Shown one piece after another: positions 1-64,000 of a DNA stretch of 64,000 nucleotides (position 1 is its first letter; each line of letters begins with the position of its first letter). The notes beneath the pieces are model-generated. The model worked only from the letters and a program-made list of their open reading frames with translations, did not search any database and was not told the DNA's origin. The stretch is from Isurus oxyrinchus (lineage: Eukaryota). Where the stretch lies: positions 33,108,001 to 33,172,000 of the forward strand of contig JANJGN010000026.1 of assembly GCA_026770705.1 (NCBI GenBank), in the 5' to 3' direction. The position numbers were made by a program, and so were the translations under genes.

Positions 1-489
1 CATCCTTAATGTGTTCTAATTAACTATTAAATTATTTCACACAATTACATAATTTGTTTTTCTTTTTATATATTTGATCAACCTTACCACCAGTTGCTAG
101 ACTATTTTGAAATTTAGGAAATTTAGAAACCTTAGTCACTTGCCAGATACTCACCAAAAAACTAGCTTCTTCTCCTGTGGTAGAGTACAACCACCTTCTG
201 AAGGCAGAGATTGGTCGAAAGCAGAAAGTAAAAGAGCAAAGCTTTCCCTTCTTCCCCTAACTCCCTCAATTACCCAACTCCCAGCACCCTATTCTACATT
301 GCAATTCTTGCAGTACAGCACCTACAACAGTTGAATTCCCACTTAAACCAAATACTCGCATAAACTCACTCAGCCTCTGTCTCACTCAGGCCGAAATCTC
401 CACTCATTGATTTCTGAAGTTACTATGGCGGCATTTTGTTAAGAACAAGCAAGTGTAAGTAACTGGGTTGTTCTTTCAGAGGCGCAGAG

Positions 490-615
490 GCCCATTCAAG
501 TGGGAGGAATGTAGTGGTAGTATGGGATAGTATAGTCAGAGGAGTTGACACCGTTTTTTGCAGAAACGTACATGAATCCAGGTGGCTCTGTTGCCTGCCC
601 AGTGCTAGGGTACAT
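490..615 (+). mobile_element. CR1 LINE ORF1 (SGNH esterase) fragment
   Basis: Encodes DSIVRGVD...LCCLP-like motif typical of CR1 ORF1; sits between two ~60-bp direct repeats (about 432-495 and 620-675). Confidence 0.55.
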
Positions 616-934
616 GAGACATTTTGTTAAGAACAAGTAACTGTAAGTAGCTGAGTTGTTTTCTCAGAGGCCCAGAATACATGCTGCGTCCATTAGGTCT
701 GCACCTTTGCTTTATGGTTATAAACAGCGCTATTCGCAACTACAGGCCACACGACCAGTTTTTCTCGGTGGATAAAGAGCTTTTTGAGAAATGGTGCAGC
801 AAATGTATGCAGCGGTCGATTCTTTATTGCTTCCTTATCACTGAAAACCACCCATTTCCTCATCGTTGCTTGGGATGAAGGTCTTATCTTATTTAGAAGT
901 CTTGAATAGTTTGGGTCAATGTCCAGTTGATTTT

Positions 935-1365
935 AGAAGATTGATAAGTAATTTAGACATGCATGATCCTGAGGTGGAGGGGGATGGGGCGGCAGTTGCG
1001 TCTTGACAGGGTAGATACAGGGGGTGATATTTCCACTTGTGGGAGTGACCAGAATTAGGTAACAGAGTTTAAGAATAACAGTGCTACATTTAAGACGGAA
1101 ATGAAGAGATTTGTTTTTCTCTCAGTTGTTCCTTCGTTTGTAGAATTCTTTTCCCCAGGAAGCAGTGGAGGCTGGTCAATAAATTTATTCAAGGGTGAAT
1201 TATGTTGCGCTAATACTAGCTAGATTTTTTTGTAGACAAGGGACTCAAGGGGCAGACGGAAAAGTGAAGTTGAGACCACAAGCAGATCAGCCATGAACGT
1301 ATCGAATGGTGCATCAGGTTCTAAGGGCTGAATGGCCTACTTCTGCTCCATGGTCTCATGGTCGT
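935..1365 (+). mobile_element. CR1 LINE 3' fragment
   Basis: Decayed RT C-terminus and 3' UTR ending ...gggctgaatggcctacttctgctcc, as in other CR1 copies in the window. Confidence 0.75.
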
Positions 1366-3021
1366 ATTTTTATATGTTTCACGAGAGAATGTGGATGGTT
1401 ATGAGAGGTTTGAAACATAGAATGACAAGGTCGTGATCTGGTCTATTATAAACAGCGACATGGGATGGCCGTGTGTGACAGGAACTAAACAATTGTCTGG
1501 TGAAACATGAACCGCGCCAAAATATGTTCTGACATGATCGCCGAACATGATCAAATCTCATGAAATTTGATGCGATTTAATGTAATATGGATAAGATCCA
1601 ATAAATTAATAACAGAGACAGGGTCTAATCTAACATAAACGTGGGCATTTTCCCCTTCAGAGAGAACTGAGACAGGGACTTGTATTACGTAACAGGTCCA
1701 AACTCAAATACAATAATAATTGAAAACGGATTTTGTGTGACGTCAACAAAATCATTGCCTTGTTCAGTATGAAAAATGTAAAGATCTAGTGTGGCATTGC
1801 TAGGAACATGCATTTGCATATATTCAGAATGATGTGTTATGTGCTTTGCATGCACATGTGCTCCACAAACGAAATACGCAAACATGCATAGTACAGCATA
1901 GTACATGGTTTACATACATACACACACGCACACGTAATTGGTAGGGCATAACACCACCCTGAATTAGTAAACTTTCACATTACACTTTTTGCCCTTAAAT
2001 GTGCAACGTACGGTGCTGACAATTAGTACCACCCTTCAATCCTGCTTCCCCCTCGGAGTTACATGGTTCATCCGAACTTTTCAACGAAATATTACGTCCT
2101 CAGGGTCTCAGGAAGCTTTAAGTCTGAACTTGTTTTCAAGCATAGTCGATATTGTAATGCAGGAAATATTAGTTCCACAGAGGGAAACGGCAATGTGAAA
2201 TTATTTGCCAGAAAGATTTGTCAATCTGAGTTTAATGGGAATAAAGGAATGGCGGGATTCAGGCACTTCTGCAAAATTTCAATTTGTGGCCAATAATAAC
2301 AATGTCATTAAGTTACAAAATTATCAGCATATCCCAGTATCTCTTTATGAAACATTGACGAACCAATTTGGATGAAAGAAAAATGCCCCTCCTTTTCTTC
2401 GGGCAATCAGGTAGCATTGGACCATGAAATACAATGATTCCCAGAGATCACTGTTTAATATTCCTTTGCCACATCACCTACATATTATGTACAAGCACTT
2501 GCGCTCAATGTACCATTGCATGGAGTGAAGTGTCATGGAACATAGATATTTCCTGTAATCCCCATCTGTGAGCCGTGACACCGGTAAACTTATTCTGCAA
2601 GCTTTCGCCAAAGCTGAAGTGCTGGAGCGCCATCCAGTGGAACTTTGTATAAACGCAAAGCCTCTTAATTTCTACCCGAATATTGCTGCATGATTTTGCT
2701 GAATTATTATTACGTCAGATTATTATGTGTTGCTACTTTGATTTTATTTTTACTTTAACTGCTCTCTTTAGTGTTTTCCATTTGTTACAGTTGCTTTTTT
2801 GCATCAACTGTGAGATTATTTCCGTTCTCGAGTGTGCTCAATACATTACTGCATGTTCATCGGCTTCACGTTAATAATTCCACCATTGATGAGGTTGGAT
2901 GGAAATTTCGTAAAAATGGAATCTTCCCACTCCCCTAATAATTAAAGGCGGCACAGATCCAAATTGGATAGGTCCATGAATCAAGGGTGATGATTATTTC
3001 GCCATTTATTTGTTTGTGTGT

Positions 3022-3162
3022 NNNNNNNNNNNNNNNNNNNNNNNNNNNNNNNNNNNNNNNNNNNNNNNNNNNNNNNNNNNNNNNNNNNNNNNNNNNNNNN
3101 NNNNNNNNNNNNNNNNNNNNNNNNNNNNNNNNNNNNNNNNNNNNNNNNNNNNNNNNNNNNNN
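3022..3162. other. Assembly gap (N run)
   Basis: 141 N. Confidence 1.
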
Positions 3163-3663
3163 ACCAGCCAAGCGTGTCAATCAGGGGCATCACAGGTTAC
3201 TAAGCGAGAAATGCTTCCTCTACACTACCCAGTCAAGCACTGTCAGGACAGGTACGGCACATTTATGACACAACATAAATCTCCTCTACACTTCCACTCC
3301 TAACCAGAGTCAGTGCAGCACGGGTTGCATACGGAATGAAAGCTCCAAACAATTCCAGGCATATAGAACAGGGATGATCTGCAGGGTGAATCTCCATCCA
3401 CATTGTATCATTAAAGGCTCCTCGTATAGCTACTGCAGAATGAATGCAGAGAAATTCTGGTTCGATGAGCGCCGACTTTACTAGAAATTGTGAAAGGAAT
3501 GAACTTGTAACTTCTAAGTAAACATAATTAATATTTTTTTTCTATCAGATTACAGAGATGGTGTAATTTACACATCTAAATTAGATTTCTAAAGATTTAA
3601 ACGTGTGTGTCTCTCATTTATGAGCCCTGTGACTTGTTGCCTCCTCAATCCCCATGCCTAGTA

Positions 3664-3945
3664 AGTTCTCACATAGACTCCTGATCTCTTAGTTTCACGG
3701 TGTCGCACTGCATTGTAACAGACCGCAGGCCTAACGGCTGAAGTATGTTAACAGTGAGAGTGGTGGTGCCTTTCTCGTGGTCCACAGAAACTTTGAAGCT
3801 TCCCTCAACTCTTCTATCTATACATGTGAAGACAGGATACTCGAGAACTTGATTGGATTCTTGAGTGCCAGAATACGAGTTCTAGTCCAGAAGTTCTCCG
3901 ATATATCGATATCTGAAATGTCTCCGAGTGAAAAGGAGCAGCTGC
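3664..3945 (-). pseudogene. TCR alpha/delta-type V pseudogene with degenerate 23-RSS
   Basis: Reverse strand gives SCSFS...VEGSFKVSVDHEKGTTTLTVNILQP then, after a frameshift, AVCYNAVR (cf. AVYYCAVR); heptamer CACCGTG (3696-3702), 23-nt spacer, poor nonamer GTGAGAACT (3664-3672). Confidence 0.7.
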
Positions 3946-4341
3946 CACAATAATAATAAAATTATCTTAATGATATATGAGAGCAGAATTAAATAAGGTG
4001 CTTCCAAATATCAGCTATATAAACTGATCTATCTATCGATTCATCTATCAGTCTATCCGCCCGCCTTTCTGTCTGTATGACTTCTTGTTTATCTGTTTAT
4101 TCTCTCCTCTCTATCTAGATATCTGAGAGCCAGAGTTAGTTTTCCATCCATCTCTGTTTTCTACAGAATTTTATTGAATATGTTTCTCTACCCTGTATCT
4201 GTAATGGCAGCTATAGGATGTTGTAACTTTCTCCAGATGGAAGTTTAAACATGGGAAAGTAACATTTCTGAATATCACCAGCATTTCCAACGGTCCTGTG
4301 TTAGGGAAAGGCTAACGGTGCAACGGACACAGCAGTGAACA

Positions 4342-4644
4342 AGACATTGTACGGCCAAATCCGCCGTTGTCTCAATGAGTCCCTATCGCACAGTGCTAAA
4401 CTCTGACGCCCTGGGCCGCGGTCCCATCTGTAGACTATTGGAATTATTCACTCTGTCAAAGGGCAGTGTGCAGCGTCTTTAGTCACATTCCCCTGGTAAA
4501 TGGAGGCGGTAAATGTCGGAGTCCCTGTCAGTGTTTATACCAGGCTACGGAATTGCCAAAATCAACCGAGCCCCGACAGTCCACTTCAACCTGTTCCCCT
4601 TCGCAAGACACGACCTGCTCAGGGTGGGAGCTCTGACCCTCGCA
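4342..4644 (-). pseudogene. V-segment pseudogene with FR1 cysteine and degenerate RSS
   Basis: After acceptor TTTCAG: EQVVSCEGEQVEVDCRGSVDFGNSVAWYKH*QG...HCAIG; RSS-like CTCATTG-22nt-ACAATGTCT; leader-like relic LICFLSILIFMNT near 4790-4845. Confidence 0.7.
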
Positions 4645-5858
4645 CTGAAAGGATGTGAACAAAAGAAAAATCACTCACAAAACATATGGTATTATAACAT
4701 TAGAAAAAAAGCGTCTGATTAGATAAATAAATTGACATAATATCAATAGCAACAGGGCTCCAATTGGAACAGGTCTTTGCGGGGGTTTGTGTTCATGAAG
4801 ATGAGGATGGACAAAAAGCAAATCAATCAGGGTCCGATTTTCAGGTTGAGACTTGCTGCCGACCCCAGGACTTTCAACGGTGGGAAGGAAGAGGGGAGAG
4901 GTTTATATTCTCCTCGTGCAGTTGGAGACGGATGGGCGACATTCTCACCGGTTGGTCTGTTATAGGATGTCGTTACCTGACGTAATTCATGGTGCCACTG
5001 AGCGATTAGTGGCTTCTCAAACCAAATCACTTGAACTGTCACTGCTCATGAATTTCTTTGCTTCTGGTGTATCAACGGGTTAAATTGGTTCATCAGGTTT
5101 GTTCTCTGTTGACTTTATAACTATGAAGAACCATTCGCCATCTTAGTATCGGAGCGTTTTACAGCACAAAGAGAGGCAATTAGGCCTACTATGTGCTAAT
5201 TCTCTTAAAGAGTTATCCATTTATTCTTCATTACCTGTCTGGGGTCTGCATATTTGTCTTTTTAAATTTCCTTTGACTATTCAAATATTTATCCACTTGT
5301 CTTTCAAAATTACTGATAGATGCTGTTTCCATCAAGGTTTTTCATGGGCCATCATATTTTCTAACAGTGCCCTGCTCAAAATACATAAATATTCTACCCT
5401 TTCCCTCTCCTTTACAATAACGATAAATGACGCCATCCAGTTACTCACTGAGCATCTAGTCGGATTCACTTCGTTTCTTATTAACCTTTTAAAACCTTCC
5501 TTGCTTGGGCACAGTCTGTCAGACTGCTTCTTAATATTCCCTCCCCTGGTGAAAAGTTGCTCATGTATTTGGATTAACGTCTCTCACACTGCTACCCCCC
5601 CACCCGCACAATCACACCCCCCCCCCACCGACGCCCCCCAACATCCCCCTCACCACCACCGCCCCCCCACCGACCTCACCCCCCCTCCCCCCCCCCTCCC
5701 CGCGCTACCGCTGCTTCACCTTTCTCAGACTGGTCCCAACTCTGACTAAGATGTTAACAGAAAACGAAAGACGAGCCCTAAAACTGGTCCCACGTGTAAC
5801 AAAGGCAAAAATTGCTGGAAAATCTCTGGTCAGATAGCATCTGTGGAGAGGAAGATAA

Positions 5859-6550
5859 GTGTTTGAACTGTGTTCTCAACAATGACGTGCAGTTTTGCGC
5901 TTGTCTCTAAGTGCTATACAATCCACATGTCTGTTTATAATTTTGGATTATTTAGTTATTTTAGGCAATCAGCAGCTTTTTCCCCACTTTCAACACGAGT
6001 CCTGAATTCTTTCTCACCTTATCTCGTTTAAATTAATATTTACTTCTTTCTTCCTTCCCCCTACTTAACATTTCTTTTTCTATGAAACAAACAGACACGG
6101 AAATATTTAGTGGCACTTCGGACCATTTGCTCTTTTATTTTATTCATTGGATGTGGAGGTCGCTGGTTAGGCCAGCAGTTATTGCCCATCCCTAATTGCC
6201 CCTTGTTCAGAGGGCATTTAAGAGTCAACCACATTGCTGTGGGCCTTGAGTCACATGAAGGATCGCGTGCCCTAAATGAACCAGAGGGGTTTTTAATTCC
6301 TGACTAAAACCTGACTTTTATTGAATTCAAATTGCACCAACAGCCACTGCGGGATAAGAACCCGGGTCCCAAAGCATTATCCTGGGTTTCTGGATTACTA
6401 GTCCAGCAACTATAACGCTACCTCTCCCCATCATGGCCCATTTGAGCAGGGAATTCCGTAGAGAAGGGAACAACGCCTATGGAATGGTTAGCATTAGCTA
6501 ATAAGGACACAAGTCAGAGGAAGTCCTGAATGAAACGTAGAAAGCTGTAA
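5859..6550 (+). repeat. Local direct duplication, copy 1 (copy 2 about 8785-9790)
   Basis: gtgtttgaactgtgttctcaacaatgac... and aagtcagaggaagtcctgaatgaaacgtagaaag recur at 8785 and about 9750. Confidence 0.8.
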
Positions 6551-6559
6551 ACTCTTTTC

Positions 6560-8775
6560 AGACAGGCAAATAAACGAAATTAACAAAAATTGGGGACAGT
6601 TTTTTTAAAAAGCAGCCCCTTAAAGTGAAGCTGCAAAAAGAAAGACAAAACTTAAAGGAAATTTGCAAACATTAAGGCTAAATGTGATTAAGAGGTTCAA
6701 TTAAACACCCCAGTCACTACAGTGCCCACCGAGTATGGAAAGCATCAGCAGTGCCGGCAGGCACCGCGTGCTCCCTCTCCAGGGACGCCCGGCACAAATA
6801 CAGTGAAGGAAAACAGGCAAACAGTCGGGTTGGACGACCCCCTCGATCGGCCTCTGCCTGGACTGTGAATGGCCAACTTGGCTAGGCGCAGGAGCAGGTT
6901 CATGAGGAGATCCTCCTCCCTCCCGTCCCCTCTCCAGCTGGAAGCCTATAGATCAGGATCGTGGGACTGATGTACAAATAAAGCAGAAGCAAAAGGTTTT
7001 CAAGTAACTAAAAATGGGGTGCATTGTACAACAGCTCAAATAGGCATCCACAGACTCCAAAAGGCCGCAAAAAGCAGAGACATCCTGGGAGTCTGTGAAC
7101 TGACACATCCTACAGTTGTGTGGGACTACTGCATATAACACCATCCACCCCAGGTCTCGATGGAAAATGGAAGGATATCCCTGTAGAGGGCCTCCCACTG
7201 GGGGCCTTCGCCACTGGCCGGTAACAGGCAGCGGGCGAAGGCAAGGAACTAAATGGTGTGCAGCAAAAGCCGATGCAGGAAGCCCCACCATGCTGTGCTA
7301 AAGGTCACGGGGGTCATTTTTGCAAGGAGAGTCAACTTGTGGGGCATGGGCTCCAGAAGGAGAGTTCGAGGCTTGGGGCCAATGTGGAATTTGGTCCGAA
7401 CAGGGGTACGCTGAGACGGAGGAGAACAGCGCACCTGCGCCACCTGAAGACCCAGGAAAACGTCATGGCAGAGCATGGCCGTGCAAAGTTTTTGGGTGGC
7501 ATTGGCCACGAGCCGGACGTCCACCAATGCACGCTGTATCAAATACTTGGGAATCATCTAGCCCACTCATCCACCACCCAACACGTCCCCAATCCTGGTC
7601 ACCCTAGCATCCACAGCCCTCCTCTCCATCAGCCACTGAAAAGGGCGGAAGTGCGGCTTCCTGAGCAGCGGACCTCGGACGATGGCCGCTACTCCTGACA
7701 GCGGAGAGCTGCATCGCAAGGCAACCATGTGCCAGGCATTGATCAGATCCTGGTAAAAGGTGGGCGATGCCTGCAAGGAGCCATGAAGGCCCCTCCGGTC
7801 TACAAACAGGAGCTGCACGTCATAACTCAGGTCGTGCACCTACTGGAGGAAATACATCGCCAGGGCACACTGTTTGGGAGGGGACTTGACGTAAAGGTGT
7901 CACTGCAGGAAGCCTGACCGCCCTTCCTAAGTGGGAGACTCAGAAACTCAGCAGCTACCTAGTGCAGCAATTTGTTCCAGAAGAAGTCGACGAGAATTCT
8001 CTGCAGTTTTGTGACAAAATCCGGGAGAGGGGTCAAAGTGACCAGCCAGCACGACAACATGGCAAGCAGCTGGTTTATGACCAAAACTCGACCCCAGTAA
8101 GACAGCACTCGGAGCAGTCCTGTCCAGCGCCCCAGGCGAGTAGTGACTTTGGCCTCCAGCCCCTGCCAGTTCGCCAGCCACAATTCCTTAGCAGGGCAGA
8201 GGTGGACCCCAGGTCGAGGAGGCTGGCCCTGCTCCAGGTGAAAGGCCTGAACTCCTCGGGTAGGACATCTATCTGCCACTGACCGACCAGGAGACCGGAA
8301 CTGTTTCCCCAGTTGATCCTGGCAGAGGATACGGCAGAAAAGACTTCCTGGCACTCGCCCATCCTCCACAGGTCAGCCATGCTGGTAAAAATGAGGACAC
8401 GTCAATGGTGTAAGCCTAGAGGACCGCCCCGAAGCCTGGTTCATGCAGGACTAATCCCGACAACCTCCTCCACAAGAGGCGCAAGAAAGGCTCCTGCGGA
8501 CAGAATACAATTGGCCAGACAAGGGGCAGCCCTGACGCACTGCTCTCCCAAAGCGAAGTGGTGCCTTCAGGGACCCGTTAATCTTAACTAAGCACTCTGC
8601 GGCAGCGCACAGAAGTCGGATCCGAGCGAAGAAATGCATCCCGAACACGAATGCTCGCATAGTCCCGAATAAATAATCGTGATGCACACTGTCTAACATC
8701 TCCTGGTCAAGAGACAGAAAGGCACTCGACAGACCAGTCCTCGGGGGAAAGCGGATGATGTCCCAGACCAGAAAG
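6560..8775 (-). mobile_element. Tx1/L1-clade LINE, 5'-truncated, frameshifted RT
   Basis: ORFs 8451-8699 (GRAVRQGCPLSGQLYS) and 7959-8369 (LSYWGRVLVINQL...DFFW) are Tx1-type RT motifs. Confidence 0.85.
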
Positions 8776-10363
8776 CTGGTCCACGTGTTTGAGCTGTGTT
8801 CTCAACAATGACATGTGCAGCTTTATCCTTGTCTCTAAGTGCTGTACAATCCACATGACTGTTTAGATTTTTTAAGTTTATTTAAGGCAATCAGCAGCTT
8901 GTTCCTCACCTTCAGCCTCTGAATCCTGAATTTGCTCTCCCCCTTTCTCGTTTAAGTTAATACTTGCTTCTTTGTTACTTCTACATTTCGTCTACGGTGC
9001 ATTTTGTTTTGCATGAGGCAAACAGGCACGGAAAAGTTTGGTGGCACTTTAGACCATTAACTCGTATTTTTATTCATTCATAGGATGTGGGCGTCGCTGA
9101 CTAGGCTAGTATTTATTGCTTATCCTTAATTGCCCCTTTTCAAACGGCATTTAAGGTTCGATCACGTTGCTGTGTGTCTGCAGTCACATGTAGGCCAGAC
9201 CGGTAAAGGACGGCAGATTTCCTTCCCTAAGAGACATTTTTTCTTCTGACGCTTACTAATTGTCCTTTTTGTCCTCTGCCTATATACCCAACGGGGCAGA
9301 CACGCCACATACTGATGCATTCGGGTATATTTGATTTTTTGAATCTGTCAAACTGAGTTTCACTTCCTGAAATGTTCTATTTTTCAATTTATTTCACTTG
9401 TGGAGTGGCTATTTGCTTCGTGGAGCAATGAGCTGAACATGGTGATAAATATTGTAGATATTGCATTTTGTTTATTTGAATTGCAGTGATCGTAAATGAT
9501 AAAAAAGTGATGTTTAATTGACAACCAAAAATATACATTCTCGGAATTTGGGTGTCAATGGTAATTCTGGTCCTTATTGTCCATCTGTAAGTGAATCTTG
9601 CAACATCTGTTCCTCCCGTGTTGACACTTTAACAATATTGCCCATCATGTTTGGTGGGTCCAACTGAAATCATGTTCTATGTGGGCAGAGAATTCAGTCG
9701 AGAACTGAACAACACCAGTGGGATCCTTCTCATCGATCCAACAAGGGCAAAAGTCAGAGGAAGCCCTGAAGGAAACGTAGAAAGTTGCAGTCAGACCATA
9801 CTCCATGAGCACCGTCTTTAGTTCTCGCCACCAAGTAAGACTGAGGTCATTGAAGCTTGGCGGGAATGCAGGGGTGATTCCTGATTCTTCAGATGGAACT
9901 GCTTGAGTTGAGAGGAAAAACGAAAACAATGTTTTCGGACTGTTACCAACTGATTGTTGGTCGCACAGAAAGTGAACGCCAGTTGAACAGGTCTTCACTC
10001 TAACTTACAGAGTCCAAATCCAGGGAATTTCCTGCGTAATAACTAGGGGGATTGTAGGGGCGTTAGGATGCCTGGAAGGACAAATTAAGATGGGACAAAC
10101 TGCTTCGTCATCCGTCAGTACCTTATGACTCTGAAATTGGTGTTCGGCATCGAAAACAGGAAAATGACGAATGAGTCTCTGGTGATGATGTGAGCTAAAC
10201 TGCGCTTCCACGGTTTCTGCAACTGGACTAATGTAAAACGAAACGACAACTATTGTGGTGTGATCTACTGTGGCTATCTGTCTGTGTACCCTTGCGTGCA
10301 AATATGTGTTTATCTGTCTGCACCTGTTCCGATTTCCAATGTTGTAGGTGAGGCTTGTGCTCT

Positions 10364-10563
10364 CCAGCAGAGGGCGCCCTCTGATCTCTGGAACTCGGAC
10401 TTGCGATCACAAAGTGAAGCTGCGAGGGAGCATGGACATTGATTGGGCATGGGGGAGGGGAATGCGCATGCTTCAGAGCATTTGCCTTGTGACGTCAGCC
10501 TGTGAACATGTGAACGTCAGCTTTTTGTCTCTATGACGTCACTCGGAGGTCAGTGTGACGTCA
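10364..10563. promoter_or_regulatory. Regulatory cluster: CTCF-like site, NRF1-like site, phased CRE palindromes
   Basis: CCAGCAGAGGGCGCC 10364-10378; TGCGCATGC 10463-10471; TGACGTCA at 10490, 10534, 10556 and variant GAACGTCA at 10512. Confidence 0.55.
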
Positions 10564-10842
10564 GCTGGTCTTGTTTGAAAGTTAGTTGTGCTTCCTCCGA
10601 GATGACAGGACTAAAGTAATTTTTAAAGCTTTAAAGCTTCTTTAAATATTCAGAAAGAAAGAAAGGATTAGTGAGGACAAATGTAGGTCTTTACAGTCCG
10701 AACCGGGAGAATTTAGAAGAGAAAACAAGGACATGGCAGAGCAATTAAAGTTTTTCTACGGGGCGGAAATTGAGCTGTGTAACTCTTTCGAGTACAAACA
10801 CGTTTCCATCTGCTTCAGATGAAGTTACATTGTTTCATAGTT

Positions 10843-10912
10843 TGCCATTGTGAGATTTGAACTCGGGCTAACAAGCCCAGTACCATAACCACTTGGCTAT
10901 TTAGGCCAAGCC
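10843..10912 (-). mobile_element. tRNA-derived SINE head
   Basis: A-box-like TAGCCAAGTGG and B-box-like GAGTTCAAATC; no complete cloverleaf. Confidence 0.6.
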
Positions 10913-11632
10913 AATTGAACTGTTTATCTGAGGGTCTCAGAGCACAGTCATAAACGGCGACCTCTGGCAGCTCCACTCAGAAACTCCCAGCGGAACCGTG
11001 ACCTCTGTTCTCAGCTTTTTTATAAGTCCCTTCTTCGTGAAATTGGCTCATAAGGCGACATATTGGACAATAAGCAACAGGTTGACTGGAGCCCGACCAG
11101 GAAACTGCCAGCACAAGAAAAGGTAATGGGCAATATCTGCTGTATTAAAATGACAATCCAGCATCACCTTCCTTCTCCTTCTCCTTCCCCCGTTGTCCTG
11201 TCCAAATACTGTTTACACACAGAACACCCGCTGGAACTGTTGGCTGGAAGAAAACTTGAACATTTAGAAACATTCGTCCCTTAACCAAACCTGATCATTA
11301 TTTTTTCATTCGGATTCCACATGTGCATTAACATCACAGTGAGCGCTAAAACCAGACAGAAATAAACAGAGAAACACATCCCTGTTCACAAGTCCCAACG
11401 TGAGGACCGACCACTTCTCTACTGTGGAAAAAACCTTAACCAGCACAGCAGCAAAATGAACTATTTCACCCTAAGACACACATAGGAATGGAGCTGTGTC
11501 AGCCCCATGCCATATCCTCTTCGGACAATATCACACCATCAGTGATTAGAGGGAACTGGCCTGGCCGCTGTGAGTCCACTCGGCCAGCATTCCCGCCGCT
11601 GGCACAGATGCACATTTATTCCTGGCTTATTT

Positions 11633-11646
11633 CCAGTAGGTGGCAG
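11633..11646 (+). promoter_or_regulatory. CTCF-like motif
   Basis: CCAGTAGGTGGCAG matches the core CTCF consensus; motif match only. Confidence 0.4.
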
Positions 11647-12222
11647 TTGCATCAATGAAGTTGAAAAGCTCTCCAAATGTCACTGTTAAAGACGCGGAAA
11701 ATTATATGAGTATTAAAATTGTTAACAGGGGGCGTGACAGTGAGTTTTAGTGGATTTAGGATTAAAGTCAATTTGCGCAGAGTCTGTTATTTTAGAATAT
11801 GAATTAAGTCTTAGTTCTTGAACTTCTGCTTCCCTACGGAAGGGTTACTTGTGGCGCTGCCATCTGAGCTGAAAAAAAAATTGTAGTGGGAGCTTCGAAA
11901 AAGTCGGCTCACTCGATTGATGTGTAATAGAACTTTAAATCTCGATCCCCACGTTGGATGGTAATGTTGCTTGTTTTAATTATGCTTTATTTTTGTTTAA
12001 AACATTGAAGAAAAGAATGGAATGCGCAGTCACAAAGTGAACACACAATCAAGTTCTTCCACGCTCTGCCTAAGAGAAATGAAAGCTTTAGTCCTCTAAT
12101 ATTCACTTTCTTCATAATCATATCTTCCTTTGAAGCTGAATGATGACAGGGATGGACACTGGGGGTTGTTTGAATCAGCGGCGTAAATCAGAGTTCGACT
12201 CACGCAGACGCACACAGGCACC

Positions 12223-12226
12223 ACCC

Positions 12227-12257
<31 letters not shown>

Positions 12258-12485
12258 GGTCACAGACAGACACATGCATACAGACACACAAACATACACA
12301 GAGACACACACAAAGGCACACGCACACAAACGCGCATACACACAAACGCTGACACATACAAATGCACACAGACACACGAACACACAGACGCACCCAAACA
12401 CAAACAGACACACAAACAGACGCACATACGCTCATACACACACACTGAGACACACACACAAATGCAGACACTCGCAAACACACAT
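12223..12485. repeat. Poly-C plus imperfect (CA)n microsatellite
   Basis: Direct inspection; explains the VC/HT-rich spurious ORFs. Confidence 0.95.
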
Positions 12486-14149
12486 TGATCAATGTAGCTG
12501 AGGGAAATCGATTGGGTTACTTTATGGAATTATTGCAAATTGCTATTGCGGGTAGGACTTGGATCTTGCCAGATAAATGAACAAAGACGGGCAGAAATGC
12601 AACCCTTATTCTTAATGATCATATGAACTGTAAAAATGCAGCATGGAACAATTGTACCTTGGAGTTACATGATGCTTCCATGAGATGACGGTGTTCACCT
12701 TGCTGGTTTCAGTGTGCACGGAGAACGTCATTCGGTTACTTTTTTGAATAAAACTGATTAAAGAAACGGATTCGGAAGTAAAAGCGTCATTTACAAATGG
12801 AATTCGTGTTTACTTTATAGTGATATTGTCAAATATTGAAGTATTGTCTGCGAGATATTGGAAATATATTCCATGAGACGTTCACCCAGTATCTACTTCC
12901 AGAAATGTACAGCAGGGCCGGAGGCCATTGGCTGTTTGTTTACGCGGCAGCCGGTAATTAGCAATCCAGCCGAAACTTACTTCTCAAGGTTTGATCAGTC
13001 GCCTTATAGGTTAAGACACTTGAAGGTGCATATCCTTTTTGTTAAATATTATGAAAGCTTCTGCCACTGATATCTTTTCCGGCTGTGAGTTACAGAAGCC
13101 CACTGCCCTCTAGGTGAGAAAAAATCTCCTCGTTTTCCCTTTTATAACTCCCACTTATTAACCAAAATCTATTCCCCCTTAGTTGCTGACCACACAACCA
13201 AAGAGCTTAGATCATGGTATCCAATTTTTTCAAAGTACTCATTATTTGATACGCTTCCTTTCAGTCTCCCCTTAGCCTCCTCTTTTCCGATGAAAAGAAG
13301 GCAAGACTGTCCAATATTTCCTCATAACTAATACCCTTCAGTCTAGGAAAGACCCTTATAAATGTCCTCCTAGTACAATCACATTAATACTTTTACAAAA
13401 TATCCCATTCTGTTCAAACCTGTTTGACAATCCTTATTTCAGTCAGATGGATGAGGTATCGCATTGTTGTGTTCAAATCCCTTCGGGGCCATTGTATGTC
13501 TGTATCTCCTGAAAATAGGCTGTGAATAGTTCTAATGAGAAGTGAGCAGGTTATTCAACGGGAGAAGCGAGCACTGATGCTGAAGCAACATTAACAATTT
13601 CCCTTCACTGTCCCAGATCCCCAGATTGCAGCAGTTTAGACAATTCAGATTCTCTTGTAGCTGTAAACACAATGGCATCGAATTACTGCCCAAGCGTCCT
13701 GCAATCTGTTTCTTCCAGACACTTGCATTCATCATTTAAAGACGGGTACTTCACACTGGGGGGCTGATGGCACTGAACTGGCTGTATTCAGTATGAGAAA
13801 GTGAGAAAGAACAAAAGTACAACATGTGACTCAGGGACGAGCAGATTCGCCCTCCTAAATGGTCCTCACGAATTTTTTTAACTGGCCGAGAAAGTCTCCC
13901 AACGCATTGTTGGGTGACAGAATGAATCTAATTCTAGAGTTGTTTGCATCGAGTCTCTTTCTCATTCGCACCAAAATAATTTACAGCTAAATGTGCATCG
14001 ATAATCTCCACCGGATAATAGCAATTGTTTGCATATCTATTTATAGGTCAATGTATTTGTGCATTTTTGTGTGTTTGTCTGTGTATGAGTATAAAAATGT
14101 GTATATATCGTGTCTATGTGTATCGCGAGGCTTGATATACAAGAATTTT

Positions 14150-15050
14150 CAGCAAAACCATGCAATTATTTCATGATGGTATCACTGCAATAGTCTTGAG
14201 TGGCAGAGTTAAAAAAGACACCTTGGAAATCCGGACTCGGCTCAAGCAAAGCTGTGTGATAGCGCCCTTGCTGTTTACACTCTGCCTGACAGTGTCTATT
14301 CACCTAAACAAAGATCAACGGCCCTCTGGTGGCAGTGTTAAGCACCGCTTCTGTGGAAAACTGTAACTCAGTCACCTCCGCACCAAAATTAAATTGACCA
14401 TCACATTATCAACAGTTTGAAGAGAACTGCGGTGTCATTGTGCACTATGCGGTGCGCTTACAAACCATTCTTGATTTCTTCAATTCTGCAAACAGGAGAT
14501 TCGGCCTGCCCTTGAAATTTTCCAAAACAAAACTCAAATTTCAACTCAAATCTGGCCAGTCAAGTACTCTACCTGCCATAAATGTTGAAGGGGAGAATGT
14601 GGAATAAGTGGCAGCCAGCTCTCTCAAAAGGCCACCACTGACGAGGAGATCCAACACCAGCTTCGCCTTCTGAAAACTACGACAGCGAGTGTTCACAAAA
14701 AAGACCTCTGCAAGACAACAGTGGTCCGAATGTACTGAGGAGTTGCCATCAACAGGCTCCCGTACCGCAGTGAGAACTGGGCCAGTTATCAATGAAACCT
14801 AACAGCTCGAGAGGATTTCCATCAGCAATGACTCGCCACGCCATTTGGTTTTATGGTAGGACCATTGAACAAACAGTTGTGTCCTTCTTGGAGTCAGCTC
14901 CATAAGCATTCATGAAAGACTTGTGCAAAATCAGTTACAGTGGTCTGGACACTGTGTCAGGATGGGCTAAAAGCGTCTCCACCACCAGGTTCCTTTCTCT
15001 CAAAAGAGGGTAAATAAAGCATCTCAAGGGTACCCTGAAGATCTCCTTGA
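14150..15050 (+). mobile_element. RTE-clade LINE RT fragment
   Basis: IRTRLKQSCVIAPLLF resembles the RTE motif GVKQGCVLAPTLF; decayed downstream RT. Confidence 0.7.
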
Positions 15051-15239
15051 AGTGCGGGGTAGATCTCGCACTGTACACCCAGGGATGAGCAAACTTCCTT
15101 GCCCGGGGGCCACATCTGGGTATGGAAATCGTTTGTGGACCGTAAATGCTGCTGAACAATTAAAACAAATATTGATTTTGGTACAAATAAACATTATACA
15201 TTTGCGATTAGAATTGTTAAACCATCACAGAATTTATAG

Positions 15240-15585
15240 AATTATTCAAAATCACAAGAGTCTGGAAAGGGTATATTGGGAGAAACTCCTCCCATTTGTG
15301 GAAGGATCGATAACCAAAGGAGACAGCTCTAAGATAATTTGCAGAAGAAGCAACGGCGACATGAGGAAAAACTTTTCCATGCAGCGAATGATTAGGATCT
15401 GGAATGCAGGTTGATCGGGACTTTCAAAAGGGAACTGGGTCGTTATCTGTAAAAGATTTTAAAAAAAGACACAGGTTACGGGGAAAAGACTATGAATAGG
15501 ATTGGATGAATTTATCCTCCGGGGGCCAGCAAAAGCGCGAAGGACCCAACGATCTTCTTCTGTGCTCTTCCGACTCTATGAGTCT
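15240..15585 (+). mobile_element. CR1 LINE 3' fragment
   Basis: EKLLPFVEGSITKG...RKNFSMQRMIRIWN is the CR1 RT C-terminus. Confidence 0.8.
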
Positions 15586-16601
15586 ATTACGATGCATTGC
15601 AATAATTTAACCAAACAGCCGCTTCTAACACTCTCTTGACTTCAAGTAAACAGCATAGTTTGTCACCCCTCATTACTAAGACATCAACGTATGGTTTCAG
15701 ACTTGTTCTGGAAATACACAATAAGTAATTGCGATGCTGGTGATTAGGTTGGTTCTGTAGAGCGTTTTGCTGCATTTCAGCAAAGAAAAGGTTTGTGTGC
15801 GCACATCGGTGGAGCCTAACATAACAGGGATTTTCTCTGCCACCTTGAAGATAATTGGGAGTGCAGGTTCTCTCCAGGAAGCAGAAAATCTGTCAAGTTA
15901 TTCTGGATTGTTGTTTTCCATGAAAGTTTTATCTTTATGCTGGAAAAGCTTCAGGTTGTCAGCCTTCTCTGTCACATTCTTCTGCCCTCCAGAAAGTTTG
16001 CAATGTTATGACAATAATGTGATTATGGGAAATTTATCTCTTACTTTGCCCTTGTGACAGGATGTTAAGGAAACTGGCCGACAGCCACAAAAGTTTAAAC
16101 AAATCAAAGAACAAAGTCAGAAATTAAGGTAGAGAATCCTAGTCAGTCATCTATCTGCATTACAGCCAACACAGCTTCTGATGTTCTGATCTAATCAACT
16201 ATTTTATCTGCATCCCATCTGAAAGGTGCATCTCCGGAACTGCAGTAATCCCTCAGTTCTGCACTGCAGAATCAGCCTGATTGACTGGGACTTGAAGCCA
16301 GAACCGCCTGATTTAGAGGCAACAGCGCCACCAAGTGAATCACCATTGTCGCAGGGCAAGTAGAATATAAGTTTGGGTAACTTGGATTATTCATGGTTAA
16401 TTTTTTACTATTCAGGAAACAGCGGTGTTTAAACAGGAAATGGAGGAGGAGTCAGGTTTCTGAAGGGGAAGATGGTGAACCCCAGCCTGACACTGGGTTC
16501 CAGCCTGTTTAAAAAGTGAACGGAACAGCTTCAAATTAACAATTAGGAAGCAGTGTCGGGGAGTCTTTACAAGGCTGGAGAAACTTCTACCGAAAAAGCA
16601 A

Positions 16602-16650
16602 ATGATGGTGCTCTTCCTGTACCTCTGTTTGTTTCTAGTTAGCTTTACTT
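16602..16650 (+). CDS. Leader exon of IgW-type VH
   Basis: MMVLFLYLCLFLVSFT + 1 nt, donor GTGAGT at 16651 (phase 1). Confidence 0.9.
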
Positions 16651-16770
16651 GTGAGTGCTGATCATTTATTGATCGTAGAGTCATTAATATTTTAAATATT
16701 CTGGTTTACTTTGTTGCATTTTAAAATGTCTCTTTTCACCGAGATTTGCTCCTTTATAATTTGCTCGTAG

Positions 16771-17070
16771 GTGTCCGGGCCAGCATTGTGCTAACCCAAC
16801 CGGATTCCATCTCCAAAAACATTGGTGACACTCTCCAACTGTCTTGTGCGGTGAGTGGGTACGATATCAACCAACATCATATGCACTGGATTAGAGAGGT
16901 CGCCGGGGGAGGGTTGGAATCCATACTCGCTTATAGGAAAGGGTACAACACCTCTTACACGCCTGGAGTTCAAAGTCGAATCACTTTTTCAACTGAATCT
17001 TCCACAACCTATGTTGAGTTGAATAATTTGAAAACCGAGGACACGGTCATCTATTACTGTGCGAAGCAGT
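16771..17070 (+). CDS. IgW-type heavy-chain V exon, open reading frame
   Basis: Acceptor TAG at 16768-16770; IVLTQPDS...LSCAVSGYDINQHHMHWIRE...YRKGYNTSY...RITFSTESSTTY...EDTVIYYCAK; resembles shark IgW VH from recall, not from a search. Confidence 0.9.
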
Positions 17071-17109
17071 CACGGTGAGAGAAACCAAGGCTGGACCCAG
17101 GAAAAAACA
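17071..17109 (+). promoter_or_regulatory. 23-RSS of VH
   Basis: CACGGTG, 23-nt spacer, GAAAAAACA (or 22-nt spacer, GGAAAAAAC). Confidence 0.85.
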
Positions 17110-17442
17110 GAACGAGGGGGAATCTAAACGCTCCAGGCAGAACACCTCGTTCAGAAACAATGTTCGTAATACAGTCTGACTCTGAACCTCGAGTTACCCC
17201 TTAACAAATGAATTTCAGCAAAACAATTGTTTGCTTTCTCATGTGTATTATGTATAGCAAAAATGTTTGGAGACCCAGGGGCTAACGTTTCAACAATATG
17301 CTATTGAAGGATTTTAGAAGGATTGGTGATACATTCCTATCAGTTGGAATGAATCTATCCTGAACACTTCTCATCGTTGACAGTAAAGCAAACGCTCGTG
17401 AAATGGAGTCTGAAAGTCAGGATTTGATCAGAAAGGGAATGC

Positions 17443-17517
17443 AGTATTTGTGCGGGCGTGTGTTACTGTGATACTATGGGGTGGGGCATCACATTACTAA
17501 CTGTCAATACAAAAAAC
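17443..17517 (+). other. D segment (17471-17489) flanked by 12-RSS on both sides
   Basis: AGTATTTGT-12-TACTGTG | ATACTATGGGGTGGGGCAT | CACATTA-12-ACAAAAAAC; all three frames open (ILWGGA, YYGVGH, TMGWG). Confidence 0.9.
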
Positions 17518-17845
17518 CCGACAGAACTTATAGGCTCAGTCTGGATCACTGACTGCGAGTATGAGTTCGCTTTACATGTGGTGAAGCAGTGTTGATATTG
17601 TAATCCAGAACTGAAACTCTCGCCGGGTTTAAGAGAGAGAGAGAGAGAACTGCTAGATAATTATTCAGGAATCAGTTGGTGATTGGAAGAAGCATTCAAT
17701 TTGGGCAATCAAATGAGGAAAGACTGATGTATAAACATGAAAATTAATGAAATTGTACCTTTGTAATGCTTTAGAAATCTATTGTTAGTTGTGCGATGTT
17801 ACTTTCTAAAAGAATGGCCTCTTTCCTCAATTTTATGCAGGACCC

Positions 17846-17938
17846 ATTTATTGTGTGGCCCATTGCAGGGAATGTAACACAGTGGTACTGATAGCCTTGA
17901 CTACTGGGGACAAGGTACCAAAGTTACAGTAACGGCAG
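17846..17938 (+). other. IgH-type J segment (17885-17938) with 23-RSS
   Basis: ATTTATTGT-23-CACAGTG then TDSLDYWGQGTKVTVTA, donor GTAAG at 17939 (phase 1). Confidence 0.95.
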
Positions 17939-19384
17939 GTAAGAAACATGCACTATCTTAATAATTAGGTTATATTCCTGTCTTTATCTTAAATTATGTT
18001 TTTTTTAAATTAATTACTTTGGCCATCCATTATGATTAGTAGGCTCTTTAAGTTTGAATGCAATGTTACTTGTGATTGTGCTCAAGGTGCTGTTAGAATA
18101 AAGCGACTGTTCCAGAGTAGGTGCCGGTCTGGGGTTGAACCTCTCACTAAACTGTTGATGTTATACGGACAGAATCTGACAACAGTAAACAAATGAGTTC
18201 TGTGACAGTCTATGTCTCTGGCCCTTTTCATGATATATTGATATTCTTTGAGATGATGTGATACCGTAGTATTGTGACAGAGTTGAACATTCGCGAATCT
18301 TCGCTGTGAAACACAGAACTATTTCAAATAGACCATTGCTAAGTCCGTCATTTGAAATACACTCCGAGAGCAGATCTGTTTTATGTCATGTTATTATGTT
18401 TTACAATGTGGATAATTTACCGCGAGCATCTAGTGAGAAAAGAATATTAGAATCACAGATCATTTCAATGTGATTTTATTGAAGAAAGAAAAGCATTTGC
18501 CAGTTGTGCGTAACTTTTGGAACGATACACGATATATTCATAAAAAAGCAAAATACTGTGGATGCTGGAAATCTGAACTAAAAACAGAAAATGCAGGAAC
18601 AACTCCACGTTTGGCAGCATCTATGGACAATGAAACAAAGTTAACGTTTCGAGATCGTATGGCTCTTCTTCAGAGTTCTGACTCGAAACATTAACACTGT
18701 TTCTCACTCAATTTGTTAATATTGATTAAGTTTATATTGGAAGCCCTAAATTGAACAGAGTGATGGAGTGTAGTGTGATAGCCTCTAAAACACAAAAGTT
18801 ATCAGACACAAACAGTTGCAAATTTCACATTTGTTCATCTTATTAAAATACAGCAAACATTTACAAATTTCGGAGGTGATTTAGAGAACGATTTAAATTC
18901 GTTTTTTCCTAATATGTGAAATACGCCCTGAGATAGACGGAGTTTATGCTATATCATTTTGTTCAAAAACATGTAATGTTTATAAGGGTGCAAGCAGATA
19001 GTAAGACTGCTCATTTTAAATCAATGAAGTTGAATTTGCTTCAAGTAAAATAACATTAACCAAATGTATTCATATATTGAGTGGACACTAAATTTTTAAT
19101 ATTGATAAAGTATCCTGTTAACCTAACTTGAACGGTAAAATCTCGCAAATTACCAGGCAGGAGCAGGATTGAAATTGATATTAACTAATACCTTTATAAT
19201 ACAGGATACATGAACGAATGGATATTATCTTGCACGAATATTATCTGACAATAATTCGAACTTTTTATCGCATCAAACATAAACAGCCTTCTACAATTTC
19301 ATTGTAAACTAGCCAGGATTACCATGAGTGCAAATTCTGAAGGGTTGCAGAGAATATTTAATGATATGACAGAGCCCTGGAATA

Positions 19385-21450
19385 ATAGAGTCACTGTGGG
19401 CAGGAAGGCATTCGGGGCATCGAGTGCATGCTGGACGTCTGTAGAACAAACCAGTTAGTCACACTCCAATGCTGTACCCTCATAGCCCTGGAAGTTTTGA
19501 CTTCCCTGTCGTGTCAATCTAATTTCCTTTCTCAAATCATTGATAGTGTCCACCATTGCCACCATATTTGGCAACGAATCATACCATGCGCTTCACAAAA
19601 GTCTCTTCCTCACACTGCCAGTACCTTTTTGTCAAAAACTTTACAACACGTGTCCCAAAACTCTTGAACTATTAATTAATGAAAACACCTTTTCTTTGCC
19701 TATTTCTGTGACACTTTTTATATTTTTGCACATTTTATCAAATCTCCCCTTACTCTCCTTTCCTCCAAGGACAACCCAGCTTCTCCAATATAACATTGTA
19801 GCTGAATTTCCTTAAGCCTAGAAGCATTCTGGTAAATCCCCTCTGCATCCTTTCAAGGACAGCCACAGCTTTCCTAAAGTGTGGTTACCAGAACTGGATG
19901 CAAAACTCAATTTTCTACCTCACCAGTGATTTATTAAGGATCAGCATAATTTTCCTGATTTTGTACTCAATTCCTTTATTTATGACGCCCAAGATCCAAA
20001 TGCATTGCTAAATGATCTCTCAATATGCCCAGCCACATTCAAAGGTCGATGCATATGGACCTCAGGTCCCTCTCCCATCGTGCATTCTTTAGAACGGTAC
20101 CTTTAAATCTATATTGCCCCTCCCAGGCTCTACTGCGAAAATGCATCACCTCTCAATTCTGTGTTAAATTCCATCAGAACTTGTTTACCCCTCTGCTAGC
20201 CCATCTAGTTTCTGTTGCAGCCGCTCGTATCACACTCACTGTTTGTGACACCTTAAGCCTTGGTATCATCCACATATTTTGAAACTTCATTCCGCATTCC
20301 AATGTCCAAGGCATAGAATCTCAATTTATTGCATTTGATCTGCTTTTTACTTGATCAATTTTGCTGATATGCATTATGCACCCTCTATTTTGTTTAATCG
20401 CATTTACTATCTCCCCCTCCATCCAAGGAGCAATGACTTTGGTTCTCCTACGTTTTGCTCTTATTGGAATGTAACAAGGTTGCACTGAAAATATCTTGTC
20501 CTTAAAATCATCCGTTGTTCCATTGCTGCTTTTTTTCTCAGTCTTTGGTTCTATTTTAACTAAATCCCCTCACATTACATTAAATTTAGTCCTCTTCCAA
20601 TTTAGAAGTTTTACTTTAGATTGTTACTTGCTGTTCTGTATTACTAGTCAGAACCATATGACACGATGATCACTTCTATTCATGTGTTTTCCACAGACAT
20701 TTAGCCCATGTAATCCACGTTATTCCCCAACCCAAACTCCAGTAATTCCTCCTTCCTGGTTGGGCCGGAAGCAGACTGGATAAGGAATTCGCCCTGAACA
20801 CATTTCCTAAATTCCTCCCACTCCTTATCCTTCCCTAAAACATTATTTCAATCGACATTTGGGTAATCAGAAAGTCCTAAAATAACACAAGTATTTGCAT
20901 CTCTGTGATTTCCCTACAGATTCGCTCTCCTTTTTTCTTTCTCTCTCACTCCTGCCTCTCTTTCACTCTTTCTCCCCACCACCCCACCCCCACCCCCACC
21001 CCCCACCCCCACTCTCTCCCACTCATCCCTCTCTCTCTCTCTCTCTTTCGGACTCTCCATTTGGCCAATACAATACCCTTCACAGCGTGGTCAACCCTTT
21101 TCCACTTCTCAGCTCGAACCAAATTGATTCTTCTCTTGTCGCCTCAAGGACATCCTCTCCTTCCAACACTGTAATGTCTTTCCCAGTCAACACCGCAACC
21201 CCACCTCCTCTTCGCCCTCCCCTGTCTTCGTGCTTACCATTTCTAAGCCGGATTTCCCTCATAGTTACTACATCATTGTCCAAACGGATATTTGTGATTG
21301 CAACTCACCAACTTTATTCACCAGACTCTTTGCTCTCACATACCCACATTTCAAACCTATCTTTGGATTGCCGGTCAACCATTTTAGTCCATTCTATCTG
21401 ATAGGATGCTATTTCATTCTCTATTAATATCCAACAGTCTACCTCAATTT
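19385..21450 (-). mobile_element. CR1 LINE fragments (RT 3' end and endonuclease)
   Basis: DRGGRRGGGVAVL...ESIWFELR endonuclease motif (21080-21283) and decayed RT end. Confidence 0.75.
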
Positions 21451-21554
21451 ATGTATTTTATTAACCTGTTCTCCTAAGATATGTTGATGTCCACCCGCCC
21501 TCCACCCCCGAAAATTTAGTTCAAAACATCTCCAGCAACTCTAGTGAATGTTTT

Positions 21555-23720
21555 TCTTCATTCTTTCATGTGGGCGGCGCTAGCTAGACCACCGTTAATT
21601 GCCTATTCATATTGGCCTTAAGAACCTGGTTATTAGCTGTCTCCTTGAACCGCTGCAGTCCATGTGGCCTAGATGCTCAAGCAGTGCTGTGAGAAAGACA
21701 GTTCCAAGGTTTTAACTTGGTGCCAGTGAAGGAATAGTGGTGTAGTACCAAGTCGGGATATGTGTGCCGTTTGCAGGGTAATTTGCAGGTGATGGTGTTC
21801 ACATGCATTTGCTGCCCATGTCCTTCTAGGTGGCACAGGTCACTTGTTTGGAAGGTACTGTCGAAGGAGCCTTAGTGAGTTGCTGCTGGTCATAATTTAG
21901 ATGATACACGCTGCTGCCACTATGCGTTAGTGGTGGAGGGAGTGACTGCTAAAGGTAGTGGATAGAGGGCAGGGGTCGCAGTCAAGCGGGCTGCTTTTTC
22001 CTGGACGGTGTCGAGCTTCTTGAGTGTTTTATGGGCTGTACTCGCCCAGGCGAGTGGACAGCTTGCCATCACACTCCTGACTTATGTCTTGTAGATGGTG
22101 GACAGGATTTGTACAATCAGATATTAAGTACCTCGCTACCGAATTCCCAGCCTTTGAACTGCCTTTGTCGCCAAAGCACTGCTATGCATTGTCCACTTCT
22201 GTTTTGGGGAAATGACTATCCCAAAGATGTTGATAGTGGAGGATTCAGCGGTGGTAATGCCATTGAATGTCAAGGGGAGATGTTTGGATAAGCTTTTGTT
22301 GGATATGTTCGTTGCTTGGCAATTGTGTGGCGAGAATGGTATTTGTCACTTATAAGATCAAGCCAGAATGTTGTTCTTGTCTTGCTGCAGCAGTTGGACA
22401 TGTACATGCTGCAGTGTCTGAGGAGTCACGGGTGGTGTTGAACATTGTGCAATCATCAGCAAACATCCCCACCTTATAATAGAGGGCGGCTCATTGATGA
22501 TGCAGCTGAAGATAGTTGGGCCTAGGCCACTACCCCGAGGAACTCCTGCAGTGATGTCCTGCGACTGAGATGGATGACCTTCAAAAGCAATCATCTTCAT
22601 TTGTGCTAGGCATAGCTCCAGTCAGTAGAAAGTTTTCTCCTGATTCCCATTGACTCCACTTTTGCTACGGCTCCCTGATGACCTAGTCAGTCAAAAGCTG
22701 CCTTGTCGTCAAGAGCCGTCATTCTCACTTCACATCTTCCTTTCTGCTATTTTGTCCTTGTTTGAACTAAAGCTGTAATAAGGCCAGGAGCTGAGTGGCC
22801 ATGAAGGACCTCAAACTGAGCGCCAATGAACAGGTTATTGCTGAGTTACTGACGCTTGATAGCACTGTCAATGACACTTTCCAACGGTCTGCTAATGATC
22901 GAGAGCAGACTGATGGTTCAGTAATTGACCTGGTTGGATTTGTCCTGCTTTTTCCGCACAAGACACACTGGGAAATGTTCCACATTGCCGGATAGATGTC
23001 ACTTGTAACTGTGCTGGAACGGCTCGGCTAGCGGTCTGGCTCATCCTGGAGCACTGCTTTTGCAGTATGCAGTGCCTTCAGCCGTTTCTTGATATCACGT
23101 GTTTTGAATCGAATTGGCTGAAGACTGGCAACTGTTGTGCTGGATACCTCAGGACCAGGCCGAGATGGATTACCCACTCGGCACTTCTGGAGTAAGGTTG
23201 TTGTAAATGCTTCAGCCTTGCATTTTGCACTGATGTGCTGGGCTGCTCCATCATTGAGGATGGGGATATTTGTGGAGTCTCCTCCCCATATTCATTGTTG
23301 AATTGTCTATCGCCAGTCACGGCTGGAAGTAGCAGGATTGAAGAGCTTTGAGCTGATCCATTGGTTGTGGGATTGCTTGGCTTTATCTATAGCATATTGA
23401 TTCCGCTCATTGACACACAAGTAGTCTTGTGTTGTAGCTTCACCAGGGTGACGCCTTATTTTTAGGTATGCCTGGTGCTACTCTTGGATTGCCCTCCTGC
23501 ACTCTTCATTGAACGAGGGTTTATGCCCCGGTTTGAAGGTAATGGTGGAGTGAGAGATGTACCAGGCCATGAGGTTACAAATTGTGATTGTGTACATTTG
23601 TGCTGCTTCTGATGGCCCAGTGCCTCAAGGTTGCACGTCTTGAGTTGCTTGATCTGTTTGCAATCTATCCCAATGAGAGCGGTGGTAGTGGCACACAACA
23701 CGGTGGAGGTGTCTTCAATG
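21555..23720 (-). mobile_element. CR1-group LINE, decayed
   Basis: ITAGVPRGSGLGPTIFSCIIN RT motif (22358-22600) with characteristic 3' tail near 21560-21700. Confidence 0.8.
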
Positions 23721-24610
23721 TGAACACGTGTGCATTAAGTTAAAACGTGAATTAATTGAGAAAACATTTCCCTTGGAAGGCGTCCGAGTTTATAACCTGT
23801 GACTCCAGATTTTAATGCATTAACTTTCTGTTATTTCCCTTGATAGTTTTAGAGGTTACATTTTTGAAATTATTTCATGCAAGGTGAGTATCACTGGCAA
23901 GGCCAGCATTTGCTGCCCACCCCAAATTGCCTTGGATTGAATTCTGTCCCCTACTATTTCAGATGGCAGTTAAGAGTCACCCACATTTCTGTGGGTCTGG
24001 AGTCACATGTAGACAAGACCAGATCAGGATGGCAGATTCGCTTCCCTAACGGATATTAATAAACCAGATGGCTCTTTATGACAATCGATGGTAGTTTCAT
24101 GGTCACCATGACTGAGGCTAGCTTTCAATAGTTGAATTAATTCCACCATCGCCGTGGTGGGATTTGAATCTTTGTTCCCAGTGTATTACCATGGGCCTCT
24201 GGATTACTACTCCAGTGCCACTAAACCCCCGTCTCATCCTAAAATTGTTTAATTATTGAAATATTTAATTACATTATGATAAGCCAGTGGGCAATCTGCT
24301 TACAATGTAAAGGTTTCCTAATTTGCTAACTTCTTCCACCTCAGAAAGCCCCTCTTCCAGACAGCAATCCCGCTGGCTGTGAATTACCGGATACAATTCT
24401 TTTTTATAGAAACCAGATCTTACTCGGTTTGCAGTATTATCTAAAGGGAAGGAAACGTTATTCGACGTCGAAGGGAGGTTTTTAAATGAACAGCAGCTTA
24501 ATTTAAGTGCTTGCAAACTTAATATTGTCGGAAATTTACCATTACTCAATTAAGATAAATTACCTTGTTTAATTTGACAAACAATAGAGATTTATCTGCC
24601 GAGAGCCAGA

Positions 24611-25020
24611 TTGTTGCACCGTTGGTATCTGTTTCTGTGTGTCTGCTCTGTGTGCGGATCAGGAATCCACCCGGCTGGTTATAAACCTCTTAGCTCATTC
24701 TCGTGTATTTCAGATAGTGCAGTTCGACACATTGATTCAAGAAGGTTGTATTTCATAGAAAGGTTAAAGCTTGACATAAAGCTTAAGAAGGCGCCTCACA
24801 AGCAAGATCAGTAATCTAGTGTCTGATAGATAGAAGGAACAACTTAGAAGCACTACATAAAAGGCATGGAAGAATCTCTAATCTGTTCAGAACCAATGCT
24901 GTTTCTGACCCACCGTCCCTTGGTGGGCCAGCTTAATGGAAAGCATTAAAGACTAGGGGGAGCTTAATGATCTCCAGCCAATCTTTTCTAAAGTTGACAT
25001 TACAGCGTATGAGAGAACAT
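24611..25020 (+). pseudogene. Possible heavily decayed leader + V gene
   Basis: Leader-like LHRWYLFLCVCSVCGS with non-GT donor, acceptor TTTCAG at 24713; V motifs barely recognisable. Confidence 0.3.
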
Positions 25021-25219
25021 TGTTAATTGGGCGTTACCCTGTCATCTGTCTTGTGTATCGAGGCAAACGCAGTGTTCAAGCAATGTTAATGTGCATCGAC
25101 GTAATAAGGTTGAAGACCTCGAGTCAGCAATATAATATAAATGGTTTCATCTCTCGTAAGAAATAACCAAACGTTAATGAGTTTAAACTTCCATCAAAGA
25201 CTGTCATTTTTAAATGAAG

Positions 25220-25891
25220 AGATTTATCTTGAATATCAGATAATTACTTCATAAGATTTGCCTGACCCTGAGCTCAATTTCAGAACAAAATTATTCAGCA
25301 AGTACCTGTAAAGTCCCAGAAAGCAGCGCCTGTTAATCGTGGATATTATTCCAGCAATTTAAATGGACAGCATGGTGTTTCACTCAGTATCTAACACAGT
25401 AACCCATGTTACATCTGCCCTCAGATTTTGGAGGGAACATTACTCTGTATTTAACGTGTGCTACACAAGACCTGGGGAATGTTCAATGGTACAGTGTAAA
25501 GGGATCCTTGTTCTATTTATATCCTGTGTTGCGCCTTACCGAGGAATGTTTGATGCAGACAGATTGATGGGACTTTATTCTCCGTATAATCAGTGCTTTA
25601 CCTGTCCAAGGCGAGGTTGCTGGGATGGGATTTTACTCTGTATGTAACTGGCAATGTACCTGCACTGAGAATTTTAAATGGAACATTTGAGAGGGAATAT
25701 TACTCTGCTTCCAATCCGTGCCTGTACCTGCCCTGCGAATGCTGTACGAGGATCTTTACTTTATGCAGTGGCAGCTTATTTCGATACTTAACCTATTCTT
25801 TACAAAGACATGAGTACTGACAGTTTGGTGTATTATTACTCTCTCTGAGACTCACAGTGATGTGGAGCAATCTCACCACCGTGCAAAAACT
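25220..25891 (+). pseudogene. TCR V pseudogene split by satellite, with near-consensus 23-RSS
   Basis: 3' end DSLVYYYSL*D (cf. DSAVYYCALRD) then CACAGTG (25853)-23-GCAAAAACT (25883-25891); weak LTLS / YL*SPRK relics at 25260-25330. Confidence 0.7.
25370..25765 (+). repeat. Degenerate ~60-bp tandem satellite
   Basis: Recurring gaggga...ttactctgtat...gtacctgccctg units; related inverted array about 3165-3440. Confidence 0.75.
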
Positions 25892-26269
25892 ACCTTTGGA
25901 CTGTCACTGGGAGCTCCTGTCCCTTTGGGGTTGTATAGAATTGCGGGCAGATGTCGCCTCAATGTGCAGCCCGCTTTCAGGCGCTGAAACATACATCTAG
26001 AGGAAGCCAACTTAACCTCGGATCAAACTGTCACCCAACTGTTTTGAGAAGTGGTTGTGAAAACAAACTGCAGAATCCTATCATACCGATAGGTCGAGCA
26101 CAGCTTCAGTCTTCTGATCAGTTGTTTATTCGCTTAATATTTCATATCAGCTGGGAGAGCGAGGCCGCTGGCACTCAAGCGTCACTCAAAGCACGGCACT
26201 CGGCACAAGGCTAATGAGTCTAAAGCTGCCTGAAGCTCAGGGACCCACGGAGACAGCAGACTGACGTCA

Positions 26270-28765
26270 CATAGAAACATAGAAACTAGGAGCAGGAGTA
26301 GGCCATTTGGCACTTCGAGTCTCCTCCGCCATTCAATATGGTCATGTCTGATCCTTTATCTCAAAGCCATATTCCTGCTTTCTCTCCAAACCTGATATCC
26401 AAAAATGTATCAAATTCTTTGTTTTTCGAATATACTCAGTGGCCCGGCCTCCACAGTCTTTTTTGGTAGAGAATTCGACAGGTTGAACACCCTCTGGGTG
26501 AAGAAATATTTCCTCATCTCGGTCCTAAATGGCCTGCCCCTCATCCGGAGACAGTGGCCCCTGGTTCTAGACGCCTGAACCAGGGGAAATAGCCTCCCTG
26601 CATACAGTCTGTCTAGCTATGTTAGAATTTTTATACGTTTCAATCAGATACCCTCTCAATCTTGTAACCTCCATTGAATACAGACCAGGTTAAACAAATC
26701 TCTCCTCCAACTACTGTCCTGCCTTCCCCAGTATCAGCTTAGTGAATCTTCGCTGCACTCCTTTGATGTGAAGTATATCCTTTCTTAAGTAGGGAGACCA
26801 AAACTGCACGCAGTACTCCAGGTGTGATCTCACCAAGGCCTTGTGTAACTGTCGTAAGACATCCCCACTTCTGAACTCAAATCCTCTTGCAATAAATGCC
26901 AACATACCATTTGCCTTCCTAATTGCTTGCTGCACCTGCCTGCTTACTTTCATTAACTGGTGTACAAGAGCACCCAGATCCCTTTCTACATCCACATCTC
27001 CCGATATATCACCATTTTAGTAATACTCTGCCTTTCTGTTTTTCACACTGAAGTGTATAACTTCACATTTATCCACGTTATACTGCATCTGCAATGTGTT
27101 TGCCCACACACACGCAACTTGTCTAAATCTCCCTGAAGCCTCCTTGCATCCTCCTCACAACTCAGAGCCCCGCCCAGATTTGTGCCATCAGCAAACTTAG
27201 AAATATTGCATTTGGTTGCCTCATCCAAGTTATTTAGATATATCGTGAATAGCTGGGGCCCAAGAACTGATCCCTGCGGTACACCACTAGTGCGGCACAC
27301 CATTAGTCACCTCTTGCCACCTGGAAAAAGGCCCATTTATTCCCAATCTCTGTTTCTGGTCTGTCAACCAATTCTCAATCCAGGCCAGTATATTATCCCG
27401 AATCCCATGTACTTAAATTTTGCAGACTAGCATCTTATGTGGGACCTTATGACAAGTTATCTTGAATTACAAATACACCACATCCACTGGTTCTCCCTTA
27501 ACTATTCTACAAGTTGTGTCCTCAAAAACTCCAGTAGATTAGTTAAGCACGATTTCACTTTCATAAATCCATGCTGACTTTATCTAATTCGTTAGTGCTT
27601 TCCAAATGTTCTGTTACCACATATTTTCTAATAGATTCTAGATTTTCTCCACTATTGATGTGTGGCTAATTAGCCTGTAATTCTCTGTCTTTTCCCTCCC
27701 TCCTTTTTTAAATAGTGGGGTTACATTTGCCACCCTCCAATCTGTAAGAAATGCTTCAGTGTCTACAGAATTTTGGAAGTTGCCCACCAATGCATCCAGC
27801 ATTTCCAGGGCCAATTCCTTTAGTTCTCCGGGGTGCAGATTATCAAGCCCTGGGGATTTTTCAGCCTTTAACCCCATTCATTTTTCAACCACAACATTTT
27901 TACTAATACTACTTTTCTTCAATTCCTCCGTCTCACTGGACCCTTGTTTCCCTAACATTTCTGGGAAATTAGTTGTGTCCTCTTTTGTAAAAGCTTTTAC
28001 AGTCAGTTGTTATGTTCCCTGCAAGCTTACTCTCATGCTCCATTTTTCCCTTCTTGGTCAACCTTTTTCTCCACTTTTGCTGAATTCTAAACTGCTCCCA
28101 CTCCTCAAGCTTTCTGCTTTTTATGACAAATATATATGTCTCTTCTTTGGATCCTTCATTTGTCTTGTAAGCCATGGTTGAACTACTGTTATCATTTTGC
28201 GACAGAGAGGAATGAATAATTGTTATAATTCATGCATACGCTCCTTAAATATTAGCAATTGCCTATCCACTGTCAACACTTTCAGTTAGGTTCCTCAATC
28301 CATCTTTGCCAACTCGAACCTCGTACTCATCCAATTCCCTTTATTTAAATTCAGGACCCTAGTTTAGGATTCAACTTCTTCACTCTCCATAATACTGAGC
28401 AATTCCATCATTTTATGTCTGCTCATCCCCTAGGGACCCCACACAGCAAGATTGTTAATTAATCCTTTCTCATTGCACAATGCCCAGTCTAGGAAAGCCT
28501 GCTCTCTAGTTGGTTCCTGAACGTATTAATCGAAAAACCAGCACGTACATACTCCAGGAAACGCTCCTCCACAATATTATTACTAGTTTGGCTTGTCAAA
28601 TCTATATACAGATTAAAGTCACCCATGATAACATCTGCACCCTTATTTCATTTTCTCTAATTTGCTGATTAATGCATTCTCTTACATTCCCATTACTGTT
28701 TAGGGGCCTATAGGCAACCCCCGCCAACGTTTTCGGAGGCTTGGTGTTTCTTATCTCTACATAGG
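26270..28765 (-). mobile_element. CR1 LINE, ~2.5 kb
   Basis: SGVPQGSVLGPQLF, KFADGT, HLEYCVQFWSPY, KSPGLDNLHP; CATAGAAA tail repeats at the left end. Confidence 0.92.
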
Positions 28766-28775
28766 GACTGCAGAC

Positions 28776-28895
28776 TGACGTCAAACGGACTGGTGACTGA
28801 CGTCACAAGAATGCCACCGACTGACGTCACAGAGGAAGCGGGCTTCGGTCACGCGGACTTCAGACTGATGTCACATAGACTGCTGACTGATGACA
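28776..28895. promoter_or_regulatory. Tandem CRE (TGACGTCA) array, ~22-bp period
   Basis: Perfect sites at 28776, 28798, 28822; variants at 28866, 28888; another perfect site at 26262 beyond the CR1. Confidence 0.55.
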
Positions 28896-29879
28896 CACAG
28901 GCAACAAATTGCACTGCTAGCATCAGGGGTCATGGGAGTGAGTAGGCTGGGGATTGTGACGGTAATGGGAAAGATAAGGACAATCGAGCAGAAAGAGTAG
29001 TTATGCAGATCGGAATGAAAAGGGATGCATACACAGAGATAACAGAAATAAACATAATGTTTCTGATAAAATAAAACAACAAATTCTGGAAGAGAATCAT
29101 TGCAGAAATTGAATGAAAGAAAGATCTGAGCAAGACTAATGGAGGCTCCTGTGGGTGCATCCATTCAATGTTTCCATTGCCTCAATGGTGAAATGTTTGG
29201 TCAATGGTGTTGCTCAGCTGAGTAAGGCCTGCTCCATAGATCAGCATTATGCCTGTTCTAAATGTTTACTAAGGGTTCTGCTGTCTATTTCCTCATTAAG
29301 AAGGTCGCTGCTGCTGTGAAGTTTGGGTAACGGAATTGGCATTGTTCTGTGGAACACAAGTGGACAATGAGGGACTGAATGCGCTCAGCATGACTGACGT
29401 AAGGTGACGTAGACTGATATAGAACTAAAGGTACTAACACTGACTGAGGCTCGAGGACATAAAGACACAGGTTTCAGCAGGAAAACTGCTTGGACATCTG
29501 GGGGTTGTAATGGGAAGGAGGAAGATAGGGAGAAGCAAGCAGAACCGATGTGGAAAATTAGCCGAAAGAGAGGAATAATGAGACAGGTAAAAGGGAAACA
29601 AAAAGCAGGTTGAAATAAAATAAAGTTTTGAAACTGGCACATGGAAGAGATTGAATGAAAGGAAATATGAACAATATTTCTGAGTAGGTAAGTGAGCCAC
29701 GCCCTGGTGTATTAGCTCATTGCCGGTCTGCATTTAAAGAGTCGAACTCTGTTTATATTACAAGAGGCCCTATCTCAGTTATTACTACATTAGGACATGT
29801 CCATGTTTATATTTCACTAGGTCCTGTAAATTTAACCGAAGTAGGGAAATACTAAGTTAAGGCTGAAAGTGAAGGGTTT

Positions 29880-30530
29880 ATGAGTGTGTGTAAATATGTC
29901 TTTGAAGTTACAATGTTAAGGAAGAACCTAAAGAGTGTTCGTGATCCTTGTCTTTATTTTTTAAATAGAAGCATCGTGTACAAAGGCAAGGGAGTGCTGC
30001 TCGCCATCACAGAATACTCATTAGGCACCAAACGTTTTGTTAAATATTCGGCATTACATCTTAAAGAGAGAAAGGCCTTTCAGATGGATCAGAAGAGATT
30101 CAAAAGATTGATACCAAAGATGAAATAATTGACTTCTGCAGAGAGATCAAAGAAATGTTGATCTTCTTGCAGCTTTGGGGTTTAAGTGGTAATATGACAG
30201 TAATGCTCAAATACATGAAGTCATTTGGGACAGAGGGTGGAAAACTAAACAGACACATTTAAAGCAATTTGCAACAGCACCAAAATCGGCACAAGAGAAA
30301 ACGATGACCATGAATGCTCTGTCTCAAAAGGCGGTGCAAGCCGACTCAATAGGATTGTTTAAAAGTCAATTGGATAAATCAATGATGTGCAAACATTTGC
30401 ATGATTAAAAGAGAATTACACGAGAACTGAACCGATTTTTTTTAGCTCTTTCAACAATCTGGCACACATGATGAGCTGAAAGGCCTTTCATGTGTTGTAT
30501 TATGTGCTGCACTATTTTCTAATTCTATGA
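29880..30530 (+). mobile_element. Old CR1 3' fragment
   Basis: NRSIVYKGKGVLL...QKRFKRLIP. Confidence 0.65.
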
Positions 30531-30569
30531 TGAGACGACCAACTCTTTAAATTACCTTAAGCCTCTTTG

Positions 30570-31600
30570 CATTTGTTACTGCTCTCGCTCTTTCTCAGTT
30601 AATATGATGCTAGTCCCTGTGTCAGTCATTATGAAACAATACCATGACCACGCTGTTAAATTGCATTAGAAACCGTATCTGCTTAATTATGCTGCACAAA
30701 ATTCTGTTTATTGCACATGAGACTATGTATCTACTTATATTACATAAGCTTCCGTCTCAGTTATGACTGCAGTAAACCACAGCACTGAATTTGCTGCACG
30801 GGACCATGTCCATTTTTTATTATATAATGCAACTTCTTCTGTTACATTAGACTCTGTCTTTATTTATATTAAACTCGACCATTTATTTGACTATGCCATT
30901 TTTGACCATGTCTCTCTTTATATTAGACTAGACTACGTCGCTGTTTATATTACACTATAACCTGTTTGTTTATATTACACTAGGCCCCGCCTCTGTTTCT
31001 ATTAAACTATATTCCACCTCATGTCTGTATTACACTAGGCTTTATCCCTGTTTGTAATATGCAAGGCCATCTCTCTCTTAAATTGCACTAAACCCTGTCT
31101 TTGTTTATGTTGAACAGGACCACGTCTCTGTTAGTATTATACTAAACCCTATAACTGTTTATATTATACTAGGTCAAGTCTCAGTTTATATTCCAGCAAG
31201 CTTAGTTGTTATTGCATCTTTCTATATGCTTTTAAATTAACCTACACCCTACCGCGGTTATTACTGCAACAGGACTTGTCTCAGTTTGCAGGACATTCGT
31301 TCATGTTTCAGTTAACCTGACACTGGGACACGCTACGTCTCTTTCTTTTATATTTCACTTGATCTTGCATCCATTTTTATTATATACGACATTGTTTTTA
31401 TTCATAATAAACTAGAAAATGCGTTTGTTTATATCACATGAATGTCTTAGCCATTACCAGACGAGACACTGCCTCTGTTTAAATCATAACATTGGAATTT
31501 CTGATTTTCATTTAATAACAGGCCCTGCTGCTGCTTGGCTGTATCAGTTTATATCACTCGAGGCAATTTGTCATGTGTAACTGGACTAGGCCATGCCTCT
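30570..31600 (+). repeat. Degenerate ~30-bp minisatellite (gtctctgtttatattacactag-like)
   Basis: Recurring unit; same family at about 1400-1690, 51900-52110, 62590-62760 and 63420-64000. Confidence 0.8.
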
Positions 31601-33960
31601 GCTGGCCCATCGATTCTGCTCCGCCAGTCAACAAGATTATGGCTGATCTGATAATCATCAACTCCAATGTCCTGCTTATTCCTCACAACTCTTGATTTCT
31701 TGACAGGTTAAAGATCTCTCCACCTCAGCTTTGAACATATCTAACGGCCCAGCCTCTACAGGCTTCTGTGGTAATTAAGTCCACAGATTCGCTACCCTCT
31801 GAGAGAAGAAATTCCCCCTCATCTCTGTCTCAAATGGCGACTCTTTACTCTGAGATTGTGACCGCTGGTCCTGGTGTCCCACAATGGGGAACAATCTCTC
31901 AGCATCTACCCTGTCAAAGCCCCCTCAGGATCTTACATGTTTCAATAAGGTCGCCGCTCGTTCTTCTAAACTCCAATGAGTACAGGCCCAATCTACTCAA
32001 CCTCTCCTCATAAGAAAATCCCTCCATCCCCGGGATCAACCTAATGAGCCTTCTTTGGACTGACTCGAAAGCCAATATATCTTTCGTCAGATAAGGGGAC
32101 CAAAACTGTTCACAATGTTCCAGGTGTGGTCTAATTAGTGCCTTGTATAATTTAAGCAAGACTTCCCTGTTTTTATACTCCATTCCTATGAAATGAAGTC
32201 AAATATTCCATTTGTCTTCCCTATTACCTGCTGAATTTGAATGCTAGCTTTTTGTGATTTGTGCACGAAAGCCACCAGAACCCTCTGTGCTGCAGCTTTC
32301 AGTGGTCTTTCTCCATTTAAATAATATTCAGCTCCTCTATTCTTCCTGTCAAAGTGCATAACCTGACATTTTCCCACATTAAATTCCATCTGCCAAGTCT
32401 TTGCCCACTCACCTAACCTGTCGCTATCCATTTGTAGACTCTTTGTGTCACCTCACCACCTGCCTTCCCACCTATTTCTGTGCCATCCACAAACTTGGCG
32501 ATAGTACATTCACTTCCTCCTCCAAACCATTAATATATATTGTAAATAACTGTGGCCACAGCACTGATCCCTGTGGCACTCCACTAGTTACAGTTTGCCA
32601 TCAACAAAATGTGCCTCTTATTCCAAATCTGTCTTCTATTAGTTAGTCAATCTCTATCCATGCTAACATACTACCCACAATCCCTTGGGTTCTTAACTTA
32701 TTAAGTAACCTTATGCGTGGTACCTTAAGAAAATCCAAATACATTACACCTGCTGGTTGTCCTTTATCTATCCTGCTTGTTACCTCCTCAAAGAATTCTA
32801 ATAAATTTGTCAGGCATGATTTCCCTTTCATGAAGCCTTGCTAACTCTGCTTGATTATATTATGCACCTTTAAATCCTCTGAGCATCACTTATGATAGAC
32901 TTTAATATTTCCCCAATGGTGAATGTTAAGCTAACTAGCCTGTGGTTAAATGTTTATTGTCTCCCTCCCTTTTTGAACAAGGGCGTTACATTGACAGTTT
33001 TCCAATCCTCTGGGACTTCTCTGGGATCTAAGGATTCTTGGGAGATCAAAGGATTCTTGGATGACCAGTGTGTCCACTATCTCTGCAGCTATTTCATTTA
33101 ATATCCTAGGATGCAACTCATCACATTCAGGGGGGCAACAGCGTTTCGGCCCATTAGTTTCCTTAGCACTTTTCTCTGGTGATAATGATTGTATTTATTT
33201 CCTCCCCCCTCCCCGCCATTTTGCCCTTGATAATTTCATACCTTTGGAATGTTATTAGTGCCTTTTACCGTGAAGACTGATGCAAAGTATTTATTAAACT
33301 CCTCTGCGATTCCCTGGCTCCCCATTATAATTTCCAGAGCCTCATTCTCTAATGGGCCTAGTTTCACTTTGGCCTTTTCCTATTTCAAGTTCCTCTCCAG
33401 CCCTGAGGAGATGTCCTTAACCCTGGCACCTCGCACACAACACAGCCTTCGGGACACACGCTCACGGATACAGGGAACAGTATCTATCCCCCTAATTAAA
33501 CTGTTTCCTACCACTGCATTCAATTTTTTCCCACCATTTTAATGTTTCTCTCTACCACGGTGCCGTGGCCAGTTCCCCCATCCTCCCTGCAGCCCCTGCT
33601 CTCGTCCACACAGCTTGTAAGAGCCTCGTGACTCTTGAACAATTGCAGGGGCCGAGGTTCCTCGAACGCTACCCCCTGGGTCCACACAGCTGCCTCACCT
33701 GCAGTCACAAACTCCTGTCCTTGATCACAGACCAGATTGGAATTACCTAATCTCATGTGGTGTGACCAACTCCCAGAGTAAAGTGTCCAGTTAGCTCTCC
33801 CCCTCTCTGATGTGGCACAATTTCTGCAGCTTGGATTCCAGCTCCTCAACTCGGATTCGAAATTTCTGGAACTCTCGAACATTTAATACAGATGTGCTCG
33901 CTTTGAATCAACTTGGTGTCCAGCAGCTCCCACATGCTGCAGCAGCAGCAGCACATTACC
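31600..33960 (-). mobile_element. CR1 LINE with internal deletion (ORF1 and RT parts)
   Basis: LKLYKALIRPHLEHCEQFWSPY, GKSCLTNLLEFFEEVT; ORF1-like segment 33370-33960. Confidence 0.88.
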
Positions 33961-34113
33961 TGCCCTGCGATCAATATTGTATTTTATTTAATTTATTAAA
34001 CAATTACTCTGGTATCCCCGCTCTTTTCACTTGAAGAATCCCCCACTCTTTACATTCTTTTGGAATTAATTTTGTGGGGTGGAGTGCTGCTGAGAATGAA
34101 AAATGAAAGATAG

Positions 34114-34254
34114 NNNNNNNNNNNNNNNNNNNNNNNNNNNNNNNNNNNNNNNNNNNNNNNNNNNNNNNNNNNNNNNNNNNNNNNNNNNNNNNNNNNNNNN
34201 NNNNNNNNNNNNNNNNNNNNNNNNNNNNNNNNNNNNNNNNNNNNNNNNNNNNNN
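34114..34254. other. Assembly gap (N run)
   Basis: 141 N. Confidence 1.
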
Positions 34255-34628
34255 GGATAAAATAGTTTTTTGTGGGGTTAATTGAGTGATAAATATTGGC
34301 AAAACCTCTCTGGGTTCTCTCTATGATCGTAACCAGGGGATGATTTGTGTTCCATCTCAGAGGACAGTCGTGGATTCAGTTCAGAGTTTGATCAGGGAAG
34401 ACATCACCTCAGGCAGTGCAGCACTCCTTCAGTACAGGAAAGCCTGGGCGCTCAGCACTGGGGATGGGCCTTGCACCTCTGGAGTGTGGGGCTTGAGCCT
34501 TGGACTTTCCGATTCGGCTACGAGAGATAAAGTGGCACACACCAAAACACTCTAATGGAGAGGAAAGAATATGAGACAGAGACAGAAGATGAACCTTAAA
34601 GGGAGGATACAAATATTTTATTGCTCTT

Positions 34629-37261
34629 TCACCAATTAAATGAAGCAGTGAAGGTGGCGGATGGGCACTTCAGCATATTCTTCAACTGCTCTCCGAACTT
34701 GGTCTGGGTCACTGCATAGATGAAAACATTGGTGCAGGAGCTGAGAAGCTGGAGCATGTTGGTTGTCTCTTGAAGGATGAATTGCGGGTCATTGAAATCC
34801 AGGCCAGTGAAATATGCCTCACCTGTAATCTGCACGTAGATGAAATGTCCGACATAGGTGACCCACAGGAGGAGAAAGTTGAGGGAGATGACGAAGAGCA
34901 GGACAATGGACCTTTTACAGTTGTCCATCTCTGGATCTCTGTGACTCTCAACTCCCCAGAGCCTCCTGCGAGCTCTGCTGGCCGCTAAAATGTGCCTTAC
35001 GGTCAGTGCATTGAGCAGCAGAATGAGGAGGAACGGGAGGAAGGGGGTTAAGATGCGGTCAAGCCAGTCATAGACCTGCCAGATGGGCAATGTGTAATAG
35101 GTGGACTTGATGTTGCAGAACTAGGGCACCCCGTCCAGAATATACAAGGGCTGGTAGCTGAAGTAGAAAGGGACGCTCTTGACACAGCTCAGGGCACTGA
35201 CCAGTCCTATAACCAGTGACGCAGTTTTCTCACTGCAGTATCTGGCCTTCAGGCTCTGACAGCAGATGGCCACGAAACGGTCGATGGTGAAGGTGACCAT
35301 CAGCCAGACTGAGCCATCTCGTGTGGCATGGACGAGCATGGTGCTGACAGCGCACCCTGGGGTGGTGAAGAGGACACTCTCATGAAAGTAGATGCCACTG
35401 ATCCAGTTGAATGTGACAGCGGTGATGGTGACCAGGAAATCTGTCACCACTATCACCACCAGGTAATAGGAGATGCATTGGGAGAGCCCGCACCGGCCAC
35501 GGGATAAGATTATGATCGCCACCATGTTGACTGTGAGGGAGGAAAAGAGAGATATGTTACCGAGCTAACTCCAAACACCAGCTGCTACCTCATGCAACTT
35601 GTTAATAAAAAACCGTCCTCACCCGTGCCTGTGCCACCTCCTGACTCCAACCATTCCAAAGCCGTAACTGCTTGTTTGGCATCCAATTCTGGATAAGTGC
35701 ATATTTGATACAATTAAACATTTGAGAATCAGAAGACATTGCCTTCAATCCCCACTAAAAACTCTGTTCTCTCACCACTGAGTCCATCCACCGAGACTTG
35801 AGGCCCTTTACAATCTTGGCGACCTGTTTGAGCCAGAGCTGCACTTCCAAACGTCCTCCGCCCTATGATGATCATCTTGCACCAAGACTGGTCACTTCCA
35901 CATTTCTAATATCGACCACAATATCACACGTCTCAAAACTTGCCTTCGGTTAGCAGCTGCTCAAGGTTTCCCCATACATTTGTAACATCTAGATGCCAAC
36001 AATTGGAATAGTCTCTTGGCGTTCTCCCACTTTAGGTCATCAGTGATTTTAAACTCATCTGAAGCACTTGGTGGGGATATTCCTATTCACAGGAAGTCCC
36101 AATCATCCACCAGCCCTATGTTCGCCCACTTACATTGGCTCCCAGCCTGGCAACACCTTGAATTTAGTATCCTCATCCTTGCTTTCAAATCCACCCATAG
36201 CCTCGTCATTACTTACTCCAGTAACCCTCTAAAATCGTTTTGCTCACAGCCAATATCTATAATCTTGTGTACCCCAGAAATTAAATGTTCCACTGGCGGC
36301 GAAGTTGCCTTTTGCTGCCGTGGCCTTAATGTCTGGATATCCCTCCCTCAAATCCTTCGCCTTTCTTTCTTTCTACCAGACGATTCTCAAATCCTACTCA
36401 TTCGATGAAGCTTTTGGTTATCGGTCCTCATTTCTCCTTATGTAGTTGATATCAAATTTTGTTTGTTAAATCTGCTGCGAAGCACCTTACCTCACCACAC
36501 GGTCTACAGTGGTTGAAGTAAAAGCTCAACTCTAATTTCTCAAGTGGAAACGAGCGATGGGCAATAAATTTTGACCTTGCCAACGACAGTAATAAATAAA
36601 TATTATATTCTACTGCATAATAATAAATGAAAAATACTACTTCCTTCCAGAGGTGGCACTGCTGATTCCTGCAATTAATGAGTGTACATTTGATATCACA
36701 ATGCATCTAATGTAATTATTGCACTGTAAAGAATCAGTGTAAATCATTGTAATAAAATAAATGCACGACAATGATGTTTAATACTCTGTGATACGCCATT
36801 GCTCCATACAATGTTAAAAACGCTATAATGCATTTTATTACATTGGAATGAAAGCTAATGTTTAACAATGTAACGTAATACTGTCCATACATTTTCATAC
36901 ATTATACTTCATAATTCAGCAACCCAACGGACGCTGTTTCTATAAACTTGCACCATAGATCATTAAATAATATCTTGCGCTGTTACATCATGCAAGTGGA
37001 ATTCATAAACTATAAGTCACCGTAATGCAGTACAATATCATATACTGCACCTCTATACAGGAATACAGTTCACGTTCCTTAAACTCAAACAGCGCTGAAT
37101 ATTAAAAAAAAGCCCCTTCCCGAAATCTAAGGCACAAGTGTTCTGGCGACTTAAAAGAAAGTAAATAATTAATTTGGAGTCTATAACTTACCCGGGACAC
37201 TAATAACAGCGAGAACAGGATAGTAAATAGCATAGACAGGTCCATTCGCTGGCCCGTGCAT
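34629..37261 (-). pseudogene. GPR139/GPR142-like class A GPCR, two exons, single in-frame stop
   Basis: Exon 1 37261-37192 (MHGPANGPVYAIYYPVLAVISVP, GTAAG donor); exon 2 35530-34629 (NMVAIIILSRGRCGLS...FTIDRFVAICC...NVFIYAVTQ); TAG at 35121-35123; 324 codons in total. Confidence 0.9.
35780..36500 (+). mobile_element. L2-clade LINE 3' fragment
   Basis: SPMFAHLHWLP motif of the L2 RT C-terminus. Confidence 0.65.
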
Positions 37262-37744
37262 CTCCTTTCACAAACTAAGGGAATTCTGCAAGCTGTGAAC
37301 CTTAGCTCTGAGACGCTTTCAACTTATACTGGCTGAAACTCTCAAAGGGACAATTAGGTTAGAACATGCACCTTAGTTACAGTTCAGTGAACAAACAGAA
37401 GGACTCACGGTTTCATGCCTTCCATTTGTAACACCGGCCAAGTGGATGGTTCCATATCTTTTTGGGCGAGCTGCTGGTTGCCAATTCTGCGGCACAACTA
37501 CCTCTCCTTCCCGCCAAACCATTTCTTGGAGTCCTCATTAAGCAGCCAATAATTATAGATATGGTCCATAGACCCGATCTCTAAGCTAAAACTGTTTCTT
37601 CCCATCTCTACTATGTTCCCAAATAGTTTGTGTTTTTAAGAGTCAGGTTAGATCGTGTGTTTGATTGATTGGTAAGTATTTTGGTTCTTAATCATTTAGT
37701 GCAATCAAATCATTAAATTGACTTATCGCTGAACAATTTTAGAG

Positions 37745-38540
37745 AGACTGCCCTTGATATCAAGGCAGCATTTGCCCGAGTGTGGCAACAAGGAGCCCAA
37801 GCAAATCTGCAATCAGTGGGCATCAGGGGAAAAAGTCTCCGAAGGTTGGAGTCATACTTAGCACAAAGGAAGGTGGTTATGGCTGTTGCAGGTAAGTCAT
37901 CACAGCTCCAGGACAGTACTGCAGGTGTTCCTCAGGGTAGTGGCCTAGGCCCAACCATCTTCAGCTGCTTCATAAATTACCTTCCTTTCATCATAAGGTA
38001 AGAAGTGGGGTTCTGTTGAAAGGTCATGAGGACTCGAAACGTCAACTCTTTTCTTCTCCGCCGATGCTCCGAACCTGCTGGGTTTTTCCAGGTAATTCTG
38101 TTTTTGAAGTGGGGATATTGGCTGATGATTGCACCATGTTCAGCATCATTCGTGACTCCTCAGATACTGGAGCAGTCCATGTCCAAATGCAGTAATGCCT
38201 GGACAATATCCAGGCTTGGGCTGACAAGTGGCAAATAACAGGCAATGACAATCTCCAACAAGAGAGAATCCAACCATCATCTCCTTGATGTTCAATATCA
38301 TTACTATCACTGAATCCCCACTATCAACATCCTGGGGGGCTACTATTGATCAAAAACTGAGCTGAACTAGCCATACAAATACAGTGGCAACAAGAGCAGG
38401 TCAGAGGCTAGGACTTGTGCGATGAGTAACTCACCTCTGGACTCCCCAAAGCTTGTACACCAACTAAAAGGCACAAGTCAGGAGTGTGGTGGAACACTCT
38501 CCTCTTGCCTGGATGAATGCAGCTCCCACAACACTCAAAA
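37745..38540 (+). mobile_element. CR1-group LINE RT fragment with nested 95-bp insertion
   Basis: AGVPQGSGLGPTIFSCFIN; insert 38011-38105 flanked by duplicated GAAGTGGGG. Confidence 0.85.
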
Positions 38541-38999
38541 AGGATAGGTGGGATGCAGATTTCAGGTTAATATCAGATCATCCATGATCTTATTAAATGG
38601 TGCGACATGCTCGAGGAACTGAATGGCCTACTCCTGCTCCTTTTTGTACTCTCGTATCTTCGAATGGTCCAGTGCAGTCATAACTGAGATAAGGTCATCA
38701 GGTCAAGGGCAGTGATCACTGAAACAGGGTAAAGTGGCCATCTCACATTTTAAAGTTGCTCTGCCATTCAGTAATATCGTGGCTGATTTCCAAATTCAAC
38801 GTCACATTCCCGCACTCTCCCCATATCCCCTGATCCTTTTAGTATCCAAAAGCCTATCGAATATTGTCTTGCATACACACATGAACACCCACCGCTCTCT
38901 GAGTTACAGAATACCACAGATTCACAACAATAGTTCTACTGCAGATCCTTTTTCCTTCTCCGTTCTAATGGATGACTCTTTATTCTGAAGCTGTGATCC

Positions 39000-39790
39000 C
39001 GAGTCAAGTGGCAAGTAAATGCAGAAAAGTATGATCTGATTCATCTTAGTACTAAAAGTGAAAAGAAGCAATATGAAATTAAGGGTTCAGTTGCAAAGGG
39101 GATGTAGGAGTAGAGGAGCCTTTGGGTCTATGTGCATAAATAATTGAATAGCGCAGGGCAGATTGAGAAAACGATTACTAAATATACAGCATGCCAGTCT
39201 TTATAAATAGGGTATAAAGGATGCAAACAAGGGAATTATGACAAATCTGTGCAAAAGACTTGGCCTCAGCTGGAGTATTATGTGTCGTTTTGGCCATCGC
39301 ACTTTCGGGTGGAAGTGAAGGCATGAGAGCTGGTGCAGAAAAGGCTCATGGGAATGATTCCAATGAAAATTAATGTAAGTTACGTGGATGGTTGGTCTCT
39401 GTGGAGAGGGGAACATTAAGTGGAGATTTGATAGACATGTTAGGGATGTGCAAAATGATGTGGGAAATGAACAACATATATAGGGAAGGATTGAGAATGA
39501 AAGGGCTGTGATACAAGGCGATTGGCAAAAGATGCAACGGCGACATGATGGAAATCTTTTCCCATGGACTGAGTAATTCACATCTGAAATGCACATCCTG
39601 AGTGTGTGGTGGCAGCAAGTCCAATCGTGGTTTTCAATAGGGAATCAAATAATAACCTGAAGAGCAAAGCATTGCGGAGCCACAGAGAGAAGACGGATAG
39701 TGGGACTGGGAGAGCTGCATTTGAAATGGGCTAGCACGGACATTACGGGGTGAATGACCTCTATCTGAGATATAATCATGCGACGATTCA
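39000..39790 (+). mobile_element. CR1 3' fragment
   Basis: Decayed RT C-terminus (cctcagctggagtattatgtg) and 3' UTR. Confidence 0.7.
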
Positions 39791-40794
39791 GTGATTTAAT
39801 AATTCTATACATTTTCTACTTGAGAAACAAAAAATCCTTAAATAGGAAGGAGGTGAGAAAATGGAAGAACTGAAGGAATGTCTTTAACAGAATAAATGGA
39901 CAGGAAACACGAAATTTACTCTTTGATGGCATGTGGGCGTCACTAGCAAGGCCAGCGTTTGTTGCCTATCTCTAATTGCCCTTGAATTGAGTGGCGTGCT
40001 GGGCCATTTGCGAGGGAGGTTAAGGGTCAACCATATTGCAGTGGCTCTGCCCAGCCATTGATTCAATGGTGGAATTGGCCAATCATGGTGCTGTGACTGA
40101 TGGAAAGTGTTGGGAGGTCGTCGATTCCAAGGGGCAAACTTCCATCATCTTTGTGAAAAGTGCATTCAACAATGTTTCTGGGTCGTAACCTCTACATAAA
40201 TGCAGTCGGTTATTAAGATAGAACGGCCTAATTTTAAGAGGGATCACTGTTGAGGTACGCATGTTCTCACCCACTGCAGCGCCCGTGAACACAAAGGGAC
40301 CTTTCCCAGCTGCGGTAATTGTGGGAGATGCTGACCTCCATGGAAAGATCATGGGTGGATTGAATCCAAACCCAAACTACCCTCAGCTTGGAATTGCCCG
40401 GTCTCTTGCTTGTTCCCTGGAGCGGATGAAATCTCTCAGCCGTTTGTAGCCCGAATGCTGGAAATCACAGGAGATGATGAATGTTTATCAAGTCAAACGA
40501 GGAAACACGGATTCAACAGCAAAAGGGAAAGAAACTAATTTGCTGTTATCTGAGGTAAAAGGCGGCGATAAATTCACCCTAGATTACAAATCGGTACATT
40601 ATGAATTTTTCCAGGAAAAGGGAGATGAGAATGTGGAATAATTTCATGAACTATGTTTGAAGGCGAATTGGACAGGAGATGATATCAAGAATTATAAGGA
40701 GCGAGAAGGAAATGCAGATTTAATGAGCTTAATCATTTCATTCTGTACTGTAAAATTGTAAGAGCCACTGAAAATATATTCATGAGCAATATTT

Positions 40795-41017
40795 GTACTT
40801 TGTACAAGTTTCCATGCATTGTGTATCTCCATGTGTCTGCAATCCCACAATGTTCAGGATTTTGTACAGCGCCCTCCGTGCTCTGTATCACTGCGTCTGT
40901 AATCCCACCATGTTCAGGATTTTGCACAACTCTCTCCGTGCTCTGTATCACTGTGTGTCTGTAATCCCACCATGTTCAGGTTTTTGTACGGCTCTCTCCG
41001 TGTTCTGCATCACTGTG
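40795..41017 (-). repeat. Tandem array of 23-RSS units (60-62 bp)
   Basis: RSS1 CACAGTG-23-ACAAAAACC (41017-40979); RSS2 CACAGTG-23-GCAAAATCC (40955-40917); RSS3 CGCAGTG-23-ACAAAATCC (40895-40857); degenerate fourth unit. Confidence 0.9.
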
Positions 41018-41323
41018 CTGTGGGCCGACTCAGTGCACAGTAATACACAGCGGAGTCGCTCAGTTGTAGTTTGAAGATATTTAACCGGCTGATTTTCTCG
41101 GCAGAATCGATAGAAGCAGAAATTCTCTCCCCGGCAGCATTTTCTTTATTCTCCTCTCCTGAAGTGTGTCTCTGAAGCAGATATTCTGGAGCCTGTCCTG
41201 GGGACTGACGGTACCAGTGTACTGTGTACTGACAGATACCTGAATATTCACAGCTTAAAGTAACGGTGTCACCAGCAGCAGAGGTTTGTAAAGGCGGATT
41301 CTGGAATATCAGGAGACTGGAAC
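41018..41323 (-). CDS. Supporting TCR delta V of NAR-TCR type (leaderless, CDR1 Cys), intact
   Basis: Acceptor CTTCAG, phase 1; GSSLLIFQNPPLQTSAAGDTVTLSCEYSGICQYTVHWYRQSPGQAPEYLL...LQLSDSAVYYCALSRP; consensus 23-RSS; no leader exon visible upstream. Confidence 0.9.
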
Positions 41324-42039
41324 CTGAAGGGTGAAAAATGAACATTTTGTGTTTGTTTAGCTACTGCTGACATGGGAGATTTGTCAATCGCGCGAACAAC
41401 TTTGTGTTTTTTATCTTGATTTGAAGCCTGTTCGAACGCTGCTCATTGTTACTGAAATATGATCAACTGGGGAATGAGGTGATATTTTCTCTTCCATAGC
41501 GAATTCCTCCGATCAGGGCTTCCCTATCTGAATGGGTTTGGGGAACAGATTCAATAGTAACTTTCAAACGGGTGATGTATCTGTTCTGAAGCAGAAAAAA
41601 TGCAGGGATATGGGGAATATGCATGAGTGGTGGAAACGATTGGATTACACTTTTAAAGGGACAGCACCTACACGATGGGCCGGATGTCATCTTTCCACGC
41701 TGCATGGTTCAATGATGTATATTAGATTTGATTTGATTTTCCCCGCTGAGAGACAAACCCGAGGGAACTTCTTATTAACAGTGAAACAGTCAGTTTCGAA
41801 AAACTATTTGTCTGACAGTGACCCAGATATAACGCATCAATGCGCACAGCAAACTCCAACAGAATGCGATTGCAATTCGTCAGCACCAATCGGGTCAAAC
41901 AGATAGTGAATATCGATGGTGAAATGTCAACCATTAGCTTCAGTTTCACACTTCTCAGGAGTTTCCATCTGCCTTTGGGTCTATTAGTTTATTTTTTTCG
42001 ATCAATCTATGTTTCCACATTTCTCTTCAAATTAAAATA

Positions 42040-42970
42040 TTTACAGTTAGTTTCAGTTTATTTCTACATTTACTTTGCACTGTTTGTACGTCTTGCAATC
42101 GTGAGAACTTGTCCTAAACTCTCTTAGTAGTCGGTTGGGTTCAACCTGTTCAGTTTCCGCAGTGGTTTTACTGTTACTCACTGGGAACTGCCTCTTCCGG
42201 CTCTCTGACAATTTCAATTCCTTCCGCCCATTGACTGATTCTTTCCGCTTTCTCTGGGCGGAGTTTTCTCTAAATTTTTCATTGTACTCAATCTGCAGGA
42301 GAGGGATCGGCCATTTGGCACAGTGATTTATGCTGTGGGTATACTCCACAGCAGTCTCCCCAACCCGAAACCGAATTGACCATTTCCATCCGTATTTCTT
42401 TCTCCCTCCTGTATTTTCAGCCTTCCCATAAATCCATGAATAACGTCTGCTCCAACCACTCAGTGTGGCATCAAGTTCCACATTCTGACGGTTTTAGTGT
42501 ACATTTTTCTTCTTAATGTCTTTGTTCTGTTAGTGACGACCTGATACTAATGTCCTACTGATCTAGGCTCATCCATAGGCACGCACTCTATTAAACCCGT
42601 TCATAATTTTAAAGATTTCTCTGAATTCTCTTTCTGGTTCTCTGTTTTCCAAAGTTAAGTGACCCAGACTTTTCAATCATTCCAGAGAGATGTGTATTTT
42701 TGCTGATTCCTTTTCCCAGCAATTTAAGTAATCAATGCAAAGAATCTTACAAATAGAAGCAGGGATGGCCATGGCAACTTACAGACCTGTTCCGACGCCA
42801 ATAATAACGTGGATGATCTTCGATGTAAGCATCACATTCCCATATTCCTAGATTATTTTAATAATCAAAAATCTATGGAACACTGCCTTGAATACACTCG
42901 TCCACTGAGTATCCACAGCTCTCTGAGCTATAGAATGCAACAGGTTCACAACAATAGCCTGGGGAAACAT
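42040..42970. repeat. Paralogous intron block of NAR-TCR cassette duplication (other copy about 47240-48310)
   Basis: Shared unique sequence, e.g. gtttccgcagtggttttactgtta. Confidence 0.85.
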
Positions 42971-43004
42971 CCAGTCGTATCTGCCATGTGAGCCGTTGAG
43001 AATA

Positions 43005-43949
43005 TGATAATGAGATCACCTCACATTCCTCTAAACTACTCTTATGAAAGTACAATGAGTTTAAAAATATTTTTCTCGTTTATTGTGCAGTGTGTTAATG
43101 GGTGTAAGTATAGTTGGTTCTGTCTGTGATTTTATTGCATTTTGAGTCAAGTGCACGGCAAGTCTGAAATTATCAAAGGAAGCTACATGTGGAAATATAC
43201 TTGAAATTCTAAGATGTAAATGTGGATGCTGGCTCAGCATTTAAGGTGTGAAGGAACGTTGTGTTTCAAAGTGGTGTTAGACTGTTTACAATTAACCAGA
43301 TAAACAAGGCTAAGGAGTCAGATTTAATTTGTTCTGAGGGGTGCTGACAATATTGGCAACATGAAAGTTTTTATGTTATGAGGAAGATACAGTTTCAAAG
43401 ACATGTGGAACAATAAAAGTTACATGTTAAAGAGAGAGAAACATACATACAGGAGAATGAAAGGCTATGTGAGGAGAGGGCCATGTCAGATCTAACAGGC
43501 ATCCGTGAAACAACATTCATGCAGCCTCCAGCCATTTTTGCATATGTCTGCTATGTAAAGATAGTAAAGTTGGGGAAGCCATTTGGAATTCCACTGTCAA
43601 GTGTGTGCTCTGTTAACTTGCTGTTTCTGTTTGAAATCGAAAATCTATTTGGACTGTTGCCTTAAAGGGATGTATAACTGGGAGTCAAGTTAATTCAGAA
43701 TTTTAGGTGTTGTTATAATAGTAAATAACTTGTCTCTTATGTATGTGTTTGAAATATTTTATTTTGTTAATAAATATTATAATTTAATTTCTCAAGAGTC
43801 TTTAAAGGTCTTGCTGGTCTCATTAATTCAGAATCAGTGCACACATCTTCCAGTGATAAATATAGATTGCAAAACTGTTGTGACAGAGCGATGAGGTTTC
43901 CTTTGTGGATTTGGTCCGCCTGGTACACATCACCTGCCACGTGATAACA
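43005..43949 (+). mobile_element. Possible solo LTR
   Basis: Absent from the paralogous block, ends in GATAACA, contains AATAAA; left boundary uncertain. Confidence 0.4.
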
Positions 43950-45169
43950 TGACTGGGGGCTGTTTGCGGGATACTGGAAGTTGCTTGATTGGTTTGGAGT
44001 TGATCAATCTGAAGCCTACCAGAAGAAAATTTAATCCAGGAGTTACTGTGAGGGGTTTTTAAGTGACGAGAGTGCAAAACTTGTTGCATCCATGGCACAC
44101 ACCATCTGCACGTCATAACACGAGGCAATGCGGGCTGTCACGGCTTCACCTTCTTCTCATAGGATAAACCATTTAACTCAGGAAGCTGCCTGACGAAACT
44201 TTGTTCACTTCCTTCAAGGCATGTAGATGTTTTCTCAATTATGAATATAAAACTTTACACAGCATCCAGACTGGAGTCCAGTGCAGTCCTTCCCACAAAC
44301 AATACTTCTCTCAATTGTTTTGTAATACCGAGGGGTACTGATTCATCAGCTGAAGTGGCGGTTTGTGCATAGGTGGCAACCAGCCAGAGGTTTCCTTCCT
44401 ATCATTGGCCTGATGCCATGAGACGTCCTGCCATGGAAGTTAATGTTGAAGGCTCCAAGGACAACTGCTTGCTGACTGTATATCACCTCGCTACCACCTC
44501 TGGGTCTATCATGCTGGTGGCCCAGGTCATACACAGGGATAGTGATGGTGCTGGATAAGACATTGTCTCTAAGTTATGATTCCATGAGTTTGATTCTGCC
44601 AGGTTGTTGCCTGACAAATATGTGGGAAAGCTCTCCCAGTTTTAGCACATACCTCCAGATGTTAGTAAGGAGGACACTGCAGGATGGACACGCCTAGGTT
44701 TACCATTGTCATTTCCGAAGCCTAGGTCGATTACAGGTGACATGCAGGTGGTGTGGTTCATGGTTTATCCTTTTTTTAGACTTAGTAGCCATTTGATTCA
44801 AATAAGTGACTTGCTTGGCCATCATTTCACAAAGCACTGAAGGGTAAACCACAATTCTTTGTGTCTGAAGTTTTATGTAGGTTAGACCAGGTAAGAACAG
44901 CAAATTTCCTTTGATTAAGTAGACTAGGGTGCTGGGCGGCTTGCAACAATCGGCAACAGTTTCATGATCACCATACTAACAACAGCTTTTAAATCCTGGT
45001 GTTTGAATTCCACCAGCTGCTGCAGTGAGGTTTGAACCAGGGTTAACACACAGAGGATTGACAGGGTGTCTGGGTTATTAGTCTAATGACATTACCACGA
45101 GGCCACCCTTCCCCATGGCGATTATTTGCCTGGATACTTTGCAACACGTCACGGTTTGGAGTCACTTAC

Positions 45170-45514
45170 CAGCTGTGACAGTCACCTCTGTCCCAGAACC
45201 GTCTGCATAACCATCTTTCCAAATGGAACCACATCCATATTTATACTGAGCTTTACAGTAATAGGTGGCTATGTCTTCAACTCTCACATCCCGAATTTCC
45301 AGAGAAAAAATATTTTCTGCTTTATTCATCGACACAACAAATCTACCCCCACTGGAGATCCGCTCCCGCTCAGTCCCAGTCTGGGTTTGTCTGAAGAAAT
45401 GTCTGTCCTATAAACGATGAGAATTACCATGGAAAATGCAGGTGATGGTGAGAGACTGACACTCCTTCCTGGTCACCGCTGCCGGGGTCTGTACCACTGA
45501 CTGATTGAAAGAGC
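45170..45514 (-). pseudogene. Germline-joined NAR-TCR V-D-J exon
   Basis: 345-nt phase 1/1 exon: SFNQSVVQTPAAVTRKECQSLTITCIFHGNSHRL*DRHFFRQTQTGTERERISSGGRFVVSMNKAENIFSLEIRDVRVEDIATYYCKAQYKYGCGSIWKDGYADGSGTEVTVTA; no RSS; GTAAGT donor; TAG at 45408-45410; most of leader and TATA deleted. Confidence 0.92.
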
Positions 45515-47989
45515 CTGGCAATTAAACAGAGAGAGTTTAATGGACCATCAAAGCCAAAACCCAGAACGGGGCTAAAACCCCACACAGTGTCTGCAATTGG
45601 GATGGATTCGGGCAGCTTTATATAAGATTTACACAATGTCAGTTTGTTTGATCGGTACTCAGGGGGTAAACAGGGGCTGCTCTTGGAGACTGGGGCTCAG
45701 AGCTGGACTGAAATACTTTAGAGCGTAGAGTTCCTTTGCAGAGGGCTGTGTCCCGCGGAGCATTGACAGGCCACATGGTTCCCATCTCTCTGGTAGTGTG
45801 TTGTGTGAATAAGTGACAGAGTTAAAAACGGAACCTGCAGTTTCATGTTGCTTCCTTGGGCCTGTGAGCCTGATGTGAAGTCCCCTCTCCCATTTGTCTG
45901 ATATTCAGTGCCCTGCGTAATGGGGCAAGGGAGGTGGAGCTGTTTCTTAGTGAAGTCTGCCACCTTCATTCTCCCACAGTAATGAGCCTGCAGGTCGGTC
46001 CATATGTGTTTGGCAAATGGTATTTTATGAGAGTGGGATGTGAGATAATCCCTCCTTCCCCAATATTATTCTAACTGTCATGAAAAAACAGAAAATGCTG
46101 GAAAGAGCTCGGCAGATCTGGCAGCATCTGTGAAGAGTGAAACAGAATTAACGTTTCGAGTTTGTATGACTCTTCTTCAGAGTTACCTGTGCTGGAAATT
46201 ATGAAACATCTCCCTGAACTGGCTGGTGGGCCTTCAGTTGAAAGTCCGTGCCAAGGGAAGGAGCCTTACACCTGCCTTAGTCCAGCATCTGAGTATCAGA
46301 TTACAATGTGAGACAGTCCAGTGACTTTGCCAATATTCAGGCGGAAGAACAGAAACACCACAAAGAATAAACTCTCCACTTCATTGAAACAAATGCTTGC
46401 TGCACACCTTCCCCTGTGACTTGCACTTAAAATGATGTTTCCAGAAAGCAATGTTTCTTTCCAGGTCTGGACTATTCAGAGTTTCAGTTGTAGTGTTAGA
46501 ACATGAAGTCACACTCAGAGGGACAGTTGAAATGGGGGTGGGCACCGTGTTTGGAACTTATTTAAAATATCACACTCACTACCTTGGTGAGATCTGTTAG
46601 CTGTGTTTGAACTGTCCTGAATCTAACAACACGTTCTGTTGAAGTGAACCTTGTGAATCAGCCGCGGTCAAATGCTCCTGGAAACTGACGGGGACAAGGA
46701 CATGGAGCTGCTCAGTAATCCAGGCAGGCATGCAAAGGACATATACATCATCTGATTCATTGAAAACTAAAATAAAAACCTGACAAGGCCTTTTTGCTCC
46801 ATCCACAAGTTTTGCACGTTAAATTTTGCCCAATTCCCCTCTGAATTTGAATGCTACTGGCGCGAAACAGTGCAGAACAGCGCATGACATAATCATGTTT
46901 TGCCTCAGAGCTACCACAAATACAACTTGTATTTTAAAGCACATTTATTACAATGAAAGGTCCCTTCAGCAGGTAATGACAGTGATCTTCATGAAGCATG
47001 AATCCTGAGAGGCCGATGTGGCCAATCACCTGAGTCATCGTCTGCAATGTGGGACACGGATACATTTTGGCATCATAATTACCAACACTCAGATTGTAGC
47101 AGTCTAACTTTAAGAGGCCATGATTCTTTAAAAGGAGAAATATTATCTGAATGTATTTCAATCAGCATTTGTTTGGAAAAAAAACATAATTTCTTCTTTC
47201 AATAGGTTTAATTTTTCTCCAATTCCATTTATTTTGATATATTTACATTTAGTTTCATTTTATTTCTCCATTTCCTTTGTGCAGTTTGTGCTTCTTGCAT
47301 GGAAACAGAGCTATCGTGGGAACTTGCCCCAAAGTCTCTCAGTTGTCTGTTGGGTTCAGTCTGTTCCGTTTCCGCAGTGGTTTTACTGTTATTCACTGGC
47401 AACTGCATCTTCCCCCTCTCTGACAATTTCAAATTTGTTCCGTCCATTTACTGATTGACTGGTTGAAGTTTTATCAAAGTTTTACTTTACACAGTATCTG
47501 TCAGAAGAGGAATATTCCATTCTGTTCAAATGATTTATGCCTGTGTATTTACTGCGGACCAGCCTCCATCCGCCCGAAATCTAATTTACCATTTCCAGTC
47601 AGCTCCCTGAGTCAGTCTGTTCCGTTCTCCCTCCTTTATTTTCAAATCTTCCCATAAATGTATCAAACCTCACTGCCCCAACCACTCCCTGCGGCAGCAA
47701 GTTCCACATTCTGACCTGCCTGTTTTTACACTTCTTCTTCTTAATGTCATTATCTGTTCTGTTAGTGACTGTCTTATTCTAATGGCTCTAGGCTCACCCC
47801 CAAATAAGCAGCTATTCCACAAGTACCCCAATGAACCCGTTCGTAATTTAAACGATTTCCATGAATTCTCCTTTTCTTTCCCTGTTCTCCAGAGACAAGA
47901 GGCCCGGCCTGTTCAATCTCTCCACAGAGATGCAGATTATTCCTGATTTATTTTCTCAGGAGTGTAACAGATCAAAGCAGTTAATGTAA

Positions 47990-48560
47990 CAGACAGAAGC
48001 AGGAGCGGCCATATTACCTTTCAAACCTTTTCCGCCATTCAATAATATCCTAACTCATCTCCTCGCTCAAAATCACTTTGCCGCAATGTCCCCATATCCC
48101 TTGATTCTCTTAGCATCCTGAAATCCATTGTACACTTCCTTTAATACACCCAACCACTGAGCATCCACAGCTCTCTGAGGAAGAGAATGTCAGAGATTCA
48201 CAACAATGGCTTCACTGAAGAAATTTCTCTTCTTCTCATTCCTCATGGTCGAGTCCTTATTCTGAAACGGTGACCCCTAGTTATAAGCTCATCAGCCTGG
48301 GGAGACACCCATCGGGAATCTATCATGTCCTGAATATTAGGTGTTCTAATGAAATTACATCTCATTCATCTAAGCTCTAGGGAACATAGGCCCAGACGAT
48401 TCAATCTCTTCTTTACGACAATCCCTTTATCTCAGGGATCAGCCTGATGAACCTTTGCTGCACGCCTTCCAAGGCATGTAGATCCTTCCTTAAGTAAGGA
48501 GACCAAAACTTTACACAGCATTTCAGACTGGAGCCCATTTCAGTCCTTCCTTCCATAGAC
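47990..48560 (-). mobile_element. CR1 3' fragment shared by both cassette copies
   Basis: VKFWSPYLRKDLHALEGVQQRF; same truncation junction recurs at about 44150-44300. Confidence 0.8.
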
Positions 48561-49414
48561 CTCACCAACCCCCCTGTGCTCAGATTGTACTTTGAATGGG
48601 CCAAAGATCCTCCAATCCTCTCCTTTTCGATGAATTATTTATTGCTGCTTCTAAATGAACATTCCCCCCATTTACAACTTACAATTGTTTCCTTATGTTC
48701 CTGTTCTCCTTTATAAGATTAATGCATCATCCTCACTTTCTCACTGCACGGTGTTGTTCCACACACAGTAATCAGGGATACAGATAAATTACAGCAATCA
48801 CATCTCTCAAACATCTACATTCAATATGGAGAAGTATCTGCAGTTCCAAACCTTCATATTTCAGTCTGAGGGCGGAAAAGTAGGAAATTGTTTGGTTATA
48901 TGAAAGAAATGGCGGGGACAATGTCGTTAATTTCAGTCACTGATTGTCCAATAATAAAATTCCACCTGGGCCCACATCAGGATCTCTTATATCTGAAGCC
49001 CGTTGTGTCACTCTCCCGTTTTTCTCCCGGGTCAGGTATTGAACTGGCCGCAGTTGTTTGAGTTTATTCACCAGGTGCCTCATTCACATTGCGCGGCTCG
49101 GACTGCAATCTGCTGCCCAGGAGAGAGCTCTGCGACTCCGCTCCCGGACTCGAAAGGGACAGACCGAGCTCCCTCGGTCACAGGTAACACCGGGAGTGGA
49201 GTCCGGATTGTCGACAATCTGCGCTCATTAAAAGCGATTCAGAGTGTAAGAGTCCGTGATGTTCATGGTGTCCCCGATGTGCCCGTTACACTAATGGTGC
49301 TCCAGATTCCGTCAACTCCCACATCCCACCCAAATTCTACTGATATCAATAATAAACTGTCGGTGAACGTTACCCGGGACAGGCTGTAACCCGGTGGGGT
49401 TTGCAGTCACTTAC

Positions 49415-49506
49415 CGGCTGTGACAGTCACCACTGTCCCGGATCCATCCGCATAATCAGTAAACCACCACAGTGACACCGCTCTCAGTCTCCCCGGTACA
49501 ACAACC
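49415..49506 (-). other. NAR-TCR J segment (49415-49467) with 23-RSS
   Basis: WFTDYADGSGTVVTVTA, GTAAGT donor; heptamer 49468-49474, 23-nt spacer, ACAACAACC 49498-49506. Confidence 0.92.
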
Positions 49507-49824
49507 ACCGACACCTCAACCTGCCGGGAAATCATCATCACCAGACAGTAGAAACTGCACAAATATTCAGTGGATTTAAATAAATAAACAATATTCAATG
49601 TTTCAACGTCTCTGTCGGTTCAAACTGTTCTTTGTGAGGCCCTGAGATCTGAGTAAATGGTCCCGGAAACGAGATGTTCGCTTCATATAAGCAGACAAAA
49701 TTATTAAAGTAAGAGAACTGAATGGTGGAAATTACAATGAAATGTAACCATATCACAGCGATAATAACATCAGCCCAACAATTCACTATCCGGACCCGCA
49801 GAATTTATATTGTGACCGGACAGA

Positions 49825-50074
49825 GGTATTTGCTCAGGTCTCCCCCACTGTGACTTCCCCATATTCCCATCTTGTCGTAGTGGTACTGAGCTTTACAGTA
49901 ATAGGTGGCGGTGTCTTCAACTCTCGTCCCGGTCTGGGTTTGTCTGAAGAAAGACCCGCCCGTCAAAGGACGAGCGTAAAAACCACCATAGAAAACGCAG
50001 GTGATGAATAGGGACTGACACTCCTTCCTGGTCACCGCTGCCGGGGTCTGTACCACTGACTGACTGAAAGATAC
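49825..50074 (-). pseudogene. NAR-TCR V with long CDR3 extension and 12-RSS (probable germline V-D join)
   Basis: SVVQTPAAVTRKECQSLFITC...FFRQTQTGT/RVEDTATYYCKAQYHYDKMGIWGS then CACAGTG-12-GCAAATACC; 87-nt internal deletion; one extra nt after the acceptor relative to the paralog. Confidence 0.88.
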
Positions 50075-50193
50075 CTGGAAATTAAACAAAGAGAGTTTAA
50101 TGGACCATCAGAACCGAACTACAGAACGCGGTTAAAACTCGAGCAGCTTTATATTAAATCCACACAATGTCGGTTTGTTTGATCGGTACTCAT

Positions 50194-50266
50194 GAGGTAA
50201 ACAGACACACAGGGTGAAAACAAGGAGAATTCCCATCGCTCTGCTGCCTGGAGCTGAGGGTTTATA
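50194..50266 (-). pseudogene. Leader exon and TATA box of the upstream NAR-TCR V
   Basis: TATAAA 50266-50261, ATG 50236, MGILLVFTLCVCLP; expected donor reads ATGAGT instead of GTGAGT. Confidence 0.8.
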
Positions 50267-52139
50267 TGACGGGGAGCTGGAGACTGCAGCCCTAGACTGC
50301 ACTGGGAGACCGGACCTCAGAGCTGGACTGAAATATTTTAGGGGGATCGATTTGATTTGCACAGGGCGGTTCCGCTGAGATCATTGATTTGCCGTACGGT
50401 TCTCGGGTCGCTGGCTAAGTGTTGTGTGAATAAGCGAGAGGTTTATGAGAGGAGGCTGCAATTTTCTGGCTCTACATTTGGATTGTGATCCGGATGTGAA
50501 AGCCCCTCCCACAATACTCTGGTGTACAGGGGTGGGGGAGGGGAGATTTTCTTTCTGCCAGTTGTGCTGCCGCCTTCCTTTCCCCGCAGTGATGAACTAG
50601 GAGGGCGGTGCATGTGTTTGTATTGGGTGGTGTTTGTTTAAGGTGGAATGTGGGCCCAGGACACCTAGAATCCCCCGGCCCCGCTCTTTTCCCAATATTC
50701 CGGAGATTGTTTAACATCGCCCTGAACGGGCTGGCGGGACCTCAGTTAGACTTCTGATCTGAAGGTCGGCGCCTCAGGTTCGGCACCTACCCCGGAGCAG
50801 CAACTGGGGACAGGTTATAATATGAAGTAGTCCAGTGGCATTACCAATATCCTGGCAGGTCTGCACAACATGCATATAAACTAATTATGGCTGATTCGTT
50901 CAATTCGCTGGATTGCGAGCTCGTGGTTCGGAATAATGCCAACAGTACGGGTTCTATTCGCATTGTGGCTGAGATAGGCTGGTGACCTGCCTGCGCCTGC
51001 GCGTGGAAGGCGATGGTAAAGCACCACGAACAAAGCTACCAAGAAAACAGCTCAGGTCGAAGCAACTGCAGAAAATCGGCCATCGGTAGGTCACACCTGA
51101 ATAAATACGAGGAACAAACTCCCCTCCTCATTTAACAAATGATTCCCGCACCAGTCCTGCTTTGGGGTACATAGAAAATGATGTTCCATTTCAGCCATGT
51201 TTGATTTCCAGGCTGGGAATATTCAGAATTTCCGTTTGAACGGACACAGATTGAATCGATACTCGGAAGGGCAATGGACTTTGATTGTGCTTGGAGCTTC
51301 CTTTAAAATTCACAGTCACCGCTTTCTGTTCTGAAAAATGTTTTTTTTTTCATTCGTTCACGGGATGTGGACTCTGTTGGCTGGGCCAGCATTTATTGCC
51401 CATCCCTAGTTGCCCTTGAGAAGGTGGTGGTGAGCTGCCTTCTTGAACCGCTGCAGTCCATGTGGTGTAGGTACACCCACAGTGCTGTTAGGGAGGGAGT
51501 TCCAAGATTTTGACCCAGAGACAGTGAAGGAACGACGATATATTTCGAAGTCACGACAGTGAGTGACTTGGAGGTGTTCAGAATTATCTCTTACCCAGCA
51601 ACGTCCAAATGAACCCTGTGACAAGGAGGAGGTCAAAGTTTTCACAAACCTGACAACAGAGTTAGGGGAAATACTGCGCAGCATTGCGGGCAGGGACGAA
51701 AAGACCATTAAAGGGCGAAAGGGACATTGAAACAGCAGCACATCACAGAAATATGGCCTACAGCACGTCACATAGACATGGTGATGATTTGGCCCACAGT
51801 GGAGAAAAGCACATTTTTTCTGCATGATCGTCCAATTCCTGACAGTATTTTTAATGTAAATCAAAAATGCAGCTTTGAGGCTACTACAGAATTTAAAATA
51901 AACATATACATGTGTAGTGCAGTGTAAGTTTATTTAATATAAATACGGATATGGCCTGGAATAGTAGTAACAAAAACATGGCCTAGTGTGATATAAATAG
52001 AGACAGGGGATAATTCAGTAATCACTGAGGCAAGGCCTGGTTTAAAGCAACTAGAGATGGCGTTGAGTGCAAAAAGGACCTGGTTTAGAGTAGTTAGAAC
52101 AAAGACAGGATCTATTGAAATCTAAACAAACTCAAGAGT

Positions 52140-53640
52140 GACGTTTTAAGTTCCTCCTTCCAGTTCACCTCTTGATTTTCAACTATCTTTGGAAAGTTTT
52201 CTAAGTGTTCCACAGTGAAGATAGACACAAAATACCTGTTTAACGCCTCTGCCACTTCCTTGTCTTCTCTTATCAATTCCCCAAGTACACTACCCAGAAG
52301 ACCAACACTAGCTTTAATCACTATTTTATCCTTTAAATACTAGTAGAAACTCTTGCCATCTCTTTTTAATATTACTATCTAGCTTTCTCTCATGACTTTT
52401 TCTCTTTTTTAGTAATTCTTTTCTAGTTCTTAAGATTTGTCCAATCTCCTGACCTACCACTAATCTTTGTATATTTGTACAGTGTTTCTTTAATTTGATA
52501 CTGTCCTTAAATTTCCTACTCAGCCACGGATGATGCATCCATCTCAAAGGGTCCTTCTTTCTCACTGAGATAAATATTCGCTGAGAGTTATTAAATTTCT
52601 CCTTAAAAGCCTGTCACTGAAACTCAACTGTCCTAACTTTTAACTTAGTTTCCAAATTCACTTCCTCTACATCTGCTTTCATACCCTTATAATTACTTTT
52701 ATCCAGGTTTACAACTTTAGTCTTCGATCCACTTATCTACCCTTTAAACTGACCATGAAATTCTATTGTGCTGTGATCGCTATCACTTAGAGTCTCCTTT
52801 ACAATGAGGTTATTGATTAATCCTGTCTTATTGCTCATTACCAGGTCCAAAATAGCCTTCTTCCTGATTGGATCTGGAATGTACTGCATTAAGATATTGT
52901 CCTGAATACACTCTATGAGCTAATGCTCCAGGCTTCCTCTGCTAATCTGGTTCACCCAAACTGCGTGCAGATTAAAGTCACCCATGAGCATTGCTGTACC
53001 TTTCTTGCATGTCCCATTCTTCATTCCTCTATTTTTAGTCATTTTTTCCTGGTTCTTAAAATTTGAATATTCTTCTGACCTAACACTAATCTTTCCAGAT
53101 TTGTACAGTATTTCTTTCAAATTGATGCTATCCTTAACTCCCTTATTCAGCCATAGATGATGCATCCATCTCAAAGAGTCCTTCTTTCTAACTGTGATAA
53201 TAATTCTGATTCCTGATTCTACGTGTTGCTTTTTTTTTGAGCCCAGGTCATCCTTCACCACTGTACCAAGGAGACCTTGAATTAACCGAGCTACTCTACC
53301 ACCTGTTCCCAGCTTCCTGTCTTTTCCAAATGGCAAAAACCCTTCAATGTTTAGGTCCCAGCCTTGGTCACCCTGCAACAATGTCTCTGTAGTGGCTCTC
53401 GGGTCGTTCATAGTTATTTCTATCCATTTTGTTAGGAATGCTGCGCGCATTCAGATACTCAAACTCTCTCTTTTTACTCTTTCTGGCCTTACCTGCTGGT
53501 GCAGCCTTAAATGTGTACTCTCTGACCCTTCCTGCCACAAGCTGGTTTTCATTACTCAAATAGTTATTCTGCCCTATTATCTCTTTGTTGCCTTTTGATT
53601 TGCTACATCTCTCCTCACATGACCCCTTTCCCCCGGTATT
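52140..53640 (-). mobile_element. CR1 LINE endonuclease-region fragments
   Basis: YLNARSIPNK, DQGWDLNIEG, LMGDFNLH. Confidence 0.85.
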
Positions 53641-55539
53641 TATTGTAAATTCCTCTCTATCACCCTGGTTATATGACTCTCCAAGACATTGGATATAGTC
53701 ACAAGTGAGGCAAGCTCTAGTTTAATATAAATCGAGGAATTTACACAATGCAGCAATAAATCAGTATTGCTTAATTCTTGAATCACTGGGTACAGCCAGG
53801 CACTGGGTTGATGCACCGAGGGGGGCGTCACTCACCTGTACAGTAAAGTTGCTCAGATTATCTTCTCATTCAATCACATCCATTTTCCTGCACCATAAGT
53901 GTATTTGCTTTATTTTGACCTGCTGTTTGTTTTTATGTTATCACACTGTTCATTTTACCTGTTTCCCATTATTTTCCCCAGCGTTCATCATCCTTTTCCT
54001 CATTAAAATCCACAGGATTCGCCAATTCACATGTTCACTGGTGACACCGAGCAGTCCACAGTCTGTATGTGCGCCCCTCAACTTCACTCAGTGTTCGTCT
54101 GTTTTCTGCATTCTTTTTACACAAAGCAGTACTGATCCCTTTACCGCACTTCACGCACCAAGGATCATTCAAATGGGAGAATAGCCAAGATCAACCGTTC
54201 ACTTCCTGTGTCTTTATATTTATAGATACATATCCGCATCAATAGCCTTTTGCTGTTCTCCCTCTGTATCACTAGCTATCCTCAGTCTCAGATTTATCTA
54301 TTTCACTCTTTATGCCTTTCTCGACACTCAGTGTATTCAATATTACCTTTATCTATGTCCGTCTGTTAGTGCCTCTCTGCCTACTGAGTACTGAGTACCG
54401 AATCTCATCTTTATCAAACTCCCTATGTTGGTGTCTCTCTGTCTCGCACTTATTCTCAACTTTATCTACATTCTACATTGCGTAGTTGTCTCAAAGTGTC
54501 CAGACAGAAACTGAGACAATACATGGACGAGATACTAATTCACATACCACAGCTCCTTTGATCAAATCCATAATTGTGAGAGCAGATGGCAATGAATGTA
54601 TTCACCGTGAGGGCCTCATTCGCCCATCTTCACAAATTACTTGGGTCTTAAATCATTGAGACCAGACAGGAAAATGACTGATTCACTGAGGAGAGTCTCA
54701 CTCTTCCATACAGGCAAGGATCTCAGATCTTTAACTATTGAGACCAGATAGGCACTAAGCTGCTGTATCGACGTCAGTGATTCTGGAGCCGGCGGCGGTG
54801 GCGTAAGGAAACAGCTCACTCACTACCATAGGAATATTGTTGAGGTTTTAATCATTGAGTACATACAGGGGTAGGACTGATCCGCCGTAAGGAAGAAATC
54901 ACTCGCTTGCAAAAGTACATTATTCAGGTCTTCCTTACAATAACCGCTTTGCAGAATTCAATAATTTAAACTCAGTGTTCCCTTTTTTGCTTCCTGCCTG
55001 GGTGTTTTAAATTTATATTTATCTACTTCTTTTCTGCTTTTATTTCTGCTTCTTTTTTCTCCGTCTCCACTATCCCCTTTACAATCTAGAGCTCCCCTAT
55101 TGCCATTGTGTGGGAAATTCTGCATGCATTCACGAACATGGCTGGACTTCATGAGGAGCCGGATATGGGCGGTTGGGAATTATTATATAGAACAGGAGTA
55201 AATGAGGCCGGAAGACCTAAATGTATACATTTATGTGTTAATATTGGGGACAGGGGGGTGAGAAGGGACAAAGGTGCACAGAAAAGGCATCAAAGTAAAA
55301 GCGGAAGTTAAGGCGCCAGAGTTGAACTTGGGACTTTTTTTATTGTTAGTGCGAATTCAAATCATCCACAAATATAATTACGCAAGTTAAACTCAAGAGT
55401 TGTCTTGAATTTTTGCTCCTTTAAGCATGCTCCCTCTGAATCTTGCATAGGAGGGTGATAACTTGTCTCTTTTTTTGGCTGAGAATTAACTGAACATCAC
55501 AATGTGGAATATTGTCTGGGATTCACTGCATCTCTGCCG

Positions 55540-55827
55540 CAGGGTGGGATTCATGTCACAGAAATACTCGGCAGTGCGGCAGATCAGGGCCTCAGCTCCA
55601 ATGTACTGATGGTTTCTATCAAATGTAGAAAAGAATCAGACAATGATGTCGGTCTCCTTGTTTATATTTATACGAATAAGGGTGAATCAGCAGTTATGGA
55701 TGTTGTCCGGGTTTCTGAATATACCAGAACATATAATGGCTCAGAAGATTTGTTTTCAAGATGCAGGTCATTGTGATGGCTTTTCACTCTTTGACCAAAG
55801 TTTCAGTTCCCGACTCGGCCTCTGTGC
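55540..55827 (-). pseudogene. TCR alpha/delta V pseudogene
   Basis: GTEAESGTETLVKE*KAITMTCILKTNLLSHYMFWYIQKPGQHP*LLIH...TAEYFCDMN followed by degenerate heptamer CACCCTG. Confidence 0.85.
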
Positions 55828-56675
55828 CTTGTCGCACATAAATATAACGTAAAGTAGCTGGGATAGATGTCACTATTATCGGGATCGTCATCACCATCAT
55901 CTCAAGCAACATAATCATCAACAGCAGCACTTCACAGTTAATAACATCTGGGTTACAGCAGTCAGGGGGAGAACGGACAGTTTTCTGGGAAGGAAATACT
56001 AAGAAATGATATAATGGAGACGAACGGTATGATGCAATTCCTCTTGAGGATGTCTGAGTCTGTAACTCTGCAGTCCGTCAAATCTTCTGTCGGAACTGAA
56101 ATGTAGATTCCAGCCCCTGTGCTTCTGATTCAATCAACGCCAAACGGAACAGCGGCAACCATCTCTCCAATAAAACAGGAAATGAAAGAAAGGTCAGAGC
56201 GAGAGAAACAAACGGAATTTGTGGGCAAGGCAATGATAATTCGCCCAGCAGAAATTATTTACCTTTGCCTCTCTGTACGGACTGCGTTACATTCACATTT
56301 ATTTCAAATCTATGGCAAACAGACTAACGACATGAATTAGATATACGGATTAATTTATAGTTACCAATAACTTCATAGTTTAAGTCGCTCAATGCAGGAA
56401 GCTGAACCTCTCAGTGGGGAACACAAAACTGGGCAACCCATCCCAATGTACTGGAGCCAAACTGTTCTTTAACACTGAACTAACCTTCTCAATGATGGGT
56501 CTGTTAGGAAGAGTTACAGTAATGAGCATGTGAGATCAAAAGCATTTCACCTGAAGTAACATTCAAAAAATTGTCTATCAGTATTGAAATGTAACAGGCG
56601 CTGGGAATCCACTGCCTGATGAGCTACCTGGTAGTTAGTTTAATGACTCTCATTTTAACTGATTTCAGAGAATAC

Positions 56676-56838
56676 GGTCATGGTACAAGTTATGCAGACG
56701 CCATTCTCACTAGGACTCAGCACACAGTTATACATGGCGCTGTCAGGGAGCTGCAGCACAGTCAAGGCGAAATCAGCTATATTATTGGGTGTTTCGAGAA
56801 TTTTCCAGTTAACCGTGGAAACAGAATGAACAACAGGA
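56676..56838 (-). pseudogene. 3' part of TCR V relic with degenerate 23-RSS, truncated by gap
   Basis: FALTVLQLPDSAMYNCVLS then CCTAGTG-23-ACCATGACC. Confidence 0.75.
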
Positions 56839-57051
56839 NNNNNNNNNNNNNNNNNNNNNNNNNNNNNNNNNNNNNNNNNNNNNNNNNNNNNNNNNNNNNN
56901 NNNNNNNNNNNNNNNNNNNNNNNNNNNNNNNNNNNNNNNNNNNNNNNNNNNNNNNNNNNNNNNNNNNNNNNNNNNNNNNNNNNNNNNNNNNNNNNNNNNN
57001 NNNNNNNNNNNNNNNNNNNNNNNNNNNNNNNNNNNNNNNNNNNNNNNNNNN
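56839..57051. other. Assembly gap (N run)
   Basis: 213 N. Confidence 1.
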
Positions 57052-58244
57052 TAGATCGATAAATTGATAGGTAGATATTCATGTTTACTTGGATAGAGCA
57101 ATGATAGAATGAATGGATAGTTGGATAAATTAATGTTCTTTCTAAGGACCAGTGATTGGATAGATGGATGGATGGATGGATGGACAGATCGACGGACTGA
57201 TGGATGGACCGATCTGAAAAATGCTGTTCCACATTTTCAGCTTTACGATTGATTACCTCATAACTTGCAAGAGGCCCTTTATTCAATTTGTATCGGTCTG
57301 GCACTTTCAGCCCTTCCTGATTTCCTGGATCATTTCAATCCCTTGGCTGTCGAGAACTGGTGAGCTGAAGGTCACCAAGTGCAATCTGGAGGTATCCCTG
57401 TGGTACTCATGATCCTTCTCCAGAGATGGTGAATCTTGATCTGAAATATAAAACACGTTTTCATGACTGGGATGAGAAAGGAGGATTGTAATATTTGCAA
57501 CGTGCAATTGTTTCAGGTGCAACAAACCACAAGACGGATCCTCGACCAAATTACTTCAATCACAACAGAAACATAGCAGATCATTGGATAGTATTTCCCC
57601 CCTTTGTATGGTAATTCATTGTCACTGTGACACTGGTGAAGTCGCGCCATTCTAAACAGCACGGGGTGGGGGTGGGGTGGTGGGGTGGGGGTAGTGGGTG
57701 TGCATGAAATGTGACATTTTTCCGGCAATATATTCATTGAAAATCATTGGCACAATGGACTATATCCGATGGATATTGCACATTGTTGTCTCAAGTTCAA
57801 AAGCTTTTAACTCCTTCAGACACACTCCCCAGAAGCTTTCCTTTCAGTGCATTCATGCAGAGAATCGAATCTTCACATGTTGGATGAGTAAGGTCAGTGC
57901 TTCAATGAGATGTGCTCAGGGTCACCGTGCTGGAGATTTCTGGTTACAGTGGACATCAGCCAGACAGAACTGAGCCGTTGAAGTAGCTTAAGTGATTTGA
58001 ATCACAGTTTCCAAAATCAATACCTGGTCAATGCTCTTTGGAATAATACTAATCCAAACATCTCCTTTTCACACGGTTGCACTTGTGTTATGAGACTTGT
58101 TTAGGGAGGGGGAGATCTGATGTGATGATGTAAAGTCTCCAACAAGAAGTCAATGTGGGAATATTCAATAAATACCTTTCCACACAAATTTCTGCTCTGA
58201 ATTTATACCTCGAACCCACTTCCGAATGTTTGAAGGGTTTTTGC

Positions 58245-58720
58245 AGCCATTCCTGGGATGTGGGCGTCGCTGGATAGGCCAGAATTTATTGTGCACCCCT
58301 AGTTGCTCTTCGAAGGCAGTGGTGAGCTGTCTTCTTGAACTGCTGCGTTCCATGTCATGTAGTTACATCCACAGCGTTGTTAGAGATGGAGTACCAGGAT
58401 TTTGACCCTGCAACATTGAAGGAGCGGCGACATATTTCCAAGTCAGGATGGTGAGTGGCTTGGAGGGGAACATCCAGCTGGTGGTGTTCCCATCTATCTG
58501 CGGTCCCTGTCCTTCTAGATGGCAGTCATCGTAGGTTTGGAAGGTGCTGTCTGAGGTGACCTGGTGAATCCCTGCAGTATATCTTGTGCACACTGCTGTT
58601 GCTGTGTATCGGTGGTGGAGGGAGTGAATGTTTGTGGATGGGTGCCAATCAGGCGGACTGCTTTGTCCTGGATGGTAGAAAGCTTCTTGAGTGTTGTTGG
58701 AGCTGCACCAACAATTGCAG
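58245..58720 (-). mobile_element. CR1-group LINE 3' fragment
   Basis: AAPTTLKKLSTIQDKAVRLIG and the same tail as 21560-21700 and 51350-51570. Confidence 0.8.
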
Positions 58721-59569
58721 CAAAATGAATTATTAATATTGTCATTAATATAACTATTAACATTATATTGGTGAAACATTTTTCGGTAAACGGTGCTAAG
58801 TTACTGGGTACATGATTGATCTTTCTTTATTGTGCATTAGGATCTCTCCCACTATTCACGACTATTAAGCTGGTCGCTGCATGCTGCCATTCATGTTCAA
58901 TGCATCACTATCAGGAGTAATCCTCTGTGCTATAGCTAACTGAAACGGTGGCAGATGAATGGAGAGACAGTTACAGATACATAGGTATTCCCAGGCTGTC
59001 ATATTGCAAAACAAATGATATTTATCAACATTTTCTGCCTTTGATCGTTTTTAAGAAACTTTAGATGTGTCTCATTGCAATAATGATTTGATATATCGAT
59101 AGTTCCATACCTTCAACTTTCCCATACAACCAATTGTTTGCAACCGAATGATGTCTCCTACCCTATGAAAGACTCTCAGCCGATTCACCACTCCTAAGCG
59201 ATTGATGTTTCACAATCTGTCAATGATCGCCTATTGTATAACGATTCAAAGTCCAATGAGTATTCTTCTGTTTAAGGAAATGACCTAATTTGTCCAGAAA
59301 TCCTCTCAATGACTGTGAAGTTCAGGCTAACCTTGGTTCTTAGAGTACAATTCACACAATAGCTGAGCTATTCTGTTGTCAGGTTCAAGGTCACACCCAC
59401 CGTCAGTGCCTCTGCTCCCGGCGGGACTCTACAATAGGTTTTGGGGTACAGGAGAGGCCCGGATTCACTCTGGTTTAACAATGTATCTATATTGAAGGCT
59501 GAGCCATTGAATGTCTGGATTTCTATATATTGGTGTCCTCTTGATCTATATATTCATTCATTCACAATG

Positions 59570-59910
59570 AACCCTGGCTGTCAGCTTTGGTTCAGTTGGT
59601 AGCACTTCCCCCTTTTACATTAAATTGAGGCTGTCTGCCCTCTCAAGTCGATGTAAAAGATCCCATAGTACTATCCTGGCTGGAAGTGTAGGGGAGTTGT
59701 CCCAGGTTTCTTAGCAAATATTTAGCAACCAATAAACATGACAAAATATTAACTGGTCATTATCGCACTGCTGCTTTTGGGAGCTTGCTGTGCGCAAATT
59801 GGCTGCTGCCCTTCCGACAAGACAACAGTGAATACATTTCAGAAGTGCGTTTTTGGCTGTAAAACACTCAGAGATGTCCGGTGATGGTGAAAAGCGCTAT
59901 AATACATTTT
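59570..59910 (+). mobile_element. Deu-domain SINE (SacSINE1/AmnSINE1-like)
   Basis: ggtcattatcgcactgctgcttttgggagcttgctgtgcgcaaattggctgc resembles the Deu core; tRNA-like head. Confidence 0.7.
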
Positions 59911-61169
59911 TCCTTTTTCTCCTTTTTTGAACTCTAGGTGTAAAATGAAAAGTGTTGGATTGAGGCAGGGAATCATAGCCTTCTAGGATGCGTTTACACA
60001 CCAGGCTGGGAAGAAGGTCATTCAGCCACTCAGGACTGTACCAGCATTAAAAGAAACTATCGAATTTATCTCATGCACTCTGACCCCCACCCCCCACCCA
60101 CCCCATGCTGTTCCTCCATAGCCCTGCATTTTATTTCATTAGGGACCATGTCTCTGCTGATAATGGATTACATCCTGTCCAGTTGCCCCACTTACATTAC
60201 TCTAGAGCATGACACCGTTTAAATTATGTAAAACTGTTTTTCAACTACTACTTCAAAAGGTGATACCCGAGGATCTGAAAGAGGTTAGGACGGAAATGAT
60301 GAACGTAAGAGGGTAAAAAGGAATAACGTGGCAAAATAAATAGGGGGAAACTTGCTGGAGATCAGCAAGTGTTTCATTCCTTTCCAAGCAAGGGGAATAA
60401 TACATCAGGATTTTAAGACGAAGTAAGTTCAGGTCAGATATAGGTAGATTTATTTTTTGCAATCAGTTGCCCGAATTATCACACTCTTGACGTTTATATC
60501 AGGAGTTTCTGTTTAATGCTGAGCTGATCACATAACAACGAAACGCAAAGAATAATTGGAATAATTTAGCCCCAGTTCAAACTGAATATTGGGGACATGG
60601 GTGCTTTCTTCTGATGGAATGCTCAATGTCTTCTCAATCAATGTTAATGATATTAAATGAACAGCAATTACGTTTCGCATAAAATAAAATCTTGAACATA
60701 ATGTGTGAAAATAATTATTTATCTTGGTGGATATAATTTGTAAACAGCATGATTTGTTGATACACATGTACACACGCCAATACGCAGACACACACAGACA
60801 CGCACACACAGACACGTAGACACATGCACATACAAACACACATTTCAACTTGAGACCCTACCTTGGCTCCCTCGGAGGCTCTGTAGCATCTGAAGAAACT
60901 GCAAAAATCACCAACATCATATTTCAGGTGGTACAATGATCCAATAATATCTATCCACGTCGCATATGTTGAGTTGGACATTAAAACGCCCATGGCCCCA
61001 ACACTGTGCCCTGGTCCACATTGCTCGCTTCCACCAAGACCATCAAGAATTAATTAATAGGATTGAGACACTTTGCTCTTTTCCTGACCTAAGAGTGCGT
61101 AAATCAGCCACGTTAATCAACAATAGTTGCACCTTAAATATTGGAACTTTCCACAGGAGTTAATGAGCT

Positions 61170-62480
61170 GATACATCAGTAGAAGTGGTTTCTTGACACA
61201 TTAAGCCAGCATGGACTGGTAAAGGTCAAATCATGTTTAACTAACTTGCTTGAGTTTTTTTCTTGACACAGCAGGTGTCACACAGGTGGATGAGTCCAAT
61301 GCTGTTGACATGGTTTATATGGACTTCCAAATGTAATTTGATGAAGTGCCGCACAACAGGCTTGTGAGTAAAACTGGGGCTCACTGGAATAAAATGGACA
61401 GTAGCATCATGGATAGGGAATTATCTGAGTGCCAGGGAACAACGAGTAGTTTTGAACGGTTGATATTCAGACTCGGGGAAGGATTACAATGAAGTACCCC
61501 AGGGATCAGTGCTAGGATGCCTGCTTTTCATGATATTTATTAATGAACTGGGCATTGGTGTACAGGACACAATTTCAAAATATACAGATGATGCGAAATG
61601 TGGAAGCATTGCGGGCGATGAGGAGGATAGTGGAGGATCTCAAAAAGACATAGAGAGGTTGGTGAAGAGGGCGGACAAGTGACAAATGAAATTTAAGGCA
61701 GAGAATATGAGAAGTGGTTCATTTTGGTGGGAAAAACGCAGAGAGACAATATAAAAGAAAGAGTACGAATCCAAAGAGGCTGCAGGAGCAGAGGCTGTTT
61801 ATATGTATAAATCATTGAAGGTGGCAGGACAAGTAGAAAGAGGGGTTAATAAAGCATACATCATCCTGGATTTTATCAATAGGGGAAAAGAGGGTAAAAG
61901 CACGGAGGTTATGTTAAACTTGTGTGGCACACTGGTTAGGCGTCAACTGGAGAATTACATCCAATTGTGAGCTTTAGGAAGAATTTGAAGGCATGAGAGA
62001 GGGCACAGATTTATGGAAAATGTTCCAGGGATAAGGAGCTCCAGTTATGTATAAAGAGTGGAGAAGTTGGCTTTAATCTCCTTGGTGAAGAGAAAGTGTA
62101 GAGGAGATTTGCTATGGGGTACTAAAAACCATGAGTGGTCTGGACAGGCTAGATAGGAGGGATTGTTCCCATTGGTGAAAGGATCAAAAACCAGTGGGCA
62201 CAGGTTTACAGTAACCTGGAGAAGAAGCAGTGGAGAAGCAAGGGAAAAAACCGTCTTCACACAGTGAGTGGTAAGGATCTGGAATGCATTGCTTGACAGT
62301 GTGGTGTAGTGAGGGACATTTGATGTTTTCAAATGGAAATTGTATCATTACCTGAAAAGGGGGAAAAAACGCTGGAGTACGGGAAAATCAGTGCCACTAG
62401 GACAATTGCTGCTTCAGAGTTCAGCACGGACAGGACCAGCAGAAAGGTATCCTTCTGTGCTGTAAGAATTCAACGATTCT
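61170..62480 (+). mobile_element. CR1 LINE RT fragment, decayed
   Basis: KSCLTNLLEFF, VPQGSVLG and KYTDD motifs with stops. Confidence 0.85.
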
Positions 62481-62759
62481 ATCATTAATATCAGAAGCAG
62501 CAATTGAAATCCACATTTTCACAGCATCAACAGTAGCAGAGTCTGTCCAGTGGATGGCAGTGAAACAGTGAAGACTGACACGATATGAGCCACGCACACT
62601 GTCTCAGTCATTTCTGTTAAACCTGACCCTCTGTCTGTATATATTACACAAAGTCATGTCTCTGATCATTTTACAACAGGTTGTGTCTCAGTTGTTTCTG
62701 TAATAGGCCCAATCTCAGTTGTTAATGTACTGGACAAAGGCCATATTACACTAGACATT

Positions 62760-63405
62760 AGAGTCATAGAGGTCTACAGTACAGAAAAAGGCCCTTCGGC
62801 CCAAGAAGTCTGCACCGGTCAGACAAGTACCTAACTATTCTAATCCCATATTCCAGCACTAGGCCCAGAGACATGTATGCCACGGCATCGCAAGCGCACA
62901 TCCAAATGCTTCTTAAATGTTATGAGGGTTTCTGCCTCTACCACCCTTTCAGGCAGTGAGTTCCAGATTCCCACCACCCTCTGGGCAAAAGAAATATTCC
63001 TCGCATCTCCTCTAAGCCTCCTGCCCCTTAACTTAAATCTATGCCCCCAGGTTATTGATTCCTCCACCAAAGGGAAAAGTTCCTTCCTGCTGACCCTATC
63101 TATGCCCCTCATAATTTTATACACCGCAGTCTTGTCCCCCCTCAATCTCCTCTGCCTCAGGGAAAATAACCCCAGTTTATCCAGCCCTTCCTCACAACTA
63201 AAACTCTCCAGCCCAGGCAACACCCTGGTAAATCTCCTCTGCACTGTCTCTTGTGCAATCACACCCTTCCTATCATTCGGATTCCAGAACTGCACGCAAT
63301 ATTCTAACTGTGAACTAACTAGCGTTTCATACAGTTCCAGCATAAGCTCCCTGCTCTCACATTCTATGCCTTGGCTAATAAAGGCAAGTGTCCCATGTGC
63401 CTTTT
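62760..63405 (-). mobile_element. Relatively young CR1 3' fragment
   Basis: Uninterrupted RT C-terminal ORF 62840-63439 (QLEYCVQFWNP...QRVVGIWNSLP) within the minisatellite. Confidence 0.9.
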
Positions 63406-63419
63406 TATAAATATACATT

Positions 63420-64000
63420 CTCTCAGTTATTATGTTCATTAAAGCATGCCTTGGCTACTATAGTAATAGTCCATGTCTCAGTTGTTACTGCACTAGTATT
63501 TGTCTCTGCTTAATAGAAACCAGAACATTTTCTTGTTTGCACGGCATGAGGCTCTTTCTCAGTTATTACACTACTAAACCCTGCCACGTTTATACTAAGC
63601 TAGGGGATGTCTCGGCCAATGCTGCACCAGTCCATGTCTCTGTTTAGATCATACGATGCCCTGTCACTGTTATTATTGCACAATACTGTGTGTCTCTCTA
63701 TTATTGCTGCACTTGCCCATATCTCTGTTTATATTAATCCAGGCCCTGTGTTTGTAATTACTGTGACAGGCTCTTTCTCCGTTTATATTGGACAAGGTCC
63801 TGTATCAGATAAAACTGCAGTAGACCCCGTGACAGTTTCCTTTCACTAGATCCTGCCTCAGTTATTACTGAACTAGATCAAGTCACAGTTCATACTACAC
63901 AAAGTCCTATTTCAATTATTAGTGCACTCGGCACTGCCCCAATTTCTATTCCATTAGATTATGTCCCTGTTTATATGGCACTAAATCGCATCTTTGCTGA
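63420..64000 (+). repeat. Degenerate ~30-bp minisatellite
   Basis: Same unit as 30570-31600. Confidence 0.8.

Follow-up and report, generated by a model that had tools for sequence, protein, structure and literature searches.

Cartilaginous fish reportedly possess a doubly rearranging TCR-delta, the NAR-TCR, whose description is ascribed to Criscitiello in 2006. The accessible text of PMC1845163 lists among its features a cysteine in the a-b loop, the absence of tryptophan at the WYRK position and a leaderless V-delta with a cysteine in CDR1, and the receptor is presented in the excerpted text of PMC5931798 as a chain with two somatically rearranged V domains. Rearrangement carried in the germline is known from the shark immunoglobulins, for which partial (VD-J) and full joins are both described in the available parts of PMC4279169, PMC5192425 and PMC6795676; the corresponding portion of PMC2193156 attributes such joins to germ-cell RAG acting where TdT activity is low, and records joins of VD alone.

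Within the window, by which we mean the whole 64-kb stretch of DNA analysed, lies a half-joined cassette that shares with NAR-TCR, as portrayed in the available text of PMC1845163, an IgNAR-like (VNAR-like) V with a leader of its own (here with a dead donor), the a-b loop cysteine (KECQS in the V frame), the lack of tryptophan at the WYRK position (FFRQ) and a leaderless V-delta with a CDR1 cysteine downstream. The best solved-structure matches of the nearest intact relative of its V are VNARs (E 5.7e-20). By these sequence features the cassette belongs to the NAR-TCR type, double somatic rearrangement and expression with C-delta being putative for such cassettes. NAR-TCR is described, in the portions of the literature accessible to us, with somatic V(D)J recombination in both domains, whereas here 66 of the 146 cassettes collected are pre-joined partly or wholly, and the joined exons are stacked. 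With the germline-joined IgH clusters and NS4 light chains of sharks, in the available parts of PMC2193156, PMC4279169, PMC5192425 and PMC6795676, the locus has in common a VD join with a free J, full joins near split genes, and sparse junctional addition, the joins being ascribed there to germ-cell RAG. The likeness to the shark VD-J immunoglobulin type extends to the fused V and D ends, the missing inner RSSs and the split J with its RSS. The window cassette resembles a shark immunoglobulin cluster in the way it would work, yet it is not part of one with C exons of its own; downstream of it come a joined NAR exon and a TCR V-delta. The germline rearranged TCR genes of catfish (PMC6170632, in its accessible text) also present rearranged TCR V(D)J in the germline with the leader intron retained; they are proposed to be transposed lymphocyte products, whereas the shark joins lie in place within cassettes. 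A literature search found no paper on V-D-fused NAR-TCR or on three-V chains, and supplements beyond the retrieved texts may bear on both. The elements of the unit in the window are:

50194..50236, minus strand: leader exon of the half-joined NAR-TCR cassette, with intact ATG and splice donor AT instead of GT (50193-50192)
49873..50074, minus strand: NAR-TCR V exon up to the germline V end, with the a-b loop Cys codon present and Cys2 at 49897-49895
49870..49872, minus strand: three bases separating the V end from the D, where the paralog has two
49853..49869, minus strand: retained full-length D, identical at 16/17 nt to the D of three unjoined cassettes
49825..49852, minus strand: intact 12-spacer RSS, the 3' signal of the D itself, heptamer from 49852
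49507..49824, minus strand: D-J spacer of ordinary type, without a further D
49468..49506, plus strand as listed: intact 23-spacer RSS of J
49415..49467, minus strand: unjoined NAR-TCR J, donor intact
45170..45514, minus strand: NAR V(D)J exon of clade J1, joined throughout in the germline, with a stop at 45410-45408 and an extra CDR3 Cys at 45233-45231
41018..41323, minus strand: supporting TCR-delta V, open, with a Cys in CDR1
40979..41017, minus strand: 23-spacer RSS of the supporting V-delta

The half-joined cassette and its V-D junction

The half-joined cassette, on the minus strand, is a pseudogene: its leader donor is lost, one extra base behind the acceptor of the V exon shifts the frame, and in the assembly 133 nt of the V are missing at 49926/49925, a deletion that may be genuine or an assembly error, so that a protein is impossible. 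The deletion was measured against a near-identical copy, and short repeats stand at both of its ends. The sister copies L002, L003 and L004 bear a poly-G insert in V, and the deletion of the window copy spans that spot.

The original prediction had the V running 14 codons past the second cysteine into a 12-RSS, with longer RSS spacers at the other V segments, and both statements hold. Ordinary V ends carry a 22-RSS (matched in 77 of the 80 unjoined cassettes), and do not, as had been considered, already end in a long CDR3 with a 12-RSS. The absence of a separate D before the 23-RSS J was also borne out, in that an RSS scan of 49468-49852 gave no signal and hence no free D; the 356 nt that separate the 12-RSS from the 23-RSS give an 87% match to a D-J spacer of the ordinary kind, and for the V-D spacer no match was found anywhere in the 64-kb window. 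Finally, the suggested ancestral germline V-D join is supported because a near-identical paralog splits cleanly into the whole germline V end (31/31 nt), 2 nt and the whole germline D (17/17 nt). In the window junction 3 nt lie between V and D, with one substitution on the V side and one on the D side. Both inner RSSs and a spacer of ~390 nt have been lost at the joint, and the 3' signal of D and the signal of J have been kept. The joint is common to four diverged places, which speaks for its inheritance; the four copies that make up the family are pseudogenes without exception, with flanks that have diverged (98-100%) and with a shared frameshift.

We consider it very likely that the cassette represents a clean V-D fusion in inherited DNA, probably made by RAG in a germ cell, with the J still free and the copy itself dead. 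We infer RAG as the enzyme from the RAG-cut form of a joint that has no clear P nucleotides: at most one palindromic base was found beside the D, and the 2-3 inserted bases may belong to a slightly longer ancestral D rather than being hairpin products. In such a scheme RAG would have cut at both inner signals in a germ cell, fusing V to D and leaving J free, and a single VD-to-J cut in a T cell would complete the exon, with one diverse junction rather than two. The joint was read from assembly sequence.

Chance removal of the V-D spacer by an ordinary non-RAG deletion in a decaying pseudogene would be in keeping with the state of the window family, which is dead with other deletions, and end repeats are borne by both the 133-nt deletion and three V-deleted relics described below. 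The V-D joint, however, has no repeat in common between its sides, and both of its ends lie within 0-3 nt of RSS edges. Among random deletions of >100 nt that spare Cys2 and the D 3' heptamer, the exact RSS-bounded spacer is removed in 414 of 55,611 (0.7%), and 9 of 55,611 (0.02%) fall <=2 nt from both coding ends; an event with a chance of 0.02-0.7% would have had to recur in several families, and 19 of the 41 fused copies are otherwise intact. We accordingly regard such a deletion as improbable. A somatic rearrangement from lymphocyte DNA, caught in the assembly, is hardly credible given that the junction is repeated at four places with diverged flanks and a common frameshift, and that other junction families reach 14 copies. 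The original prediction had itself named an alternative, a natively D-less V(12)-(23)J lineage of NAR-TCR. Two of the fused families (E and F, see below) are almost without a D match, and in a midpoint-rooted tree they branch deeply, apart from the unjoined cassettes, as such a lineage might; the window cassette, on the other hand, has a whole germline D and the 87% match to a D-J spacer, and nests among D-bearing cassettes, which makes a D-less ancestry very improbable and leads us to reject it for this cassette.

Pre-joined cassettes across the assembly

NAR-type V segments were gathered by searching the assembly with DNA sequences and with patterns. The resulting counts are minimum values, two of the pattern searches having contributed 100 of 142 and 100 of 143 matches, and small contigs may represent alternate haplotypes. 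The census comprises at least 146 cassettes: 80 unjoined, 41 with V fused to D, and 25 joined in full; the large contig alone holds 71 (37 unjoined, 20 V-D and 14 V-D-J). Three unjoined rows were left unparsed in the integrity counts. The ordinary unjoined layout is V-22RSS / 12-D-12 / 23-J, with the D matched in 62 of the 80 cassettes. Distances from V to J, available for the 133 of 146 cassettes with a J found, fall into three bands of 60-63, 433-457 and 803-873 nt, with none intermediate. Joins of D to J only are absent from the cassettes collected (at least 146), inasmuch as, of the 26 unjoined rows without a D or J match, 20 are colinear with a normal cassette and the other 6 are truncated. 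A profile search of representatives and near-length searches yielded nothing further on joins.

The V-D-fused cassettes form seven junction families, with 4 copies in A, 9 in B, 4 in C, 6 in D, 14 in E, 3 in F and 1 in G. A single origin of all of them is rejected (AU test, p 8e-5), and V-D joins arose several times. The D is retained near-whole in A, C and D and in part in B and G; in E and F the D-like match comes to only 3-4 nt, and the joint in these two families (17 of the 41 copies) cannot therefore be dissected. Leader and V are intact in 19 of the 41 copies, all 19 with their J signals in place, and these intact-looking copies predict T cells with a one-junction repertoire, the window cassette itself being only a dead example. 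Several V-D events of differing age, one old full join and no D-J-only join make up a dated series, with which the action of RAG in the germ line, and the reason why V-D precedes, could be tested.

Family E, the largest, has 11 intact copies among its 14 (e.g. L123, L129-L132, L135, L146-L148). Its fused coding end closes with an in-frame stop, which trimming must remove, and its V and J types are also found in the Carcharodon model P0007.

The fully joined neighbour

The joined exon at 45170..45514 sits 4.6 kb downstream of the half-joined cassette. Its leader start is deleted and its leader donor lost; the acceptor and donor of the exon are intact. The original prediction linked the two by descent, with duplication of the V-D cassette followed by joining of VD to J in the copy that became the neighbour. 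The pair is indeed adjacent, on the same strand and alike in CDR3 length, and an AU test on leader and V alone (75 rows) does not reject kinship of the window family with the joined clade (p 0.089). Against this order stand several other observations. Trees were confined to the large contig and used the 65 of its 71 rows in which a J had been found (64 in one tree, after removal of a long branch), with the junctions left out and poly-G runs shortened. In them the 14 joined copies of that contig constitute one deep clade (support 100/100), and the window cassette nests among unjoined cassettes. Its V exon is 80-85% identical to that of the joined neighbour as against 90-93% to unjoined V segments, and its J with 3' flank 65% as against 92% to the best unjoined cassette. 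Grouping of the window family with the joined clade is rejected by the AU test (p 3e-5 for J plus flank and 2e-56 for the concatenated data), the tests with both joined subclades giving p 0.014 and 0.0006. The junction sequences of the two are unrelated. Moreover, two joined CDR3 types recur in the Carcharodon models P0003, P0008 and P0011, and one of them in the Cetorhinus model P0010; since joined types recur across the three genera, the full join would predate the split of Isurus, Carcharodon and Cetorhinus, an age that comes from gene models rather than genomes. We thus consider derivation of the neighbour from the window cassette extremely unlikely.

The window cassette merely occupies the head slot beside a far older joined clade, and it adjoins the joined exon because joined exons normally sit between a leader-bearing head cassette and the supporting V-delta. 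The joined clade may nevertheless have come about stepwise by way of some other and earlier V-D stage, for instance the deeply placed E/F branch. The spacing Y-x-Y-x4-I-W, to which the original prediction had drawn attention in both CDR3s, is present, but as evidence of kinship it amounts to coincidence, because Y-x-Y occurs in many germline V ends. The joined family usually has V-W rather than I-W, and the paralog of the window cassette reads its D in a different frame.

Joined exons in the unit and their putative use

A NAR cassette lies <=10 kb upstream on the same strand of 24 of the 25 joined exons, as compared with 11 of 121 other cassettes, and no further NAR V was found within 10 kb upstream of the head in the 7 of 7 heads checked. 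Ten of twelve mapped stretches consist of a head, one to three joined exons and a V-delta, with none between; another is a relic-only stack, and the last an inverted orphan. Fisher p-values for these unit counts were set aside because the copies share ancestry and are not independent. The heads are drawn from three different branches of the tree, indicating that the head slot has been refilled, and every head checked, namely 10 unjoined ones and one of family F, is intact. In the window, no leader-like exon was found between the joined exon and the V-delta at 41018..41323. The inverted orphan, L040 (G000:C26 25,218,394), is the sole joined exon without a head, and it is dead.

A dead own leader accompanies 16 of the 19 open joined exons, versus 9 of 80 open exons of other cassettes (10 of 11 versus 0 of 35 on the large contig), and the dead leaders of the joined copies display at least three different lesions. 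Beneath an intact head 19 of 20 joined exons are open, and none of the 5 remaining ones is; these five go back to two events, with the window unit among them. A cysteine in the a-b loop and another at a single CDR3 position are kept by all 25 joined copies, and for the latter possible germline sources were seen in 2 of 77 V ends and 12 of 62 Ds. In the joined subgroup with a common leader stop, dN/dS is 0.46 (0.27-0.76), or 0.49 (p 0.003) when each variant is counted once, and there are 0 indels in 342 nt as opposed to 14 in 770 nt of flank; this subgroup has been under purifying selection after the shared death of its leader. The corresponding dN/dS is 0.89 (0.52-1.85) in subclade J2 and 0.84 in intact unjoined V segments. 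Dead joined exons number 6 of 25. Three joined relics outside the census of 146, L175, L177 and L179 (G000:C26 near 29,983,400; 30,009,800; 30,032,400), have lost acceptor and V by one repeat-bounded deletion, and retain the dead leader, CDR3 and J.

These sequence features may point to TCR-delta chains built with between three and five V domains, composed of a NAR V, one to three germline-joined NAR domains and a V-delta, a proposal to which we give an even chance. The head NAR V would rearrange, and the joined exon or exons would be spliced in as invariant middle domains above the V-delta. The CDR3 Cys of a joined domain would bond with the Cys in the a-b loop of its neighbour above, and the a-b loop Cys of the joined domain would in turn serve the domain below; the result would be a disulfide-linked stalk, made by germline RAG, that would extend the antigen-binding tip. 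It is quite conceivable, if a little short of an even chance, that the joined exon instead lies outermost in the chain, taking its leader from the cassette upstream, whose V would be skipped, to give an invariant two-V receptor, or that it is a skipped relic. Borrowing accounts equally well for the dead own leaders, the need for an intact head and the purifying selection, and RefSeq models combine a leader with a joined V and a V-delta; yet it would leave the CDR3 Cys, seen in 25 of 25 copies, without a partner. The dead exons, the three further copies that lost their V and the J2 ratio are as expected of relics, whereas the dN/dS of 0.46 and the zero indels in the dead-leader subgroup are at odds with a relic. 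Gene conversion could also keep the frameworks. One Carcharodon model spans 8.8 kb, which is the head-to-V-delta span of the unit here, and fits stacking or borrowing. For P0003, the stacked Carcharodon model, folding from the sequence alone reached a pLDDT of 38, too low for use, and a complex prediction for a J2 domain with a J1 domain scored 0.17 against a mark of 0.34.

Were the joined exons to be spliced in as middle domains, the shark receptor would exceed in its number of V domains any that we found described, and would be convergent with marsupial TCR-mu. The V-mu-j of the latter, as presented in the accessible text of PMC7615758, is likewise an invariant germline-joined V exon beneath a rearranging V (24 of 25 here). 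However, it is the second of two V domains, adjoins C and has a proposed origin by retrotransposition, in that same text, whereas the shark exon retains its leader intron and precedes a rearranging V-delta in what would be a chain of three or more V domains. The comparison is one of analogy, and splicing as a structural domain is putative. A further parallel is the Carcharodon gene LOC121270133, to which Table S1 of PMC12227049 gives the label 'NARTCR V(gj)V(gi)V' and which by description and organism is the model P0003, where two joined domains of J1 type rest on a supporting V-delta; the label is a single line, and heads, dead leaders, the CDR3 Cys and partial V-D joins go unmentioned in the available part of that source.

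In the Heterodontus model P0004, two identical NAR V-J repeats stand on one V-delta, and may reflect a stacked unit or a gene-model artefact. Behind the V-delta of the window, at 40820-41017 on the minus strand, the RSS is present as ~3 tandem repeats with a spacing of 62 nt, the first two being good 23-RSSs. Elsewhere in the window, at 16600-17940 on the plus strand, an IgH-like set of L-V, D and J lies amid the TCR segments, which we take to be possibly a TAILV-like or IgH mini-cassette. Its V is open and has a 22/23-RSS, the D has 12/12 signals, and the J has a 23-RSS.
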